Translations under genes and position numbers: made by a program
Part shown: positions 1-32,000 of the stretch, piece by piece
How the letters are laid out: the number at the start of each line of letters is the position of its first letter
Numbering within the stretch: position 1 is the stretch's first letter
Notes under the pieces: generated by a model
Databases searched by the model: none
What the model saw: the letters and a program-made list of their open reading frames with translations, nothing else
What the model was told of the DNA's origin: nothing
Assembly (NCBI GenBank): GCA_021498095.1
Contig: JAIZWK010000001.1
Span: forward strand, 1,290,001-1,322,000
Origin: Candidatus Harpocratesius repetitus
GTDB taxonomy: Archaea > Asgardarchaeota > Lokiarchaeia > Sigyniarchaeales > Promethearchaeaceae
Direction: 5' to 3'
DNA length: 32,000 bases

Positions 1-36
1 AAAAAAAGGTAAAAAAAAATAAAGGATGTATAAAAA

Positions 37-1206
37 ATGGCAGAATTCGAATTAGGTCCGGCTGGTATTGTTCTTTTAGTCGTGCTAACTTTGGTATTTA
101 TCGCAGTATTTTTTGCTTCGCGATATCGAAAATTTAAAACAAATGTATATGTAATTCACTTGCGTAATGGGAAAGTACATTCAGCAGGTCGTGGCGGGAA
201 GGTAATAAAATTACCCTTAATTGATGAAATTGTGGTAATTCCCACAACCACGCGCAAAACCTTGTTAAATTCAAGTGAAAAAATCTTATCACGAGAATTT
301 CAAGATGTGAAAATCTCTGCAATTCTTTATTGGAGAGTCTCAAATCCTCAAACAGCATTTAATGCAGTTCAATGGGATCCTCGTTCACCTGATTACGTTG
401 AACACATTTTAAGCACAGCCACTGAAGCCATCATTCGAACAACATGTGCAGGTTTAGAAATTGAGAAAATCATTTGTGAAAGAACAGAGATAATTAAATT
501 GATTACTGATCAGCTATTAAATTTAACTCGTGATTGGGGTATTGTAATCGAAAGTTTAGAAATAACTGAAGTTCAAGTGCTAGATTCCCAGTTAAAGGAT
601 AATATGGAAGCAATTAAAAAAATCGAAGAAAAACGCAAGGCTAAATTATCTGAAGCCAATGCAGCTGAAAAATATCGATTAAGAGAAATTGAAGTAGCAC
701 GATTGGCTGGCGTTGCTGATAAGAATGCACAAATTCAAATTCAACAAGAAGAAATGAAACGGATGGAAATTGAAGCAGAAGCTTATAGAAAAGCCACAGT
801 GCTAAGGGCAAGAGCTGATGCTGAAGCAATACGAATGAAGAAACTTGCTGAATATCAGGCTGAAGCAGAAGGTGTGCGGCAAAAAATGATGGCAGAAGCT
901 GAAGGATTAGAAAAACAAGTTGCGGCTATCTCCAAAGCAGATCCAAATTTTATTACATTGAAGTTGTTAGAACGATTACCTGAAATATATTCAAAGTTGG
1001 CACCTGAAAAGATGATTGTTTTAGGAGAGGGGAGTCAGAGCTTCAATTCTTTGATTTCCAGCATTGTTCCAATGATGGAATTGCTACCCGATTTTCGAAG
1101 ATATATGAAAAATAAAGATTCATTCTCATCAGAACTTACGAGTACTTCACCAAAAAAAAAAATAAAGAAAGATCAAAAGATAGAAAGTATCGTTCGAGCT
1201 GCGTAG
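37..1206 (+). CDS. SPFH/band 7 (flotillin-like) membrane protein
   Basis: N-terminal TM helix, SPFH core (ILSREFQDVKISAILYWRV...GIVIESLEITEV) and Ala/Glu-rich coiled-coil tail (EAEA/AEAEG repeats) typical of flotillins; AAGGA upstream of ATG. Confidence 0.9.
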   Translation: MAEFELGPAGIVLLVVLTLVFIAVFFASRYRKFKTNVYVIHLRNGKVHSAGRGGKVIKLPLIDEIVVIPTTTRKTLLNSSEKILSREFQDVKISAILYWRVSNPQTAFNAVQWDPRSPDYVEHILSTATEAIIRTTCAGLEIEKIICERTEIIKLITDQLLNLTRDWGIVIESLEITEVQVLDSQLKDNMEAIKKIEEKRKAKLSEANAAEKYRLREIEVARLAGVADKNAQIQIQQEEMKRMEIEAEAYRKATVLRARADAEAIRMKKLAEYQAEAEGVRQKMMAEAEGLEKQVAAISKADPNFITLKLLERLPEIYSKLAPEKMIVLGEGSQSFNSLISSIVPMMELLPDFRRYMKNKDSFSSELTSTSPKKKIKKDQKIESIVRAA

Positions 1207-1476
1207 ATGATGATCAATCATAATACACATATTTATTTGAATGATTTACCAAAACTTTCAAAACTTTTGAAATATTTTTTTTTTCATCTATTTATTAATA
1301 TTTAGAGTGATTTATAAAGAAAAGATATTGAAATCAAAAAATAGTAAAGTTTATTGGAAAATCTCTCTTTTTTCCTTCACTATAAATACTAAAGGTGAAT
1401 TCCCATTTCTTCAGATTTACCTAATCAACACACATCCCCTTTTAAATACCCAAAATTCTCTAAACCATCATCTTTT

Positions 1477-2820
1477 TTGTGGTTAATTATTTTTGTTAAT
1501 TTCTTGCGAGTATTGGGCAATTCTTCCATTTCAATGGGACTTCCCAATTATATTGTGACATTGGATGGTGAATCTATGGCTTACGGCTTAGTTTTAGCAA
1601 TTTATACCCTTACTCAAACTGTTTTTCAAACTCCTCTTGCTCTGCTTTCTGATAGATTAGGTCGTAAGAGAATGGTATTAATTGGAATGGGTATTTTTTT
1701 AATAGGAACAATTTTATGCAGTATTGCCACCACCCTTCAACAATTAATTATTTTCAGAGGTGTGCAAGGCATTGGTGCTTATTCTTCAATTTTGTTAACT
1801 ATGATTACGGATACTTTTTCGAAAGAAAATCGTTCACGTGCGATTTCCTATTATATGATGTCCATGACGGGTGGTTATTTAGTGGGTACAATGGTAGGAG
1901 GCTTAATATCGGAATTTTTAGGAATGCGTGGCGTTTTTTTTGTTTGTGCTGTTCTTATTAGTTTGGCAATGTTAGCCATTTTAATTTTTCTTCAAGAAAC
2001 AGCCCCAAAACTTAAGATGCACAATATTTCAAGAATGGATGGGACAAGTGGAGATCTTATACTAAAGAATATTGAAAATTCATATGATTTTGAGAAATTC
2101 TATCACCAAATAAAAGTGGATGAGTGTAATAACAATAAATCCAACATCAATAAAACCTATAACAATAAATCCAATCTCAATAAATCTTATAACAATAAAT
2201 CTCATTACATTAAATCTAACAATAATAATATTCTCTCAAAATCATATAAAAAAGAATGGATATTCATCCAGCAAAAGGAATTTATTTTTGGTGTAGGAAT
2301 GAATGCCATCAGAAGTTTCACTATTTCAGGATTAATTGCTTATCAGATTTGGCTTTTTACCCAAGATTTCAAACTATCTGAGTTTAATTCGGCGTTAATT
2401 CTATTGCCTCTTACATTAGTGTATATTGGAGGTATTTTTTCTGCTCCAACCCTTTCTAAACGATTTGGATTATTGCGTTTTATTAATGTTGCATCAATTT
2501 CTTTCGTAGTATCTGGCTTATTTTTAATTCTGGTTAACCAATTATGGTTTTTTGTCTTGCTTTCAATGCTCGGAGCTTTTAGTTTAGGTATGATAGATCC
2601 CGAAATCACTACTTTTACGCAATCACATCTGCCAATTCATGGAAGAGGCTTAGGTAATGGGATTTATAATACCTTTGGATTTCTCTTTACTGCTTTAGGG
2701 CAATTTGCTCTTCCTGCAATAAATAGTCTTCTGGGATATTCTGGTGTATACGGCTTTTTGATTGGATTATGGATATTCATATCTTTGATAACATATAGAA
2801 TTTGGAAAAAATATAATTAA
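1477..2820 (+). CDS. MFS transporter (12 TM) with Asn/Lys-rich central loop; true start may be ATT at 1405
   Basis: MFS motif A (LSDRLGRKRMV), two hydrophobic 6-TM halves; frame is open upstream to TGA at 1396-1398. Confidence 0.9.
   Translation: MWLIIFVNFLRVLGNSSISMGLPNYIVTLDGESMAYGLVLAIYTLTQTVFQTPLALLSDRLGRKRMVLIGMGIFLIGTILCSIATTLQQLIIFRGVQGIGAYSSILLTMITDTFSKENRSRAISYYMMSMTGGYLVGTMVGGLISEFLGMRGVFFVCAVLISLAMLAILIFLQETAPKLKMHNISRMDGTSGDLILKNIENSYDFEKFYHQIKVDECNNNKSNINKTYNNKSNLNKSYNNKSHYIKSNNNNILSKSYKKEWIFIQQKEFIFGVGMNAIRSFTISGLIAYQIWLFTQDFKLSEFNSALILLPLTLVYIGGIFSAPTLSKRFGLLRFINVASISFVVSGLFLILVNQLWFFVLLSMLGAFSLGMIDPEITTFTQSHLPIHGRGLGNGIYNTFGFLFTALGQFALPAINSLLGYSGVYGFLIGLWIFISLITYRIWKKYN
2131..2220 (+). 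repeat. In-frame 15-bp tandem repeat x6 (30-bp higher-order unit x3) inside the MFS gene
   Basis: aacaataaatccaac/atcaataaaacctat/aacaataaatccaat/ctcaataaatcttat/aacaataaatctcat/tacattaaatctaac = NNKSN INKTY NNKSN LNKSY NNKSH YIKSN. Confidence 0.9.
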
Positions 2821-2830
2821 TTTGTACCTT

Positions 2831-3754
2831 CTAAAACGAATATGTATTGATTAGATTTAGTAATTTTTTTGGATGATCGGTAAAAATTCCATCAACATTC
2901 CAATCCAAAAGCTTACGCATAGTGTTTTCGTCGTTAATTGTCCAAACATGCACTGCAATTCCTACTGTATGAGCAAATTCTATAAATTCGGGATTAATTA
3001 TTTGGAAAATAGAATAACTTTCTGGAATTTGAAGTGCGATATAAGGTAATTTTTTTCCAAAAAATTTAATTTGGCAATGTTCCCACTCTTCAACTATATC
3101 CGTTGTTTCATAAGTTCGATTATGTACTTCCGTTTTATCGTATCCCGCGTTGATGCTGTTTATCGAACTTTTTGCATTTTTGGATTTTATCCAAAATTGG
3201 AGTACTTCTTTAGGACCTGCAGAGGTTGAAATCTCAGGTGCTACTTTTCTGAATGAATTAATCTGCTTTTGATGAAAAGATCCAACCATTACACGTTCTT
3301 CAACGCCCATTTCTCTAAGTTGTTTTGCTAATAATTTGGGTGCTACAGAATTTCGATCTTTAATATCAATATTAAATCGTATTTTAGGAAAAATTGGAAT
3401 TATTTCTTCAATTGCGTATATTCTATATCCTTTTCCTCGATAAGGATAGGTAATCTTTCCATTTTCAATTTGTATGAAATTATAACCTGCATCAAGTTGT
3501 TTTAATTCTTTCAATGTGTATTTAGAGATTTTTCCATTACCATTTGTAGTGCGATTTAGTTTTTCATCATGGAAAAAGACGAAATGATTGTCTTTTGTTA
3601 AATGAATATCAGTTTCAATGCAATCTACCCCGCTATTAAATGCGTCTTCAAAAGCTTGAAGAGTATTTTCAGGAATATTAGCACTTTCACCTCGATGAGC
3701 CATTACAAGAGGGCGGTAATTTTTAATAAAGGGATTTTTTGAAAGATTCCACAT
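2831..3754 (-). CDS. Glycerophosphodiester phosphodiesterase (GDPD family)
   Basis: AHRG, PENTL, IETDIHLTKD, FFHD, VHVWTIN and GIFTD motifs of the GDPD TIM barrel. Confidence 0.93.
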   Translation of the reverse strand: MWNLSKNPFIKNYRPLVMAHRGESANIPENTLQAFEDAFNSGVDCIETDIHLTKDNHFVFFHDEKLNRTTNGNGKISKYTLKELKQLDAGYNFIQIENGKITYPYRGKGYRIYAIEEIIPIFPKIRFNIDIKDRNSVAPKLLAKQLREMGVEERVMVGSFHQKQINSFRKVAPEISTSAGPKEVLQFWIKSKNAKSSINSINAGYDKTEVHNRTYETTDIVEEWEHCQIKFFGKKLPYIALQIPESYSIFQIINPEFIEFAHTVGIAVHVWTINDENTMRKLLDWNVDGIFTDHPKKLLNLINTYSF

Positions 3755-3877
3755 TAAGTGATCAAGTTAAACAAATAGGGATGAAAAAAAATGTTTTGCA
3801 TGAAATTATGATCTTTTATTAATCTTTAAACATTTTTATCGTAAAATTTGTAAATACATAATAGCAAATCACGTTAT

Positions 3878-4684
3878 TTAACCAGGGATCATAGAACTTT
3901 CAGATTTTGTAAATCGTTTTGCTGTGGAGATATGATCGATTGAAGGGATAAAGAAATTTTCGTCGATTTCATTGATTTTAGAAAGGTGGTGCTTTGGTTT
4001 GGTTGTTTGAATTATTTCTGAAGGTTTTAATATGTTTCCTTTAAAAATTTGAGTAATCTCTTTCTTATAATCATTTTTTATATTACCTGTATCAGGTGTT
4101 TTGTAATTTGGAATTTTATTTGAAAAAAGTTGTGCATTATTTTTTGTGGTAATTGGAGGAGAATTTAAAGATAATTTATTTGATGTATTATTTCTTGGAA
4201 TTGGAGGTGGTGGGTGTGGTGAATGTGGTGGAGATGTTGAAGTGATTGAATATGGAGGGTAATATGGTTGTTGTCCATGATATGGTTGATGGTATTGTGA
4301 TTTTGTATGATATAAGATTTGTGTCGATGAGGGGCTCAGCCCTTGGACAATTAAGGGAGAAGTTTCTTGATTTTTTTGGAGGCTTTGTTTCAGCATCATT
4401 TTCAAATATAGGTTTTCTTCTTCAATTGTGGTAATTAACTTTCGTTCAACTCGATTCTTCTTCTTTTTCATGTGATCGTATTTCTTTTTGGTTACAAGTA
4501 GCGAATTCAATACATAATTAAAGGTTATATAAGAGTGTGTAGAATGTGCCAAATTTTTACGCATTTTTTGTAATTCTTGATAAATTTCATCAGAAACTCT
4601 TATAGAATGATTAACTTTTTGTGATTTACGTTTTTTTTCTTTGGTAATTGAAGAATTGAACAGTGTTTTTTGAATCAAAGTCAC
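3878..4684 (-). CDS. Hypothetical protein: RHH-like N-terminus, coiled coil, Pro-rich region, WH2-like motif
   Basis: SIRVSDEIYQELQKMR...TFNYVLNSLL (strand-helix-helix); basic coiled coil at aa 66-104; PPHSPHPPPPIP; EITQIFKGNILKPS; GTG start. Confidence 0.65.
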   Translation of the reverse strand: MTLIQKTLFNSSITKEKKRKSQKVNHSIRVSDEIYQELQKMRKNLAHSTHSYITFNYVLNSLLVTKKKYDHMKKKKNRVERKLITTIEEENLYLKMMLKQSLQKNQETSPLIVQGLSPSSTQILYHTKSQYHQPYHGQQPYYPPYSITSTSPPHSPHPPPPIPRNNTSNKLSLNSPPITTKNNAQLFSNKIPNYKTPDTGNIKNDYKKEITQIFKGNILKPSEIIQTTKPKHHLSKINEIDENFFIPSIDHISTAKRFTKSESSMIPG

Positions 4685-5049
4685 AATTGGAATAAAATTA
4701 TACGAATTATTAATTAGCTTGACCTTGCTTATTTTTTTGATCTTGAAATTGAATCACTGCAAATCTAAATTTTTTGTTTATCTTATTTGGATATTCTAAA
4801 ATTCTTTCATAAAAAGAAGAATAGAATGATTTCTAAAGTATCGGCTAATTAATATAGAGAATATTGATTATTTACAAGATTCCTCTTCAATTATATATTT
4901 TGCAATCATAATATAAAGATCATAAGATGTACTATTATTATTAATTGATAAAATTAAATCAACAATAAATTTGAGAAGGATATTAGGAGAAATTTATATA
5001 AAATCCTATTAATTTAATGTTATCTTCCTTATCTCTGATAATAATATTT

Positions 5050-5064
5050 TTGCATAATATGCAA
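5050..5064. promoter_or_regulatory. Inverted repeat, candidate operator in the 554-bp divergent intergenic region
   Basis: TTGCATA-A-TATGCAA, perfect 7-bp arms. Confidence 0.35.
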
Positions 5065-5193
5065 GATTAAAAAAGTTTTTATAGTCATAGTGTTTTAAGT
5101 AATCTAATAATTATTTCCAAATCAGAAGGGTTTTTTTCTTTTATAAAAATCGCCATCAGAGGTTTGGCTGATTTCGACGCATCAAGGTTGCTT

Positions 5194-5213
5194 ATCTCAA
5201 ATTAATTTGGGAT
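5194..5213. promoter_or_regulatory. Palindrome, candidate autoregulatory operator of the ArsR-type gene
   Basis: ATCTCAAATTAATTTGGGAT with perfect 12-bp core CAAATTAATTTG, 25 nt upstream of ATG 5239 and downstream of TTTATAAA at about 5140. Confidence 0.4.
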
Positions 5214-5238
5214 CAAAATTACAAAATGGGGTAAATAT

Positions 5239-6771
5239 ATGGTTGAACAACTTGTACAAACACCACTTTCAACCTTATTATATAGGGAAAAATTGGATAA
5301 AATAACTTCTGTGTTGAAATCATTAGCCAATGAAAAGCGTATTGATGCTTTAATACTACTGGATTCTCAATCTCCTCTCGATTTTCAAATTATAAAGGAT
5401 CAATTACAAATTTCAAAGACTGCTTTATCCAATCATTTGAATATTTTAGAAAAAGAACATTTAATCACAAGGATTTCAAGAGGAATTTACGCAATTACCA
5501 AAAAAGGTTCCACTTTCTTAAGTGTAAATGCTTCATTGGTAATGGATATTGAAAAAAATTTGATGTATTATCTTCAATCTAACGTTAAAATTCAAAAAAA
5601 AAATAATCAAAATTCTTTTTCATCTGAAATGTGTGTGATCTTGGATAAACCCTCGACATATATACCAAGTTTTAACTCTCTTTCAACCGGAATTGCAATA
5701 TTTCAGCAGCTAGTGCAGATTGAATTTCCAAAACATTGGATTTCAGCGATTATGGGCATCTGTTTTTTAAATTGCTTGTCTATCGAAAAATATGAACTAA
5801 TGTACCAATATCAAAACATTACTAAACTGGATTTACTTAAAAATTTAGAGCAATTTGGAATATATTTTATATCATATTATGAAGAACGAAGTCATATTCT
5901 AAGTTCAGATGTAATTTCTTTAGAAGATTTTAATCGAGCAAAAAATATTTTCACTCTAATTAAAAATGAGTTAAAAAAAACAAAAAAACCTATTTTAATT
6001 TTTGGACTTGATTATCCTGGATATTCGTTGATTGTAGGGATTCAAGAAGATAATTATATTGTGGATGTACTTGAAGCAAATATTCCTATAAAGCGAAAAA
6101 TTATTCGATTTGATAATTTTATTCAAACACCATTTTTGAATATTGTAATAGTTAGGGAATATGATAAAACTATTCACTCTACACCAGAATTATCTCATGA
6201 AAAAGTAAGATCTTTTATAAAAAATCGAAAAAATATCAATGGATTCGAAAAGCTAAGCAAAATTGAAAGATCCCAAAAAATTGGTATAATAAAAATGCAA
6301 GAAACAAAAAATATGGACATATTTCCAGTTATTTTAAAAAATGCTGTTGATCTTGCATCAGGAAATTTCCAATCAAATACAGACGAATATACAGGAGAAA
6401 ATGTGTATAATGCTTGGAAAATTTTAATAAAAGAAGTATTGATATATGAACATGAGTCATGTATAGAAAAATGTAAAAATTTGCTAAATCTGTGCAATTA
6501 TTTCATAGAAATGAAGGAAGATGCATTTAAATTTTTGAATGATTTGGCTGAAAAAAATAAACGTTCTTCAAAAGAATTTTTACTGCGTTCTGCTGCAAAT
6601 TTATATTTTAAAATTATGAAAAACATGCTGCTTATACAAAATTATCTTAAAGAATTATTAACGAACACAAAAATAGACTCACATTGTGCATTTGAAGAGA
6701 TTTTAGACGAAAATACTGTGTTTGAACATAAAGCAATAAAGTTTCTTAAAGATTGTACATATCTTTGGTAG
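5239..6771 (+). CDS. ArsR-type winged-HTH regulator with a large C-terminal domain (possibly BtrH/C39-like fold)
   Basis: LKSLANEKRIDALILL...ISKTALSNHLNILEKEHLITR ArsR signature; KPILIFGLDYPGYSLIVGIQEDNY resembles C39/BtrH-like strands (inference). Confidence 0.75.
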   Translation: MVEQLVQTPLSTLLYREKLDKITSVLKSLANEKRIDALILLDSQSPLDFQIIKDQLQISKTALSNHLNILEKEHLITRISRGIYAITKKGSTFLSVNASLVMDIEKNLMYYLQSNVKIQKKNNQNSFSSEMCVILDKPSTYIPSFNSLSTGIAIFQQLVQIEFPKHWISAIMGICFLNCLSIEKYELMYQYQNITKLDLLKNLEQFGIYFISYYEERSHILSSDVISLEDFNRAKNIFTLIKNELKKTKKPILIFGLDYPGYSLIVGIQEDNYIVDVLEANIPIKRKIIRFDNFIQTPFLNIVIVREYDKTIHSTPELSHEKVRSFIKNRKNINGFEKLSKIERSQKIGIIKMQETKNMDIFPVILKNAVDLASGNFQSNTDEYTGENVYNAWKILIKEVLIYEHESCIEKCKNLLNLCNYFIEMKEDAFKFLNDLAEKNKRSSKEFLLRSAANLYFKIMKNMLLIQNYLKELLTNTKIDSHCAFEEILDENTVFEHKAIKFLKDCTYLW

Positions 6772-6904
6772 TGAATAAAACGAGATCAAGAATTTAGAAT
6801 TAACGATGAAGGAAAGCTTTTTTTCTAATTTTCTTCTCAATGAAGATAAAACTACTACAAAAAGCGAAGGATTTTTTTTCAAAATACACTAAGTCAGTTT
6901 TGAG

Positions 6905-7591
6905 GTGAAGAAGCTGGATGAAAAATCAATAAAAATTGAAAATGACACATTGAAAAAAAATTCATTTTCTAAACAGAGCGCTGATGCTTCTTCATCATCA
7001 CTATCTACCTCTTCAGCAAATGTTTCACCACTCATTTCTGATACTCAAGTTATTAGAGACCCAGTTCTAATGAATTTAATTAGTAGCGATGATGTTCGAA
7101 ATATCCGATTGTTACTCATTACAGGAGAAAAAAATTTTGATGAACTTCGAAAATTTTCCGGGATTAAAGAAGAATCTTTGAAATCATTATTATTTACATT
7201 AATCTCAAAAGGCATTATTAAATTTCATGAAAAAAAAATATCAAACACCTCATCAAGTGATACTTTTTATTCTATTACAGCAAAACATTTTATCTATCAG
7301 CAAAAAGAAGAAATTATTTTTAATGATCTAGAAATAGTTGGGCAACTAAATCATAAAAAAAAACTTATTTTACTTAATCTAATTCAATCTGAATCTAAAA
7401 CCATCATGGATTTAAGTCGTAAAACCGATATGAATCCCGGAACGGTAAAACGCCACCTTTCTGATCTAATAGAAGCGCAATTAGTTACAATTGCTAAAGA
7501 AGAATTTAATAATCGCCGTATTCTATTGAAATATTATATTACTGTCGCGAAAAAGATGATTTTTCATTATGAATGGCCAAACATGGATTAG
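6905..7591 (+). CDS. Tandem ArsR-like winged-HTH regulator
   Basis: Two wHTH units (NFDELRKFSGIKEESLKSLLFTLISKGII; TIMDLSRKTDMNPGTVKRHLSDLIEAQLV); start codon uncertain (GTG 6905 or CTG 6914). Confidence 0.8.
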   Translation: MKKLDEKSIKIENDTLKKNSFSKQSADASSSSLSTSSANVSPLISDTQVIRDPVLMNLISSDDVRNIRLLLITGEKNFDELRKFSGIKEESLKSLLFTLISKGIIKFHEKKISNTSSSDTFYSITAKHFIYQQKEEIIFNDLEIVGQLNHKKKLILLNLIQSESKTIMDLSRKTDMNPGTVKRHLSDLIEAQLVTIAKEEFNNRRILLKYYITVAKKMIFHYEWPNMD

Positions 7592-7670
7592 GATATTGTA
7601 GAATAATGATGAGTCGGAGAATAAACCAAGACAATTAATAGAATTATTGAGATCTCTATTCTCTTTTGTT

Positions 7671-8525
7671 TTAAGTAAGAAATATGCGCAAAATTAAAGA
7701 GTTTAAGTCTAATGAATCCAGTAACTCGTATTGGTGGACTATGTATGGATAAAGTGTTTTGGAATATGCTAATAATCTATTTGCTTCAGGTATTCTTTGC
7801 TTTATGGTATTATGAAGCTGAATTGCAATCATAACTAATATCCTACGTAAAAGATCTTCTTCCAAATTAAGCGGGTTTAAATTTACAACATTCCATCCTA
7901 ATTCTCCATAAGATATGCTTTTCAACTCTGGATAATCTTGAGTTTCAGGCATTTGTTGAAAATCTTCAAGTAAATTTTTAATCTCTTTATGAATTTCTGG
8001 AACCTTATCTGGATCAATATATGCAAAATATTCAATTAGAATATTAGTTAAGCGATTATATATTTGCTGAAAAATACCAATCATATCAAACATACGCGCC
8101 ATTCCACCTGAAATTATTTTCTCGGCTTGTGCCCATTGATCATGAAGTTCATCGAGTACTTCTCCAAAATCTGCAAAACGTTCTTGGTTAATTAATGTTT
8201 CTTCCAATTCATAGGGAGTAAGGTGATATTTTTCTAGAAACATTTGATAAATAACTTCAAGTCTAGAACGCATAATTTCAGGATTTTTATCTTTTGATCC
8301 TGCTGCTATAAGAAGTAAGTCAGTATCAGGATGATTTGAATAAACCCAACTTAGTCCTGCCATTAAAATTGATGAAATACCATGAGATTGAAGTTCGACT
8401 TCAGAAAATGAATTTAACGCAGTTAACAATCCAGAAACTAGATCTGGATCTAAACGTAACTCAGAGTAACTTCGATAGAATAATGTAGTTGAATTGAATT
8501 TATTGATTATCCAAATGAAGTTCAA
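7671..8525 (-). CDS. Longin-like domain protein (Asgard type) with helical C-terminus
   Basis: FIWIINKFNSTTLFYRSY-x-DPDLVSGLLTALNSFS-x-ISSILMAGLSWVY-x-LLLIAA longin pattern; TTG start. Confidence 0.7.
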   Translation of the reverse strand: MNFIWIINKFNSTTLFYRSYSELRLDPDLVSGLLTALNSFSEVELQSHGISSILMAGLSWVYSNHPDTDLLLIAAGSKDKNPEIMRSRLEVIYQMFLEKYHLTPYELEETLINQERFADFGEVLDELHDQWAQAEKIISGGMARMFDMIGIFQQIYNRLTNILIEYFAYIDPDKVPEIHKEIKNLLEDFQQMPETQDYPELKSISYGELGWNVVNLNPLNLEEDLLRRILVMIAIQLHNTIKQRIPEANRLLAYSKTLYPYIVHQYELLDSLDLNSLILRIFLT

Positions 8526-8774
8526 TACTTTACACCCATAGTATTATATTAATAATATACTACTTTGCTTTTTGAGTTAAAGAATTTATTGCTGAGTAGA
8601 TTCAAAATATTATTTTTATTTTTTTATTGCATGGCAAAGGCGGGTGGCAAATACATAAGAAAATTTAACTGAATTGTATAACTCTTTGAAAAAATTCCAT
8701 CTTTGATTGGAAAGTTTCCATTTCACAAAGTAAAAATAGTTTTAACCGTTAAAGTTCTATGGGTAACTATCATC

Positions 8775-9377
8775 ATGACACAAAAAAAAAATCCACATTT
8801 GATCTATAAAATAATTTTAGCTGGGGATGGAAATTGTGGGAAAACTACACTTCTTCGTTCAAAGTTAGCCAAGCAATTTGTTCCAGTGGAAAAAATTACA
8901 ATAGGAATTGATTTCGATTGCTATAAAATCATAAATTACCAAGAAGAAGATGTTGATTTGCTGGCGTATGATCTTGGAGGACAAAAACACTTTCAATTCA
9001 TACATTCTGCATTTATTTCGGGTGCTAAAGCCGCAATTGTGTTCTATGATTTGACTCGAGCATCAACAGTGGAAAATCTTCCTCACTGGATAAATTTGGT
9101 ACAAACTGAATATCCATCTATTCCAATCGTTCTTGCAGGGTCGAAACGAGATTTAGTAGATCGTGAAACTATGGATGAGTTTAATCAAAAAATCCAAGAA
9201 GTTATTCAACAATTGCCCCCACATACGAATATTGTCGATCATGTAATGTATTCTGCATATTCATTAGGTGAATGTAATCAAGTATTTGCAGAAATCCAGA
9301 ACTTGGCAGTATCATGGAAGAATCAAATGATTGCATCCAAATCGAATGCAATAGATACACAACAAACATCAATTTAA
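8775..9377 (+). CDS. Ras-superfamily (Rab-like) small GTPase
   Basis: G1 GDGNCGKT, G2 TIGIDF, G3 DLGGQ, G4 variant SKRD, G5 SAY; ATG 8775 preferred over TTG 8703. Confidence 0.92.
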   Translation: MTQKKNPHLIYKIILAGDGNCGKTTLLRSKLAKQFVPVEKITIGIDFDCYKIINYQEEDVDLLAYDLGGQKHFQFIHSAFISGAKAAIVFYDLTRASTVENLPHWINLVQTEYPSIPIVLAGSKRDLVDRETMDEFNQKIQEVIQQLPPHTNIVDHVMYSAYSLGECNQVFAEIQNLAVSWKNQMIASKSNAIDTQQTSI

Positions 9378-9455
9378 TTGTCTTTTTTTTATAGATCTCT
9401 CTTTATCTAATTTTGAGAATTAATCAAAAATACCAAATAGTATCGAATTCTCTTT

Positions 9456-10898
9456 ATGTTGAAAAACGTGATCGATGTTTGTTTATTTAATTGGAAAACA
9501 GAATTGGAGAACCAAGAAAAAATATCTACTTTTAATGAAACTGCCCAGTTTAGAAATGGAATATTAGATAAGGTAAATCTTTTTTTACGCGAACCACCAA
9601 CTGGATTATTACTTCTGGCTTCAATACTTGAAAATCATGGTTATTCAGTTGAAATTATAGATGCTACTTTGCTTGAAGATCCTTATCTATTTATAAAAGA
9701 AAATGCAAAAAAATTCAGATTAATTGGTTTGACTGCATTAACTAATACATTTCCAGAAATTGAGGAAGTTATCCGCTTGGTTAAGAAAACAAATCCGGAA
9801 ATCTATATTATTGTTGGCGGACCTCATGTCTCTTTTGAATATTCTAATGTTTTAAATTCTCTTCCAGAAGTTGATGTTGTGTGTATTGGTGAAGCTGAAA
9901 ATACATTTCCTTGGTTAGTTGATCTTCTATTAAATAGACCCATGATTGATTTTTTATATGAAAATCAGAGAGATCAGATAGAACAATATAAAAACACACA
10001 GAATCATATTTGTTCATTATTTGCATCTCTTGATTATGTTCTCCCTGGTTTAGCTTATAGGGAATCTAAAAATAATCATACCCATATTATATCTACCGGA
10101 TTTCCTCCTGCAACTAATCTCGATTTACTTCCACTCCCAGCTCGACATCTAATTTCGCGAATTTACAAAGTAGCAGATATTTTAGTTAACCGAGGTTGTC
10201 CAAATCAATGCAGTTTTTGCTCACGTACACGATTATTTCCAAAAATGCGCTTAAGATCACTAAATTCTGTTATAGAAGAAGTAGATTATGTCCTTTCTTG
10301 TGGAAATTATCAATTTATTAATTTCTATGATAATATTAATGTAAAAAAGACCTTTTTTGAGCAATTTCTTCAGCAGTTAATTGCTCGTCCTCATATGCTT
10401 CCATGGGGTGCTGAACTTCGCTCTGATGTAATTACTTTGGAACAAGCTAAAATGATGAAGCAAGCAAACTGCCGCGTAGTAGCAACAGGGATTGAATCTG
10501 CTTCTGATATGGTTCTAAAAACAAATTTTAAGTTTCAAAACCTTAAAGCTGTAGAAAAAGGAATTCGGAATTTAAAGGAAGCCGGAATTGCTATTCAAGC
10601 CTATTTTGTTATTGGTCTACCTGGTGATACTCCTAGCGAATTTGCTAAGACGTTGGCATTTTTAGAGTCTTTACCATTGCGGAAAGGAGAAGATAAGGTT
10701 GATTTTTTTGTAGCAACACCGTATCCTGGTTGTGATTTACGTATGAATCCTGATAAATATGGAATAAAAATACTAAATAAGCCGTTTACAACTTATGACT
10801 GCCGTCAAATTCTAATCACCACCCAAACTCTTGATGTTCCCCAAATAGAATTGATGATTAGACAGGCTGAAGAAATAAAACAAAAATTAGGATTATAA
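9456..10898 (+). CDS. B12-binding domain radical SAM protein
   Basis: PPTGLLLLAS, VGGPHVS, GEAE cobalamin-binding domain; RGCPNQCSFC (CxxxCxxC); GIES, YFVIGLPGDT. Confidence 0.92.
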   Translation: MLKNVIDVCLFNWKTELENQEKISTFNETAQFRNGILDKVNLFLREPPTGLLLLASILENHGYSVEIIDATLLEDPYLFIKENAKKFRLIGLTALTNTFPEIEEVIRLVKKTNPEIYIIVGGPHVSFEYSNVLNSLPEVDVVCIGEAENTFPWLVDLLLNRPMIDFLYENQRDQIEQYKNTQNHICSLFASLDYVLPGLAYRESKNNHTHIISTGFPPATNLDLLPLPARHLISRIYKVADILVNRGCPNQCSFCSRTRLFPKMRLRSLNSVIEEVDYVLSCGNYQFINFYDNINVKKTFFEQFLQQLIARPHMLPWGAELRSDVITLEQAKMMKQANCRVVATGIESASDMVLKTNFKFQNLKAVEKGIRNLKEAGIAIQAYFVIGLPGDTPSEFAKTLAFLESLPLRKGEDKVDFFVATPYPGCDLRMNPDKYGIKILNKPFTTYDCRQILITTQTLDVPQIELMIRQAEEIKQKLGL

Positions 10899-10926
10899 AA
10901 AAATAATTGTTTAGTATATTTAAATT

Positions 10927-11385
10927 CTATATCAAATCTTTGACTTCTTTTCTCAGATCTCGATAAAACGAGTGGGCAAGAATCAAAACATCTGTGTTTG
11001 GGGTTTTATATTCAAAACCGGAAGGAAAAGTTGCTTTAAATTTACGATATTGAGATTGAAGAAAATTATCTCTCAATTCTTGAGATAACTCGTAAAATTC
11101 TCGATGAGAATTAAAACCCAACTCCTTAAAATCAATTAATGTTGCATTTAAATGGGATGTCCAAGCAATAGAAAAGCCATCTTTCGGAGTACATCCGTAA
11201 ATATCTTCTTTTTCTTCATCCCAAATTATTTTTTCATTTTTTGTTTCTTGAGAATACACTAATTTTGAATGCTGATAAAGTTCTAAACTACGTAATATTC
11301 GTTTCAATCGTTCAATATGATAATAATATTCAAATGGATCAGTTGAAATGTTTGAGAATTTTTCATGAATACTTCCAATTACCAT
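10927..11385 (-). CDS. Hypothetical protein
   Basis: 152-aa ORF filling the gap between genes, AGGTGA SD 7 nt upstream of ATG; no motif recognised. Confidence 0.7.
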   Translation of the reverse strand: MVIGSIHEKFSNISTDPFEYYYHIERLKRILRSLELYQHSKLVYSQETKNEKIIWDEEKEDIYGCTPKDGFSIAWTSHLNATLIDFKELGFNSHREFYELSQELRDNFLQSQYRKFKATFPSGFEYKTPNTDVLILAHSFYRDLRKEVKDLI

Positions 11386-11477
11386 AAATAAATCACCTAA
11401 TCATTAAAAATTCCAAAAATATTTAAAACATCTGTCATACTCTATTCCTAGAGGGAATATTCAATAGAGGAAAGAAT

Positions 11478-12026
11478 ATGGAAGTGCCAAAATTAGGAAA
11501 TATCAAGCTATTTCGTCAAAAAATAGGATGGACACAGAAACAGTTGGCAGAAGCAGTGAATGTGGGTCAATCTTATATTGCAAAAATAGAAGCGGGAAAA
11601 CAAGATCCTTCTTATTTTGTCTTAAATAAAATTTTTGAAGTTATTCGCAAAGAGCTCCAAAAAATGGAAAAAAGTACCTTAACAGTCAAAAGTGTAGCTA
11701 CACCATGGGAAGATCTTCGTTATGTATCCCCTAAAGATACTTTAGGCGATGTTAAATCTATTATTGGAGACGTTGATCAAATTCCTGTTATTGATTCTCA
11801 CCGTCGATGTGTAGGTAATATCACTTCTCGTTTGTTAATTCGGTTGTTATCTAATAATACTTCAGAAAACACCCTTGTCAAAGATTTTATGGAACCGCCT
11901 CTTCCAATTTTTAGCGATTCAACTTCAATTCAACAGATGCGGGATGTTTTGCGATATATCGAGGCTGCGTTAATTGTGGAAAAGGATCAAATAACTGGAA
12001 TTGTTACTCGATCTGATGTTTTCTAA
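11478..12026 (+). CDS. XRE-type HTH plus CBS-pair transcriptional regulator (archaeal COG3620-like)
   Basis: RQKIGWTQKQLAEAVNVGQSYIAKIEAGKQDPS followed by two CBS domains (QIPVID..CVGNIT; IVTRSDV); GAGG SD. Confidence 0.92.
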   Translation: MEVPKLGNIKLFRQKIGWTQKQLAEAVNVGQSYIAKIEAGKQDPSYFVLNKIFEVIRKELQKMEKSTLTVKSVATPWEDLRYVSPKDTLGDVKSIIGDVDQIPVIDSHRRCVGNITSRLLIRLLSNNTSENTLVKDFMEPPLPIFSDSTSIQQMRDVLRYIEAALIVEKDQITGIVTRSDVF

Positions 12027-12119
12027 AATTAATTGAGGATATTTTATCTTTTTAAATTTAAACGCTTTTTTGAATATCATTCATATATTTCCGACTTATA
12101 TCTGAAATATCGCAATTCT

Positions 12120-12260
12120 TTTTTTGTCGAACTCGATTTTTTCAAAGAATTTATTAAAAATTACCATCCTGTTTATAAATTCTTCAATCTGAAGTCGATT
12201 TTATTAAAATTATTGATTTTCATACCTTGAATTTGGTACGTCGATAAAATCGACAAAAAA
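12120..12260. repeat. Nested inverted repeats built on TCGA in the convergent intergenic region
   Basis: TTTTTTGTCGA (12120-12130) vs TCGACAAAAAA (12250-12260); GTCGATTTTAT (12194-12204) vs ATAAAATCGAC (12244-12254); GTCGAT-AAA-ATCGAC (12240-12254). Confidence 0.55.
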
Positions 12261-12359
12261 TAAGGAAGGATATTTTAGATTTGAGTCGGGAGAATTAAGA
12301 TGATGAAATGAAAAACTTTGAATCTTTGAAATTTAAAATACCCTCAATTGTTTTATTAA

Positions 12360-15212
12360 TTATTCAACTTTAAAATTGAAGTTAAATTTGAATTTGTTGG
12401 TGAAATAATCTTCTAATATATTAGCTGAGGAAATTGAGCATGGAAAATTGACAAAAAGTCGAATATTCTCCAAATTCTTTGAGATTTTTGGCAAGATTTT
12501 CTCTTTAATATTTTCTGAATCTTGCTTTAGGTTGTTTTCATCAATTTCTCTACAAATTATGATATATAATTCCTTATGCCTATTTCCTGTCGAAACATAA
12601 TAATCAACTGCAATCTGATGGGATAATGATAATCTAAACTTTGTTTTTTTTATTCCAGATAATCCTAACATCCAAATAAAACTTTCAACTAAATCAACTT
12701 TCTTTAAAGATTGGACAAATGGCTGATAAGTAAATAGATAATGGTTATTATAACCGTTTTCTTGATTTAATATAATAGAAAATTCAAATCCTTCAAGAAT
12801 AGTTTTGTTTGTTCTTTGATCATTCTTGTTTACATTTTTATTTCCATTTCTCTTTTCATTCTTATTTCCATTCATTTTAAGCAGCTGATAGTATATATTC
12901 CTTGAATAATTGCTTTCTTTTAACCGAAGTTCATTAAAATCCTTTTTTCTTTCATTTAGTATTTTGAAGAAAAATGAATCAGGAAAAGATAAGTTATCTT
13001 TGAAATTCAGAAGAGTACGATTTAAGTTTGGGAATTGGGTGTTGATAAGCACATCATCGAATTGTTCTAATGAAAAATATTGAATTATTGATGAATTTGA
13101 AATTTTTTCTGAATAGATAGGATTTCCTTCATGCCAATTAAGTGAATATGAAATTTTTTTAATTCGAGGAAGGATTACACGTTTGCATAAATCGCTGGAT
13201 TCTATTAAAAAAAATTTCCGAGTATTTCCTTGTTCTTGATTTAATTTAATCACAGCATGTGCAGTAGTACCAGAACCTGCAAAAGGATCCAAGATTAAAC
13301 TTGAATTACTTGAGCCAATTCGTAAACATTTCTCTATTAGCGCAACAGGTTTAGGATGGTCGAAAACTGGTTTTTGAAAAAGGTGTCTTAGATCTATGGT
13401 TCCTGCTTCAGTTCTAACTTCTGGTTCAATCCAAATTGTTTTCGCTTTCTTTGTGGATTTTCTATGTTTTTCATAGATATTCCATCCACCTTCTCTTTTT
13501 TGCCGAGCCACTATTTCGCTGTTTGAAGCATCGTTGGAATCAAGATTTTCTAGTACCTTTTTTTTAGACCAACGCCAGCAATCTTCTATATCTTTACTTG
13601 TGTGGGGAAGAACTTCAATTACATGATTGTCAGTTGGTTTTAACGAAACGGTGCAGAATTGATTTAGGTTTTTTGATTGCGGATCAATATAAAAGGGATA
13701 GAATAAATTTGGTCTATTTGAACGATTAAACTTTGGGTTACGATTCCTAAGTTCTCGAACTATGAAATGACCCTTTGTATCTTGAAATATTTTTCCAGAT
13801 AATTGAGCTGGAAGTTCAAAAAAATTCGGTTTATCAGAATTTAATGTTCCAACAATGATGTATTCGTGAGTTTTGGCAAGTGGGAGATAATCTCGACCTC
13901 CCTTATTAATTTGAACAATAATGGGGCCAATAAGTGAAGATTTTCCAAATTTTTCTGATATTAATAAATCTAATTTTGAATATTCATTATCATCAATTGA
14001 AATGAAGAAATTTAGATTGTGAGTTCCAATTTTTGGAAAATATTCTAAGATTTCATCCAATAGTTGAATCCAATCCGCATCGCTTTGAATGTCGTGATAT
14101 GTAAATTCGCGTCCTCCCGTATTATAAGGAGGATCCATATAAATACAATCGATTTTATTTGCAAATCGAGGTAATATAAATTTTAGAACTCTTCTATTAT
14201 CACTTTGAACGACCCATCCAATAATTTTTTGCTCAAAATTTGGAATTGCAGCAATTAACTCTGAGTAAAATTTTGATGAAAAATGTCGAGTATCAATCAT
14301 TAAATTTGGTTGGTTATTTAAAAAATCTAAAGTTGGTGTATTTTCTACAAACAAATTTGGGAATAATTCTTTCCATTCATTGATTTGCCATTTGTTAATG
14401 AGAATTTCTGGGAAAAATGATTTTGGAATAATATGTAAAGGGATGCAATAATGATTTTCTAAGATTAGTGGTGATTTATTATATAAACAATTGATAATAT
14501 TACTTAATTGAAAAATTTCTTTGCTTTTTTGGCTATTAATTAGCTGTGAATTTGATGTTTTACTTATTTTTTGAAATTCATTTACGGTTTCATATTTTGT
14601 AGAAGTATTAGTTAATTTTGGAATCGAAAATGAAAATTTAGAATTTCGAGTAAAAAAAGTAATATGTTCATTAACCAACTTATGCAATTCTTGCTTTTTT
14701 TTTAAATCTAATTTGGAATAAATTTGGATGAAATTGATCCATTTTATTTCAATTTCATGATTGATTTGTAATTGAATCTGGGATCTGCCATACTTTTTTT
14801 TCAATTCAGTATCTAAGGGTGCTAATTGAAGTTGGAGTAAAAATATATTATTTTTGGAATCAAATTTAAATGGCTCATTTGGGATCATTTGAAAATAGTT
14901 TCTATGACGAATTCTTCGATCCCATGTTTGATTATCAGCAATTTCCTTTTTAAGAATTATTCCAAATTCATAGTTATCCCATGAAAAGCGATATATTTTA
15001 AAATAATCATGAAAATATATTGATCCCTCATCTTTCTTTCGCCATATTAATTTTATTGAATTATTTTCATCAAATTTTAGTATATCGATCAAATTCTCTT
15101 CGTTATTCAAGTTTTTAGCCACTGTAGATTTTAAAGAATCTTGAACAAATTTGGTTAAATGAAAAAAACCACCTTCAGGGATTTGTTTTTTCTTTAAATT
15201 TTCTTCTTTCAT
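12360..15212 (-). CDS. Beta-class amino (N6A/N4C) DNA methyltransferase, type III Mod-like, no Res gene adjacent
   Basis: IYMDPPYNTG (motif IV), HPKPVALIEK, ILDPFAGSGTTAHA (motif I) in beta order; LMIDTRHF and VDLVESF segments typical of large Mod proteins. Confidence 0.9.
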   Translation of the reverse strand: MKEENLKKKQIPEGGFFHLTKFVQDSLKSTVAKNLNNEENLIDILKFDENNSIKLIWRKKDEGSIYFHDYFKIYRFSWDNYEFGIILKKEIADNQTWDRRIRHRNYFQMIPNEPFKFDSKNNIFLLQLQLAPLDTELKKKYGRSQIQLQINHEIEIKWINFIQIYSKLDLKKKQELHKLVNEHITFFTRNSKFSFSIPKLTNTSTKYETVNEFQKISKTSNSQLINSQKSKEIFQLSNIINCLYNKSPLILENHYCIPLHIIPKSFFPEILINKWQINEWKELFPNLFVENTPTLDFLNNQPNLMIDTRHFSSKFYSELIAAIPNFEQKIIGWVVQSDNRRVLKFILPRFANKIDCIYMDPPYNTGGREFTYHDIQSDADWIQLLDEILEYFPKIGTHNLNFFISIDDNEYSKLDLLISEKFGKSSLIGPIIVQINKGGRDYLPLAKTHEYIIVGTLNSDKPNFFELPAQLSGKIFQDTKGHFIVRELRNRNPKFNRSNRPNLFYPFYIDPQSKNLNQFCTVSLKPTDNHVIEVLPHTSKDIEDCWRWSKKKVLENLDSNDASNSEIVARQKREGGWNIYEKHRKSTKKAKTIWIEPEVRTEAGTIDLRHLFQKPVFDHPKPVALIEKCLRIGSSNSSLILDPFAGSGTTAHAVIKLNQEQGNTRKFFLIESSDLCKRVILPRIKKISYSLNWHEGNPIYSEKISNSSIIQYFSLEQFDDVLINTQFPNLNRTLLNFKDNLSFPDSFFFKILNERKKDFNELRLKESNYSRNIYYQLLKMNGNKNEKRNGNKNVNKNDQRTNKTILEGFEFSIILNQENGYNNHYLFTYQPFVQSLKKVDLVESFIWMLGLSGIKKTKFRLSLSHQIAVDYYVSTGNRHKELYIIICREIDENNLKQDSENIKEKILPKISKNLENIRLFVNFPCSISSANILEDYFTNKFKFNFNFKVE
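12821..12880 (-). repeat. In-frame 12-bp tandem repeat x5 in the methyltransferase C-terminal region
   Basis: + strand units cattcttgttta/catttttatttc/catttctctttt/cattcttatttc/cattcattttaa, encoding KMNGNKNEKRNGNKNVNKND. Confidence 0.75.
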
Positions 15213-15492
15213 TTAAAGAACTCCTAATTTATGCCGCTTCAAAGAAGTTAAAGGAAAATAATCTGGAATCTCTTATATGCTTACTTTTTTAAAAATATTC
15301 TTTATATAATATTTATTATTTCTATTATCCCAAATACTTGATGATTTCAATGGAACAAACGAAAAATAATATTTTTAAAAAATCTCTATCATCAAATGAT
15401 AAAAAGGATGATTCTGTTCTTGATAATTGGATTGATTTCTGGAAAATTTTGGATGATGTGGGCATATGGAAGCTTTGTAGCATTTACCTTTA

Positions 15493-15514
15493 TTATTTGG
15501 AAATTTCCAAATAA
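15493..15514. promoter_or_regulatory. Perfect 22-bp palindrome between alba and the methyltransferase gene
   Basis: TTATTTGGAAATTTCCAAATAA is its own reverse complement. Confidence 0.5.
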
Positions 15515-15586
15515 AGAAGAATAAAAAAGAATAATTAGAAATGGTTTTATTAAACGTGCTTCTTTACATTTTTTACCTTAATTACA

Positions 15587-15877
15587 TTAATTTGGAGAAA
15601 TCACGATTTCCATTGAACTTACATTACTTTGCTTTCCATCGTCATTTGTTAGATGTTCTGTTGAAATTCGAATATCTTTGTATTTTGCGGAAGGAAAGAA
15701 CTTATGGATCAAAATCTCTGCTACATCAACAGCATGAGAGATTGCTCTGCCCCTCGCTTTAATTGTGCACTCTGTTCCTCGATTTAAGATAACCATTGCG
15801 GCCATAACATAATTCATAGTTGGTCGTTTGCCAATGAAAACAGAATTGTCCGAAGTGTTCTCTTCATTTTTTTGCAT
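15587..15877 (-). CDS. albA: DNA/RNA-binding protein Alba
   Basis: VFIGKRPTMNYV...IKARGRAISHAVDVAE...VSSMEIVI; GGTGA SD 7 nt upstream. Confidence 0.95.
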   Translation of the reverse strand: MQKNEENTSDNSVFIGKRPTMNYVMAAMVILNRGTECTIKARGRAISHAVDVAEILIHKFFPSAKYKDIRISTEHLTNDDGKQSNVSSMEIVISPN

Positions 15878-16070
15878 AGTCTAGTCACCGTTAATTGTTC
15901 TACGTAAAAATGCTGTAAAGCTGATATAATGCGACATCGATTTTTTTATTACTAGATGTCTATTACAGAAGTAGAAGGGAAATTAAAAAAGGTTTACTGG
16001 TGAGTGAAGAAATGTCACTTTAAAAAATCAATTGATTATTTTTTCTAGTTGAAAAGAAGTAATTGCTATT

Positions 16071-16850
16071 TTAATAATAAGGAGAAGTATCGTCATTCAT
16101 TATCTGCTGTAATTTTCCATAGACTTGATCAACACCTTCATTATATTTCGCAGAAACAGGTAGCAATTCTGAAGTTGCACCAAATTCAATGAATGCACGA
16201 GCTAATGACACTGTATATTCGCGTAAAACTCCATGTTCTAATGATTCAATTGCATCCATTAAAGTAAGATCATTCTCCATCCAAGAAAGAATTCGTTCCA
16301 ATTTTTCCATGCTAAGCAGATCTTTTTTGGTAAGTAAGTTTAATTGTGGCAAATTAGCAAATCGAAATTGAACTGAAGCTGCTAGTAAAAGGGTTGAAAT
16401 CATCCCATTTGGAGTTCCACACAAAAGACTATCATAACAAAAAATGATCCCTCTTTGAATTGAACCAAAACCAAGAGCATTTGCAATCATTGGACCAGAA
16501 TTACGGAAAGAAAAGAGTTCCATCTGACCTGGAGTATCAATAAGCACAATTTCAGGATCATTATATTGATTAATTTCGTATTTTAAATCTTCAATATAAT
16601 CAACCATTCTGTCAGTTGCAGCTATCATTGCTCCATTTGGCCCCAAGCCTGTTTCTTGAATTACTTCATTAACAGTAATATAATCTTGAATATCAATGTC
16701 GGGTTTATATGGCAGATTTTGAACTGCAGGGTCTAAATTGATTGTAATCACTGAAATTTCTTGATTATAAGTGCTGATATAATCTTGTAAGGCTTTCGTC
16801 AATGTGGTTTTTCCTGAACCTGCTGGACCAATAATGTAATTGATATACAT
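16071..16850 (-). CDS. GPN-loop GTPase
   Basis: GPAGSGKT, NLDPA, LGPNG, DTPGQMELF, TKKD. Confidence 0.95.
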   Translation of the reverse strand: MYINYIIGPAGSGKTTLTKALQDYISTYNQEISVITINLDPAVQNLPYKPDIDIQDYITVNEVIQETGLGPNGAMIAATDRMVDYIEDLKYEINQYNDPEIVLIDTPGQMELFSFRNSGPMIANALGFGSIQRGIIFCYDSLLCGTPNGMISTLLLAASVQFRFANLPQLNLLTKKDLLSMEKLERILSWMENDLTLMDAIESLEHGVLREYTVSLARAFIEFGATSELLPVSAKYNEGVDQVYGKLQQIMNDDTSPYY

Positions 16851-17021
16851 GTTATTATATAAATAAAGTTATGTTTTGAAAAGAATCTTTGTATTAAATG
16901 ATCAAGTAATTATATATAATTTGAATTTCGATCAATTTCATAAAATCCTTAAAGAAAATTTTTTTATGGTATACAAGCACAACAGAATTAATTGTGAGAG
17001 ATACTGGGAGCTAAGAATATC

Positions 17022-18368
17022 TTGACCTCTTTAAAAAAAACTCGCTATCGCTTCTCAAAAGATGAATTGAAAGAACTCTTATTTGACTATAATCAAATTC
17101 TCGATGTTTTACCAAGCAATCGACCGAAATCTGTTAAAATTTGGGATGAAACATTAAGAGACGGAGAACAAACTCCTGGTGTTTTTTTAACATTAGAAGA
17201 GAAACAAAAAATTGCACAATATTTGGATGAAATCGGAACGGCAAAAATTGCTGTTGGTTTTCCTGCCATATCTCACCAAGAATTGGAAATTGTGAAAACA
17301 ATCAGTCAGATGGAGTTATCTCATGCAACCATTTTAGGAATTTCTCGACCAAGAACATCTGATATTGATGCTTGTCTGCATGCTGATCTGAAAGAAATAG
17401 TTCTTTTTATGCCTGTGAGTGATCTTCATCTTAAAATTATGAAGATTTCTCATGATGAGCAGTTTAAAATAATTCAAGATGCATTTGATTATGCCACAGA
17501 TCATGGATTAAAAGTGAATTGGGTGTTTGAAGATGGTTCAAGGGCTAGACCTGAACATCTTTTGCGAATTGGTCAAATGATAATCAACAATCATGCAATA
17601 AGTATGATATTGGGTGATACTGTCGGAGTTCTCCAACCTGAATCCAGTGCTTATTTGATTGAAATGTTTAAACGAGAATTAAAATGGAATAATGAATCTA
17701 CAGAGTTAGGAATTCACACTCACAATGATTTTGGTCAAGCAGTTGCAAATACTTGTTCTGCTGTGTTTCATGGGGTAACATTACCACATGTATGTGTTAA
17801 TGGATATGGAGAACGTGCAGGTAATGCTGCTTTTGAAGAAGTAGTTATGAATTTAGAAGGTATGGGGATAAAAACCGGGATAAGACTTGAGAAATTAACT
17901 GAACTTTCTCATATGGTTGAAGAAATTTTCGCGCTTCCTCTTTCAGCTCATAAACCTATTGTAGGAAGCAATGCATTCAGTCATGAAAGTGGTCTTCATA
18001 TAAATGCACTATTAGCTCATCCATCTACATATGAGCCGATTAATCCTGCATGGGTTGGACAAAAACGTCGTTTGTATTTAGGAAAATTTTCTGGATCAAG
18101 TGCTATCGTAAATGCATTAGAGACTAAGTTAAAATTGAGTGATCTTCGCATTCCTCGTTCTGTAATCCGTGATATTGTCACAGATGTAAAAAATTTACAG
18201 CAAGAATCTTCAAAAGATGAGAAGCAGAAATTATTCCAGCAAAATAAGCAATTAGTAGAAAAAATGCGCGCAGGGATAAGTGATACTGAATTTTTCAAAA
18301 TTGCTAAAAAACACGCGGCAAAATATTTGAAAAATACGTGGGCTGAGGAAAATTGCTCTGATAACTAA
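17022..18368 (+). CDS. DRE-TIM acetyl-CoA condensing enzyme (homocitrate synthase/AksA/LeuA family) lacking the LeuA regulatory domain
   Basis: DETLRDGEQTPG, HTHNDFG, GERAGNA, HESGLH, GKFSG; TTG start. Confidence 0.88.
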   Translation: MTSLKKTRYRFSKDELKELLFDYNQILDVLPSNRPKSVKIWDETLRDGEQTPGVFLTLEEKQKIAQYLDEIGTAKIAVGFPAISHQELEIVKTISQMELSHATILGISRPRTSDIDACLHADLKEIVLFMPVSDLHLKIMKISHDEQFKIIQDAFDYATDHGLKVNWVFEDGSRARPEHLLRIGQMIINNHAISMILGDTVGVLQPESSAYLIEMFKRELKWNNESTELGIHTHNDFGQAVANTCSAVFHGVTLPHVCVNGYGERAGNAAFEEVVMNLEGMGIKTGIRLEKLTELSHMVEEIFALPLSAHKPIVGSNAFSHESGLHINALLAHPSTYEPINPAWVGQKRRLYLGKFSGSSAIVNALETKLKLSDLRIPRSVIRDIVTDVKNLQQESSKDEKQKLFQQNKQLVEKMRAGISDTEFFKIAKKHAAKYLKNTWAEENCSDN

Positions 18369-18671
18369 TGAATTAAATATTTTTATATAACATTGCTTAC
18401 TTCAATCTTCTTTTTTTTTTAATGTTCATAAAATATAGTGCAAAAAATTGGTAGCCATTGCGAATATTTTTAGGAAAATCATAACCTTCTTAAATAAGGA
18501 AATAAGATTATCTATGCGAATTTGAAAAGAAGAGAAATCCCAAGGGGGAATTCTAATTTTTTATTATAAATAGAAAAAAAATGAGAGTATTATTTTTGAC
18601 CTAATAAATCGATCAAAAGTATAATTCCAAAAAACATTTTCCATAAAAATTAAAATGTGGAGGTCTAATAA

Positions 18672-20075
18672 TTGAAAACAATAATTCCGCGTCATGGTTT
18701 GGCAGATTTTGAGAAAATGCAACCTTTAACAAAATCAAAAATCATTGAGATATTTGGGCCTCCAGATCAGGAAATTTCTCATGAAAATTATTCAATACAA
18801 ATGAATTATGAAGAAAAAGGGCTGAATTTCTATTATCGAATAAGCGAAAAGGAAAAAGATGCTCCGATTATCACTTGTGGCTTTGTATCTCCATTTGAAG
18901 GGAAAACTGAAGATGGAATTGTCTTAAATAAAAGTACAATGAAAGATGTATTTCGTATTTGTGGAGAAGAAACATGGCTGACTACTGATAAATCACCATA
19001 CTGGTGGGTAGAAGAATCTGGAATTTCCTTTTATGTGCCTAAAGAGAGTAGTAATCGTGATTTTCCATTTAAAGTAGAAGATCATATTGATAAAACTATC
19101 ATACGAATGACAGTTCCTTTAACTTATCGTGAAGAAGAATTTTTAGTTAATGAAGATGGATTATTAATTCGAAGTGTTGATGAATATTGCATTGACGGCA
19201 CTCTCCACGATCCTATAATTGATGAAGAGAGAGCAGAACAAATTTGCAGCAAATGCGGATTGATCTTGGATGATCATATGATCTCCATGGAATATAGTGG
19301 AGAGCGCGCATTTTCAAAAGCAGAGCGCCAAAGAAGGCAGACTCATGGAAGTCCTGTTAATCCTTTAATTCCTGATTTACAAATGGCAACAATGATCGAT
19401 AAGCGCGCTACGATGCCTGATAATCTTCGTAAAGCAATTAAGTGGGATAGTCGTTATTCATGGAAACAACGAAATATGATTCAAGCAACTTCAGAGATTA
19501 AACGAATCGGAGAATTACTTAATCTACCACAACATGTAAAAGTCTATGCAATTAAATTATATAGAAAAGCATTTACACTTGGATTATTGAAAGGAAGAAG
19601 TATTAGAGCAATGGTTGCTGCTTCTATTTACTATGCATGTGGAGCGGAAAAAATACCAAGAACATTACAGAATATTGTTAAAGTTTCTGATTCAACATTT
19701 CATCAGATCACAAAATGTTATCAATCATTAATAAAAGAGTTAAATCTTCCAAGCCCAACTATAAGTCCGAAAAACTTAGTTTCTTCATATATTTCTATCT
19801 TAAATTTACCTCATAATGTAGAAGTGACTGCAGGAAAAATTTTAGATAAATATGAAAAAATTTATTCTCTATCTGGAAAAGATCCCAAAGGATTAGTTGC
19901 TGCCGCTTTATATATTTCCAGCCAATTGAATAAAATAAAGATTTCTCAAACAAAAATATCTCGAACAGTGGGAATTACTGAAGTAACACTACGGAATCGT
20001 TTACGGGAAATGCAGAAATTTGTTCGCAATAAAAAAAGAACCACTTCTAAAAATAAAGTGGAAAAAAAGAAATGA
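18672..20075 (+). CDS. tfb: Transcription initiation factor IIB (TFB) with about 150-aa N-terminal extra domain
   Basis: Zn ribbon (C173/H179, C192xxC195), B-reader ERAF, cyclin repeats (LLKGRSIRAMVAASIYYAC; GKDPKGLVAAALYI), BRE HTH (SQTKISRTVGITEVTLRNR); GGAGG SD before TTG. Confidence 0.92.
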   Translation: MKTIIPRHGLADFEKMQPLTKSKIIEIFGPPDQEISHENYSIQMNYEEKGLNFYYRISEKEKDAPIITCGFVSPFEGKTEDGIVLNKSTMKDVFRICGEETWLTTDKSPYWWVEESGISFYVPKESSNRDFPFKVEDHIDKTIIRMTVPLTYREEEFLVNEDGLLIRSVDEYCIDGTLHDPIIDEERAEQICSKCGLILDDHMISMEYSGERAFSKAERQRRQTHGSPVNPLIPDLQMATMIDKRATMPDNLRKAIKWDSRYSWKQRNMIQATSEIKRIGELLNLPQHVKVYAIKLYRKAFTLGLLKGRSIRAMVAASIYYACGAEKIPRTLQNIVKVSDSTFHQITKCYQSLIKELNLPSPTISPKNLVSSYISILNLPHNVEVTAGKILDKYEKIYSLSGKDPKGLVAAALYISSQLNKIKISQTKISRTVGITEVTLRNRLREMQKFVRNKKRTTSKNKVEKKK

Positions 20076-20107
20076 AAATAGATAATTGAGTATTATCTTC
20101 TTCACTC

Positions 20108-20365
20108 TTATCCCTTATTAATACCAATAAAAACGATTGAATCGCCACGTAAAACGATTTTTTTGAATTTTTCTGTCTTTTCGATTAAATTTTCTTCATT
20201 TTCAGAATCTCGTTCAAAATATGTATAATCTACATCTTCAAGTAATACATTCAAATGAGCATTAAATGATTTCAAGATTCCTTTAAACGTTTTATTTCGT
20301 TTACATTTAATAATGATTGCTTTTCCTAGTGATTCTCCTAAAGATTGAATTGGATCAAGTGGCAT
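20108..20365 (-). CDS. Sm/Lsm-like protein (SmAP)
   Basis: Sm1 FKGILKSFNAHLNVLLEDV and Sm2 IVLRGDSIVFI. Confidence 0.92.
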   Translation of the reverse strand: MPLDPIQSLGESLGKAIIIKCKRNKTFKGILKSFNAHLNVLLEDVDYTYFERDSENEENLIEKTEKFKKIVLRGDSIVFIGINKG

Positions 20366-20464
20366 TTTTATTTATTCCTTTCATTAAATTCGTAAATATT
20401 CAAAAAAATAAGTGATTCTGTCTATAAAAAATCTTCTTAACTTATTTTTTACATTAATTATTAA

Positions 20465-21733
20465 TTACCATACTATTTGTGAATATCCACATTTGGAACA
20501 TTTTATTTCAGTTGATTGAGGAGGAAAAGTTTCTAAGATTTTTTGACAATTTACACAATTTAAATCGATTAATTTGTAGTCATTGGGGTAGAATTTTCGA
20601 TTTATAATGTGTTGTTGGAAATCTAATACAAGATTGTGAATTAAAGTGGCGACAAGATCTTTATTTTTACAACTTACATACAATGCGAAGAAATTATTTT
20701 TTATTTGTGGAATTGCTAGAACTTCTAAAGATCCATCAGGACTTTCAATTGTTCCAAGATAAAACCACATAGGAACAGGTTTATCGTTTTTCAAGATATT
20801 TGAAAAATGATAACGTTTCATAATTTCATGAAAAAGAGGTAGAACCATTGATTGACAATCAAGATTTGGGCATCCCACTCCTTGCATCCTTTTAAAATAT
20901 TCTGGATTTCTCATGATTGCCTTGATATCGCTGATATTTCCCTCTAATGGTTGTATCTCGGGAATATTGAAATCCACATTTATTTCTTCTAACTTAATTA
21001 AACGCATTGTATATTTATTATTTCGAAATTGAAAGAAACCATTGATATGAAATTGTCGATTTAAAATATCATAAACATATAATCTTAGCGTTTTAGTAGA
21101 TTTTGCTGGTAATTCATCTAAATTTATTATAATTTCTCCTGATTTTCTTTCAAATGGATATTCATCAAATTGTGGTTTTATTGTCAAATTTTCATCATGC
21201 ATTAACCGGATTTTTCCTTCACTAGCAGGAAAGTCAGATGAATTCTTTATTCCAATAATTGTTACAGTTTTAATTCCGATTATTTTTACAGTCATTTCTA
21301 TAGAGATCAAATCTTTTTGATCAATTTCTCGAAGTTTTGAAGTACTAATTTCCAGTTTATTTTCTTTTTTCTCTACAACATTGGACATTAAGTGTCTTAA
21401 ATTTTCAACTCGAGGTTCATCTTGTTCAGTCACACCAAGTAATCGAAATTGTTCTAAATCCCAATCAATAATCTCTTCTAATTTTAGTTTTTTTTTTTGA
21501 ATTTCATCGATTGTAAATACTAAGTAAGTTCTTCCATCAGAATTTGATTGAATTTTCCCAAAAATTTTATTATCTTGATACAACTTAATCAAAACTTCAC
21601 GAACTTCATAATCATCCAGAGAAAACTGCGCTTTTATCTTGTTAAGATCAATTTTATCATAGTTTAACATATTTTTCATTAAATAAGTTGCAATTTTTTG
21701 GATGTTGAAATTCTTTTTCAATAGATTGCTCAC
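20465..21733 (-). CDS. Hypothetical protein: PCI-like wHTH, putative adaptin/coatomer appendage-like region, C-terminal Zn ribbon
   Basis: KIDLNKIKAQFSLDDYEVREVLIKLYQDNKIFGKI (PCI-like); beta-rich aa 143-255; alpha/beta aa 256-375; CVNC...CSKC. Confidence 0.6.
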   Translation of the reverse strand: MSNLLKKNFNIQKIATYLMKNMLNYDKIDLNKIKAQFSLDDYEVREVLIKLYQDNKIFGKIQSNSDGRTYLVFTIDEIQKKKLKLEEIIDWDLEQFRLLGVTEQDEPRVENLRHLMSNVVEKKENKLEISTSKLREIDQKDLISIEMTVKIIGIKTVTIIGIKNSSDFPASEGKIRLMHDENLTIKPQFDEYPFERKSGEIIINLDELPAKSTKTLRLYVYDILNRQFHINGFFQFRNNKYTMRLIKLEEINVDFNIPEIQPLEGNISDIKAIMRNPEYFKRMQGVGCPNLDCQSMVLPLFHEIMKRYHFSNILKNDKPVPMWFYLGTIESPDGSLEVLAIPQIKNNFFALYVSCKNKDLVATLIHNLVLDFQQHIINRKFYPNDYKLIDLNCVNCQKILETFPPQSTEIKCSKCGYSQIVW

Positions 21734-22063
21734 GATCTACCGTCCCTCTTAATTTTAAATTTTATTTTTATACAAAAAAGTATGTAACTCTCTCCTTATT
21801 ATTTTTGCTTTTCTTTTTTTTGAAATAAAAATTCCGAAATTATTTAATCCGTTGTATTTTATCATACATATCGATAATGAATAATCATGGTATTGCAAAA
21901 GCCGTTAATATCAGTCTTAAGAAAGGAGAAATTAAAGAAAACGTTCACTCCAATCATTATTAGCTTTAAAGCCACTGATGTTCGAATTTTATAAAAATCT
22001 AAGGAATATTTATTTTATTACTTTCAGAGGAACTTTTATAATGCTCTTTCTCTTTTTTTAATT

Positions 22064-22717
22064 ATGAATTCCCCAAACATTTCCAATTTTACTCACTTAT
22101 TACAATCATTATTTCAAACTAAAACAATTGGTCCTTCATATAAGCCTTCTCATATTTTATTTGTTCTTTATATTATTGGAAAAGAAAAACAAGGTGTTGG
22201 GCGCTATCGAATAAAGAAAGAAGTAGGACTTGGGGAAGGTTCAATAAAAACTCTGTTAAATCGTTTAAAAGATGAAGATATACTTCAAGTTGAAGTGTCT
22301 CGCCAGCGAGGTCATATTCTTACTGCAAAAGGAATTGAATTATTTCACCATATTTCAAGTATTATTCCATTACCATTGCCTTTATCAAATCCGAACGATA
22401 AATATGTCATTGGTAAAGTTGCATATTTTTCTTTACTTCAACCTGAGAGACTTGTTTCTGATTACAATCGCTTGACATTGGCAATTCGTGATGAAGCTAT
22501 AAAAGTTGGAGGAACAGGATGTAGCACTCTTGAATTTAATGGTAATCAATGGTTTTTTTTGGATTCATCTTCTTATGTGGTCGATTTGAAAATTCCATTA
22601 GAAAAAAATGTTATTGTAAAAAAAGGAACTGTCATGGTAATTGGTGGAGGTAACTCCATTACCAGTGCTATTTTAGCCACATTTGCTGCATGTTTTCGAT
22701 TAATTAGTGATCTTTAA
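22064..22717 (+). CDS. wHTH plus DUF4443-like archaeal protein
   Basis: GRYRIKKEVGLGEGSIKTLLNRL and IRDEAIKVGGTG match the pattern of this archaeal family as I recall it. Confidence 0.75.
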   Translation: MNSPNISNFTHLLQSLFQTKTIGPSYKPSHILFVLYIIGKEKQGVGRYRIKKEVGLGEGSIKTLLNRLKDEDILQVEVSRQRGHILTAKGIELFHHISSIIPLPLPLSNPNDKYVIGKVAYFSLLQPERLVSDYNRLTLAIRDEAIKVGGTGCSTLEFNGNQWFFLDSSSYVVDLKIPLEKNVIVKKGTVMVIGGGNSITSAILATFAACFRLISDL

Positions 22718-22743
22718 ATATTTTTCATAACTGCTTAAGATTG

Positions 22744-23577
22744 CTAAGACATTAGTTTTATTCGAGTCGATAGCGATGGAAATACTTCTAAGTAGTTAGA
22801 ATAATACATCCTTTCTAAAAATTCTTCATCAATATTTTCTTCCTCAAATAATTCGATTGTATTCGCTAAACCAAATACTGAACTATCTTTATAACCTAAT
22901 GAAGAGTTTAATACAATTCGATCTGAACGTGAATAACTTTTAAAGATATTTAATGCTTCTTCTGGACTGGTTGCCTGTTGACCAACCGTGATTCCAACCT
23001 TGATATTTGGTTCATGGGTTCGGAGTACCAATTCGACAATTTCTAAATCAGCGTGATTGATGATCGCTCGTGTTACTTTTGATTTTACCAATTCTTTTAA
23101 AATAATCGATGTTAATGCAACTTTATTCACCGTTGGCGCTTGAATAACAACAGGAAGATCAAATTTACTCACTAAAGCTAATTGACGTTTCATAAGGAGA
23201 TATTCATCTTTAGTTCCAAAACCCATTCCAATTTCTCCCACACCAATTATTTTTTTTGTTTTAATAAAATCTTCAATGTAATTTACGGCAGAATCAATAA
23301 TTTTAGAATTCAAATTTCTAAATGGGGGAATTCCAATCACTGGATGTAACCGAAGGGAATATTGTGCATATCGTTTGACATCGAAATCACACATCCAAGT
23401 AAAACAATCTTTTAGTGAATTGGCTGACGTGGGTGTGAATGGGAGTATTAAGGTAGTGATTAAATCCCGAAAGCCCATATGCCTAAACATTTTCAAATCT
23501 CCCACTGTTCTGTAAATACTGTGGATAATATCAATTCGTTGGCCCGCATATATTAAATGTGATGATTTTGTAAGCAT
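22744..23577 (-). CDS. TatD-like TIM-barrel protein (COG1099-like), apparently with degenerate metal site
   Basis: IIGVGEIG, QLALVSKFDLPVVIQAP, IINH, VLNSS; several His/Asp ligands substituted. Confidence 0.75.
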   Translation of the reverse strand: MLTKSSHLIYAGQRIDIIHSIYRTVGDLKMFRHMGFRDLITTLILPFTPTSANSLKDCFTWMCDFDVKRYAQYSLRLHPVIGIPPFRNLNSKIIDSAVNYIEDFIKTKKIIGVGEIGMGFGTKDEYLLMKRQLALVSKFDLPVVIQAPTVNKVALTSIILKELVKSKVTRAIINHADLEIVELVLRTHEPNIKVGITVGQQATSPEEALNIFKSYSRSDRIVLNSSLGYKDSSVFGLANTIELFEEENIDEEFLERMYYSNYLEVFPSLSTRIKLMS

Positions 23578-23616
23578 GATGATTCAAGTTAAATTACCCA
23601 TTTTCCTATAAAAAAT

Positions 23617-23639
23617 TTGATCTTTAAGTTGATCTTTAA
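23617..23639. promoter_or_regulatory. 11-bp direct repeat, candidate operator in the divergent promoter
   Basis: TTGATCTTTAA-G-TTGATCTTTAA. Confidence 0.45.
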
Positions 23640-23734
23640 CATCTTTTCAATAGAAAGAGAAAGAAATTTTTAGGTTTTGCTACTTATTATTATGTATCCA
23701 ACAGAGCTTCATCGAGTGAGGGTGTATTATAAAA

Positions 23735-24880
23735 ATGGAACATGAACCGTTTATTTTTAAAGGGAAATTATACGATTTTGAACAGAAAATTGTAGAATTT
23801 CTCCTCGTTGATGCTGAGATGAACGGTAGTGATCCTAATCAAACTATTATTTATATCTATATTCTTCTTCATCGTAAATTGACTCAAGCACAATTAGCTG
23901 AATTAACAGGATTTCCTAAAAGCAAAGTCTCAAAAATCACTTCAAAACTTGTAATGGAAGGAATTCTAAAGAAAGAATTCATACCTGGAACGCACACAAA
24001 TGAATATATGCTTATTCAACAACCATTTGAAATGAATTTCGTTCCTATTGAGAAAATTATTCAGAGCTTTAATGAAATGACTGCTTTTATGGAAAATATG
24101 ATTGATGAACTTTTAAAATTACCTGGAAAATATCGCCAAGATAGAGATTTACTAGTATGGCGATTATATGATTTTTGTCGTTATTCGCGAGGATGCAGTC
24201 AAATCCTTGAATTTAATATTGAACATTCTCGATTGTCAAAATTTACATATATTGATAAAACTTATGATTTACTCACTCCCCAATTTAGAGATCATATTCG
24301 AGAATATTTAATGAATTTGGATAAATCTAGTACTTACCTTATTGATTTACAAGATGAAGAAATCCAAAAAATTGAAGCAAAAGTAATTAAATTTCTTCTT
24401 GATCATGTTATAAAGGAAGAAAAAGAATCTATTAGTCGAATTTTAGCATATTTTATGACTCGAGGCAAATTAACACAAAATTCCATACAACAATTAACTG
24501 ATTTCTCTTCAGGAACAATTTCTCAAACACTTCGCTATTTATTAAAAGAAAAAAAAATTGATCAAATACCTACTACTCGCATTGCAGGAAATGAATATTA
24601 TTATACCATGGAATCCATCTCTTTAATGCTATTACGCCACCATGCTTCCGTATATAAAGATTTAATTGCGTGGAAACCAACATTTGATGAAATCAAACAG
24701 CAACTTAATGAACATGGAAATGATCTACTTTTTACCGATGGATATTTCTCGATATATACAATCACAGATAAGATTCTCACAATTTTCTTTACTAAATATG
24801 AACAATATCTAAATCAGCATGAAAGATTATTAGAGATTAACGAAAAATCGATTTTCCAACCATCTTCTGATTTAAATTGA
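23735..24880 (+). CDS. Internally duplicated wHTH regulator (GbsR/MarR/TrmB-like x2)
   Basis: LTQAQLAELTGFPKSKVSKITSKL and LTQNSIQQLTDFSSGTISQTLRYL, each followed by a wing and helical region. Confidence 0.8.
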   Translation: MEHEPFIFKGKLYDFEQKIVEFLLVDAEMNGSDPNQTIIYIYILLHRKLTQAQLAELTGFPKSKVSKITSKLVMEGILKKEFIPGTHTNEYMLIQQPFEMNFVPIEKIIQSFNEMTAFMENMIDELLKLPGKYRQDRDLLVWRLYDFCRYSRGCSQILEFNIEHSRLSKFTYIDKTYDLLTPQFRDHIREYLMNLDKSSTYLIDLQDEEIQKIEAKVIKFLLDHVIKEEKESISRILAYFMTRGKLTQNSIQQLTDFSSGTISQTLRYLLKEKKIDQIPTTRIAGNEYYYTMESISLMLLRHHASVYKDLIAWKPTFDEIKQQLNEHGNDLLFTDGYFSIYTITDKILTIFFTKYEQYLNQHERLLEINEKSIFQPSSDLN

Positions 24881-24959
24881 AATTTATAGAGGATGTTTAA
24901 GAAAAGTTCTTAAGTTTTAATATTGTATTGATTCTGGATATTGAAAATAATTGAAAAAG

Positions 24960-25043
24960 TGGCGCACGCGATGGGATTTGAACCCACGAGTGCAGAGCAC
25001 ACTGGATTTCCAGTCCAGCTCCGTACGACTAGGATACGCGTGC
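24960..25043 (-). tRNA. tRNA-Ser(GGA), intronless, CCA encoded
   Basis: Acceptor GCACGCG/CGCGTGC, discriminator G, anticodon arm CTGGA-CTGGAAA-TCCAG, long variable arm GTGC-TCT-GCAC, T-loop TTCAAAT. Confidence 0.95.
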
Positions 25044-25080
25044 CTTTTTAAAAAAAAATAGAAAAATTAAACATTTTTAT

Positions 25081-25350
25081 TTATAAATCTAATTTAATTC
25101 GTGTTTGGAATTTTTCTTCTAATTTTTTGGCTTTTAACGCCTTTTTGATGTCATCTAATCCAGCTCCTTTTTCAATATCTAATTTTTCTGGAGTTGGTGC
25201 TAAATGACGGACATTGCAACGTCTTCGCCGAACTTTCAATCCTTCGACTAACACAAAAGAATGGTCAATCACTTCAACTACAACACAGTATAAACCTGCT
25301 TCTCTTCCGAGAGTTTTTACTGCAACTCGACCTACTTCGAATACTGCCAT
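25081..25350 (-). CDS. rpl14e: 50S ribosomal protein L14e
   Basis: EVGRVAVKTLGREAGLYCVVVEVID..FVLVEG..VRRRRCNVRHL. Confidence 0.96.
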   Translation of the reverse strand: MAVFEVGRVAVKTLGREAGLYCVVVEVIDHSFVLVEGLKVRRRRCNVRHLAPTPEKLDIEKGAGLDDIKKALKAKKLEEKFQTRIKLDL

Positions 25351-25355
25351 ATTTG

Positions 25356-25388
25356 AAACACCTCGTTTATGTTGCCATAAACGTGTTT
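25356..25388 (-). promoter_or_regulatory. GNRA-capped hairpin overlapping the rpl14e Shine-Dalgarno sequence
   Basis: mRNA AAACA-CGUUUAUG-GCAA-CAUAAACG-AGG-UGUUU, 5 nt before AUG; the SD GAGGUG spans the stem and bulge. Confidence 0.6.
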
Positions 25389-25530
25389 GCCAAAATCTGC
25401 TCCAGTTTCATCAGTGATCTCTCAATATGAAATGGAAACAAATTTTATGTTTCATAAGGATTTTATTGATATAAAATCGCTTAAGAATAAATAGTGCAAA
25501 GAAACAAAAATTAAAAATTTTTTCAATATA

Positions 25531-26073
25531 TTATTTGTTCCATCTTGAAATGGCAAGATGACAAAGTTGAAAGACCGTATCAATATCTAAAAAAGTCGTA
25601 TCAACTATTAAGTTAAAAGTTTGCAGAATTTTTGTAGGATCACGGATGTCAATATTATAGCTATCTTTAAATCTCTGCCATTCACTTTCCTCACGAATCA
25701 AAGTTTCATGTTTTTTAGCATCGAAATTTTCTTGATCACGTTCCATCATGCGTTTTATTCGTATATCATCTTGGCAAGTTAATAAAATGGCATAATCACG
25801 CCATTTTTCAATCATATATGTAGGTAATTGCCCTTCAAACACATAATTTCCCTTCGATTTTGCTAGCTTAATAATCTTTTCATCGATTTGACGGTCGATT
25901 TCTGGATGTCTTTCAGCATATTTTGAGAAATTTTCTAAATTCATTTGATACTTATCTGCTAACTGCCGAAAAATCATTCCAGTTGAATAATATTCATATC
26001 CAAAAGATTCTGCTAGCTTAGCTGCAATTGTACTTTTTCCAGTTCCATGCAATCCTGCTATTGAAATTATCAT
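25531..26073 (-). CDS. cmk: Cytidylate kinase (archaeal type)
   Basis: IAGLHGTGKST, STGMIFRQLA, EIDRQID, VFEGQL; canonical position between rpl34e and rpl14e. Confidence 0.93.
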   Translation of the reverse strand: MIISIAGLHGTGKSTIAAKLAESFGYEYYSTGMIFRQLADKYQMNLENFSKYAERHPEIDRQIDEKIIKLAKSKGNYVFEGQLPTYMIEKWRDYAILLTCQDDIRIKRMMERDQENFDAKKHETLIREESEWQRFKDSYNIDIRDPTKILQTFNLIVDTTFLDIDTVFQLCHLAISRWNK

Positions 26074-26222
26074 GATATGTTATAAAATCTAGATGATCAA
26101 TTAAAGTGTTGGGAATGAAGAAAGATCAAATTTTTTGATGAATTGTAATAACAAGATTAAATAGAAGTATTGAAAAAATGAAGAATACAAATTTTTTGAA
26201 GAAAAAAGTACACACTTTTCTT

Positions 26223-26498
26223 TTATTTGCTGTATTCTTCTAAAACTTTTTTGCGAATTGCATCAGAGAGAGCAGTATGGGAAATTTTACCACCATAATA
26301 TCGTGATACAGTTCGTTCTGTTTTAGATAATTTTCGAATTTGGGCAGGTCTTAATCGGGGAACACCGTGTAATTTTGCCCCAGTAATAGGACAATGTGCA
26401 TATTTTGGGCGTCGTCGAACAAAATGAGTAGTATGACCATTTCCTGGGAGGCGGGTTTGAATCCTTGCCATGGATCGAGATCTTTTATTTCCGCGCAT
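26223..26498 (-). CDS. rpl34e: 50S ribosomal protein L34e (start reassigned to ATG 26498)
   Basis: RLPGNGHTTHF..RRP..AHCPITGAKLHGVPR..RYYGG; AAGGTGA SD 5 nt before ATG 26498. Confidence 0.95.
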   Translation of the reverse strand: MRGNKRSRSMARIQTRLPGNGHTTHFVRRRPKYAHCPITGAKLHGVPRLRPAQIRKLSKTERTVSRYYGGKISHTALSDAIRKKVLEEYSK

Positions 26499-26605
26499 TA
26501 ATGTCACCTTAGTGTTGATTAGTATGATGAAGTTTGAGCATATTCTTTCAAACTTTAATAAGGAAATCAACACTGCATAAATTATTAATTTTTTGGTTGG
26601 GAATG

Positions 26606-27295
26606 TCAACGATTAAGATGCAAATAATGCTTAAATTGTTCAAAAGTTGAGGCAACAATTTCTTCAATTTGGTTGTATATCGCTCTAATTTGATCTACAT
26701 TAAGATTTGGAATAGTTGTGCATTCTGAAAAGTATTGAGGGAGTTGTTGTGCTAATTGTATTAAGTGTTCGCTGAATGGATCAAATCCATGAACCTGCTT
26801 TAAGGATGAAATTAGTGCTTGTAACAATTCTTTAACGAAATCTTCATCCAAATCCTCCGCTATATGTAAATAATCCAGCAATGTTATAAAATCTGAGGTT
26901 ACTTGTGTCGCAACTTTAGCTAAATAAAAAGGATCTAACTGCCATTGCTCGGCTAATGAGTTGAATTTATAATCCATTGTGGATGCAATCAATGAAATTA
27001 TTGAGCGAAAATTTCCTTCAACATCAAAACCATTCACTATATCAAGGATTGAAGCCCGATTTAAATGGAGCTCACGTTGCAAATTCAGAATTTGCTGATA
27101 AAAATACCGCATACGACGAATGTAAAAGTTAGTATCCACCGATCCTTTTTCAAATCGAGATTGTAAAAATTTTGCTGTTTGCAAAATCGAATATAGATCC
27201 GCCTTTTGTTCGATTAAAGGGCGTGGTCGTGAGAATTCATTTTCAATCTTTGAAGATCTAGGCGAAAACATTCGAATTTCAAATAAATTTGGCAT
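26606..27295 (-). CDS. vps28: ESCRT-I subunit Vps28 homologue
   Basis: ADLYSILQTAKFLQSRFEKGSVDTNFY matches the Vps28 N-terminal hairpin (AELYSII..LEKAY.KD); VTSDFITLLDYL matches the C-terminal bundle motif (FIT.MD.L). Confidence 0.85.
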   Translation of the reverse strand: MPNLFEIRMFSPRSSKIENEFSRPRPLIEQKADLYSILQTAKFLQSRFEKGSVDTNFYIRRMRYFYQQILNLQRELHLNRASILDIVNGFDVEGNFRSIISLIASTMDYKFNSLAEQWQLDPFYLAKVATQVTSDFITLLDYLHIAEDLDEDFVKELLQALISSLKQVHGFDPFSEHLIQLAQQLPQYFSECTTIPNLNVDQIRAIYNQIEEIVASTFEQFKHYLHLNR

Positions 27296-27645
27296 GGTGA
27301 CTTCTTTTTGTCTTCTATTATGGTGATGTTATCAAGATCAGATCTGAAAAATGAGTAAATGAATTTACAAATAACAAAATAAAAAATTAAAGATTAACAG
27401 ACTATTTTTAGGAATGAAGGATCAATTAAGAGAAGCCTTATTTTTTAAATTATTTCAATATTATCGTTCAAAAAAATCTCATTGACAATTTCATTGAAGT
27501 TTTAGAGCAAAACATACACTATTCTAAAACTCATGACAAAGAAAAGCAAGGATATACATAAATTGATATTTTTTATAAAACTCTCAAACTGGCAAAAATA
27601 TGCTTTCCGCAGTACAGTTGCTATAAAGGAAATACAAGACTATTT

Positions 27646-27918
27646 GTGACAAAAGTTTTATTAAATAATCTGGCGAAGAATATTAATAGTAGGATTAAGA
27701 CTCGTGTGCATTTAACTGTTCCTAAAACACCTGAGGGTTTAGAACAGCGATTTCAGGGATATATTACAGTCATAAATGAACCCAAAATCTTAGGAATTAC
27801 CATTGTTCTGCACCGATTTAGCCCAAAAATTCTCTTTAATGAGTGGAATAATTTAGAGATTAAACGAATGTTTCAATTAATCGAAATATGGGGGAAAAAA
27901 ATCAAACCGAGGTGCTAG
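27646..27918 (+). CDS. Small hypothetical protein
   Basis: 90-aa ORF with GTG start in otherwise empty space; no recognisable motif or clear SD. Confidence 0.4.
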   Translation: MTKVLLNNLAKNINSRIKTRVHLTVPKTPEGLEQRFQGYITVINEPKILGITIVLHRFSPKILFNEWNNLEIKRMFQLIEIWGKKIKPRC

Positions 27919-27977
27919 TGAATTGATCCTTCGTAATTAAAAATAGCCGATTAACAGAAAAAGAATTTTTAAAAAAA

Positions 27978-28955
27978 TTAACTTCCTCCACCTAATTTGG
28001 CGATCAAATCTAAATTCCAACCAAGTGTTGGGCGAAGGAAAATGGTGGTATAAATAATTAATATTGCAACTATTAAATTTCCAATAAGTAAACGTGTGGT
28101 ATTAGTATTTCCAATCTCTCTAAATGCTAGGGACATTAAGACAGTGGACCACAAGACGGCGATAATTTGCAGAATATCTAAGAATGACCAAACAAATTTT
28201 CGATCCCATAAAGGTTGAATTGTCTGTGTTAATGTGGCTGTATTTGAGAAGTTTCCCAAATCAATTGTAGGTAATCCAATTAATAGGACTATTAATGAAA
28301 GTAAATTGACAATCACAAATGGTGTATAGGCATAATTCATTAATTTTTTCTTACCCGTTTTACGTATACTTGAATATTTATATTTTTTCTGGAGAAGTTC
28401 TGGTGAGAGTTCATCTTTTTTCTGACGAGTTAATCGAGTCCGACCTGAGATAAAGTCTCTAAATTTCCCTTTTTTAACTTTCACGTTATATCGTATGGCA
28501 ATTATTCCATCTAACTGAACGCTGAAATTGGCGGCAAGTTCAAAAAATAGAGAATAAAGCCAAAAAGTTAAACGCCAGTATATTAAACCAAAAATAAAAA
28601 GTACAATGAAAAATGCACTTCCCATCATTACTCTATTTAATAATGGTTCGGATGAAGTTTTTATATGCATAAATATTGCTACTCCCCACAAACCAGTTAA
28701 AAGACCGTTGAAAAAGCGGATAAATCGAGGTCCCCATGAATCTTTCTTTTTATTTATATCTCGAAAGGCATAGTTTGGTTTAATGATAGTTTTTACAAGG
28801 CGTTTGAAAACGGGATCAGGCTTAAACCAACGTTCTTGAGGGCGCGCAAATATTGGAATGCTCTCAATTTTTTCTACTTTCATTTGGTAACCGCAGTTAT
28901 CGCAGATATATACATCTAAATCGGTCTCATTTCCACAAGAGGGGCATCTGGCCAT
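27978..28955 (-). CDS. Yip1-domain membrane protein with N-terminal Zn ribbon
   Basis: CPSC...CDNC; TIIKPNYAFRDI and YAYTPFVI Yip1-like motifs; about 5 TM segments. Confidence 0.75.
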   Translation of the reverse strand: MARCPSCGNETDLDVYICDNCGYQMKVEKIESIPIFARPQERWFKPDPVFKRLVKTIIKPNYAFRDINKKKDSWGPRFIRFFNGLLTGLWGVAIFMHIKTSSEPLLNRVMMGSAFFIVLFIFGLIYWRLTFWLYSLFFELAANFSVQLDGIIAIRYNVKVKKGKFRDFISGRTRLTRQKKDELSPELLQKKYKYSSIRKTGKKKLMNYAYTPFVIVNLLSLIVLLIGLPTIDLGNFSNTATLTQTIQPLWDRKFVWSFLDILQIIAVLWSTVLMSLAFREIGNTNTTRLLIGNLIVAILIIYTTIFLRPTLGWNLDLIAKLGGGS

Positions 28956-28979
28956 AATTTTTCACATAAATCAGTTTTG

Positions 28980-29017
28980 ATCCCACAGGGATAGAAACGA
29001 AAATAATTGTTCGTTTC
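28980..29017. other. Two adjacent hairpins between rtcA and the Yip1 gene
   Basis: ATCCC-ACA-GGGAT (28980-28992) and GAAACGAA-8nt-TTCGTTTC (28994-29017). Confidence 0.4.
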
Positions 29018-29079
29018 AATTAATAATACAACTATTATTTTTTTCCCCTAAAAAACTTACAGCTTTATTGAGAAAGAAA

Positions 29080-30150
29080 TTATGGATTAGCGATTAAAAA
29101 ATTATGGGCTAACTGAGAAATTTTTGGGCGAGAATTCAAAATAGTTTCAATTATTTTCATATTAGTACGAAAATGTGAAGTTAATTCGGGAGTGGTAAAT
29201 GAAAAATCTCTTTTAGCTAACATTAAAAAGGGTAAAATTTGATCTGCTGCATGGGGATCTATTGTGTATGATGCATTTGAGACCTTTTGTATCTCTTGAG
29301 CGATTTTCTTTCCTAATTTTTCTGAAGAGATCCCTCTTTTCCCTAAAATTGTTCCAATTCCAATTCGAATTCCAGATGAATATTTAAGCCATCCATCTAT
29401 TCCAACACCAATTGATAAAGTAGAATGATAAAGAGGTTCTAAATGCAGGATGTTATCATCATTTATAGATGAAGGAAGAAAATTTCGAATTGCATCACGT
29501 ATTCGTTCAGCAACATTGGCTTTTCGTAGATTTTCATGAACATGTATCATTACATAAATACCTTGAAGTTCTCCTCGAGATTGCCAATTTATACTTTTAT
29601 AATCTTTTATATTACTTTTGGGTTTGATAATTACGGTGCTCTGTGCGCCTCCTTTTGGATAAAACCCTTGTTTTTTAACAATCAAATTGCATTCATATCC
29701 AAGCAAGCGAAAAATATGAAATACTACGTTTTCAATATAAGATGTTCCAGGAGCTCCAAGTCCATATGTCCCTCCTCCATGGATGCGAAAGATGTATTGA
29801 GAATGTGGCGCATTTGGAATTATCAATGCATTTTGAAGCGTCTGTGTTAATAATCCAACACTACCTGCTGTTCTAATGTAGATATTAAGTTCGGGATTTC
29901 GCTCACTACCTGGTTTGAAGTGTAATTCAGTGGTGCCAACTGAAATTGGGGAGGTTGTTCCCATTGTGAGTTCTTTCAATGAATTAATTCCAACCAAATG
30001 CTGCAATTTCAACCCCGGTTGTTTACGATTTGCTCTGATATTATTAATTACTAGCGGTTTTTGAAGACAGCATGCCAAACCGGCTGCAACTCGTAATATG
30101 GATCCACCACCTTCACCAATTGATCCATCCAATTCTATCGTTTTAATCAT
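29080..30150 (-). CDS. rtcA: RNA 3'-terminal phosphate cyclase
   Basis: LDGSIGEGGGSILR, IRANRKQPGLKLQHL, GFYPKGG, IDPHAADQ (adenylated His motif). Confidence 0.95.
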   Translation of the reverse strand: MIKTIELDGSIGEGGGSILRVAAGLACCLQKPLVINNIRANRKQPGLKLQHLVGINSLKELTMGTTSPISVGTTELHFKPGSERNPELNIYIRTAGSVGLLTQTLQNALIIPNAPHSQYIFRIHGGGTYGLGAPGTSYIENVVFHIFRLLGYECNLIVKKQGFYPKGGAQSTVIIKPKSNIKDYKSINWQSRGELQGIYVMIHVHENLRKANVAERIRDAIRNFLPSSINDDNILHLEPLYHSTLSIGVGIDGWLKYSSGIRIGIGTILGKRGISSEKLGKKIAQEIQKVSNASYTIDPHAADQILPFLMLAKRDFSFTTPELTSHFRTNMKIIETILNSRPKISQLAHNFLIANP

Positions 30151-30303
30151 AAAAAATCTTCTACGAATTTTGTTAATAAAACATTTTTTTAAAAAGAATC
30201 ATCTTAATAGGAACAATAACAATTTCACAGACAATTTTGATTTACAAGTTATATTATTATTTCTCGAAAAAATAAACTAATTTTAAAAATATCTTAAAAA
30301 AAT

Positions 30304-30798
30304 TTAGAAGTTTTCGATCTCTTCTAACAAAAATTCCAAAGTTCGTTTTACTGTTTGTTGTTTAATCTGTAATCGTGAACCATGAAATTGAGCTTCTTCA
30401 ATTTTGTCGCAAGTTGGAGTTCCTAAACCAATATACATTAGACCTCGGGGTTTTCCATCCATTGTATAAGATCCTGCAACACCAGTAATAGCAATTCGAA
30501 GATCAGTGCTAATTTGCTTTTTAAGACCATCTAATAATGCTTTTGTTGTCTCAGATGAAATTGCACCATAATCATTTATAATATCAAAATCTACTTGAAA
30601 AATTGAATTTTTTACATATGCAGAATAGGCAACTACTCCCCCAACAAAAACTTTTGAACTGCCATCAACACTGGTTAAGATATGGCTTAAATATCCTCCA
30701 GTTGCAGATTCTGCTACTGCTAAAGTCATGTGTTTCGAAGTTAATTCAGAAATTACTATTTTTACCAATTCTACAAGCTCATCGGTAAGATCCAGCAT
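30304..30798 (-). CDS. CinA C-terminal domain / NMN deamidase (PncC family)
   Basis: LAVAESATGG, GGVVAYS..VK, AITGVAG. Confidence 0.9.
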   Translation of the reverse strand: MLDLTDELVELVKIVISELTSKHMTLAVAESATGGYLSHILTSVDGSSKVFVGGVVAYSAYVKNSIFQVDFDIINDYGAISSETTKALLDGLKKQISTDLRIAITGVAGSYTMDGKPRGLMYIGLGTPTCDKIEEAQFHGSRLQIKQQTVKRTLEFLLEEIENF

Positions 30799-31000
30799 AT
30801 TAATTACATAACTGAATGTAAGAATTAAAGTTTTTTTTCATTTTTTTCAACAATTTTAATGTATAATAATTGCTATTATATTCCCTAAGCATTGCTAGGA
30901 ATTTATTATAAAATATGATTGAATAAATGATTTTACCAACAAACAATAGTCAAAATTCTAAAAAGAACTAATAAAAAAGAAATAAATCAAAAAATCAGAA

Positions 31001-32000
31001 TTATGGAAATATTCCACGTAATTTTGTTGCTTCTACAACTTTTTGAATTGCTAATATATGTGCAGCTGTCCGCATATCACATATTTTATTCAATGAATGA
31101 TATTTAGATAACACTTCATTGAATGCTTGAACCATAACTCTTTCAAGTTTTCTATTTACTTCAGTTTCTGACCAAGAAAAACGCTCAAGTCCCTGGACCC
31201 ATTCCAAATAACTAACTGTCACTCCTCCGGCATTACAAAGTATGTCTGGAATTAGAAAAACTCCTTCACTAAATAATATCTTATCTGCTTCAGGAGTTGT
31301 TGGCCCATTTGCACCTTCAGCAATTATTTTTGCTGAAATATTGTGTGCATTGTCTTCTGTAATTTGATTTTCAATCGCACACGGTGCTAATATATCAACA
31401 TTTAATTCTAATATATCTTTATTTGATATTGGACTTGAATTTGGGAAATCAACAACTTTTTTATTATTTTTTACATATTCGATTAATTTTGGGATATCTA
31501 TACCAGAATCATTACGAATACCTCCCCACATATCTGAAATTGCGACAATTTTTGCTCCATTTTCATACATTATTCGAGCAAAATTTGAACCTACATTACC
31601 AAAGCCTTGAATTGCAACAGTGCAATTCTTTAAAGACATTTTCTTATATTTGAGTGCCTCTAAGACAGAAAAATATACACCTCTTCCTGTTGCTTCAAGT
31701 CTTCCTCGAGAACCTCCTAATTGTATGGGTTTTCCAGTTACTACCTCTGGAATTGAATATCCCTTTATCATACTATATGTATCCATTATTTTTGCCATTG
31801 TGTCAGGATTTGTATTTACATCTGGTGCTGGAATGTCTCTTTCTGGACCAATCATATTTAGTATTGCATAGGTGAATCTTCGGGTAAGTCTACAAAGTTC
31901 CTTCTCACTCATTTTAGATGGATCACAACATACTCCTCCTTTGGCACCCCCAAATGGTAATCCTACGACAGCTGTTTTCCATGTCATCCACATTGATAGT
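31001..32000 (-). CDS. gdhA: Glutamate dehydrogenase (ELFV family), 5' end outside the window
   Basis: LSMWMTWK, GGAKGG, DIPAPDV, VAIQGFGNVG, EGANGP, PDILCNAGGVTVSY; frame is open to the window edge. Confidence 0.93.
   Translation of the reverse strand, partial: LSMWMTWKTAVVGLPFGGAKGGVCCDPSKMSEKELCRLTRRFTYAILNMIGPERDIPAPDVNTNPDTMAKIMDTYSMIKGYSIPEVVTGKPIQLGGSRGRLEATGRGVYFSVLEALKYKKMSLKNCTVAIQGFGNVGSNFARIMYENGAKIVAISDMWGGIRNDSGIDIPKLIEYVKNNKKVVDFPNSSPISNKDILELNVDILAPCAIENQITEDNAHNISAKIIAEGANGPTTPEADKILFSEGVFLIPDILCNAGGVTVSYLEWVQGLERFSWSETEVNRKLERVMVQAFNEVLSKYHSLNKICDMRTAAHILAIQKVVEATKLRGIFP

Follow-up and report, generated by a model that had tools for sequence, protein, structure and literature searches.

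Does a Lokiarchaeial cell possess a protein that holds DNA at one end and actin at the other? The question is raised by a gene of Candidatus Harpocratesius repetitus that lies in the stretch of DNA analysed here (the window), 32,000 nucleotides that correspond to 1.290-1.322 Mb of a single-contig 4.36-Mb genome and that are AT-rich (27-35% GC). A sequence-only reading of the window proposed that the product of this gene combines a ribbon-helix-helix (RHH) domain, a basic coiled coil, a Pro-rich linker and a WH2-like motif, and that such a protein may tether DNA to Lokiactin filaments or may be a prokaryotic WH2 regulator of actin. To our knowledge, no system for DNA segregation or DNA anchoring has been described in these Asgard archaea. 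The two best-studied cultured species belong to the lineage in which the protein occurs, so the function of the protein is directly testable.

The gene and its product

The gene encodes a protein of 268 residues with a pI of about 9.9. Inspection of the list of open reading frames and of the translation placed the reading frame and all segments quoted from it exactly where they had been reported. The closest database relative is a hypothetical protein of Candidatus Harpocratesius sp. that is 86% identical. The GTG start is supported by the closest homologue, which has M at the same position and a common N-terminal TLIQKTLF. An antisense open reading frame inside the gene, 4246-4434 on the plus strand, was considered and is unsupported. 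The gene and the parts of its product are as follows.

3878-4684, minus strand: whole gene, 268 aa with a GTG start, one copy in the 4.36-Mb genome
4613-4684, minus strand: N-terminal Lys/Arg-rich tail (aa 1-24), which varies in length among relatives
4496-4612, minus strand: ribbon-helix-helix domain (aa 25-63), from AF2 and structural matches
4364-4495, minus strand: coiled coil (aa 64-107) into which RHH helix B continues, also from AF2 and structural matches
4106-4363, minus strand: low-complexity Pro/Ser/Tyr/His/Gln spacer (aa 108-193), with pLDDT <50 and 71% gaps in the alignment
4196-4231, minus strand: polyproline core PPHSPHPPPPIP of the spacer (aa 152-163), encoded by a 9-nt repeat
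3989-4105, minus strand: core of the C-terminal module (aa 194-232), Y.PP.TGN-helix(DY..EI..IF)-G-x3-KPS-helix(EI...T)-PKH
4016-4072, minus strand: WH2-like segment DYKKEITQIFKGNILKPSE (aa 205-223), inside the module core
3908-3988, minus strand: second part of the C-terminal module (aa 233-259), I.EI.EDF.IP.I..ISTAK.F

A family confined to one archaeal lineage

A Pfam scan of the 268-residue protein gave no match, and a word-index search for homologues returned two near-identical proteins only. The family emerged when 1.8 billion representatives were searched exhaustively with HMMER, which yielded 32 proteins at E <= 1e-3, most of them matching best in their C-terminal region. A single layout runs throughout the 32-member alignment: a basic N-terminal tail, the RHH domain, the coiled coil, a Pro-rich spacer and the C-terminal module.

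How widely is this layout distributed? When the family profile was run against 400 Asgard genomes, full-length or nearly full-length matches were obtained in 12 of the 13 genomes of the host's own GTDB family and in none outside it. Another 53 Asgard genomes have matches limited to profile positions ~9-88, the RHH domain and the start of the coiled coil, and outside the host's own family these shorter matches are open reading frames of ~80-115 residues. A profile of the tail alone detected 11 of the 13 own-family genomes, with the tail always fused to the RHH-coiled-coil part, and returned nothing credible from Asgard genomes outside the family; weak matches to the tail profile in two genomes (G080 and G270) are chance similarities in unrelated proteins. 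Exact look-ups identified members in both cultured species. Candidatus Lokiarchaeum ossiferum B-35 has NEF87_001512 (UYP45227.1, 237 aa) and its paralogue NEF87_002360 (UYP46075.1, 214 aa), and Promethearchaeum syntrophicum MK-D1 has DSAG12_00811 (152 aa). Proteins of the MK-D1 genus end 12 residues past the motif, which there reads GS[VF]PKPS. Judged from these comparisons, this is an undescribed protein family that is confined to one Lokiarchaeial family (Harpocratesius, Lokiarchaeum, Promethearchaeum and their kin).

The N-terminal half

The presence of an RHH domain at the N-terminus is supported by structure prediction. AF2 models of the monomer gave a mean pLDDT of 42 with a 3-sequence alignment, and the model built from the 32-sequence alignment was used instead. 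This model has a pLDDT of 87-98 for aa 21-100, with helices at aa 32-49 and 55-107, the latter a single helix with a pLDDT >95. The RHH elements are a strand, SIRVS, helix A at aa 32-49 and the start of helix B, FNYVLNSLL. Relatives have a G-x-x-(S/T) turn ahead of helix B, and the RHH consensus of the 32-sequence alignment is SI.V...Y..L....lGGkiT/SFNMVIQSLL. The basic coiled coil that had been placed after the RHH domain was found as well; it is the continuation of the helix at aa 55-107, has structural matches to coiled coils and appears as a heptad-rich helix in the family alignment.

Structural comparisons agree with this assignment. The region of aa 25-72 matches the N-domain of pED208 TraM (Z 5.9, 48 of 50 residues), and the RHH domain with its coiled coil matches MatP (PDB 3vea; Z 5.3, rmsd 1.9 A, 57 residues). 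Further matches are MazE antitoxins and 1y9b, with Z values that are modest overall. Foldseek found ParD2, TCP and TraM for the N-terminal half, and CopG-family clusters were matched in AFDB and the ESM Atlas. Sequence searches gave fainter signals. PF02697, a VapB-type putative antitoxin family, is the most frequent sub-threshold Pfam match among the members and the top match both for aa 20-110 (E 0.015) and for the small relatives of ~90 residues. The cut-off of 27.9 bits is not attained, the best PF02697 score being 24.7 in one of these small relatives, and every other Pfam family likewise stays below its own cut-off. A PDB profile search with the RHH block retrieved no RHH chain, and the sole PDB sequence match is the RHH protein HP0222 (1x93; E 0.87). 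The RHH and coiled-coil assignment is accepted on the model and its structural matches; the sequence evidence, weak as it is, points in the same direction.

From the fold and the basic N-terminal tail we infer dimerisation and DNA binding, and the tail of aa 1-24 is likely to be an arm that contacts DNA. RHH-like folds can act in dimerisation alone.

The Pro-rich spacer

The Pro-rich linker described earlier is present and conserved across the 32-member alignment, with a length that varies among relatives. Its PPP(P) core is kept, and runs of at least three P occur in 27 of the 32 members. The coding sequence of the polyproline core is the reason for a local GC skew in the window. Runs of at least four P are rare in the host gene set, being found in 10 of its 3281 proteins versus 4.2 expected. 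A lack of polyproline binding has been reported for Loki profilins (PMC8410842). A search of the host genome with the Pfam profilin model gave no match, and control genomes show that this search is uninformative.

The C-terminal module

The most conserved block of the protein lies at its C-terminal end. Mean pairwise identity is 0.51 (51%) in the module core, aa 194-232, versus 0.25 in the RHH domain and 0.21 in the coiled coil, and is 0.29 in the second part of the module. The reality of the WH2-like segment thus rests on the conservation of aa 194-232 in a family of about 30 members and not on a pattern match. In the 86%-identical orthologue, aa 203-250 are 100% identical. The tail consensus of the 32-member alignment is Y.PP.TGNLK.DY..EIKQ.F.G.ILKPSEI...TKPKH....I.EI.ED..IP.I...S.AK.F. 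Three residues, E209, G216 and P221, are invariant in the family and five (D205, F214, S222, T228 and P230) are nearly so. The second part, aa 233-259, is conserved in most genera and missing from the short proteins of the MK-D1 type. It had been anticipated that a genuine motif would be kept among Asgard homologues while the linker changed, and this is what the ~30 homologues display: the helix-Gly-x3-KPS motif is maintained and the linker varies.

In the AF2 monomer the pLDDT is 86-92 across aa 190-250, non-helical stretches included, and the model and the alignment both have K-P-S-E opening a predicted second helix at aa 221-228 in the manner of a helix cap. The high pLDDT is suggestive of tertiary contacts, made inside the tail or against the coiled coil. 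Instead of a partner-binding peptide, the tail may be a domain that is complete in itself or that docks on its own protein. A PDB profile search with the tail returned a chance match to OxsB alone, with neither WH2 nor thymosin among the results. There was no usable match to aa 190-262 in a feature search of the ESM Atlas, and Foldseek and VIA searches of PDB, AFDB and the Atlas gave matches confined to aa 21-117, being dominated by the N-terminal part.

Is the C-terminal module a WH2 motif?

One reading of the tail is that it is a WH2-type binder of G-actin behind a profilin-type polyproline, and that the protein tethers DNA to Lokiactin or regulates actin. The order and spacing of residues favour this reading. 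As in a canonical WH2 motif, hydrophobic residues occupy G-6 and G-3 (the conserved I210 and I213), and after the Gly the positions G+3 to G+6 read h-K-x-S/T. In every case a Pro-rich tract precedes the motif. Two distant relatives that also have an RHH domain, a coiled coil and polyproline carry segments that look closer to the LKKT/V type, LFRTGKKILKST in L021 (genome G134) and LFDAGVKLQPV in L027 (genome G130).

The invariant residues of the family are different ones. Position 219, the Leu of LKxT, holds L or I in some three quarters of the 32 members and R, K, Q, V, S or P in about a quarter, and all four MK-D1-genus genomes have Pro there. None of the invariant residues, Glu, Gly and Pro, is a hallmark of WH2. 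The Glu occupies G-7, and the sequence-only reading had itself remarked that a Glu stands where the first Leu is expected; this Glu is invariant throughout the family.

Profile searches were equally unfavourable. PF02205 has a gathering score of 23.1 bits, and with matches reported at E <= 10 the scan that had been proposed as a check found nothing in the 268-residue protein, in the 32 full-length members or in the 32 isolated tails. Six-frame scans of the host and five relatives with the same model hit no locus of the family, the best match in the host being elsewhere. Alignment of the tail family with the host genome's own tandem WH2-like repeats by hhalign gave a Prob of 0.2%. Patterns are no more helpful. 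The regular expression h..h..G..h[KR][KRHNP][TVSIA], modelled on the earlier proposal, was applied to the greedy gene set of the host (3281 proteins) and to shuffled proteins; it occurs in 6 proteins versus 10.8 expected, so the bare pattern is not above chance, and a stricter expression is found in one host protein, which is not the RHH protein. The confident model of the tail is also unlike the disorder of WH2 motifs, and the reported lack of polyproline binding by Loki profilins counts against a profilin-type tract. Together with the absence of an actin gene or parC-like repeats nearby, these results make the WH2 reading quite unlikely. Of the proposed combination of polyproline and WH2, the Pro-rich tract followed by a helix-Gly motif holds; the WH2 identity is not supported, the label failing on its HMM and on the conservation of its Leu. 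The best reading, from the alignment and the model, is that the C-terminal module would be a new motif or mini-domain.

An actin is certainly available in the host. The expectation that this Asgard archaeon encodes a true actin was correct, as it has a Lokiactin of 384 aa (G000:C1:377031-378140) that is ~60% identical to eukaryotic actins. As a separate observation, the host genome encodes tandem repeats that are much more WH2-like than the tail of the RHH protein. In Asgard gelsolins an LKKT-like element between domains acts on actin (PMC9433394), a point in favour of WH2-like elements in these organisms; in the portions of the literature available to us this gelsolin motif is the one WH2-like element on record for Asgard archaea (PMC9433394; bioRxiv 10.1101/2025.11.30.690169). 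Within the same portions, profilins and gelsolins are the only actin regulators named for these organisms. The accessible part of Supplementary Table 2 of the L. ossiferum Lokiactin co-IP and proteome study (bioRxiv 10.1101/2025.11.30.690169) has no entry matching GNAMCCOK_01525-01530, which are interpolated ids, or the expected masses.

A related family of small proteins

A second, very conserved family with a coiled coil and polyproline was found by way of the distant relative L027. Its members consist of a helical head, a coiled coil, (GPP)n/P5 and an invariant C-terminal tail, RPAsPxSLRGaIMxELKxLFxKRk, and the host copy is at G000:C1:1118108-1118512. All 13 own-family genomes have this small family, as do others, and it is spread across Lokiarchaeia. 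Like the RHH family it has a coiled coil, polyproline and an E-h-K-x-h-F helix. Unlike the RHH family it lacks the RHH domain and ends right after the helix with K-R-K, where the RHH family continues with G-x3-KPS and a further helix. A search for fused forms of the small family found none, although polyproline words probably crowded the list of candidates.

Could the protein be an RHH-headed offshoot of this coiled coil-polyproline-tail helix family of Asgard archaea, with a common helix L-K/R-x-x-h-h-x-E-h-K-x-h-F and the same partner? An hhalign comparison of the two families gave a Prob of 85.5% and an E of 5.7e-6 over 122 columns and aligned TGNLKkDYvkEIKQvF with sPxSLRGaIMgELKQLF, but coiled-coil and polyproline composition may inflate this score. 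The wide occurrence of the small family speaks for a common origin, as does the finding of its tail motif inside a 697-aa membrane protein of MK-D1, which would make the motif a portable module. On the other side, a 30-position profile of the small-family tail leaves the RHH family undetected at E <= 0.1, and the elements that follow the helix differ. The alignment indicates that the tail helix may be related to that of these widespread proteins; the full account of an offshoot that has kept the same partner has a slim chance of being right.

Genomic setting

The gene has an ordinary chromosomal setting from which mobile-element genes are absent. It adjoins a GDPD phosphodiesterase gene at 2831-3754 on the same strand, and upstream of it lies the following region.

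4685-5238, no strand: AT-rich divergent intergenic region of 554 bp, common to the gene and to the wHTH gene at 5239-6771

This is the presumed promoter region and the first candidate target of the RHH domain. Synteny with the GDPD and wHTH genes is kept only within the genus; in other genera unrelated metabolic genes stand beside the RHH-family gene, and the comparison of neighbourhoods found no conserved operon partner across genera. A homologue of the Rab-like GTPase encoded at 8703-9377 of the window is close to the RHH-family gene in three genera. In L. ossiferum it is 58 bp downstream on the same strand, and the distance is 1.4 kb in MK-D1 and 4 kb in the Harpocratesius window. As a lead this proximity is weak, and it may reflect residual synteny.

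The sequence-only reading drew an analogy with plasmid ParR, but a ParR-like context is lacking. The three actin-family genes of the host are distant, at 0.38, 2.03 and 2.26 Mb, with the RHH-family gene at 1.29 Mb, and no iterons, tandem repeats or Rfam RNA were found in 4685-5238.

The setting is also relevant to a plainer explanation, that the protein is an ordinary RHH regulator with no link to the cytoskeleton and that its tail is a small folded domain with an effector, oligomerisation or self-docking role that tunes DNA binding. Most RHH proteins are repressors, and the gene sits behind a divergent promoter region of 554 bp with a wHTH gene opposite. The confident monomer model of the tail, which includes non-helical stretches and suggests tertiary contacts, and the conserved P-S-E that resembles a cap at the start of the second helix would both suit a folded unit. 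What is atypical of small repressors is the long and variable Pro-rich spacer, and a tail twice as conserved as the DNA-binding domain is equally hard to reconcile with this explanation. Proteins of the MK-D1 type keep only helix-G-PKPS-helix, which is too little for a stand-alone domain, and the fold searches, dominated by the N-terminal part, returned nothing for the tail. On this evidence a regulator of this kind is a rather unlikely alternative.

Proposed function

On balance we lean, with some reserve, towards a DNA-bound adaptor whose tail, a new module, is displayed to a protein partner, by analogy with the logic of ParR and MatP. In such an adaptor, helix B of the RHH domain runs into the coiled coil and would give a parallel dimer or a dimer of dimers. 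The dimer would bind DNA through its paired beta-strands and the basic N-terminal arms. The flexible Pro-rich spacer, variable in length, would hold out the most conserved part of the protein, a C-terminal module of 40-65 residues predicted to consist of an amphipathic helix, the invariant Gly, a K-P-S cap, a short second helix and a basic T-x-P-K-H turn. Two copies of the module would thereby be offered to a protein partner, as ParR does for ParM and MatP for ZapB. The candidate partners, in order, would be a cytoskeletal or membrane-traffic protein (Lokiactin, the Rab-like GTPase) and the protein's own coiled coil.

A more specific form of this adaptor would be a chromosome-to-cytoskeleton tether in which the RHH dimer sits on DNA and the tail, as a divergent WH2/thymosin-like module, grips Lokiactin. 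We consider this very unlikely. If it were true, ParR-type segregation adaptors and the eukaryotic actin regulators that combine polyproline with WH2 would both have an archaeal forerunner in this tether. The importance of the adaptor itself does not depend on actin. A core, single-copy, putative DNA-binding protein that carries a conserved tail at the end of a polyproline arm makes a concrete candidate for a chromosome link, and even with another partner the tail would be a new and sharply defined candidate interaction module.

Comparison with known systems

The fold of aa 25-72 is like that of the TraM N-domain, CopG, VapB-type proteins (PF02697), ParD and MazE. Unlike these, the family has no adjacent toxin gene, and its C-terminal 160 residues have no counterpart in them. 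With the WASP/WIP/Ena/VASP type of polyproline and WH2 protein it has in common polyproline, an amphipathic helix, a Gly and h-K-x-S/T, in that order and with the same Gly spacing. It differs from WH2 and beta-thymosin (PF02205) in giving no HMM signal, in its variable Leu and invariant Glu, Gly and Pro, and in being modelled as structured.

MatP, the organiser of the E. coli Ter macrodomain, resembles the family in having an RHH domain directly followed by a coiled coil, with a Z that is modest and within the range common for long helices. The C-terminal tail of MatP links DNA to the division-ring protein ZapB. Unlike the RHH family, MatP is bacterial and has an N-terminal four-helix bundle, and it lacks both the Pro-rich spacer and the conserved tail of 60 aa.

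In ParR the C-terminal helix inserts into the actin-like ParM. No sequence similarity between the RHH family and ParR was detected. Unlike ParR in type II ParMRC systems, the RHH-family gene has neither an adjacent actin-like ATPase gene nor centromere-like repeats in its vicinity; it is part of the chromosomal core gene set of one archaeal family, and its product includes a long coiled coil as well as a polyproline spacer. What the two have in common is the same adaptor logic: an N-terminal RHH dimer, which in the archaeal protein would follow from its fold, then a flexible region, then a short C-terminal element.

Gene neighbors and base composition

The gene for the RHH protein (window 3878-4684, minus strand) has a Rab-like GTPase gene nearby, as do its homologues in L. 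ossiferum and MK-D1.

Window 7671-9377: longin-like/Rab-like GTPase pair
Loci L038:10401-10982 and L040:11698-12264: L. ossiferum and MK-D1 homologues of the Rab-like GTPase, close to the family gene
Loci L041:9462-9779, L042:10280-10555 and L043:10345-10623: conserved ORF of ~90-105 aa, genera g2 and g3

The Rab-like homologue lies 58 bp downstream of the family gene on the same strand in L. ossiferum and 1.4 kb from it in MK-D1. This proximity may point to a functional link or be a remnant of synteny. The ~90-105-aa ORF of genera g2 and g3 lies immediately after the family gene or overlaps its end; it has no Pfam match, and a counterpart is absent from the window. The GC skew of window 4001-5000 (+0.34 on the plus strand) is the strongest in the window because the Pro, His and Ser codons of the spacer are C-rich on the minus strand. 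A 9-nt repeat, TGGATGTGG, is located at 4202-4232 inside this stretch.

Proteins sharing parts of the architecture

The following proteins are encoded outside the window.

G000:C1:3311385-3311681 (host genome) and loci L020-L037: small RHH proteins
G000:C1:1118108-1118512 (L077:5001-5405), minus strand: 134-aa protein of the small polyproline family, host genome
L081:814-2907, plus strand: 697-aa protein, P. syntrophicum MK-D1

The small RHH proteins (~80-100 aa, MTTTIQI..ETK.KLF...) are common across Asgard genomes and align with the family profile in the N-terminal part only, with a PF02697 match slightly under threshold. The family's N-terminal domain may have originated as a stand-alone protein of this kind. 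The 134-aa protein has a helical head, a coiled coil and P5/P4 tracts, and an invariant helix, SLRGSIMDELKSLFNKRR, at its C-terminus. Its family (alignments A6 and A7) has members in 13/13 genomes of the host's GTDB family and also elsewhere in Lokiarchaeia, and is distantly alignable with the RHH family (hhalign Prob 85.5%). The 697-aa protein has a C-terminal membrane helix and carries the same polyproline plus TLRGGMTEELKTLFSK motif internally; the tail helix thus acts as a portable module.

WH2-like motifs elsewhere

The sequence-only reading had placed a WH2-like motif in the tail of the RHH protein; closer matches are found in other proteins.

G000:C1:3988193-3989671 (L046:682-2160), minus strand: 492-aa repeat protein, host genome
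L101:430-1869: its 479-aa MK-D1 orthologue
L021 (G134:C16, ORF 967-2517) and L027:1498-2319 (G130:C4): distant RHH relatives

Both distant relatives possess the RHH, a coiled coil and P5-P8, plus an additional ~130-aa acidic/helical C-terminal domain, and in the L021 protein the N-terminus is further extended by a long, basic and repetitive stretch with masked bases within. Their motifs (GKKILKST, GVKLQPV) are nearer canonical WH2. The 492-aa protein is built of ~10 repeats of ~45 aa, all of which combine a motif of the type LLKEIxxGxxL(K/x)K(I/V) with a charged helix. It gives the top PF02205 (WH2) match in the entire host genome (six-frame, E 0.69), and PF02205 is its top Pfam family at 13.3 bits, under the cut-off. 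As a WH2 candidate, this repeat protein is much stronger than the RHH-family tail.

Follow-up and report, generated by a model that had tools for sequence, protein, structure and literature searches.

We describe, in the Asgard archaeon Candidatus Harpocratesius repetitus, a TFB whose chain carries a folded tandem domain of the YfeY/BLIP-like type ahead of a zinc ribbon with an altered first knuckle. The identity of the protein seems settled with high confidence: it is a fusion of single origin, held by selection, between a YfeY/BLIP-like double domain and a TFB paralogue whose first knuckle has co-evolved with the addition. What the fusion does can be stated less firmly, and the explanation towards which we lean on balance is that of a lineage-specific alternative TFB with an extra protein-binding surface at its polymerase-docking end. 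The gene lies in a stretch of 32,000 nucleotides (contig JAIZWK010000001.1, positions 1,290,001 to 1,322,000, forward strand), here called the window, to which all coordinates refer (Table 1). A previous reading of the same DNA, made from the letters alone and here called the sequence-only reading, had already drawn attention to the N-terminal extension and to the unusual ribbon. Our literature search found no paper describing the fusion of a TFB to a BLIP-like domain.

RESULTS

Reading frame and translation start

The ORF listing and translation give a single uninterrupted frame of 467 aa, in which about 150 aa stand N-terminal to, and in frame with, a complete TFB; the GGAGG motif ahead of a TTG start and the frame running open into the TFB, both described in the sequence-only reading, were thus confirmed. 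The codon immediately before the TTG is an in-frame TAA (18669-18671), so that neither an upstream start nor a longer form of the protein is possible. The orthologues all start at the same aligned place, with M-[KIT]-T-I, and all of the others use ATG. These starts bear on the possibility that the N-terminal part is functionless, or that the real translation start is internal to the ORF, which could draw on the TTG codon found here and on the presence of Met146 in the window's genome, a residue that had been named as a potential true start. Met146, however, is replaced by Ile in most orthologues and is therefore not a conserved start, and residues 2 to 11, upstream of it, are conserved and modelled as a strand. 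Taken with the purifying selection on the N-terminal domain and with the failure of both the profile scan of 400 Asgard genomes and the core search to find a split form (see below), these observations leave the notion of a passenger or artefact barely credible.

Table 1. Features of the fused TFB gene and its surroundings, with positions in the window
Feature	Position	Strand	Basis or remark
949-aa protein with N6_N4 DNA methylase domain	12360-15212	-	Upstream; absent from MK-D1 neighbourhood
GPN-loop GTPase (PF03029)	16071-16850	-	Upstream of fused TFB
HMGL-like/homocitrate-synthase-like gene	17022-18368	+	Directly upstream, co-oriented
Conserved intergenic element, TTAAATA-like box; candidate archaeal promoter	18466-18520	+	Conserved in window, L009 (5880-5930) and L012; partly in MK-D1 genus
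GGAGG Shine-Dalgarno-like site	18659-18663	+	8 nt upstream of TTG start; L012 has same GGAGG and spacing
Fused TFB gene, whole ORF	18672-20075	+	ORF listing and translation
TTG start codon	18672-18674	+	Directly after in-frame TAA; orthologues use ATG at aligned position
N-domain unit 1, aa 9-74: two helices, then beta-sheet	18696-18893	+	AF2 pLDDT >90; BamE match; hhalign match to unit 2
N-domain unit 2, aa 75-149; W102 and W111 nearly invariant in family	18894-19118	+	Model, family alignment, hhalign
Linker, aa 150-172; N160, E161 and G163 invariant; predicted packing on N-domain	19119-19187	+	pLDDT 93-97 in full-length model
Non-standard Zn ribbon, aa 173-200: C173, H179, C192, C195	19188-19271	+	Three strands modelled, pLDDT 85-94
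B-reader/B-linker region, aa 201-262	19272-19457	+	Aligns to NCBIfam TFB model; many invariant columns within clade
Two cyclin-like TFIIB repeats, aa 263-450, including C-terminal TEVTLRNR helix	19458-20021	+	PF00382 twice; Foldseek to 1d3u/1ais
Basic C-terminal tail, aa 451-467, and stop codon	20022-20075	+	Translation; orthologue alignment

Distribution, single origin and selection

A scan of 400 Asgard genomes with a profile of the N-terminal domain (N-domain) found it in nine, all of them Promethearchaeaceae and belonging to four of the seven genera. Every match lies in an ORF of 456 to 510 aa, save one that is cut at a contig end, and a tenth genome holds an orthologue of the fused TFB cut by the contig start. 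Throughout the 400 genomes the Asgard N-domain is joined to the same TFB clade, with no split form seen, so the alternative raised by the sequence-only reading, that homologues would prove to be two separate genes, did not hold, and the conservation of the fusion among related Lokiarchaeia, which that reading had named as a point to check, extends to four Promethearchaeaceae genera, including that of strain MK-D1. Searching with aa 1-175 returned three fused relatives of 457 to 475 aa, and an exhaustive search yielded a fused form of 483 aa whose cluster includes QEE14287.1 of Promethearchaeum syntrophicum. When the core alone served as query, the matches with at least 65% identity (fragments aside) were all 416 to 576 aa long, and those with 52% or less were all about 295 to 360 aa.

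In a tree of TFB cores, of the kind that the sequence-only reading had called for, nine fused forms are monophyletic (96/85) and stand beside the ~300-aa CxxC paralogues of Promethearchaeaceae, which form the nearest branch. In a tree of N-domains, 28 fused forms make up one clade (SH-aLRT 99) among non-fused members. One clade for each of the two parts fits one origin of the fusion, and the phylogenies show a single origin in the sense that this alternative TFB appears, from its sequences, to have arisen once, inside Promethearchaeaceae. Within the genus the dN/dS of the N-domain is 0.12 to 0.22 (with dS saturated), and its dN is 4 to 5 times that of the core; the N-domain is shown to be under purifying selection.

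The N-domain is an internal duplication with a YfeY/BLIP-like fold

Sequence models say little about the N-terminal part: aa 1-150 (and 1-170) had no Pfam match at E values up to 1, the N-domain was not recognized by the Pfam models DUF4309, DUF1131 and DUF7738, and its profile had no significant match among PDB sequences (YjgB, E 0.51). Among 54 N-domain relatives, DUF4309 matched 5 weakly (best E 6e-4) and DUF7738 matched 4 (best E 1.7e-3), and a feature search of the ESM Atlas gave, as leads only, bacterial clusters without names and DUF7738 at 0.93. The two related units that the sequence-only reading had seen are real: although the halves match each other weakly by BLASTP (E 0.014), hhalign pairs the family-alignment profile of one half with that of the other at 96.5% probability (E 7.7e-10, 44 columns), and the N-domain is therefore a true internal duplication.

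The AlphaFold2 model of the N-domain, built from a 54-row alignment, has a pLDDT of 90.5 and a pTM of 0.84, and shows two tandem helix-helix-sheet units in a two-lobed arrangement, as in YfeY-like and BLIP-like domains. Its structural matches are (i) Escherichia coli YfeY (DUF1131, 2qzb; Z 11.4, rmsd 2.9 Å, 133 aligned residues), (ii) Bacillus subtilis YjgB/DUF4309 (4ygt; Z 10.5, rmsd 3.0 Å, 121 residues), (iii) the N-terminal domains of the SCP proteins 4ifa (Z 8.9, rmsd 3.8 Å, 119 residues) and 4h0a (Z 8.0, rmsd 4.5 Å, 126 residues), both of the same ECOD group as the YfeY-like matches, and (iv) for unit 1 only, BamE (7txx; Z 6.2, rmsd 3.1 Å, 62 residues); the BLIP-like protein 3d4e is matched weakly (Z 4.7, rmsd 9.3 Å). 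BLIP itself is a tandem of two helix-helix-sheet units that binds another protein. In ECOD, YfeY is classed with DUF4309 and CAP_assoc_N as yfeY-like, a group that the curators link to BLIP, SmpA_OmlA and PepSY (PMC11836899). The matches to YfeY, YjgB and BamE, together with this grouping, bear out the guess of the sequence-only reading that the units resemble BLIP/SmpA-like alpha/beta repeats, and the model supports the assignment of the N-terminal part as a YfeY/BLIP-like double domain.

The likeness has its limits. With YfeY and YjgB the N-domain shares the two-lobed tandem fold and the internal duplication, but it is only 6 to 16% identical to them and is matched by no Pfam model, and both of those proteins are exported, whereas the copy fused to TFB lacks a signal peptide and is joined to a transcription factor. 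With BamE/SmpA_OmlA and BLIP it shares the helix-helix-sheet layout of each unit, but the fused TFB has no beta-lactamase or BAM context.

Insertions concentrate in the loop that joins the two N-domain units: in the MK-D1 genus (L021/P0005) about 25 aa, rich in Lys and Glu, are inserted between the lobes, and a metagenomic form of 571 aa (P0166) has a low-complexity insert of about 110 aa at the same place. Another metagenomic form, of 561 aa (P0170), has about 100 extra residues before the BLIP-like domain, which look winged-helix-like by eye.

An unnamed family beyond the fusion

A word-indexed search with the N-domain alone (90 to 289 aa) gave no relatives, whereas an exhaustive phmmer search retrieved an unnamed family of at least 184 clusters at E 0.001 or better, 45 of them at E 1e-10 or better, with non-fused members 40 to 47% identical to the N-domain (E down to 1.7e-22). 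The N-domain matches the family over its full length, and the conserved positions of the family (G29, Y46, G50, F53, P74, T79, G82, G98, W102 and W111) are all present in it. Most members are about 180 to 200 aa long (median ~200 aa), and a crude test for a hydrophobic N-terminus picked out 97 of 150, of which 22 also carry a lipobox-like motif; in the TFB-fused forms, on the other hand, the chain begins directly with the domain and has no such N-terminus. The window's genome holds no second copy of the N-domain. The domain was probably taken from bacteria, to judge from its one named non-fused homologue, which is from Leptospira, from the hydrophobic N-termini, and from its absence from other Asgard genomes. 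Some non-fused members (P0026, P0013) lack a signal peptide, and the N-domain is therefore not only extracytoplasmic; one such protein has a small Cys4 zinc ribbon at its start and membrane helices at its end.

The TFB part and its altered zinc ribbon

The remainder of the chain keeps the usual order of archaeal TFB and eukaryotic TFIIB (as for human TFIIB in the Pol II initiation complex 7nvu), with a putative zinc ribbon, the B-reader/B-linker and two cyclin repeats; the TEVTLRNR motif of the C-terminal helix is retained as well. PF00382 (TFIIB repeat) matches it twice (E 5.8e-36, 122.8 bits against a cut-off of 23.6), and Foldseek superposes the core of the full-length model on Pyrococcus woesei TFBc (1d3u_B, 1ais_B) with a TM of 0.84 to 0.85 by target, an rmsd of 2.2 Å and 39% identity. 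Two differences set the protein apart from these relatives: the ~170 residues of folded domain and linker ahead of the ribbon, and a first knuckle of C-x5-H where theirs is CxxC or CxxH. The NCBIfam TFB model NF001658 (PRK00423 subfamily), of which positions 24-304 of 312 align to residues 181-449, scores 222.3 bits, below its curated cut-off of 384, which marks the protein as a diverged paralogue and not as a standard TFB.

Ten TFB genes are encoded in the window's assembly, a single contig of 4.36 Mb. The other nine have 15 to 80 residues ahead of the ribbon, and only the copy in the window carries a large folded addition. The closest paralogue (G000:C1:626871-627830) is 48% identical in the core. 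It represents a sister paralogue of about 300 aa (core identity 47 to 50%) that shares the variant wording of the B-reader/B-linker and occupies the nearest tree branch, but is devoid of the N-domain, has CPEC as its first knuckle, and occurs in every genus, also where the fused gene is lacking. The first knuckle varies across the ten paralogues: three have CxxC, five form a divergent clade with a CC-x2-P knuckle and a distinct B-reader (ERRAYT...RRRTEP), and the remaining two are a form with a run of four His at this place and the fused C-x5-H form.

The C-x5-H knuckle reported by the sequence-only reading was found in all ten orthologues read. It runs from C173 to H179, with Gly at the place of the second Cys, and is followed by C192-x2-C195; the fused forms read C-x5-H-x12-C-x2-C, one lineage having C-x6-H with the H-x12-C spacing kept. 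In the ten aligned full-length fused forms, H179 is invariant and D175 nearly so. The first and third presumed ligands are as far apart as in the sister paralogue, and only the second is shifted. The altered knuckle strictly co-occurs with the fusion, all sister paralogues reading CPEC.

These changes could be taken to mean that the protein is a decoy or repressor, which would occupy TBP-promoter complexes without being able to recruit RNA polymerase because its ribbon is remodelled and capped by the N-domain. The missing second Cys of the first knuckle would fit such a role, as would the low scores against the curated models, Pfam Zn_Ribbon_TF (PF08271) giving 20.7 bits against a cut-off of 29 in a partial match to the second knuckle only, and NF001658 likewise falling short. 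His, however, is known as a ribbon ligand from human TFIIB (C-x2-H). Moreover, the B-reader/B-linker, a stretch that works inside the polymerase, is present between ribbon and core, in a wording common to the sister paralogue, and has many invariant columns across the four genera, which would be hard to explain if the protein never entered a polymerase. The strong conservation of the core, the BRE-reading helix motif and the B-reader/B-linker leads us to expect a working initiation factor, and we regard a decoy as very unlikely.

Packing of the N-domain, linker and ribbon

In the full-length model, the linker and ribbon (residues 151-200) have a pLDDT of 85 to 97, and residues 151-170 stand at 63 to 65 when the N-terminal part is folded alone. 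Residues 159-176 are modelled against the N-domain, so that N-domain and ribbon look like one unit. A complex prediction of aa 1-150 against aa 151-215 plus Zn gave an ipSAE of 0.86 (best of three controls, 0.06), a mark attained by 58 of 80 solved complexes and 2 of 110 mismatched pairs in a calibration from which the present test differs in using consecutive pieces of one chain, a custom alignment and a riding ligand; the runs agreed in at least 93% of contacts, and the partner pLDDT was 71. In the predicted interface, residues 159-176 face 37-43, 54, 67-70, 101-108, 111, 128-133 and 147-149. One rigid module is predicted, made up of the N-domain together with the conserved linker (159-172) and the first knuckle (173-176), and in the models the N-domain seems to be built onto the ribbon instead of being loosely tethered. 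The B-reader loop (224-241) has a pLDDT below 50, as is usual for a free TFB, in a full-length model with a pTM of 0.60; the model suggests two rigid bodies (the N-domain, linker and ribbon on the one hand and the cyclin core on the other) joined by a flexible B-reader.

The same packing could be read as a switch in cis, in which the surface between the N-domain lobes would hold the linker and first knuckle as a pseudo-ligand, leaving the ribbon unavailable until a competing protein or small molecule frees it and turns the factor on; such an arrangement could be likened to an anti-sigma domain built into the factor, or to region 1.1 of sigma-70. The predicted contacts to 159-176 involve H37, Y40, S41, Q43, W102, W111 and P132, of which H37, Q43, W102, W111 and P132 are among the 25 most conserved family positions, and the fold relatives BLIP and PepSY are described as enzyme inhibitors (PMC11836899). 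Yet family-conserved positions are not significantly enriched in the predicted interface (0.51 versus 0.46, permutation p 0.22), a result that also counts against the favoured reading, and a permanent structural union would explain the high linker pLDDT just as well. Nor is the N-domain consistently acidic, its net charge being -5 to -10 in four fused forms and +3 in the form from the MK-D1 genus (P0005). We consider a switch of this kind unlikely. The inconsistent charge across orthologues also led us to reject the idea of the N-domain as a DNA mimic or acidic domain.

Neighbourhood and upstream region

The gene order Alba, GPN-loop GTPase, HMGL-like synthase and fused TFB is kept in four genera. 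The HMGL-like gene directly precedes the fused TFB in all four, even in genome G133, with its altered downstream gene order; in two genera that lack the fused TFB it adjoins the next gene at once, and the slot of the fused gene is therefore empty there. Synteny is high overall in Promethearchaeaceae, and we draw no functional tie between the two genes. A link to the neighbouring winged-helix/ear/zinc-ribbon gene was rejected, as that gene also occurs in genera without the fused TFB. The conserved element in the upstream spacer could, from its sequence, be the promoter, which would imply a leader of about 150 nt; a search of the spacer with Rfam gave nothing near threshold.

DISCUSSION

In archaea, alternative TFBs play the part of alternative sigma factors, and to our knowledge little is known of regulation at the protein level for any of them. 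The known extended relatives of TFB and TFIIB (Brf1, Brf2 and Rrn7/TAF1B) carry their additions at the C-terminus. The fused TFB would have come about when a ~300-aa TFB paralogue with a CxxC ribbon was duplicated and one copy gained the N-terminal YfeY/BLIP-like tandem domain, from a donor family that is otherwise mostly exported and lipoprotein-like and for which a bacterial source is probable; the first zinc knuckle would have changed to C-x5-H at the same time. As the B-reader/B-linker and the BRE-reading helix motif are retained along with the cyclin core, the protein presumably still acts in the manner of a TFB, binding TBP and promoter DNA and bringing in RNA polymerase.

The ribbon of TFB and TFIIB binds the polymerase dock in initiation complexes, so that a rigid module on the first knuckle would sit at the polymerase surface. 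The enlarged ribbon module may thus put a protein-binding surface beside the dock. Folds of this group bind other proteins, which favours an added contact surface, for a partner of its own or for regulation; through it the paralogue might touch the polymerase or a regulator in a way of its own and thereby come to serve its own set of promoters or conditions. The sequence-only reading had proposed a specialised TFB that would sense a signal or a partner, a role that we likewise treat as conjecture. While a lineage-specific alternative TFB is the explanation on which we settle, this particular mechanism, an added contact at the polymerase dock, is put forward tentatively. A more ambitious version of the switch, in which the linker and first knuckle of the factor itself would be kept on the conserved surface between the lobes of a BLIP-like module, to be released when a cellular protein or metabolite takes their place, so that the assembly of initiation complexes at a dedicated regulon would be gated directly at the polymerase-docking end of a TFB, must be called a long shot. 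If a switch were nonetheless true, it would amount to sigma/anti-sigma control in archaeal form, based on a bacteria-derived domain, in the closest culturable lineage to eukaryotes.

To conclude, the alternative TFB described here has a folded domain of a protein-binding type at the very point of contact between TFB and RNA polymerase, together with a corresponding alteration of the zinc ribbon, and this arrangement has been kept under selection in four genera. It is a clear instance of an Asgard archaeon having incorporated a domain, probably bacterial, into its core transcription machinery. One of the genera with the fused TFB holds the cultured Promethearchaeum syntrophicum MK-D1, which makes the role of the protein testable, and the fusion offers a handle on how these organisms partition transcription among some ten TFBs.

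Follow-up and report, generated by a model that had tools for sequence, protein, structure and literature searches.

A winged-helix, adaptin/COPI-like ear and zinc-ribbon protein of Lokiarchaeia: predicted fold, distribution and genomic context

The window analyzed here, a 32,000-nucleotide stretch of the Candidatus Harpocratesius repetitus genome, carries a gene (P0001) whose product is probably a cytosolic, non-enzymatic modular docking protein, with an archaeal-type adaptin/COPI-like ear and a C4 zinc ribbon as its core. In eukaryotic clathrin adaptors and COPI, ears serve as interaction hubs that bind short linear peptide motifs, among them DPF/W, FxDxF and WxxF at platform and side sites, and by analogy with them the most likely function of P0001 would be that of a peptide-docking adaptor. 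The ear would capture short linear motifs in its partners, a second contact would come from the winged helix through edge-strand pairing with other winged-helix proteins, and the zinc ribbon would provide a third contact point; docking itself, like any partner or pathway, is an inference.

Adaptin-appendage domains have been reported in Asgard and other archaea (Eme et al. 2023, PMC10307638; Makarova et al. 2024, PMC10936438), where combinations with zinc ribbons and with HTH/PCI domains also occur, and these archaeal ears have been described as likely interaction modules (PMC10936438; PMC10307638). P0001 belongs to this class of "adaptin appendage region" proteins. A first-pass annotation of this DNA, made from the sequence alone, had read the domain order and the fold correctly, but the novelty that it attached to the combination does not stand, fusions of archaeal ears with HTH/PCI domains having been published (PMC10307638; PMC10936438). 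Since ears have already been reported in Asgard archaea, P0001 puts a known part into a new architecture. What is new is an ear and zinc ribbon family that is near-universal in its order and whose gene diverges from a neighboring PH0730-like gene, beyond which a JAB gene and a proteasome subunit gene usually follow.

The P0001 open reading frame is a real gene. Its nearest full-length homolog (92% identity) is named Candidatus Harpocratesius sp., and its features lie far above chance level, given the 43 family representatives at 50% identity, all named ones of which are Lokiarchaeia, and the matches of the ear profile to 190 of 400 Asgard genomes. The gene and its domain boundaries are as follows:

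20465..21733, reverse strand: whole ear gene P0001, 422 aa, GTG start, stop codon at 20465-20467; full-length homologs are 55-92% identical and share the same start
21518..21715, reverse strand: aa 7-72, leading helix and winged helix of PCI/DDRGK1 type (Pfam PCI, N-terminal profile, AF2 secondary structure)
21317..21517, reverse strand: aa 73-139, linker, hinge-like, with loose helices predicted and pLDDT <50 over residues 82-140
21437..21478, reverse strand: aa 86-99, acidic-aromatic linear motif within the linker (conservation in relatives)
20966..21316, reverse strand: aa 140-256, Ig-like beta-sandwich subdomain of the ear (ear model, weak Pfam matches, structure matches)
20594..20965, reverse strand: aa 257-380, alpha/beta platform subdomain of the ear, TBP-like/helix-grip (match to the AP-4 beta appendage 2mj7)
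20468..20572, reverse strand: aa 388-422, C4 zinc ribbon (C-x2-C-x15-C-x2-C) with a conserved tryptophan at its end (invariant cysteines, segment alignment)

Predicted fold of the ear

A high-confidence prediction gives residues 140-380 the fold of adaptin and COPI ears, in which a beta-sandwich precedes an alpha/beta platform. The AlphaFold (AF2) model of the ear alone reaches a pLDDT of 92.8 and a pTM of 0.81, with nine strands at aa 143-254 and a pLDDT of about 95 in the sandwich. The first-pass annotation had described aa 143-255 as beta-rich, which these strands confirm, and as starting with IIGIKNSSDFP, which they do not, that motif lying at aa 159 and an earlier IIGIK at 151; its account of the alpha/beta segment, with PEIQP at 258-262, WFYLGT at 323-328 and a strand and long final helix at aa 348-379, agrees with the model. 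When the ear-only model was compared with the PDB using Foldseek, the top 12 matches, at E 2.5e-10 to 4e-8, consisted entirely of ears from COPI beta/gamma or AP-2 alpha/beta2; each spanned about 250 columns and thus both subdomains, in the same order, and the full-length model behaved likewise. A Foldseek-independent VIA search of 48,161 chains placed the AP-2 alpha ear 1w80_A first (Z 13.4) and the beta2 ear 3h1z_A third (Z 12.8). In VIA the platform (residues 122-245 of the ear model) also superimposes on the AP-4 beta ear 2mj7 over 116 residues (Z 12.7, rmsd 2.5 Å), and of the 50 best matches in this search only one is confined to the platform, and it comes from an adaptin ear. Neither another fold nor matches confined to generic bacterial Ig-like domains were found; across the whole PDB nothing matches better than the ears of AP-2, AP-4 and COPI, as the initial proposal of an Ig sandwich-plus-platform ear had anticipated.

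The sandwich half matches many sandwiches in VIA at Z 10-13, including the GAE domain and mu-homology domains, and bacterial pilins, macroglobulins and integrins match it about as well as ears do (Z 10-13). The orientation between sandwich and platform in the model (pTM 0.81) appears to differ from that of the eukaryotic ear, because superposition of both subdomains on eukaryotic ears gives rmsd values of 12-15 Å and TM scores of 0.31-0.40, with a best TM of 0.49 over 157 residues; the fixed sandwich-platform packing of the alpha, beta2 and gamma-COP ears is not seen in the predicted model. The ear geometry is shared at TM 0.69-0.79 with ESM-Atlas clusters from Promethearchaeota and Methanobacteriota.

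Membership of P0001 among the ears is found at the level of the fold, with both the Ig-like sandwich and the alpha/beta platform present, and not at that of sequence similarity to the family. Pfam Alpha_adaptinC2 (PF02883) gave weak matches in 16 of the 38 family members (best E 6e-4) and is by far the commonest family; aa 136-384 of P0001 had no Pfam match, no match to the platform families (B2-adapt-app_C, Alpha_adaptin_C or COP-gamma platform) was listed across the family, and no match to ear families in P0001 or the 38 members reached the gathering score. Full-length and ear sequence profiles found no adaptin in the PDB. The ear profile did align the SH2 domain of SYK with strands of the platform (PDB, E 0.02-0.09), a match attributed to chance and rejected because the aligned SH2 segment holds a helix where the ear model has strands.

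Winged helix, linker and zinc ribbon

P0001 begins with a winged helix of the PCI type and has only this half of a PCI domain. Pfam PCI (PF01399) matches aa 18-64 of P0001 (model positions 30-76 of 84, E 0.0056, under the gathering score) and 10 of the 38 family members (best E 1.6e-5). A profile of the N-terminal 80 aa retrieves from the PDB almost exclusively CSN2, eIF3c, Rpn3, Rpn6, Rpn9 and DDRGK1 (E 0.0017-0.1), the aligned part being the winged helix, and bacterial and archaeal regulator families are sporadic among its matches. These results bear out the PCI winged-helix pattern noticed at first near aa 25-73. In the AF2 model a single helix (aa 7-24) precedes the strand-helix-helix-strand-strand succession of aa 27-72, and the helical-repeat (TPR-like) half of a PCI domain is absent.

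The linker varies in length and sequence across the aligned relatives. The motif within it, with the consensus D-W-[DN]-hydrophobic-x-x-F-[DN]-L, is present only in winged-helix-bearing forms; I88, D90, W91, D92, L93, Q95 and F96 are invariant among close relatives of P0001, and relatives at 30% identity (P0010-P0018) retain the motif. Its identification as an ear-binding or LIR-like motif was considered and set aside, no known pattern being consistent across relatives. Finally, all 38 sequences share the cysteines C393, C396, C412 and C415, in keeping with the zinc ribbon of the first-pass annotation, and the Pfam zinc-ribbon matches for the P0001 C-terminus are weak.

Distribution, paralog and genomic neighborhood

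The ear profile matches 13 of 13 genomes of the window organism's own family and 134 of 135 of a sister family, and the ear and zinc ribbon unit is almost universal in this order within the Lokiarchaeia. Most of the protein family consists of 330-aa forms, which combine ear and zinc ribbon, adjoin the same PH0730-like neighbor and are devoid of the winged helix; winged helix and linker are an extra N-terminal module carried in the window organism's family. Among the matches listed, a second, profile-based homolog search added one protein, P0052 (655 aa). Another ear protein of the genome, P0063, has the three modules in a different arrangement, with a zinc ribbon first, then four PCI/UFL1-type winged-helix domains and then the ear, and matches Pfam E3_UFM1_ligase above cut-off. 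Its relation to P0001 is drawn from a profile match (E 1.6e-11); outside the zinc ribbon (E 0.016), a BLASTP comparison of the two showed no significant similarity.

Three features flank the ear gene:

20108..20365, reverse strand: Sm/LSM gene, 85 aa, downstream and co-directional, 99 bp past the ear gene (Pfam LSM 9.7e-16)
21734..22063, no strand: divergent intergenic region between the ear and PH0730-like genes, 330 bp, AT-rich (spacing measured)
22064..22717, forward strand: PH0730-like wHTH and DUF4443 gene, 217 aa (Pfam PH0730-like_N 1.9e-10, DUF4443 1.6e-8; PDB 2p8t E 2.5e-11)

DUF4443 has one match in the whole genome, so the PH0730-like gene is single copy. This gene adjoins the ear gene divergently in L004, L006, L007, L008, L012 and L014 and in 22 of 29 other loci, with a spacing of 80-170 bp in most relatives. 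Ear and Sm genes are paired in L001-L005 and L007 (with a gap of 0 nt in L007), a pairing that is missing next to the 330-aa forms. A block made up of a proteasome subunit, Prok-JAB, PH0730-like and divergent ear genes occurs in L008, L012, L013 and L014, and a JAB gene lies at most 1.5 kb away in 23 of the 29 loci of other genomes. In the window, TatD occupies the place of JAB and proteasome, neither of which is adjacent to P0001; six JAB-like genes were detected in its genome by Pfam family search, none of them near the window, and the L008 JAB protein, used as a single query against that genome, gave no match. The genes around P0001 include, together with the PH0730-like wHTH gene, those for TFB, a TrmB/MarR-like protein and Alba. 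All these loci are drawn from related genomes of a single order, and hence they are not independent.

The relevance to the origin of vesicle coats that had been proposed for this protein is not upheld by its neighborhood. Genes for a HEAT/ARM trunk (Adaptin_N), mu or sigma are lacking in the window, Adaptin_N is unmatched in P0001, no membrane-deforming partner gene was found in the P0001 neighborhood, and the nearest ESCRT gene, a Vps28 homolog, lies 5 kb off, beyond ribosomal and other genes. In the related genomes covered, the ear gene lies beside PH0730-like, JAB and proteasome genes, and the locus is not ESCRT- or coat-like, its context being wHTH/JAB/proteasome or Sm. A link of P0001 to vesicle coats is therefore unsupported, and P0001 is not evidence of a proto-coat. 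Asgard ears bear on the assembly of trafficking machinery from older parts, and the conserved context of this one points towards wHTH/JAB/proteasome and away from coats and ESCRT operons. The ear and zinc ribbon gene is a near-universal, single-locus gene of one Lokiarchaeia order, to which cultured relatives belong, and the compact, soluble winged helix-hinge-ear-zinc ribbon architecture should express easily; should the ear recognize defined peptide motifs, this would offer a tractable route to the ancestral clients of the ear.

Alternative explanations and known systems

We consider it unlikely that the likeness to coat ears is convergent or generic, that is, that an Ig sandwich and a TBP-like/helix-grip domain have come together with neither ancestry nor mechanism in common with AP/COPI appendages. 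Sequence similarity under thresholds, a sandwich that matches many unrelated proteins equally well and an inter-subdomain geometry unlike that of eukaryotic ears (TM 0.31-0.49) would all be congruent with such an origin, but both halves match in the same order, ears top two independent searches, the one platform-only match in the VIA top 50 is an adaptin ear and Alpha_adaptinC2 is the commonest weak Pfam match in the family. In a similar vein, the comparable ear of Methanosalsum has been matched to 2IV8 and 5NZR with an HHpred probability of 98 (Makarova et al.; PMC10936438).

The neighborhood suggests a different role, which we regard as improbable, in which P0001 would be a substrate or partner adaptor of a ubiquitin-like/proteasome pathway. 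With a JAB (MPN) protease and a subunit of the proteasome it would make up a simple equivalent of PCI-MPN assemblies (proteasome lid, CSN), and the zinc ribbon or the ear would bind the modifier or substrate. The four-locus block with proteasome subunit and Prok-JAB, the JAB genes no more than 1.5 kb away at 23 of the 29 loci, the PCI/DDRGK1 type of the winged helix and the E3_UFM1_ligase match of the paralog P0063 argue for this role; however, the window has TatD instead of an adjacent JAB or proteasome gene, the JAB-linked relatives are mostly 330-aa forms without a winged helix, the winged helix itself comes without the helical repeats that complete a true PCI domain, and gene order in related genomes may be plain inheritance. 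We give little credence to the broader proposition that ear and zinc ribbon, PH0730-like wHTH/DUF4443 and JAB protease form a Lokiarchaeia-wide module feeding or regulating the proteasome, the coat-type ear having been a device for docking substrates or partners in PCI/MPN-like protein turnover first and in vesicle coats later; if true, acquisition of the PCI-type winged helix by the window organism's family would represent an early PCI-MPN pairing. It is also very unlikely that P0001 is a DNA-binding transcription regulator, with wHTH and zinc ribbon placed on DNA and the ear serving as a sensor or co-factor-binding domain. Archaeal transcription factors commonly have zinc ribbons, the winged helix is N-terminal and the neighbors (PH0730-like wHTH, TFB, TrmB/MarR-like, Alba) are transcription-related, but the matches of that winged helix are to PCI/DDRGK1 types, whose role is mostly in protein contacts, with regulator families only sporadic, and the 330-aa majority does without it while retaining ear, zinc ribbon and neighbor.

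The preferred reading of P0001 as a docking protein invites comparison with several known systems. Like the AP-2 alpha/beta2, AP-4 beta and COPI beta/gamma ears (1w80, 1b9k, 1e42, 3h1z, 2mj7, 1pzd, 9qpq_H), that of P0001 presents a sandwich followed by a platform and sits after a flexible, hinge-like linker. Unlike them, P0001 is devoid of a HEAT/ARM trunk and stands outside any heterotetramer, carries a winged helix before the hinge and a zinc ribbon after the platform, and shows sub-threshold sequence similarity and differently oriented halves in the model. The same GAE and platform module is found outside a coat heterotetramer in BBSome BBS2/7/9 and the Fanconi core complex (6vbu, 7kzp), which the P0001 ear matches less well than AP/COPI ears (Foldseek E 4e-7 to 7e-5; VIA Z 11.0 for 6vbu_9) and whose beta-propeller and helical domains it lacks. 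On the other hand, P0001 shares with the PCI proteins CSN2, eIF3c and Rpn3/6/9 and with DDRGK1/UFL1 the winged-helix subdomain, by profile and at marginal E-values (0.002-0.1), whereas it lacks the helical-repeat half of full PCI proteins and gives no sign of a multi-PCI horseshoe.

The archaeal ears of Makarova et al. likewise consist, by description, of IG and TBP halves in soluble multidomain proteins (PMC10936438), and P0001 too has a small N-domain before the ear and a zinc ribbon after it, PCI-type winged helices being present in the class. In arCOG15284 of the Meth_adaptin loci, the Methanosalsum zhilinae protein comprises an N-domain, an ear at 100-340 and a Zn ribbon (PMC10936438); the sole link of P0001 to proteins of this type is structural, its ear matching the Methanobacteriota cluster at TM 0.69-0.70. 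Asgard multidomain proteins combine the ear with Vps28-C, longin, TPR or HTH/PCI domains (PMC10936438). In contrast to the proteins of Makarova et al., P0001 lacks Vps28-C, a longin domain and a steadiness box and lies outside an ESCRT (Vps4/ESCRT-III) locus, its neighborhood being that of PH0730-like, JAB and proteasome genes or of Sm.

Domain make-up and predicted ear fold of P0001

A single open reading frame, 20465..21733 (-), with a GTG start, encodes the 422-aa protein P0001 within an AT-rich window (27-34% GC) that is archaeal in gene content (TFB, Sm, Alba, L34e, L14e, a Vps28 homologue, a Ras-family GTPase and an SPFH protein) and belongs to a 4.36-Mb assembly in a single contig. The homologue closest to P0001 (92% identical, equally long and with the same start) bears the name Candidatus Harpocratesius sp.; the remaining named relatives are all Lokiarchaeia/Promethearchaeia. 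The four elements that the first-pass annotation had read from the sequence, namely a PCI-like winged helix (wHTH), a beta-rich stretch, an alpha/beta stretch and a zinc ribbon, are all found in P0001. The two middle stretches lie where they had been placed, except that the IIGIKNSSDFP sequence of the beta-rich one begins at aa 159 and not aa 143, and the ribbon cysteines (C393, C396, C412 and C415) are invariant in 38 relatives.

The full-length model of P0001, built from nine sequences, is mediocre (pLDDT 69.6; about 80-89 over aa 140-380), and its top Foldseek matches are COPI and AP-2 appendages (E 1e-10). Folded alone with 38 diverse sequences, aa 136-384 gave a model of pLDDT 92.8 and pTM 0.81, all five models exceeding 91, for which ears headed the Foldseek matches in the PDB: the appendage of COPI beta (9qpq_H) at E 2.5e-10 and, also among the top matches, those of AP-2 alpha (2vj0, 1w80, 1b9k), gamma-COP (1pzd, 1r4x) and beta2 (1e42), each in an alignment of about 250 columns, that is, across both subdomains in the same order. 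The Fanconi core complex (7kzp chains O, P and Q) and BBSome subunits contain the same two-subdomain module but match more weakly than the AP/COPI ears. In a second, Foldseek-independent search of 48,161 chains, the top rank went to the AP-2 alpha ear (Z 13.4) and the third to the beta2 ear (Z 12.8). This search also matched the platform half by itself (model residues 122-245) to the AP-4 beta appendage, a platform-only ear, with Z 12.7 and an rmsd of 2.5 A across 116 of 141 residues. Taken singly, the sandwich half does not discriminate: it reaches Z 10-13 with pilins, macroglobulins and integrin domains as well. Alpha_adaptinC2 is the commonest weak Pfam match in the family (16 of 38 members, best E 6e-4), no match to the family ears reaching a curated threshold and the platform having none at all. 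With AP/COPI ears leading both structure searches, the coat-ear fold proposed for the beta-rich and alpha/beta segments is supported, and we consider its assignment very probable.

When both halves are superposed jointly, eukaryotic ears fit the P0001 ear model at TM 0.31-0.49 (rmsd 12-15 A), whereas predicted archaeal ears (clusters of 329 aa and 788 aa from Promethearchaeota and of 243 aa from Methanobacteriota) fit it at TM 0.69-0.79. As far as the models go, archaeal ears would thus share an inter-subdomain angle unlike the eukaryotic one. Two Thorarchaeota ESM-Atlas clusters, of 407 aa (HEAT_2 in 80%) and 758 aa, match the ear partially (TM 0.46-0.47); HEAT repeats beside an ear-like module would come nearer the true adaptin layout.

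The PCI-like character of the N-terminus is likewise upheld. Pfam PCI matches P0001 at aa 18-64 below its gathering score (E 0.0056) and 10 of 38 aligned family members (best E 1.6e-5), and a profile built on the first 80 aa of 20 members, when run against every sequence in the PDB, matched almost exclusively the winged-helix region of PCI subunits (CSN2, eIF3c, Rpn3, Rpn6, Rpn9, Rpn5 and CSN1) and DDRGK1. At E 0.0017-0.1 these sequence matches are individually marginal and, as a list, consistent. In the model a single helix leads into a winged helix of strand-helix-helix-strand-strand order; the helical-repeat half of a PCI domain is absent from the P0001 model, which makes the domain a winged helix of PCI type rather than a full PCI domain. 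The linker that follows (aa 82-140, pLDDT < 50) carries at about aa 86-99 a motif, D-W-[DN]-hydrophobic-x-x-F-[DN]-L, preceded by acidic residues, which is kept down to relatives of 30% identity and is confined to winged-helix-bearing forms.

The ear-plus-zinc-ribbon family

An exhaustive HMMER search yielded 43 family representatives at 50% identity. About half, of 405-430 aa, have the winged helix at their N-terminus; most others are about 330 aa long and start shortly ahead of the sandwich, and a few have different N-termini. To judge from these sequences, what stays constant is thus the ear with its zinc ribbon, winged helix and linker being an add-on. One distant member, P0051 (504 aa, from a metagenome contig), carries several CxxC zinc ribbons ahead of its ear and ribbon, together with a long hydrophobic segment that apparently spans the membrane, and its gene adjoins a response regulator gene. 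At E <= 1e-5, the ear profile matches 190 of 400 Asgard genomes, including 13/13 of the window's family, 134/135 of a large sister family and all those of several smaller families of the same order. Other classes give weaker matches, which probably represent other ear proteins.

The window's genome encodes one further ear protein, P0063 (756 aa):

L010:1150-3420, i.e. G000:C1 about 350910-353180 (-), gene of the second ear protein, P0063

It is a reshuffle of modules found in P0001, with an N-terminal zinc ribbon resembling that of P0001, a tandem array of four winged helices with matches to PCI (1.9e-16), E3_UFM1_ligase (3.9e-8, above the Pfam cut-off) and DDRGK, the adaptin-like ear and a helical tail. 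The same domain composition recurs in 77 Promethearchaeota proteins that form one ESM-Atlas cluster, and this fusion of a UFL1-like winged-helix array to a coat-type ear may deserve a look of its own.

Gene neighbourhood

The ear gene is followed at 99 bp by an Sm gene, beyond which lies a convergent TFB gene, and is divergent from a PH0730-like gene:

22064..22717, PH0730-like wHTH plus DUF4443 gene, divergent from the ear gene

This order is kept in the relatives' loci L001-L005 (58-66% identity) and L006 and L007 (about 30%), and the distant 330-aa forms and one 426-aa form are likewise divergent from an adjoining PH0730-like gene. Some genomes of the window's family have a molybdenum-cofactor operon inserted between the pair; at L001:1443-7883 it comprises MoaA, MoaC, MoeA, MOSC and a molybdate ABC transporter. 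In L008, L012, L013 and L014 the PH0730-like gene is followed by a Prok-JAB metalloprotease (JAB) gene and a proteasome subunit gene, the sister-family block being:

L008:4926-8990, L012:2543-6005 and L014:386-3673, proteasome subunit / Prok-JAB / PH0730-like / divergent ear-plus-zinc-ribbon gene

Across 29 loci from other genomes (1.5-kb flanks), the PH0730-like gene is present in 22 and the JAB gene in 23, counts that are not independent because the genomes are related, and the gap between ear and PH0730-like genes is 80-170 bp in most. DUF4443 occurs once in the window's genome, and the only solved relative of its protein, 2p8t, is uncharacterised. Despite the kinship of the genomes, retention of the divergent pair down to about 20% protein identity suggests co-regulation or shared function.

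Other genes of the surroundings are listed here:

26606..27295 (-), full-length Vps28 homologue (Pfam VPS28 1.1e-5), directly upstream of rpl34e-cmk-rpl14e
27978-28955 (-), Yip1-domain membrane protein with N-terminal zinc ribbon, conserved beside the Vps28-like gene in L004
18672-20075 (+), TFB of 467 aa with a long N-terminal extension
37-1206 (+), SPFH/Band 7 protein (4.6e-23)
8703-9377 (+), Ras/Roc-family small GTPase (3.8e-24)

The Vps28 homologue lies 5 kb from the ear gene with unrelated genes between, and the window holds no further ESCRT gene; the order Yip1, 247-aa ORF, L34e, cmk recurs in L004. Extended TFBs (also L001:9640-11067, 475 aa; L004:10090-11460, 456 aa; L006:4059-5732, 557 aa) are always convergent to the ear-Sm pair. 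The SPFH and GTPase genes are of trafficking type but stand apart from the ear gene.

Proposed role and known archaeal ears

From architecture, fold, conservation and context we infer, with moderate confidence, that P0001 is a non-enzymatic docking adaptor. By analogy with eukaryotic ears, its ear would capture short motifs of partner proteins, the zinc ribbon would supply further contacts and, in the window's lineage, the PCI-type winged helix on its flexible tether may add others. A specific link to JAB/proteasome-type protein turnover appears unlikely, and a transcription-factor role is somewhat less probable. Least credible is a direct role in a vesicle coat: next to the ear gene there is none for ESCRT, a coat or an adaptor trunk, and the relevance to the origin of vesicle coats asserted at first pass was overstated. 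As an archaeal ear-domain protein, P0001 represents a well-defined and widely kept family in an unexpected genomic context, worth experiment.

The structural side of the original interpretation stands, but its claim to novelty went too far, ears having been published in Asgard and other archaea (PMC10307638, PMC10936438). As far as could be found, the architecture of P0001 and the ear-plus-zinc-ribbon family have no description in the literature; archaeal ear-domain proteins in general are a known kind by virtue of two earlier reports. Eme et al. 2023 (PMC10307638) found the Alpha-adaptin C-terminal domain and the Beta2-adaptin appendage C-terminal subdomain in Asgard archaea, unfused to other adaptor domains. 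Makarova et al. 2024 (PMC10936438) described "adaptin appendage regions", composed of IG and TBP halves, in archaeal ESCRT-linked proteins, in a Methanosalsum protein with an N-terminal domain, ear (100-340) and zinc ribbon, and in Asgard multidomain proteins where Vps28-C, longin, TPR, IG-like and HTH/PCI domains accompany the ear, and read archaeal appendage proteins as interaction modules, functional analogues of ESCRT-0.
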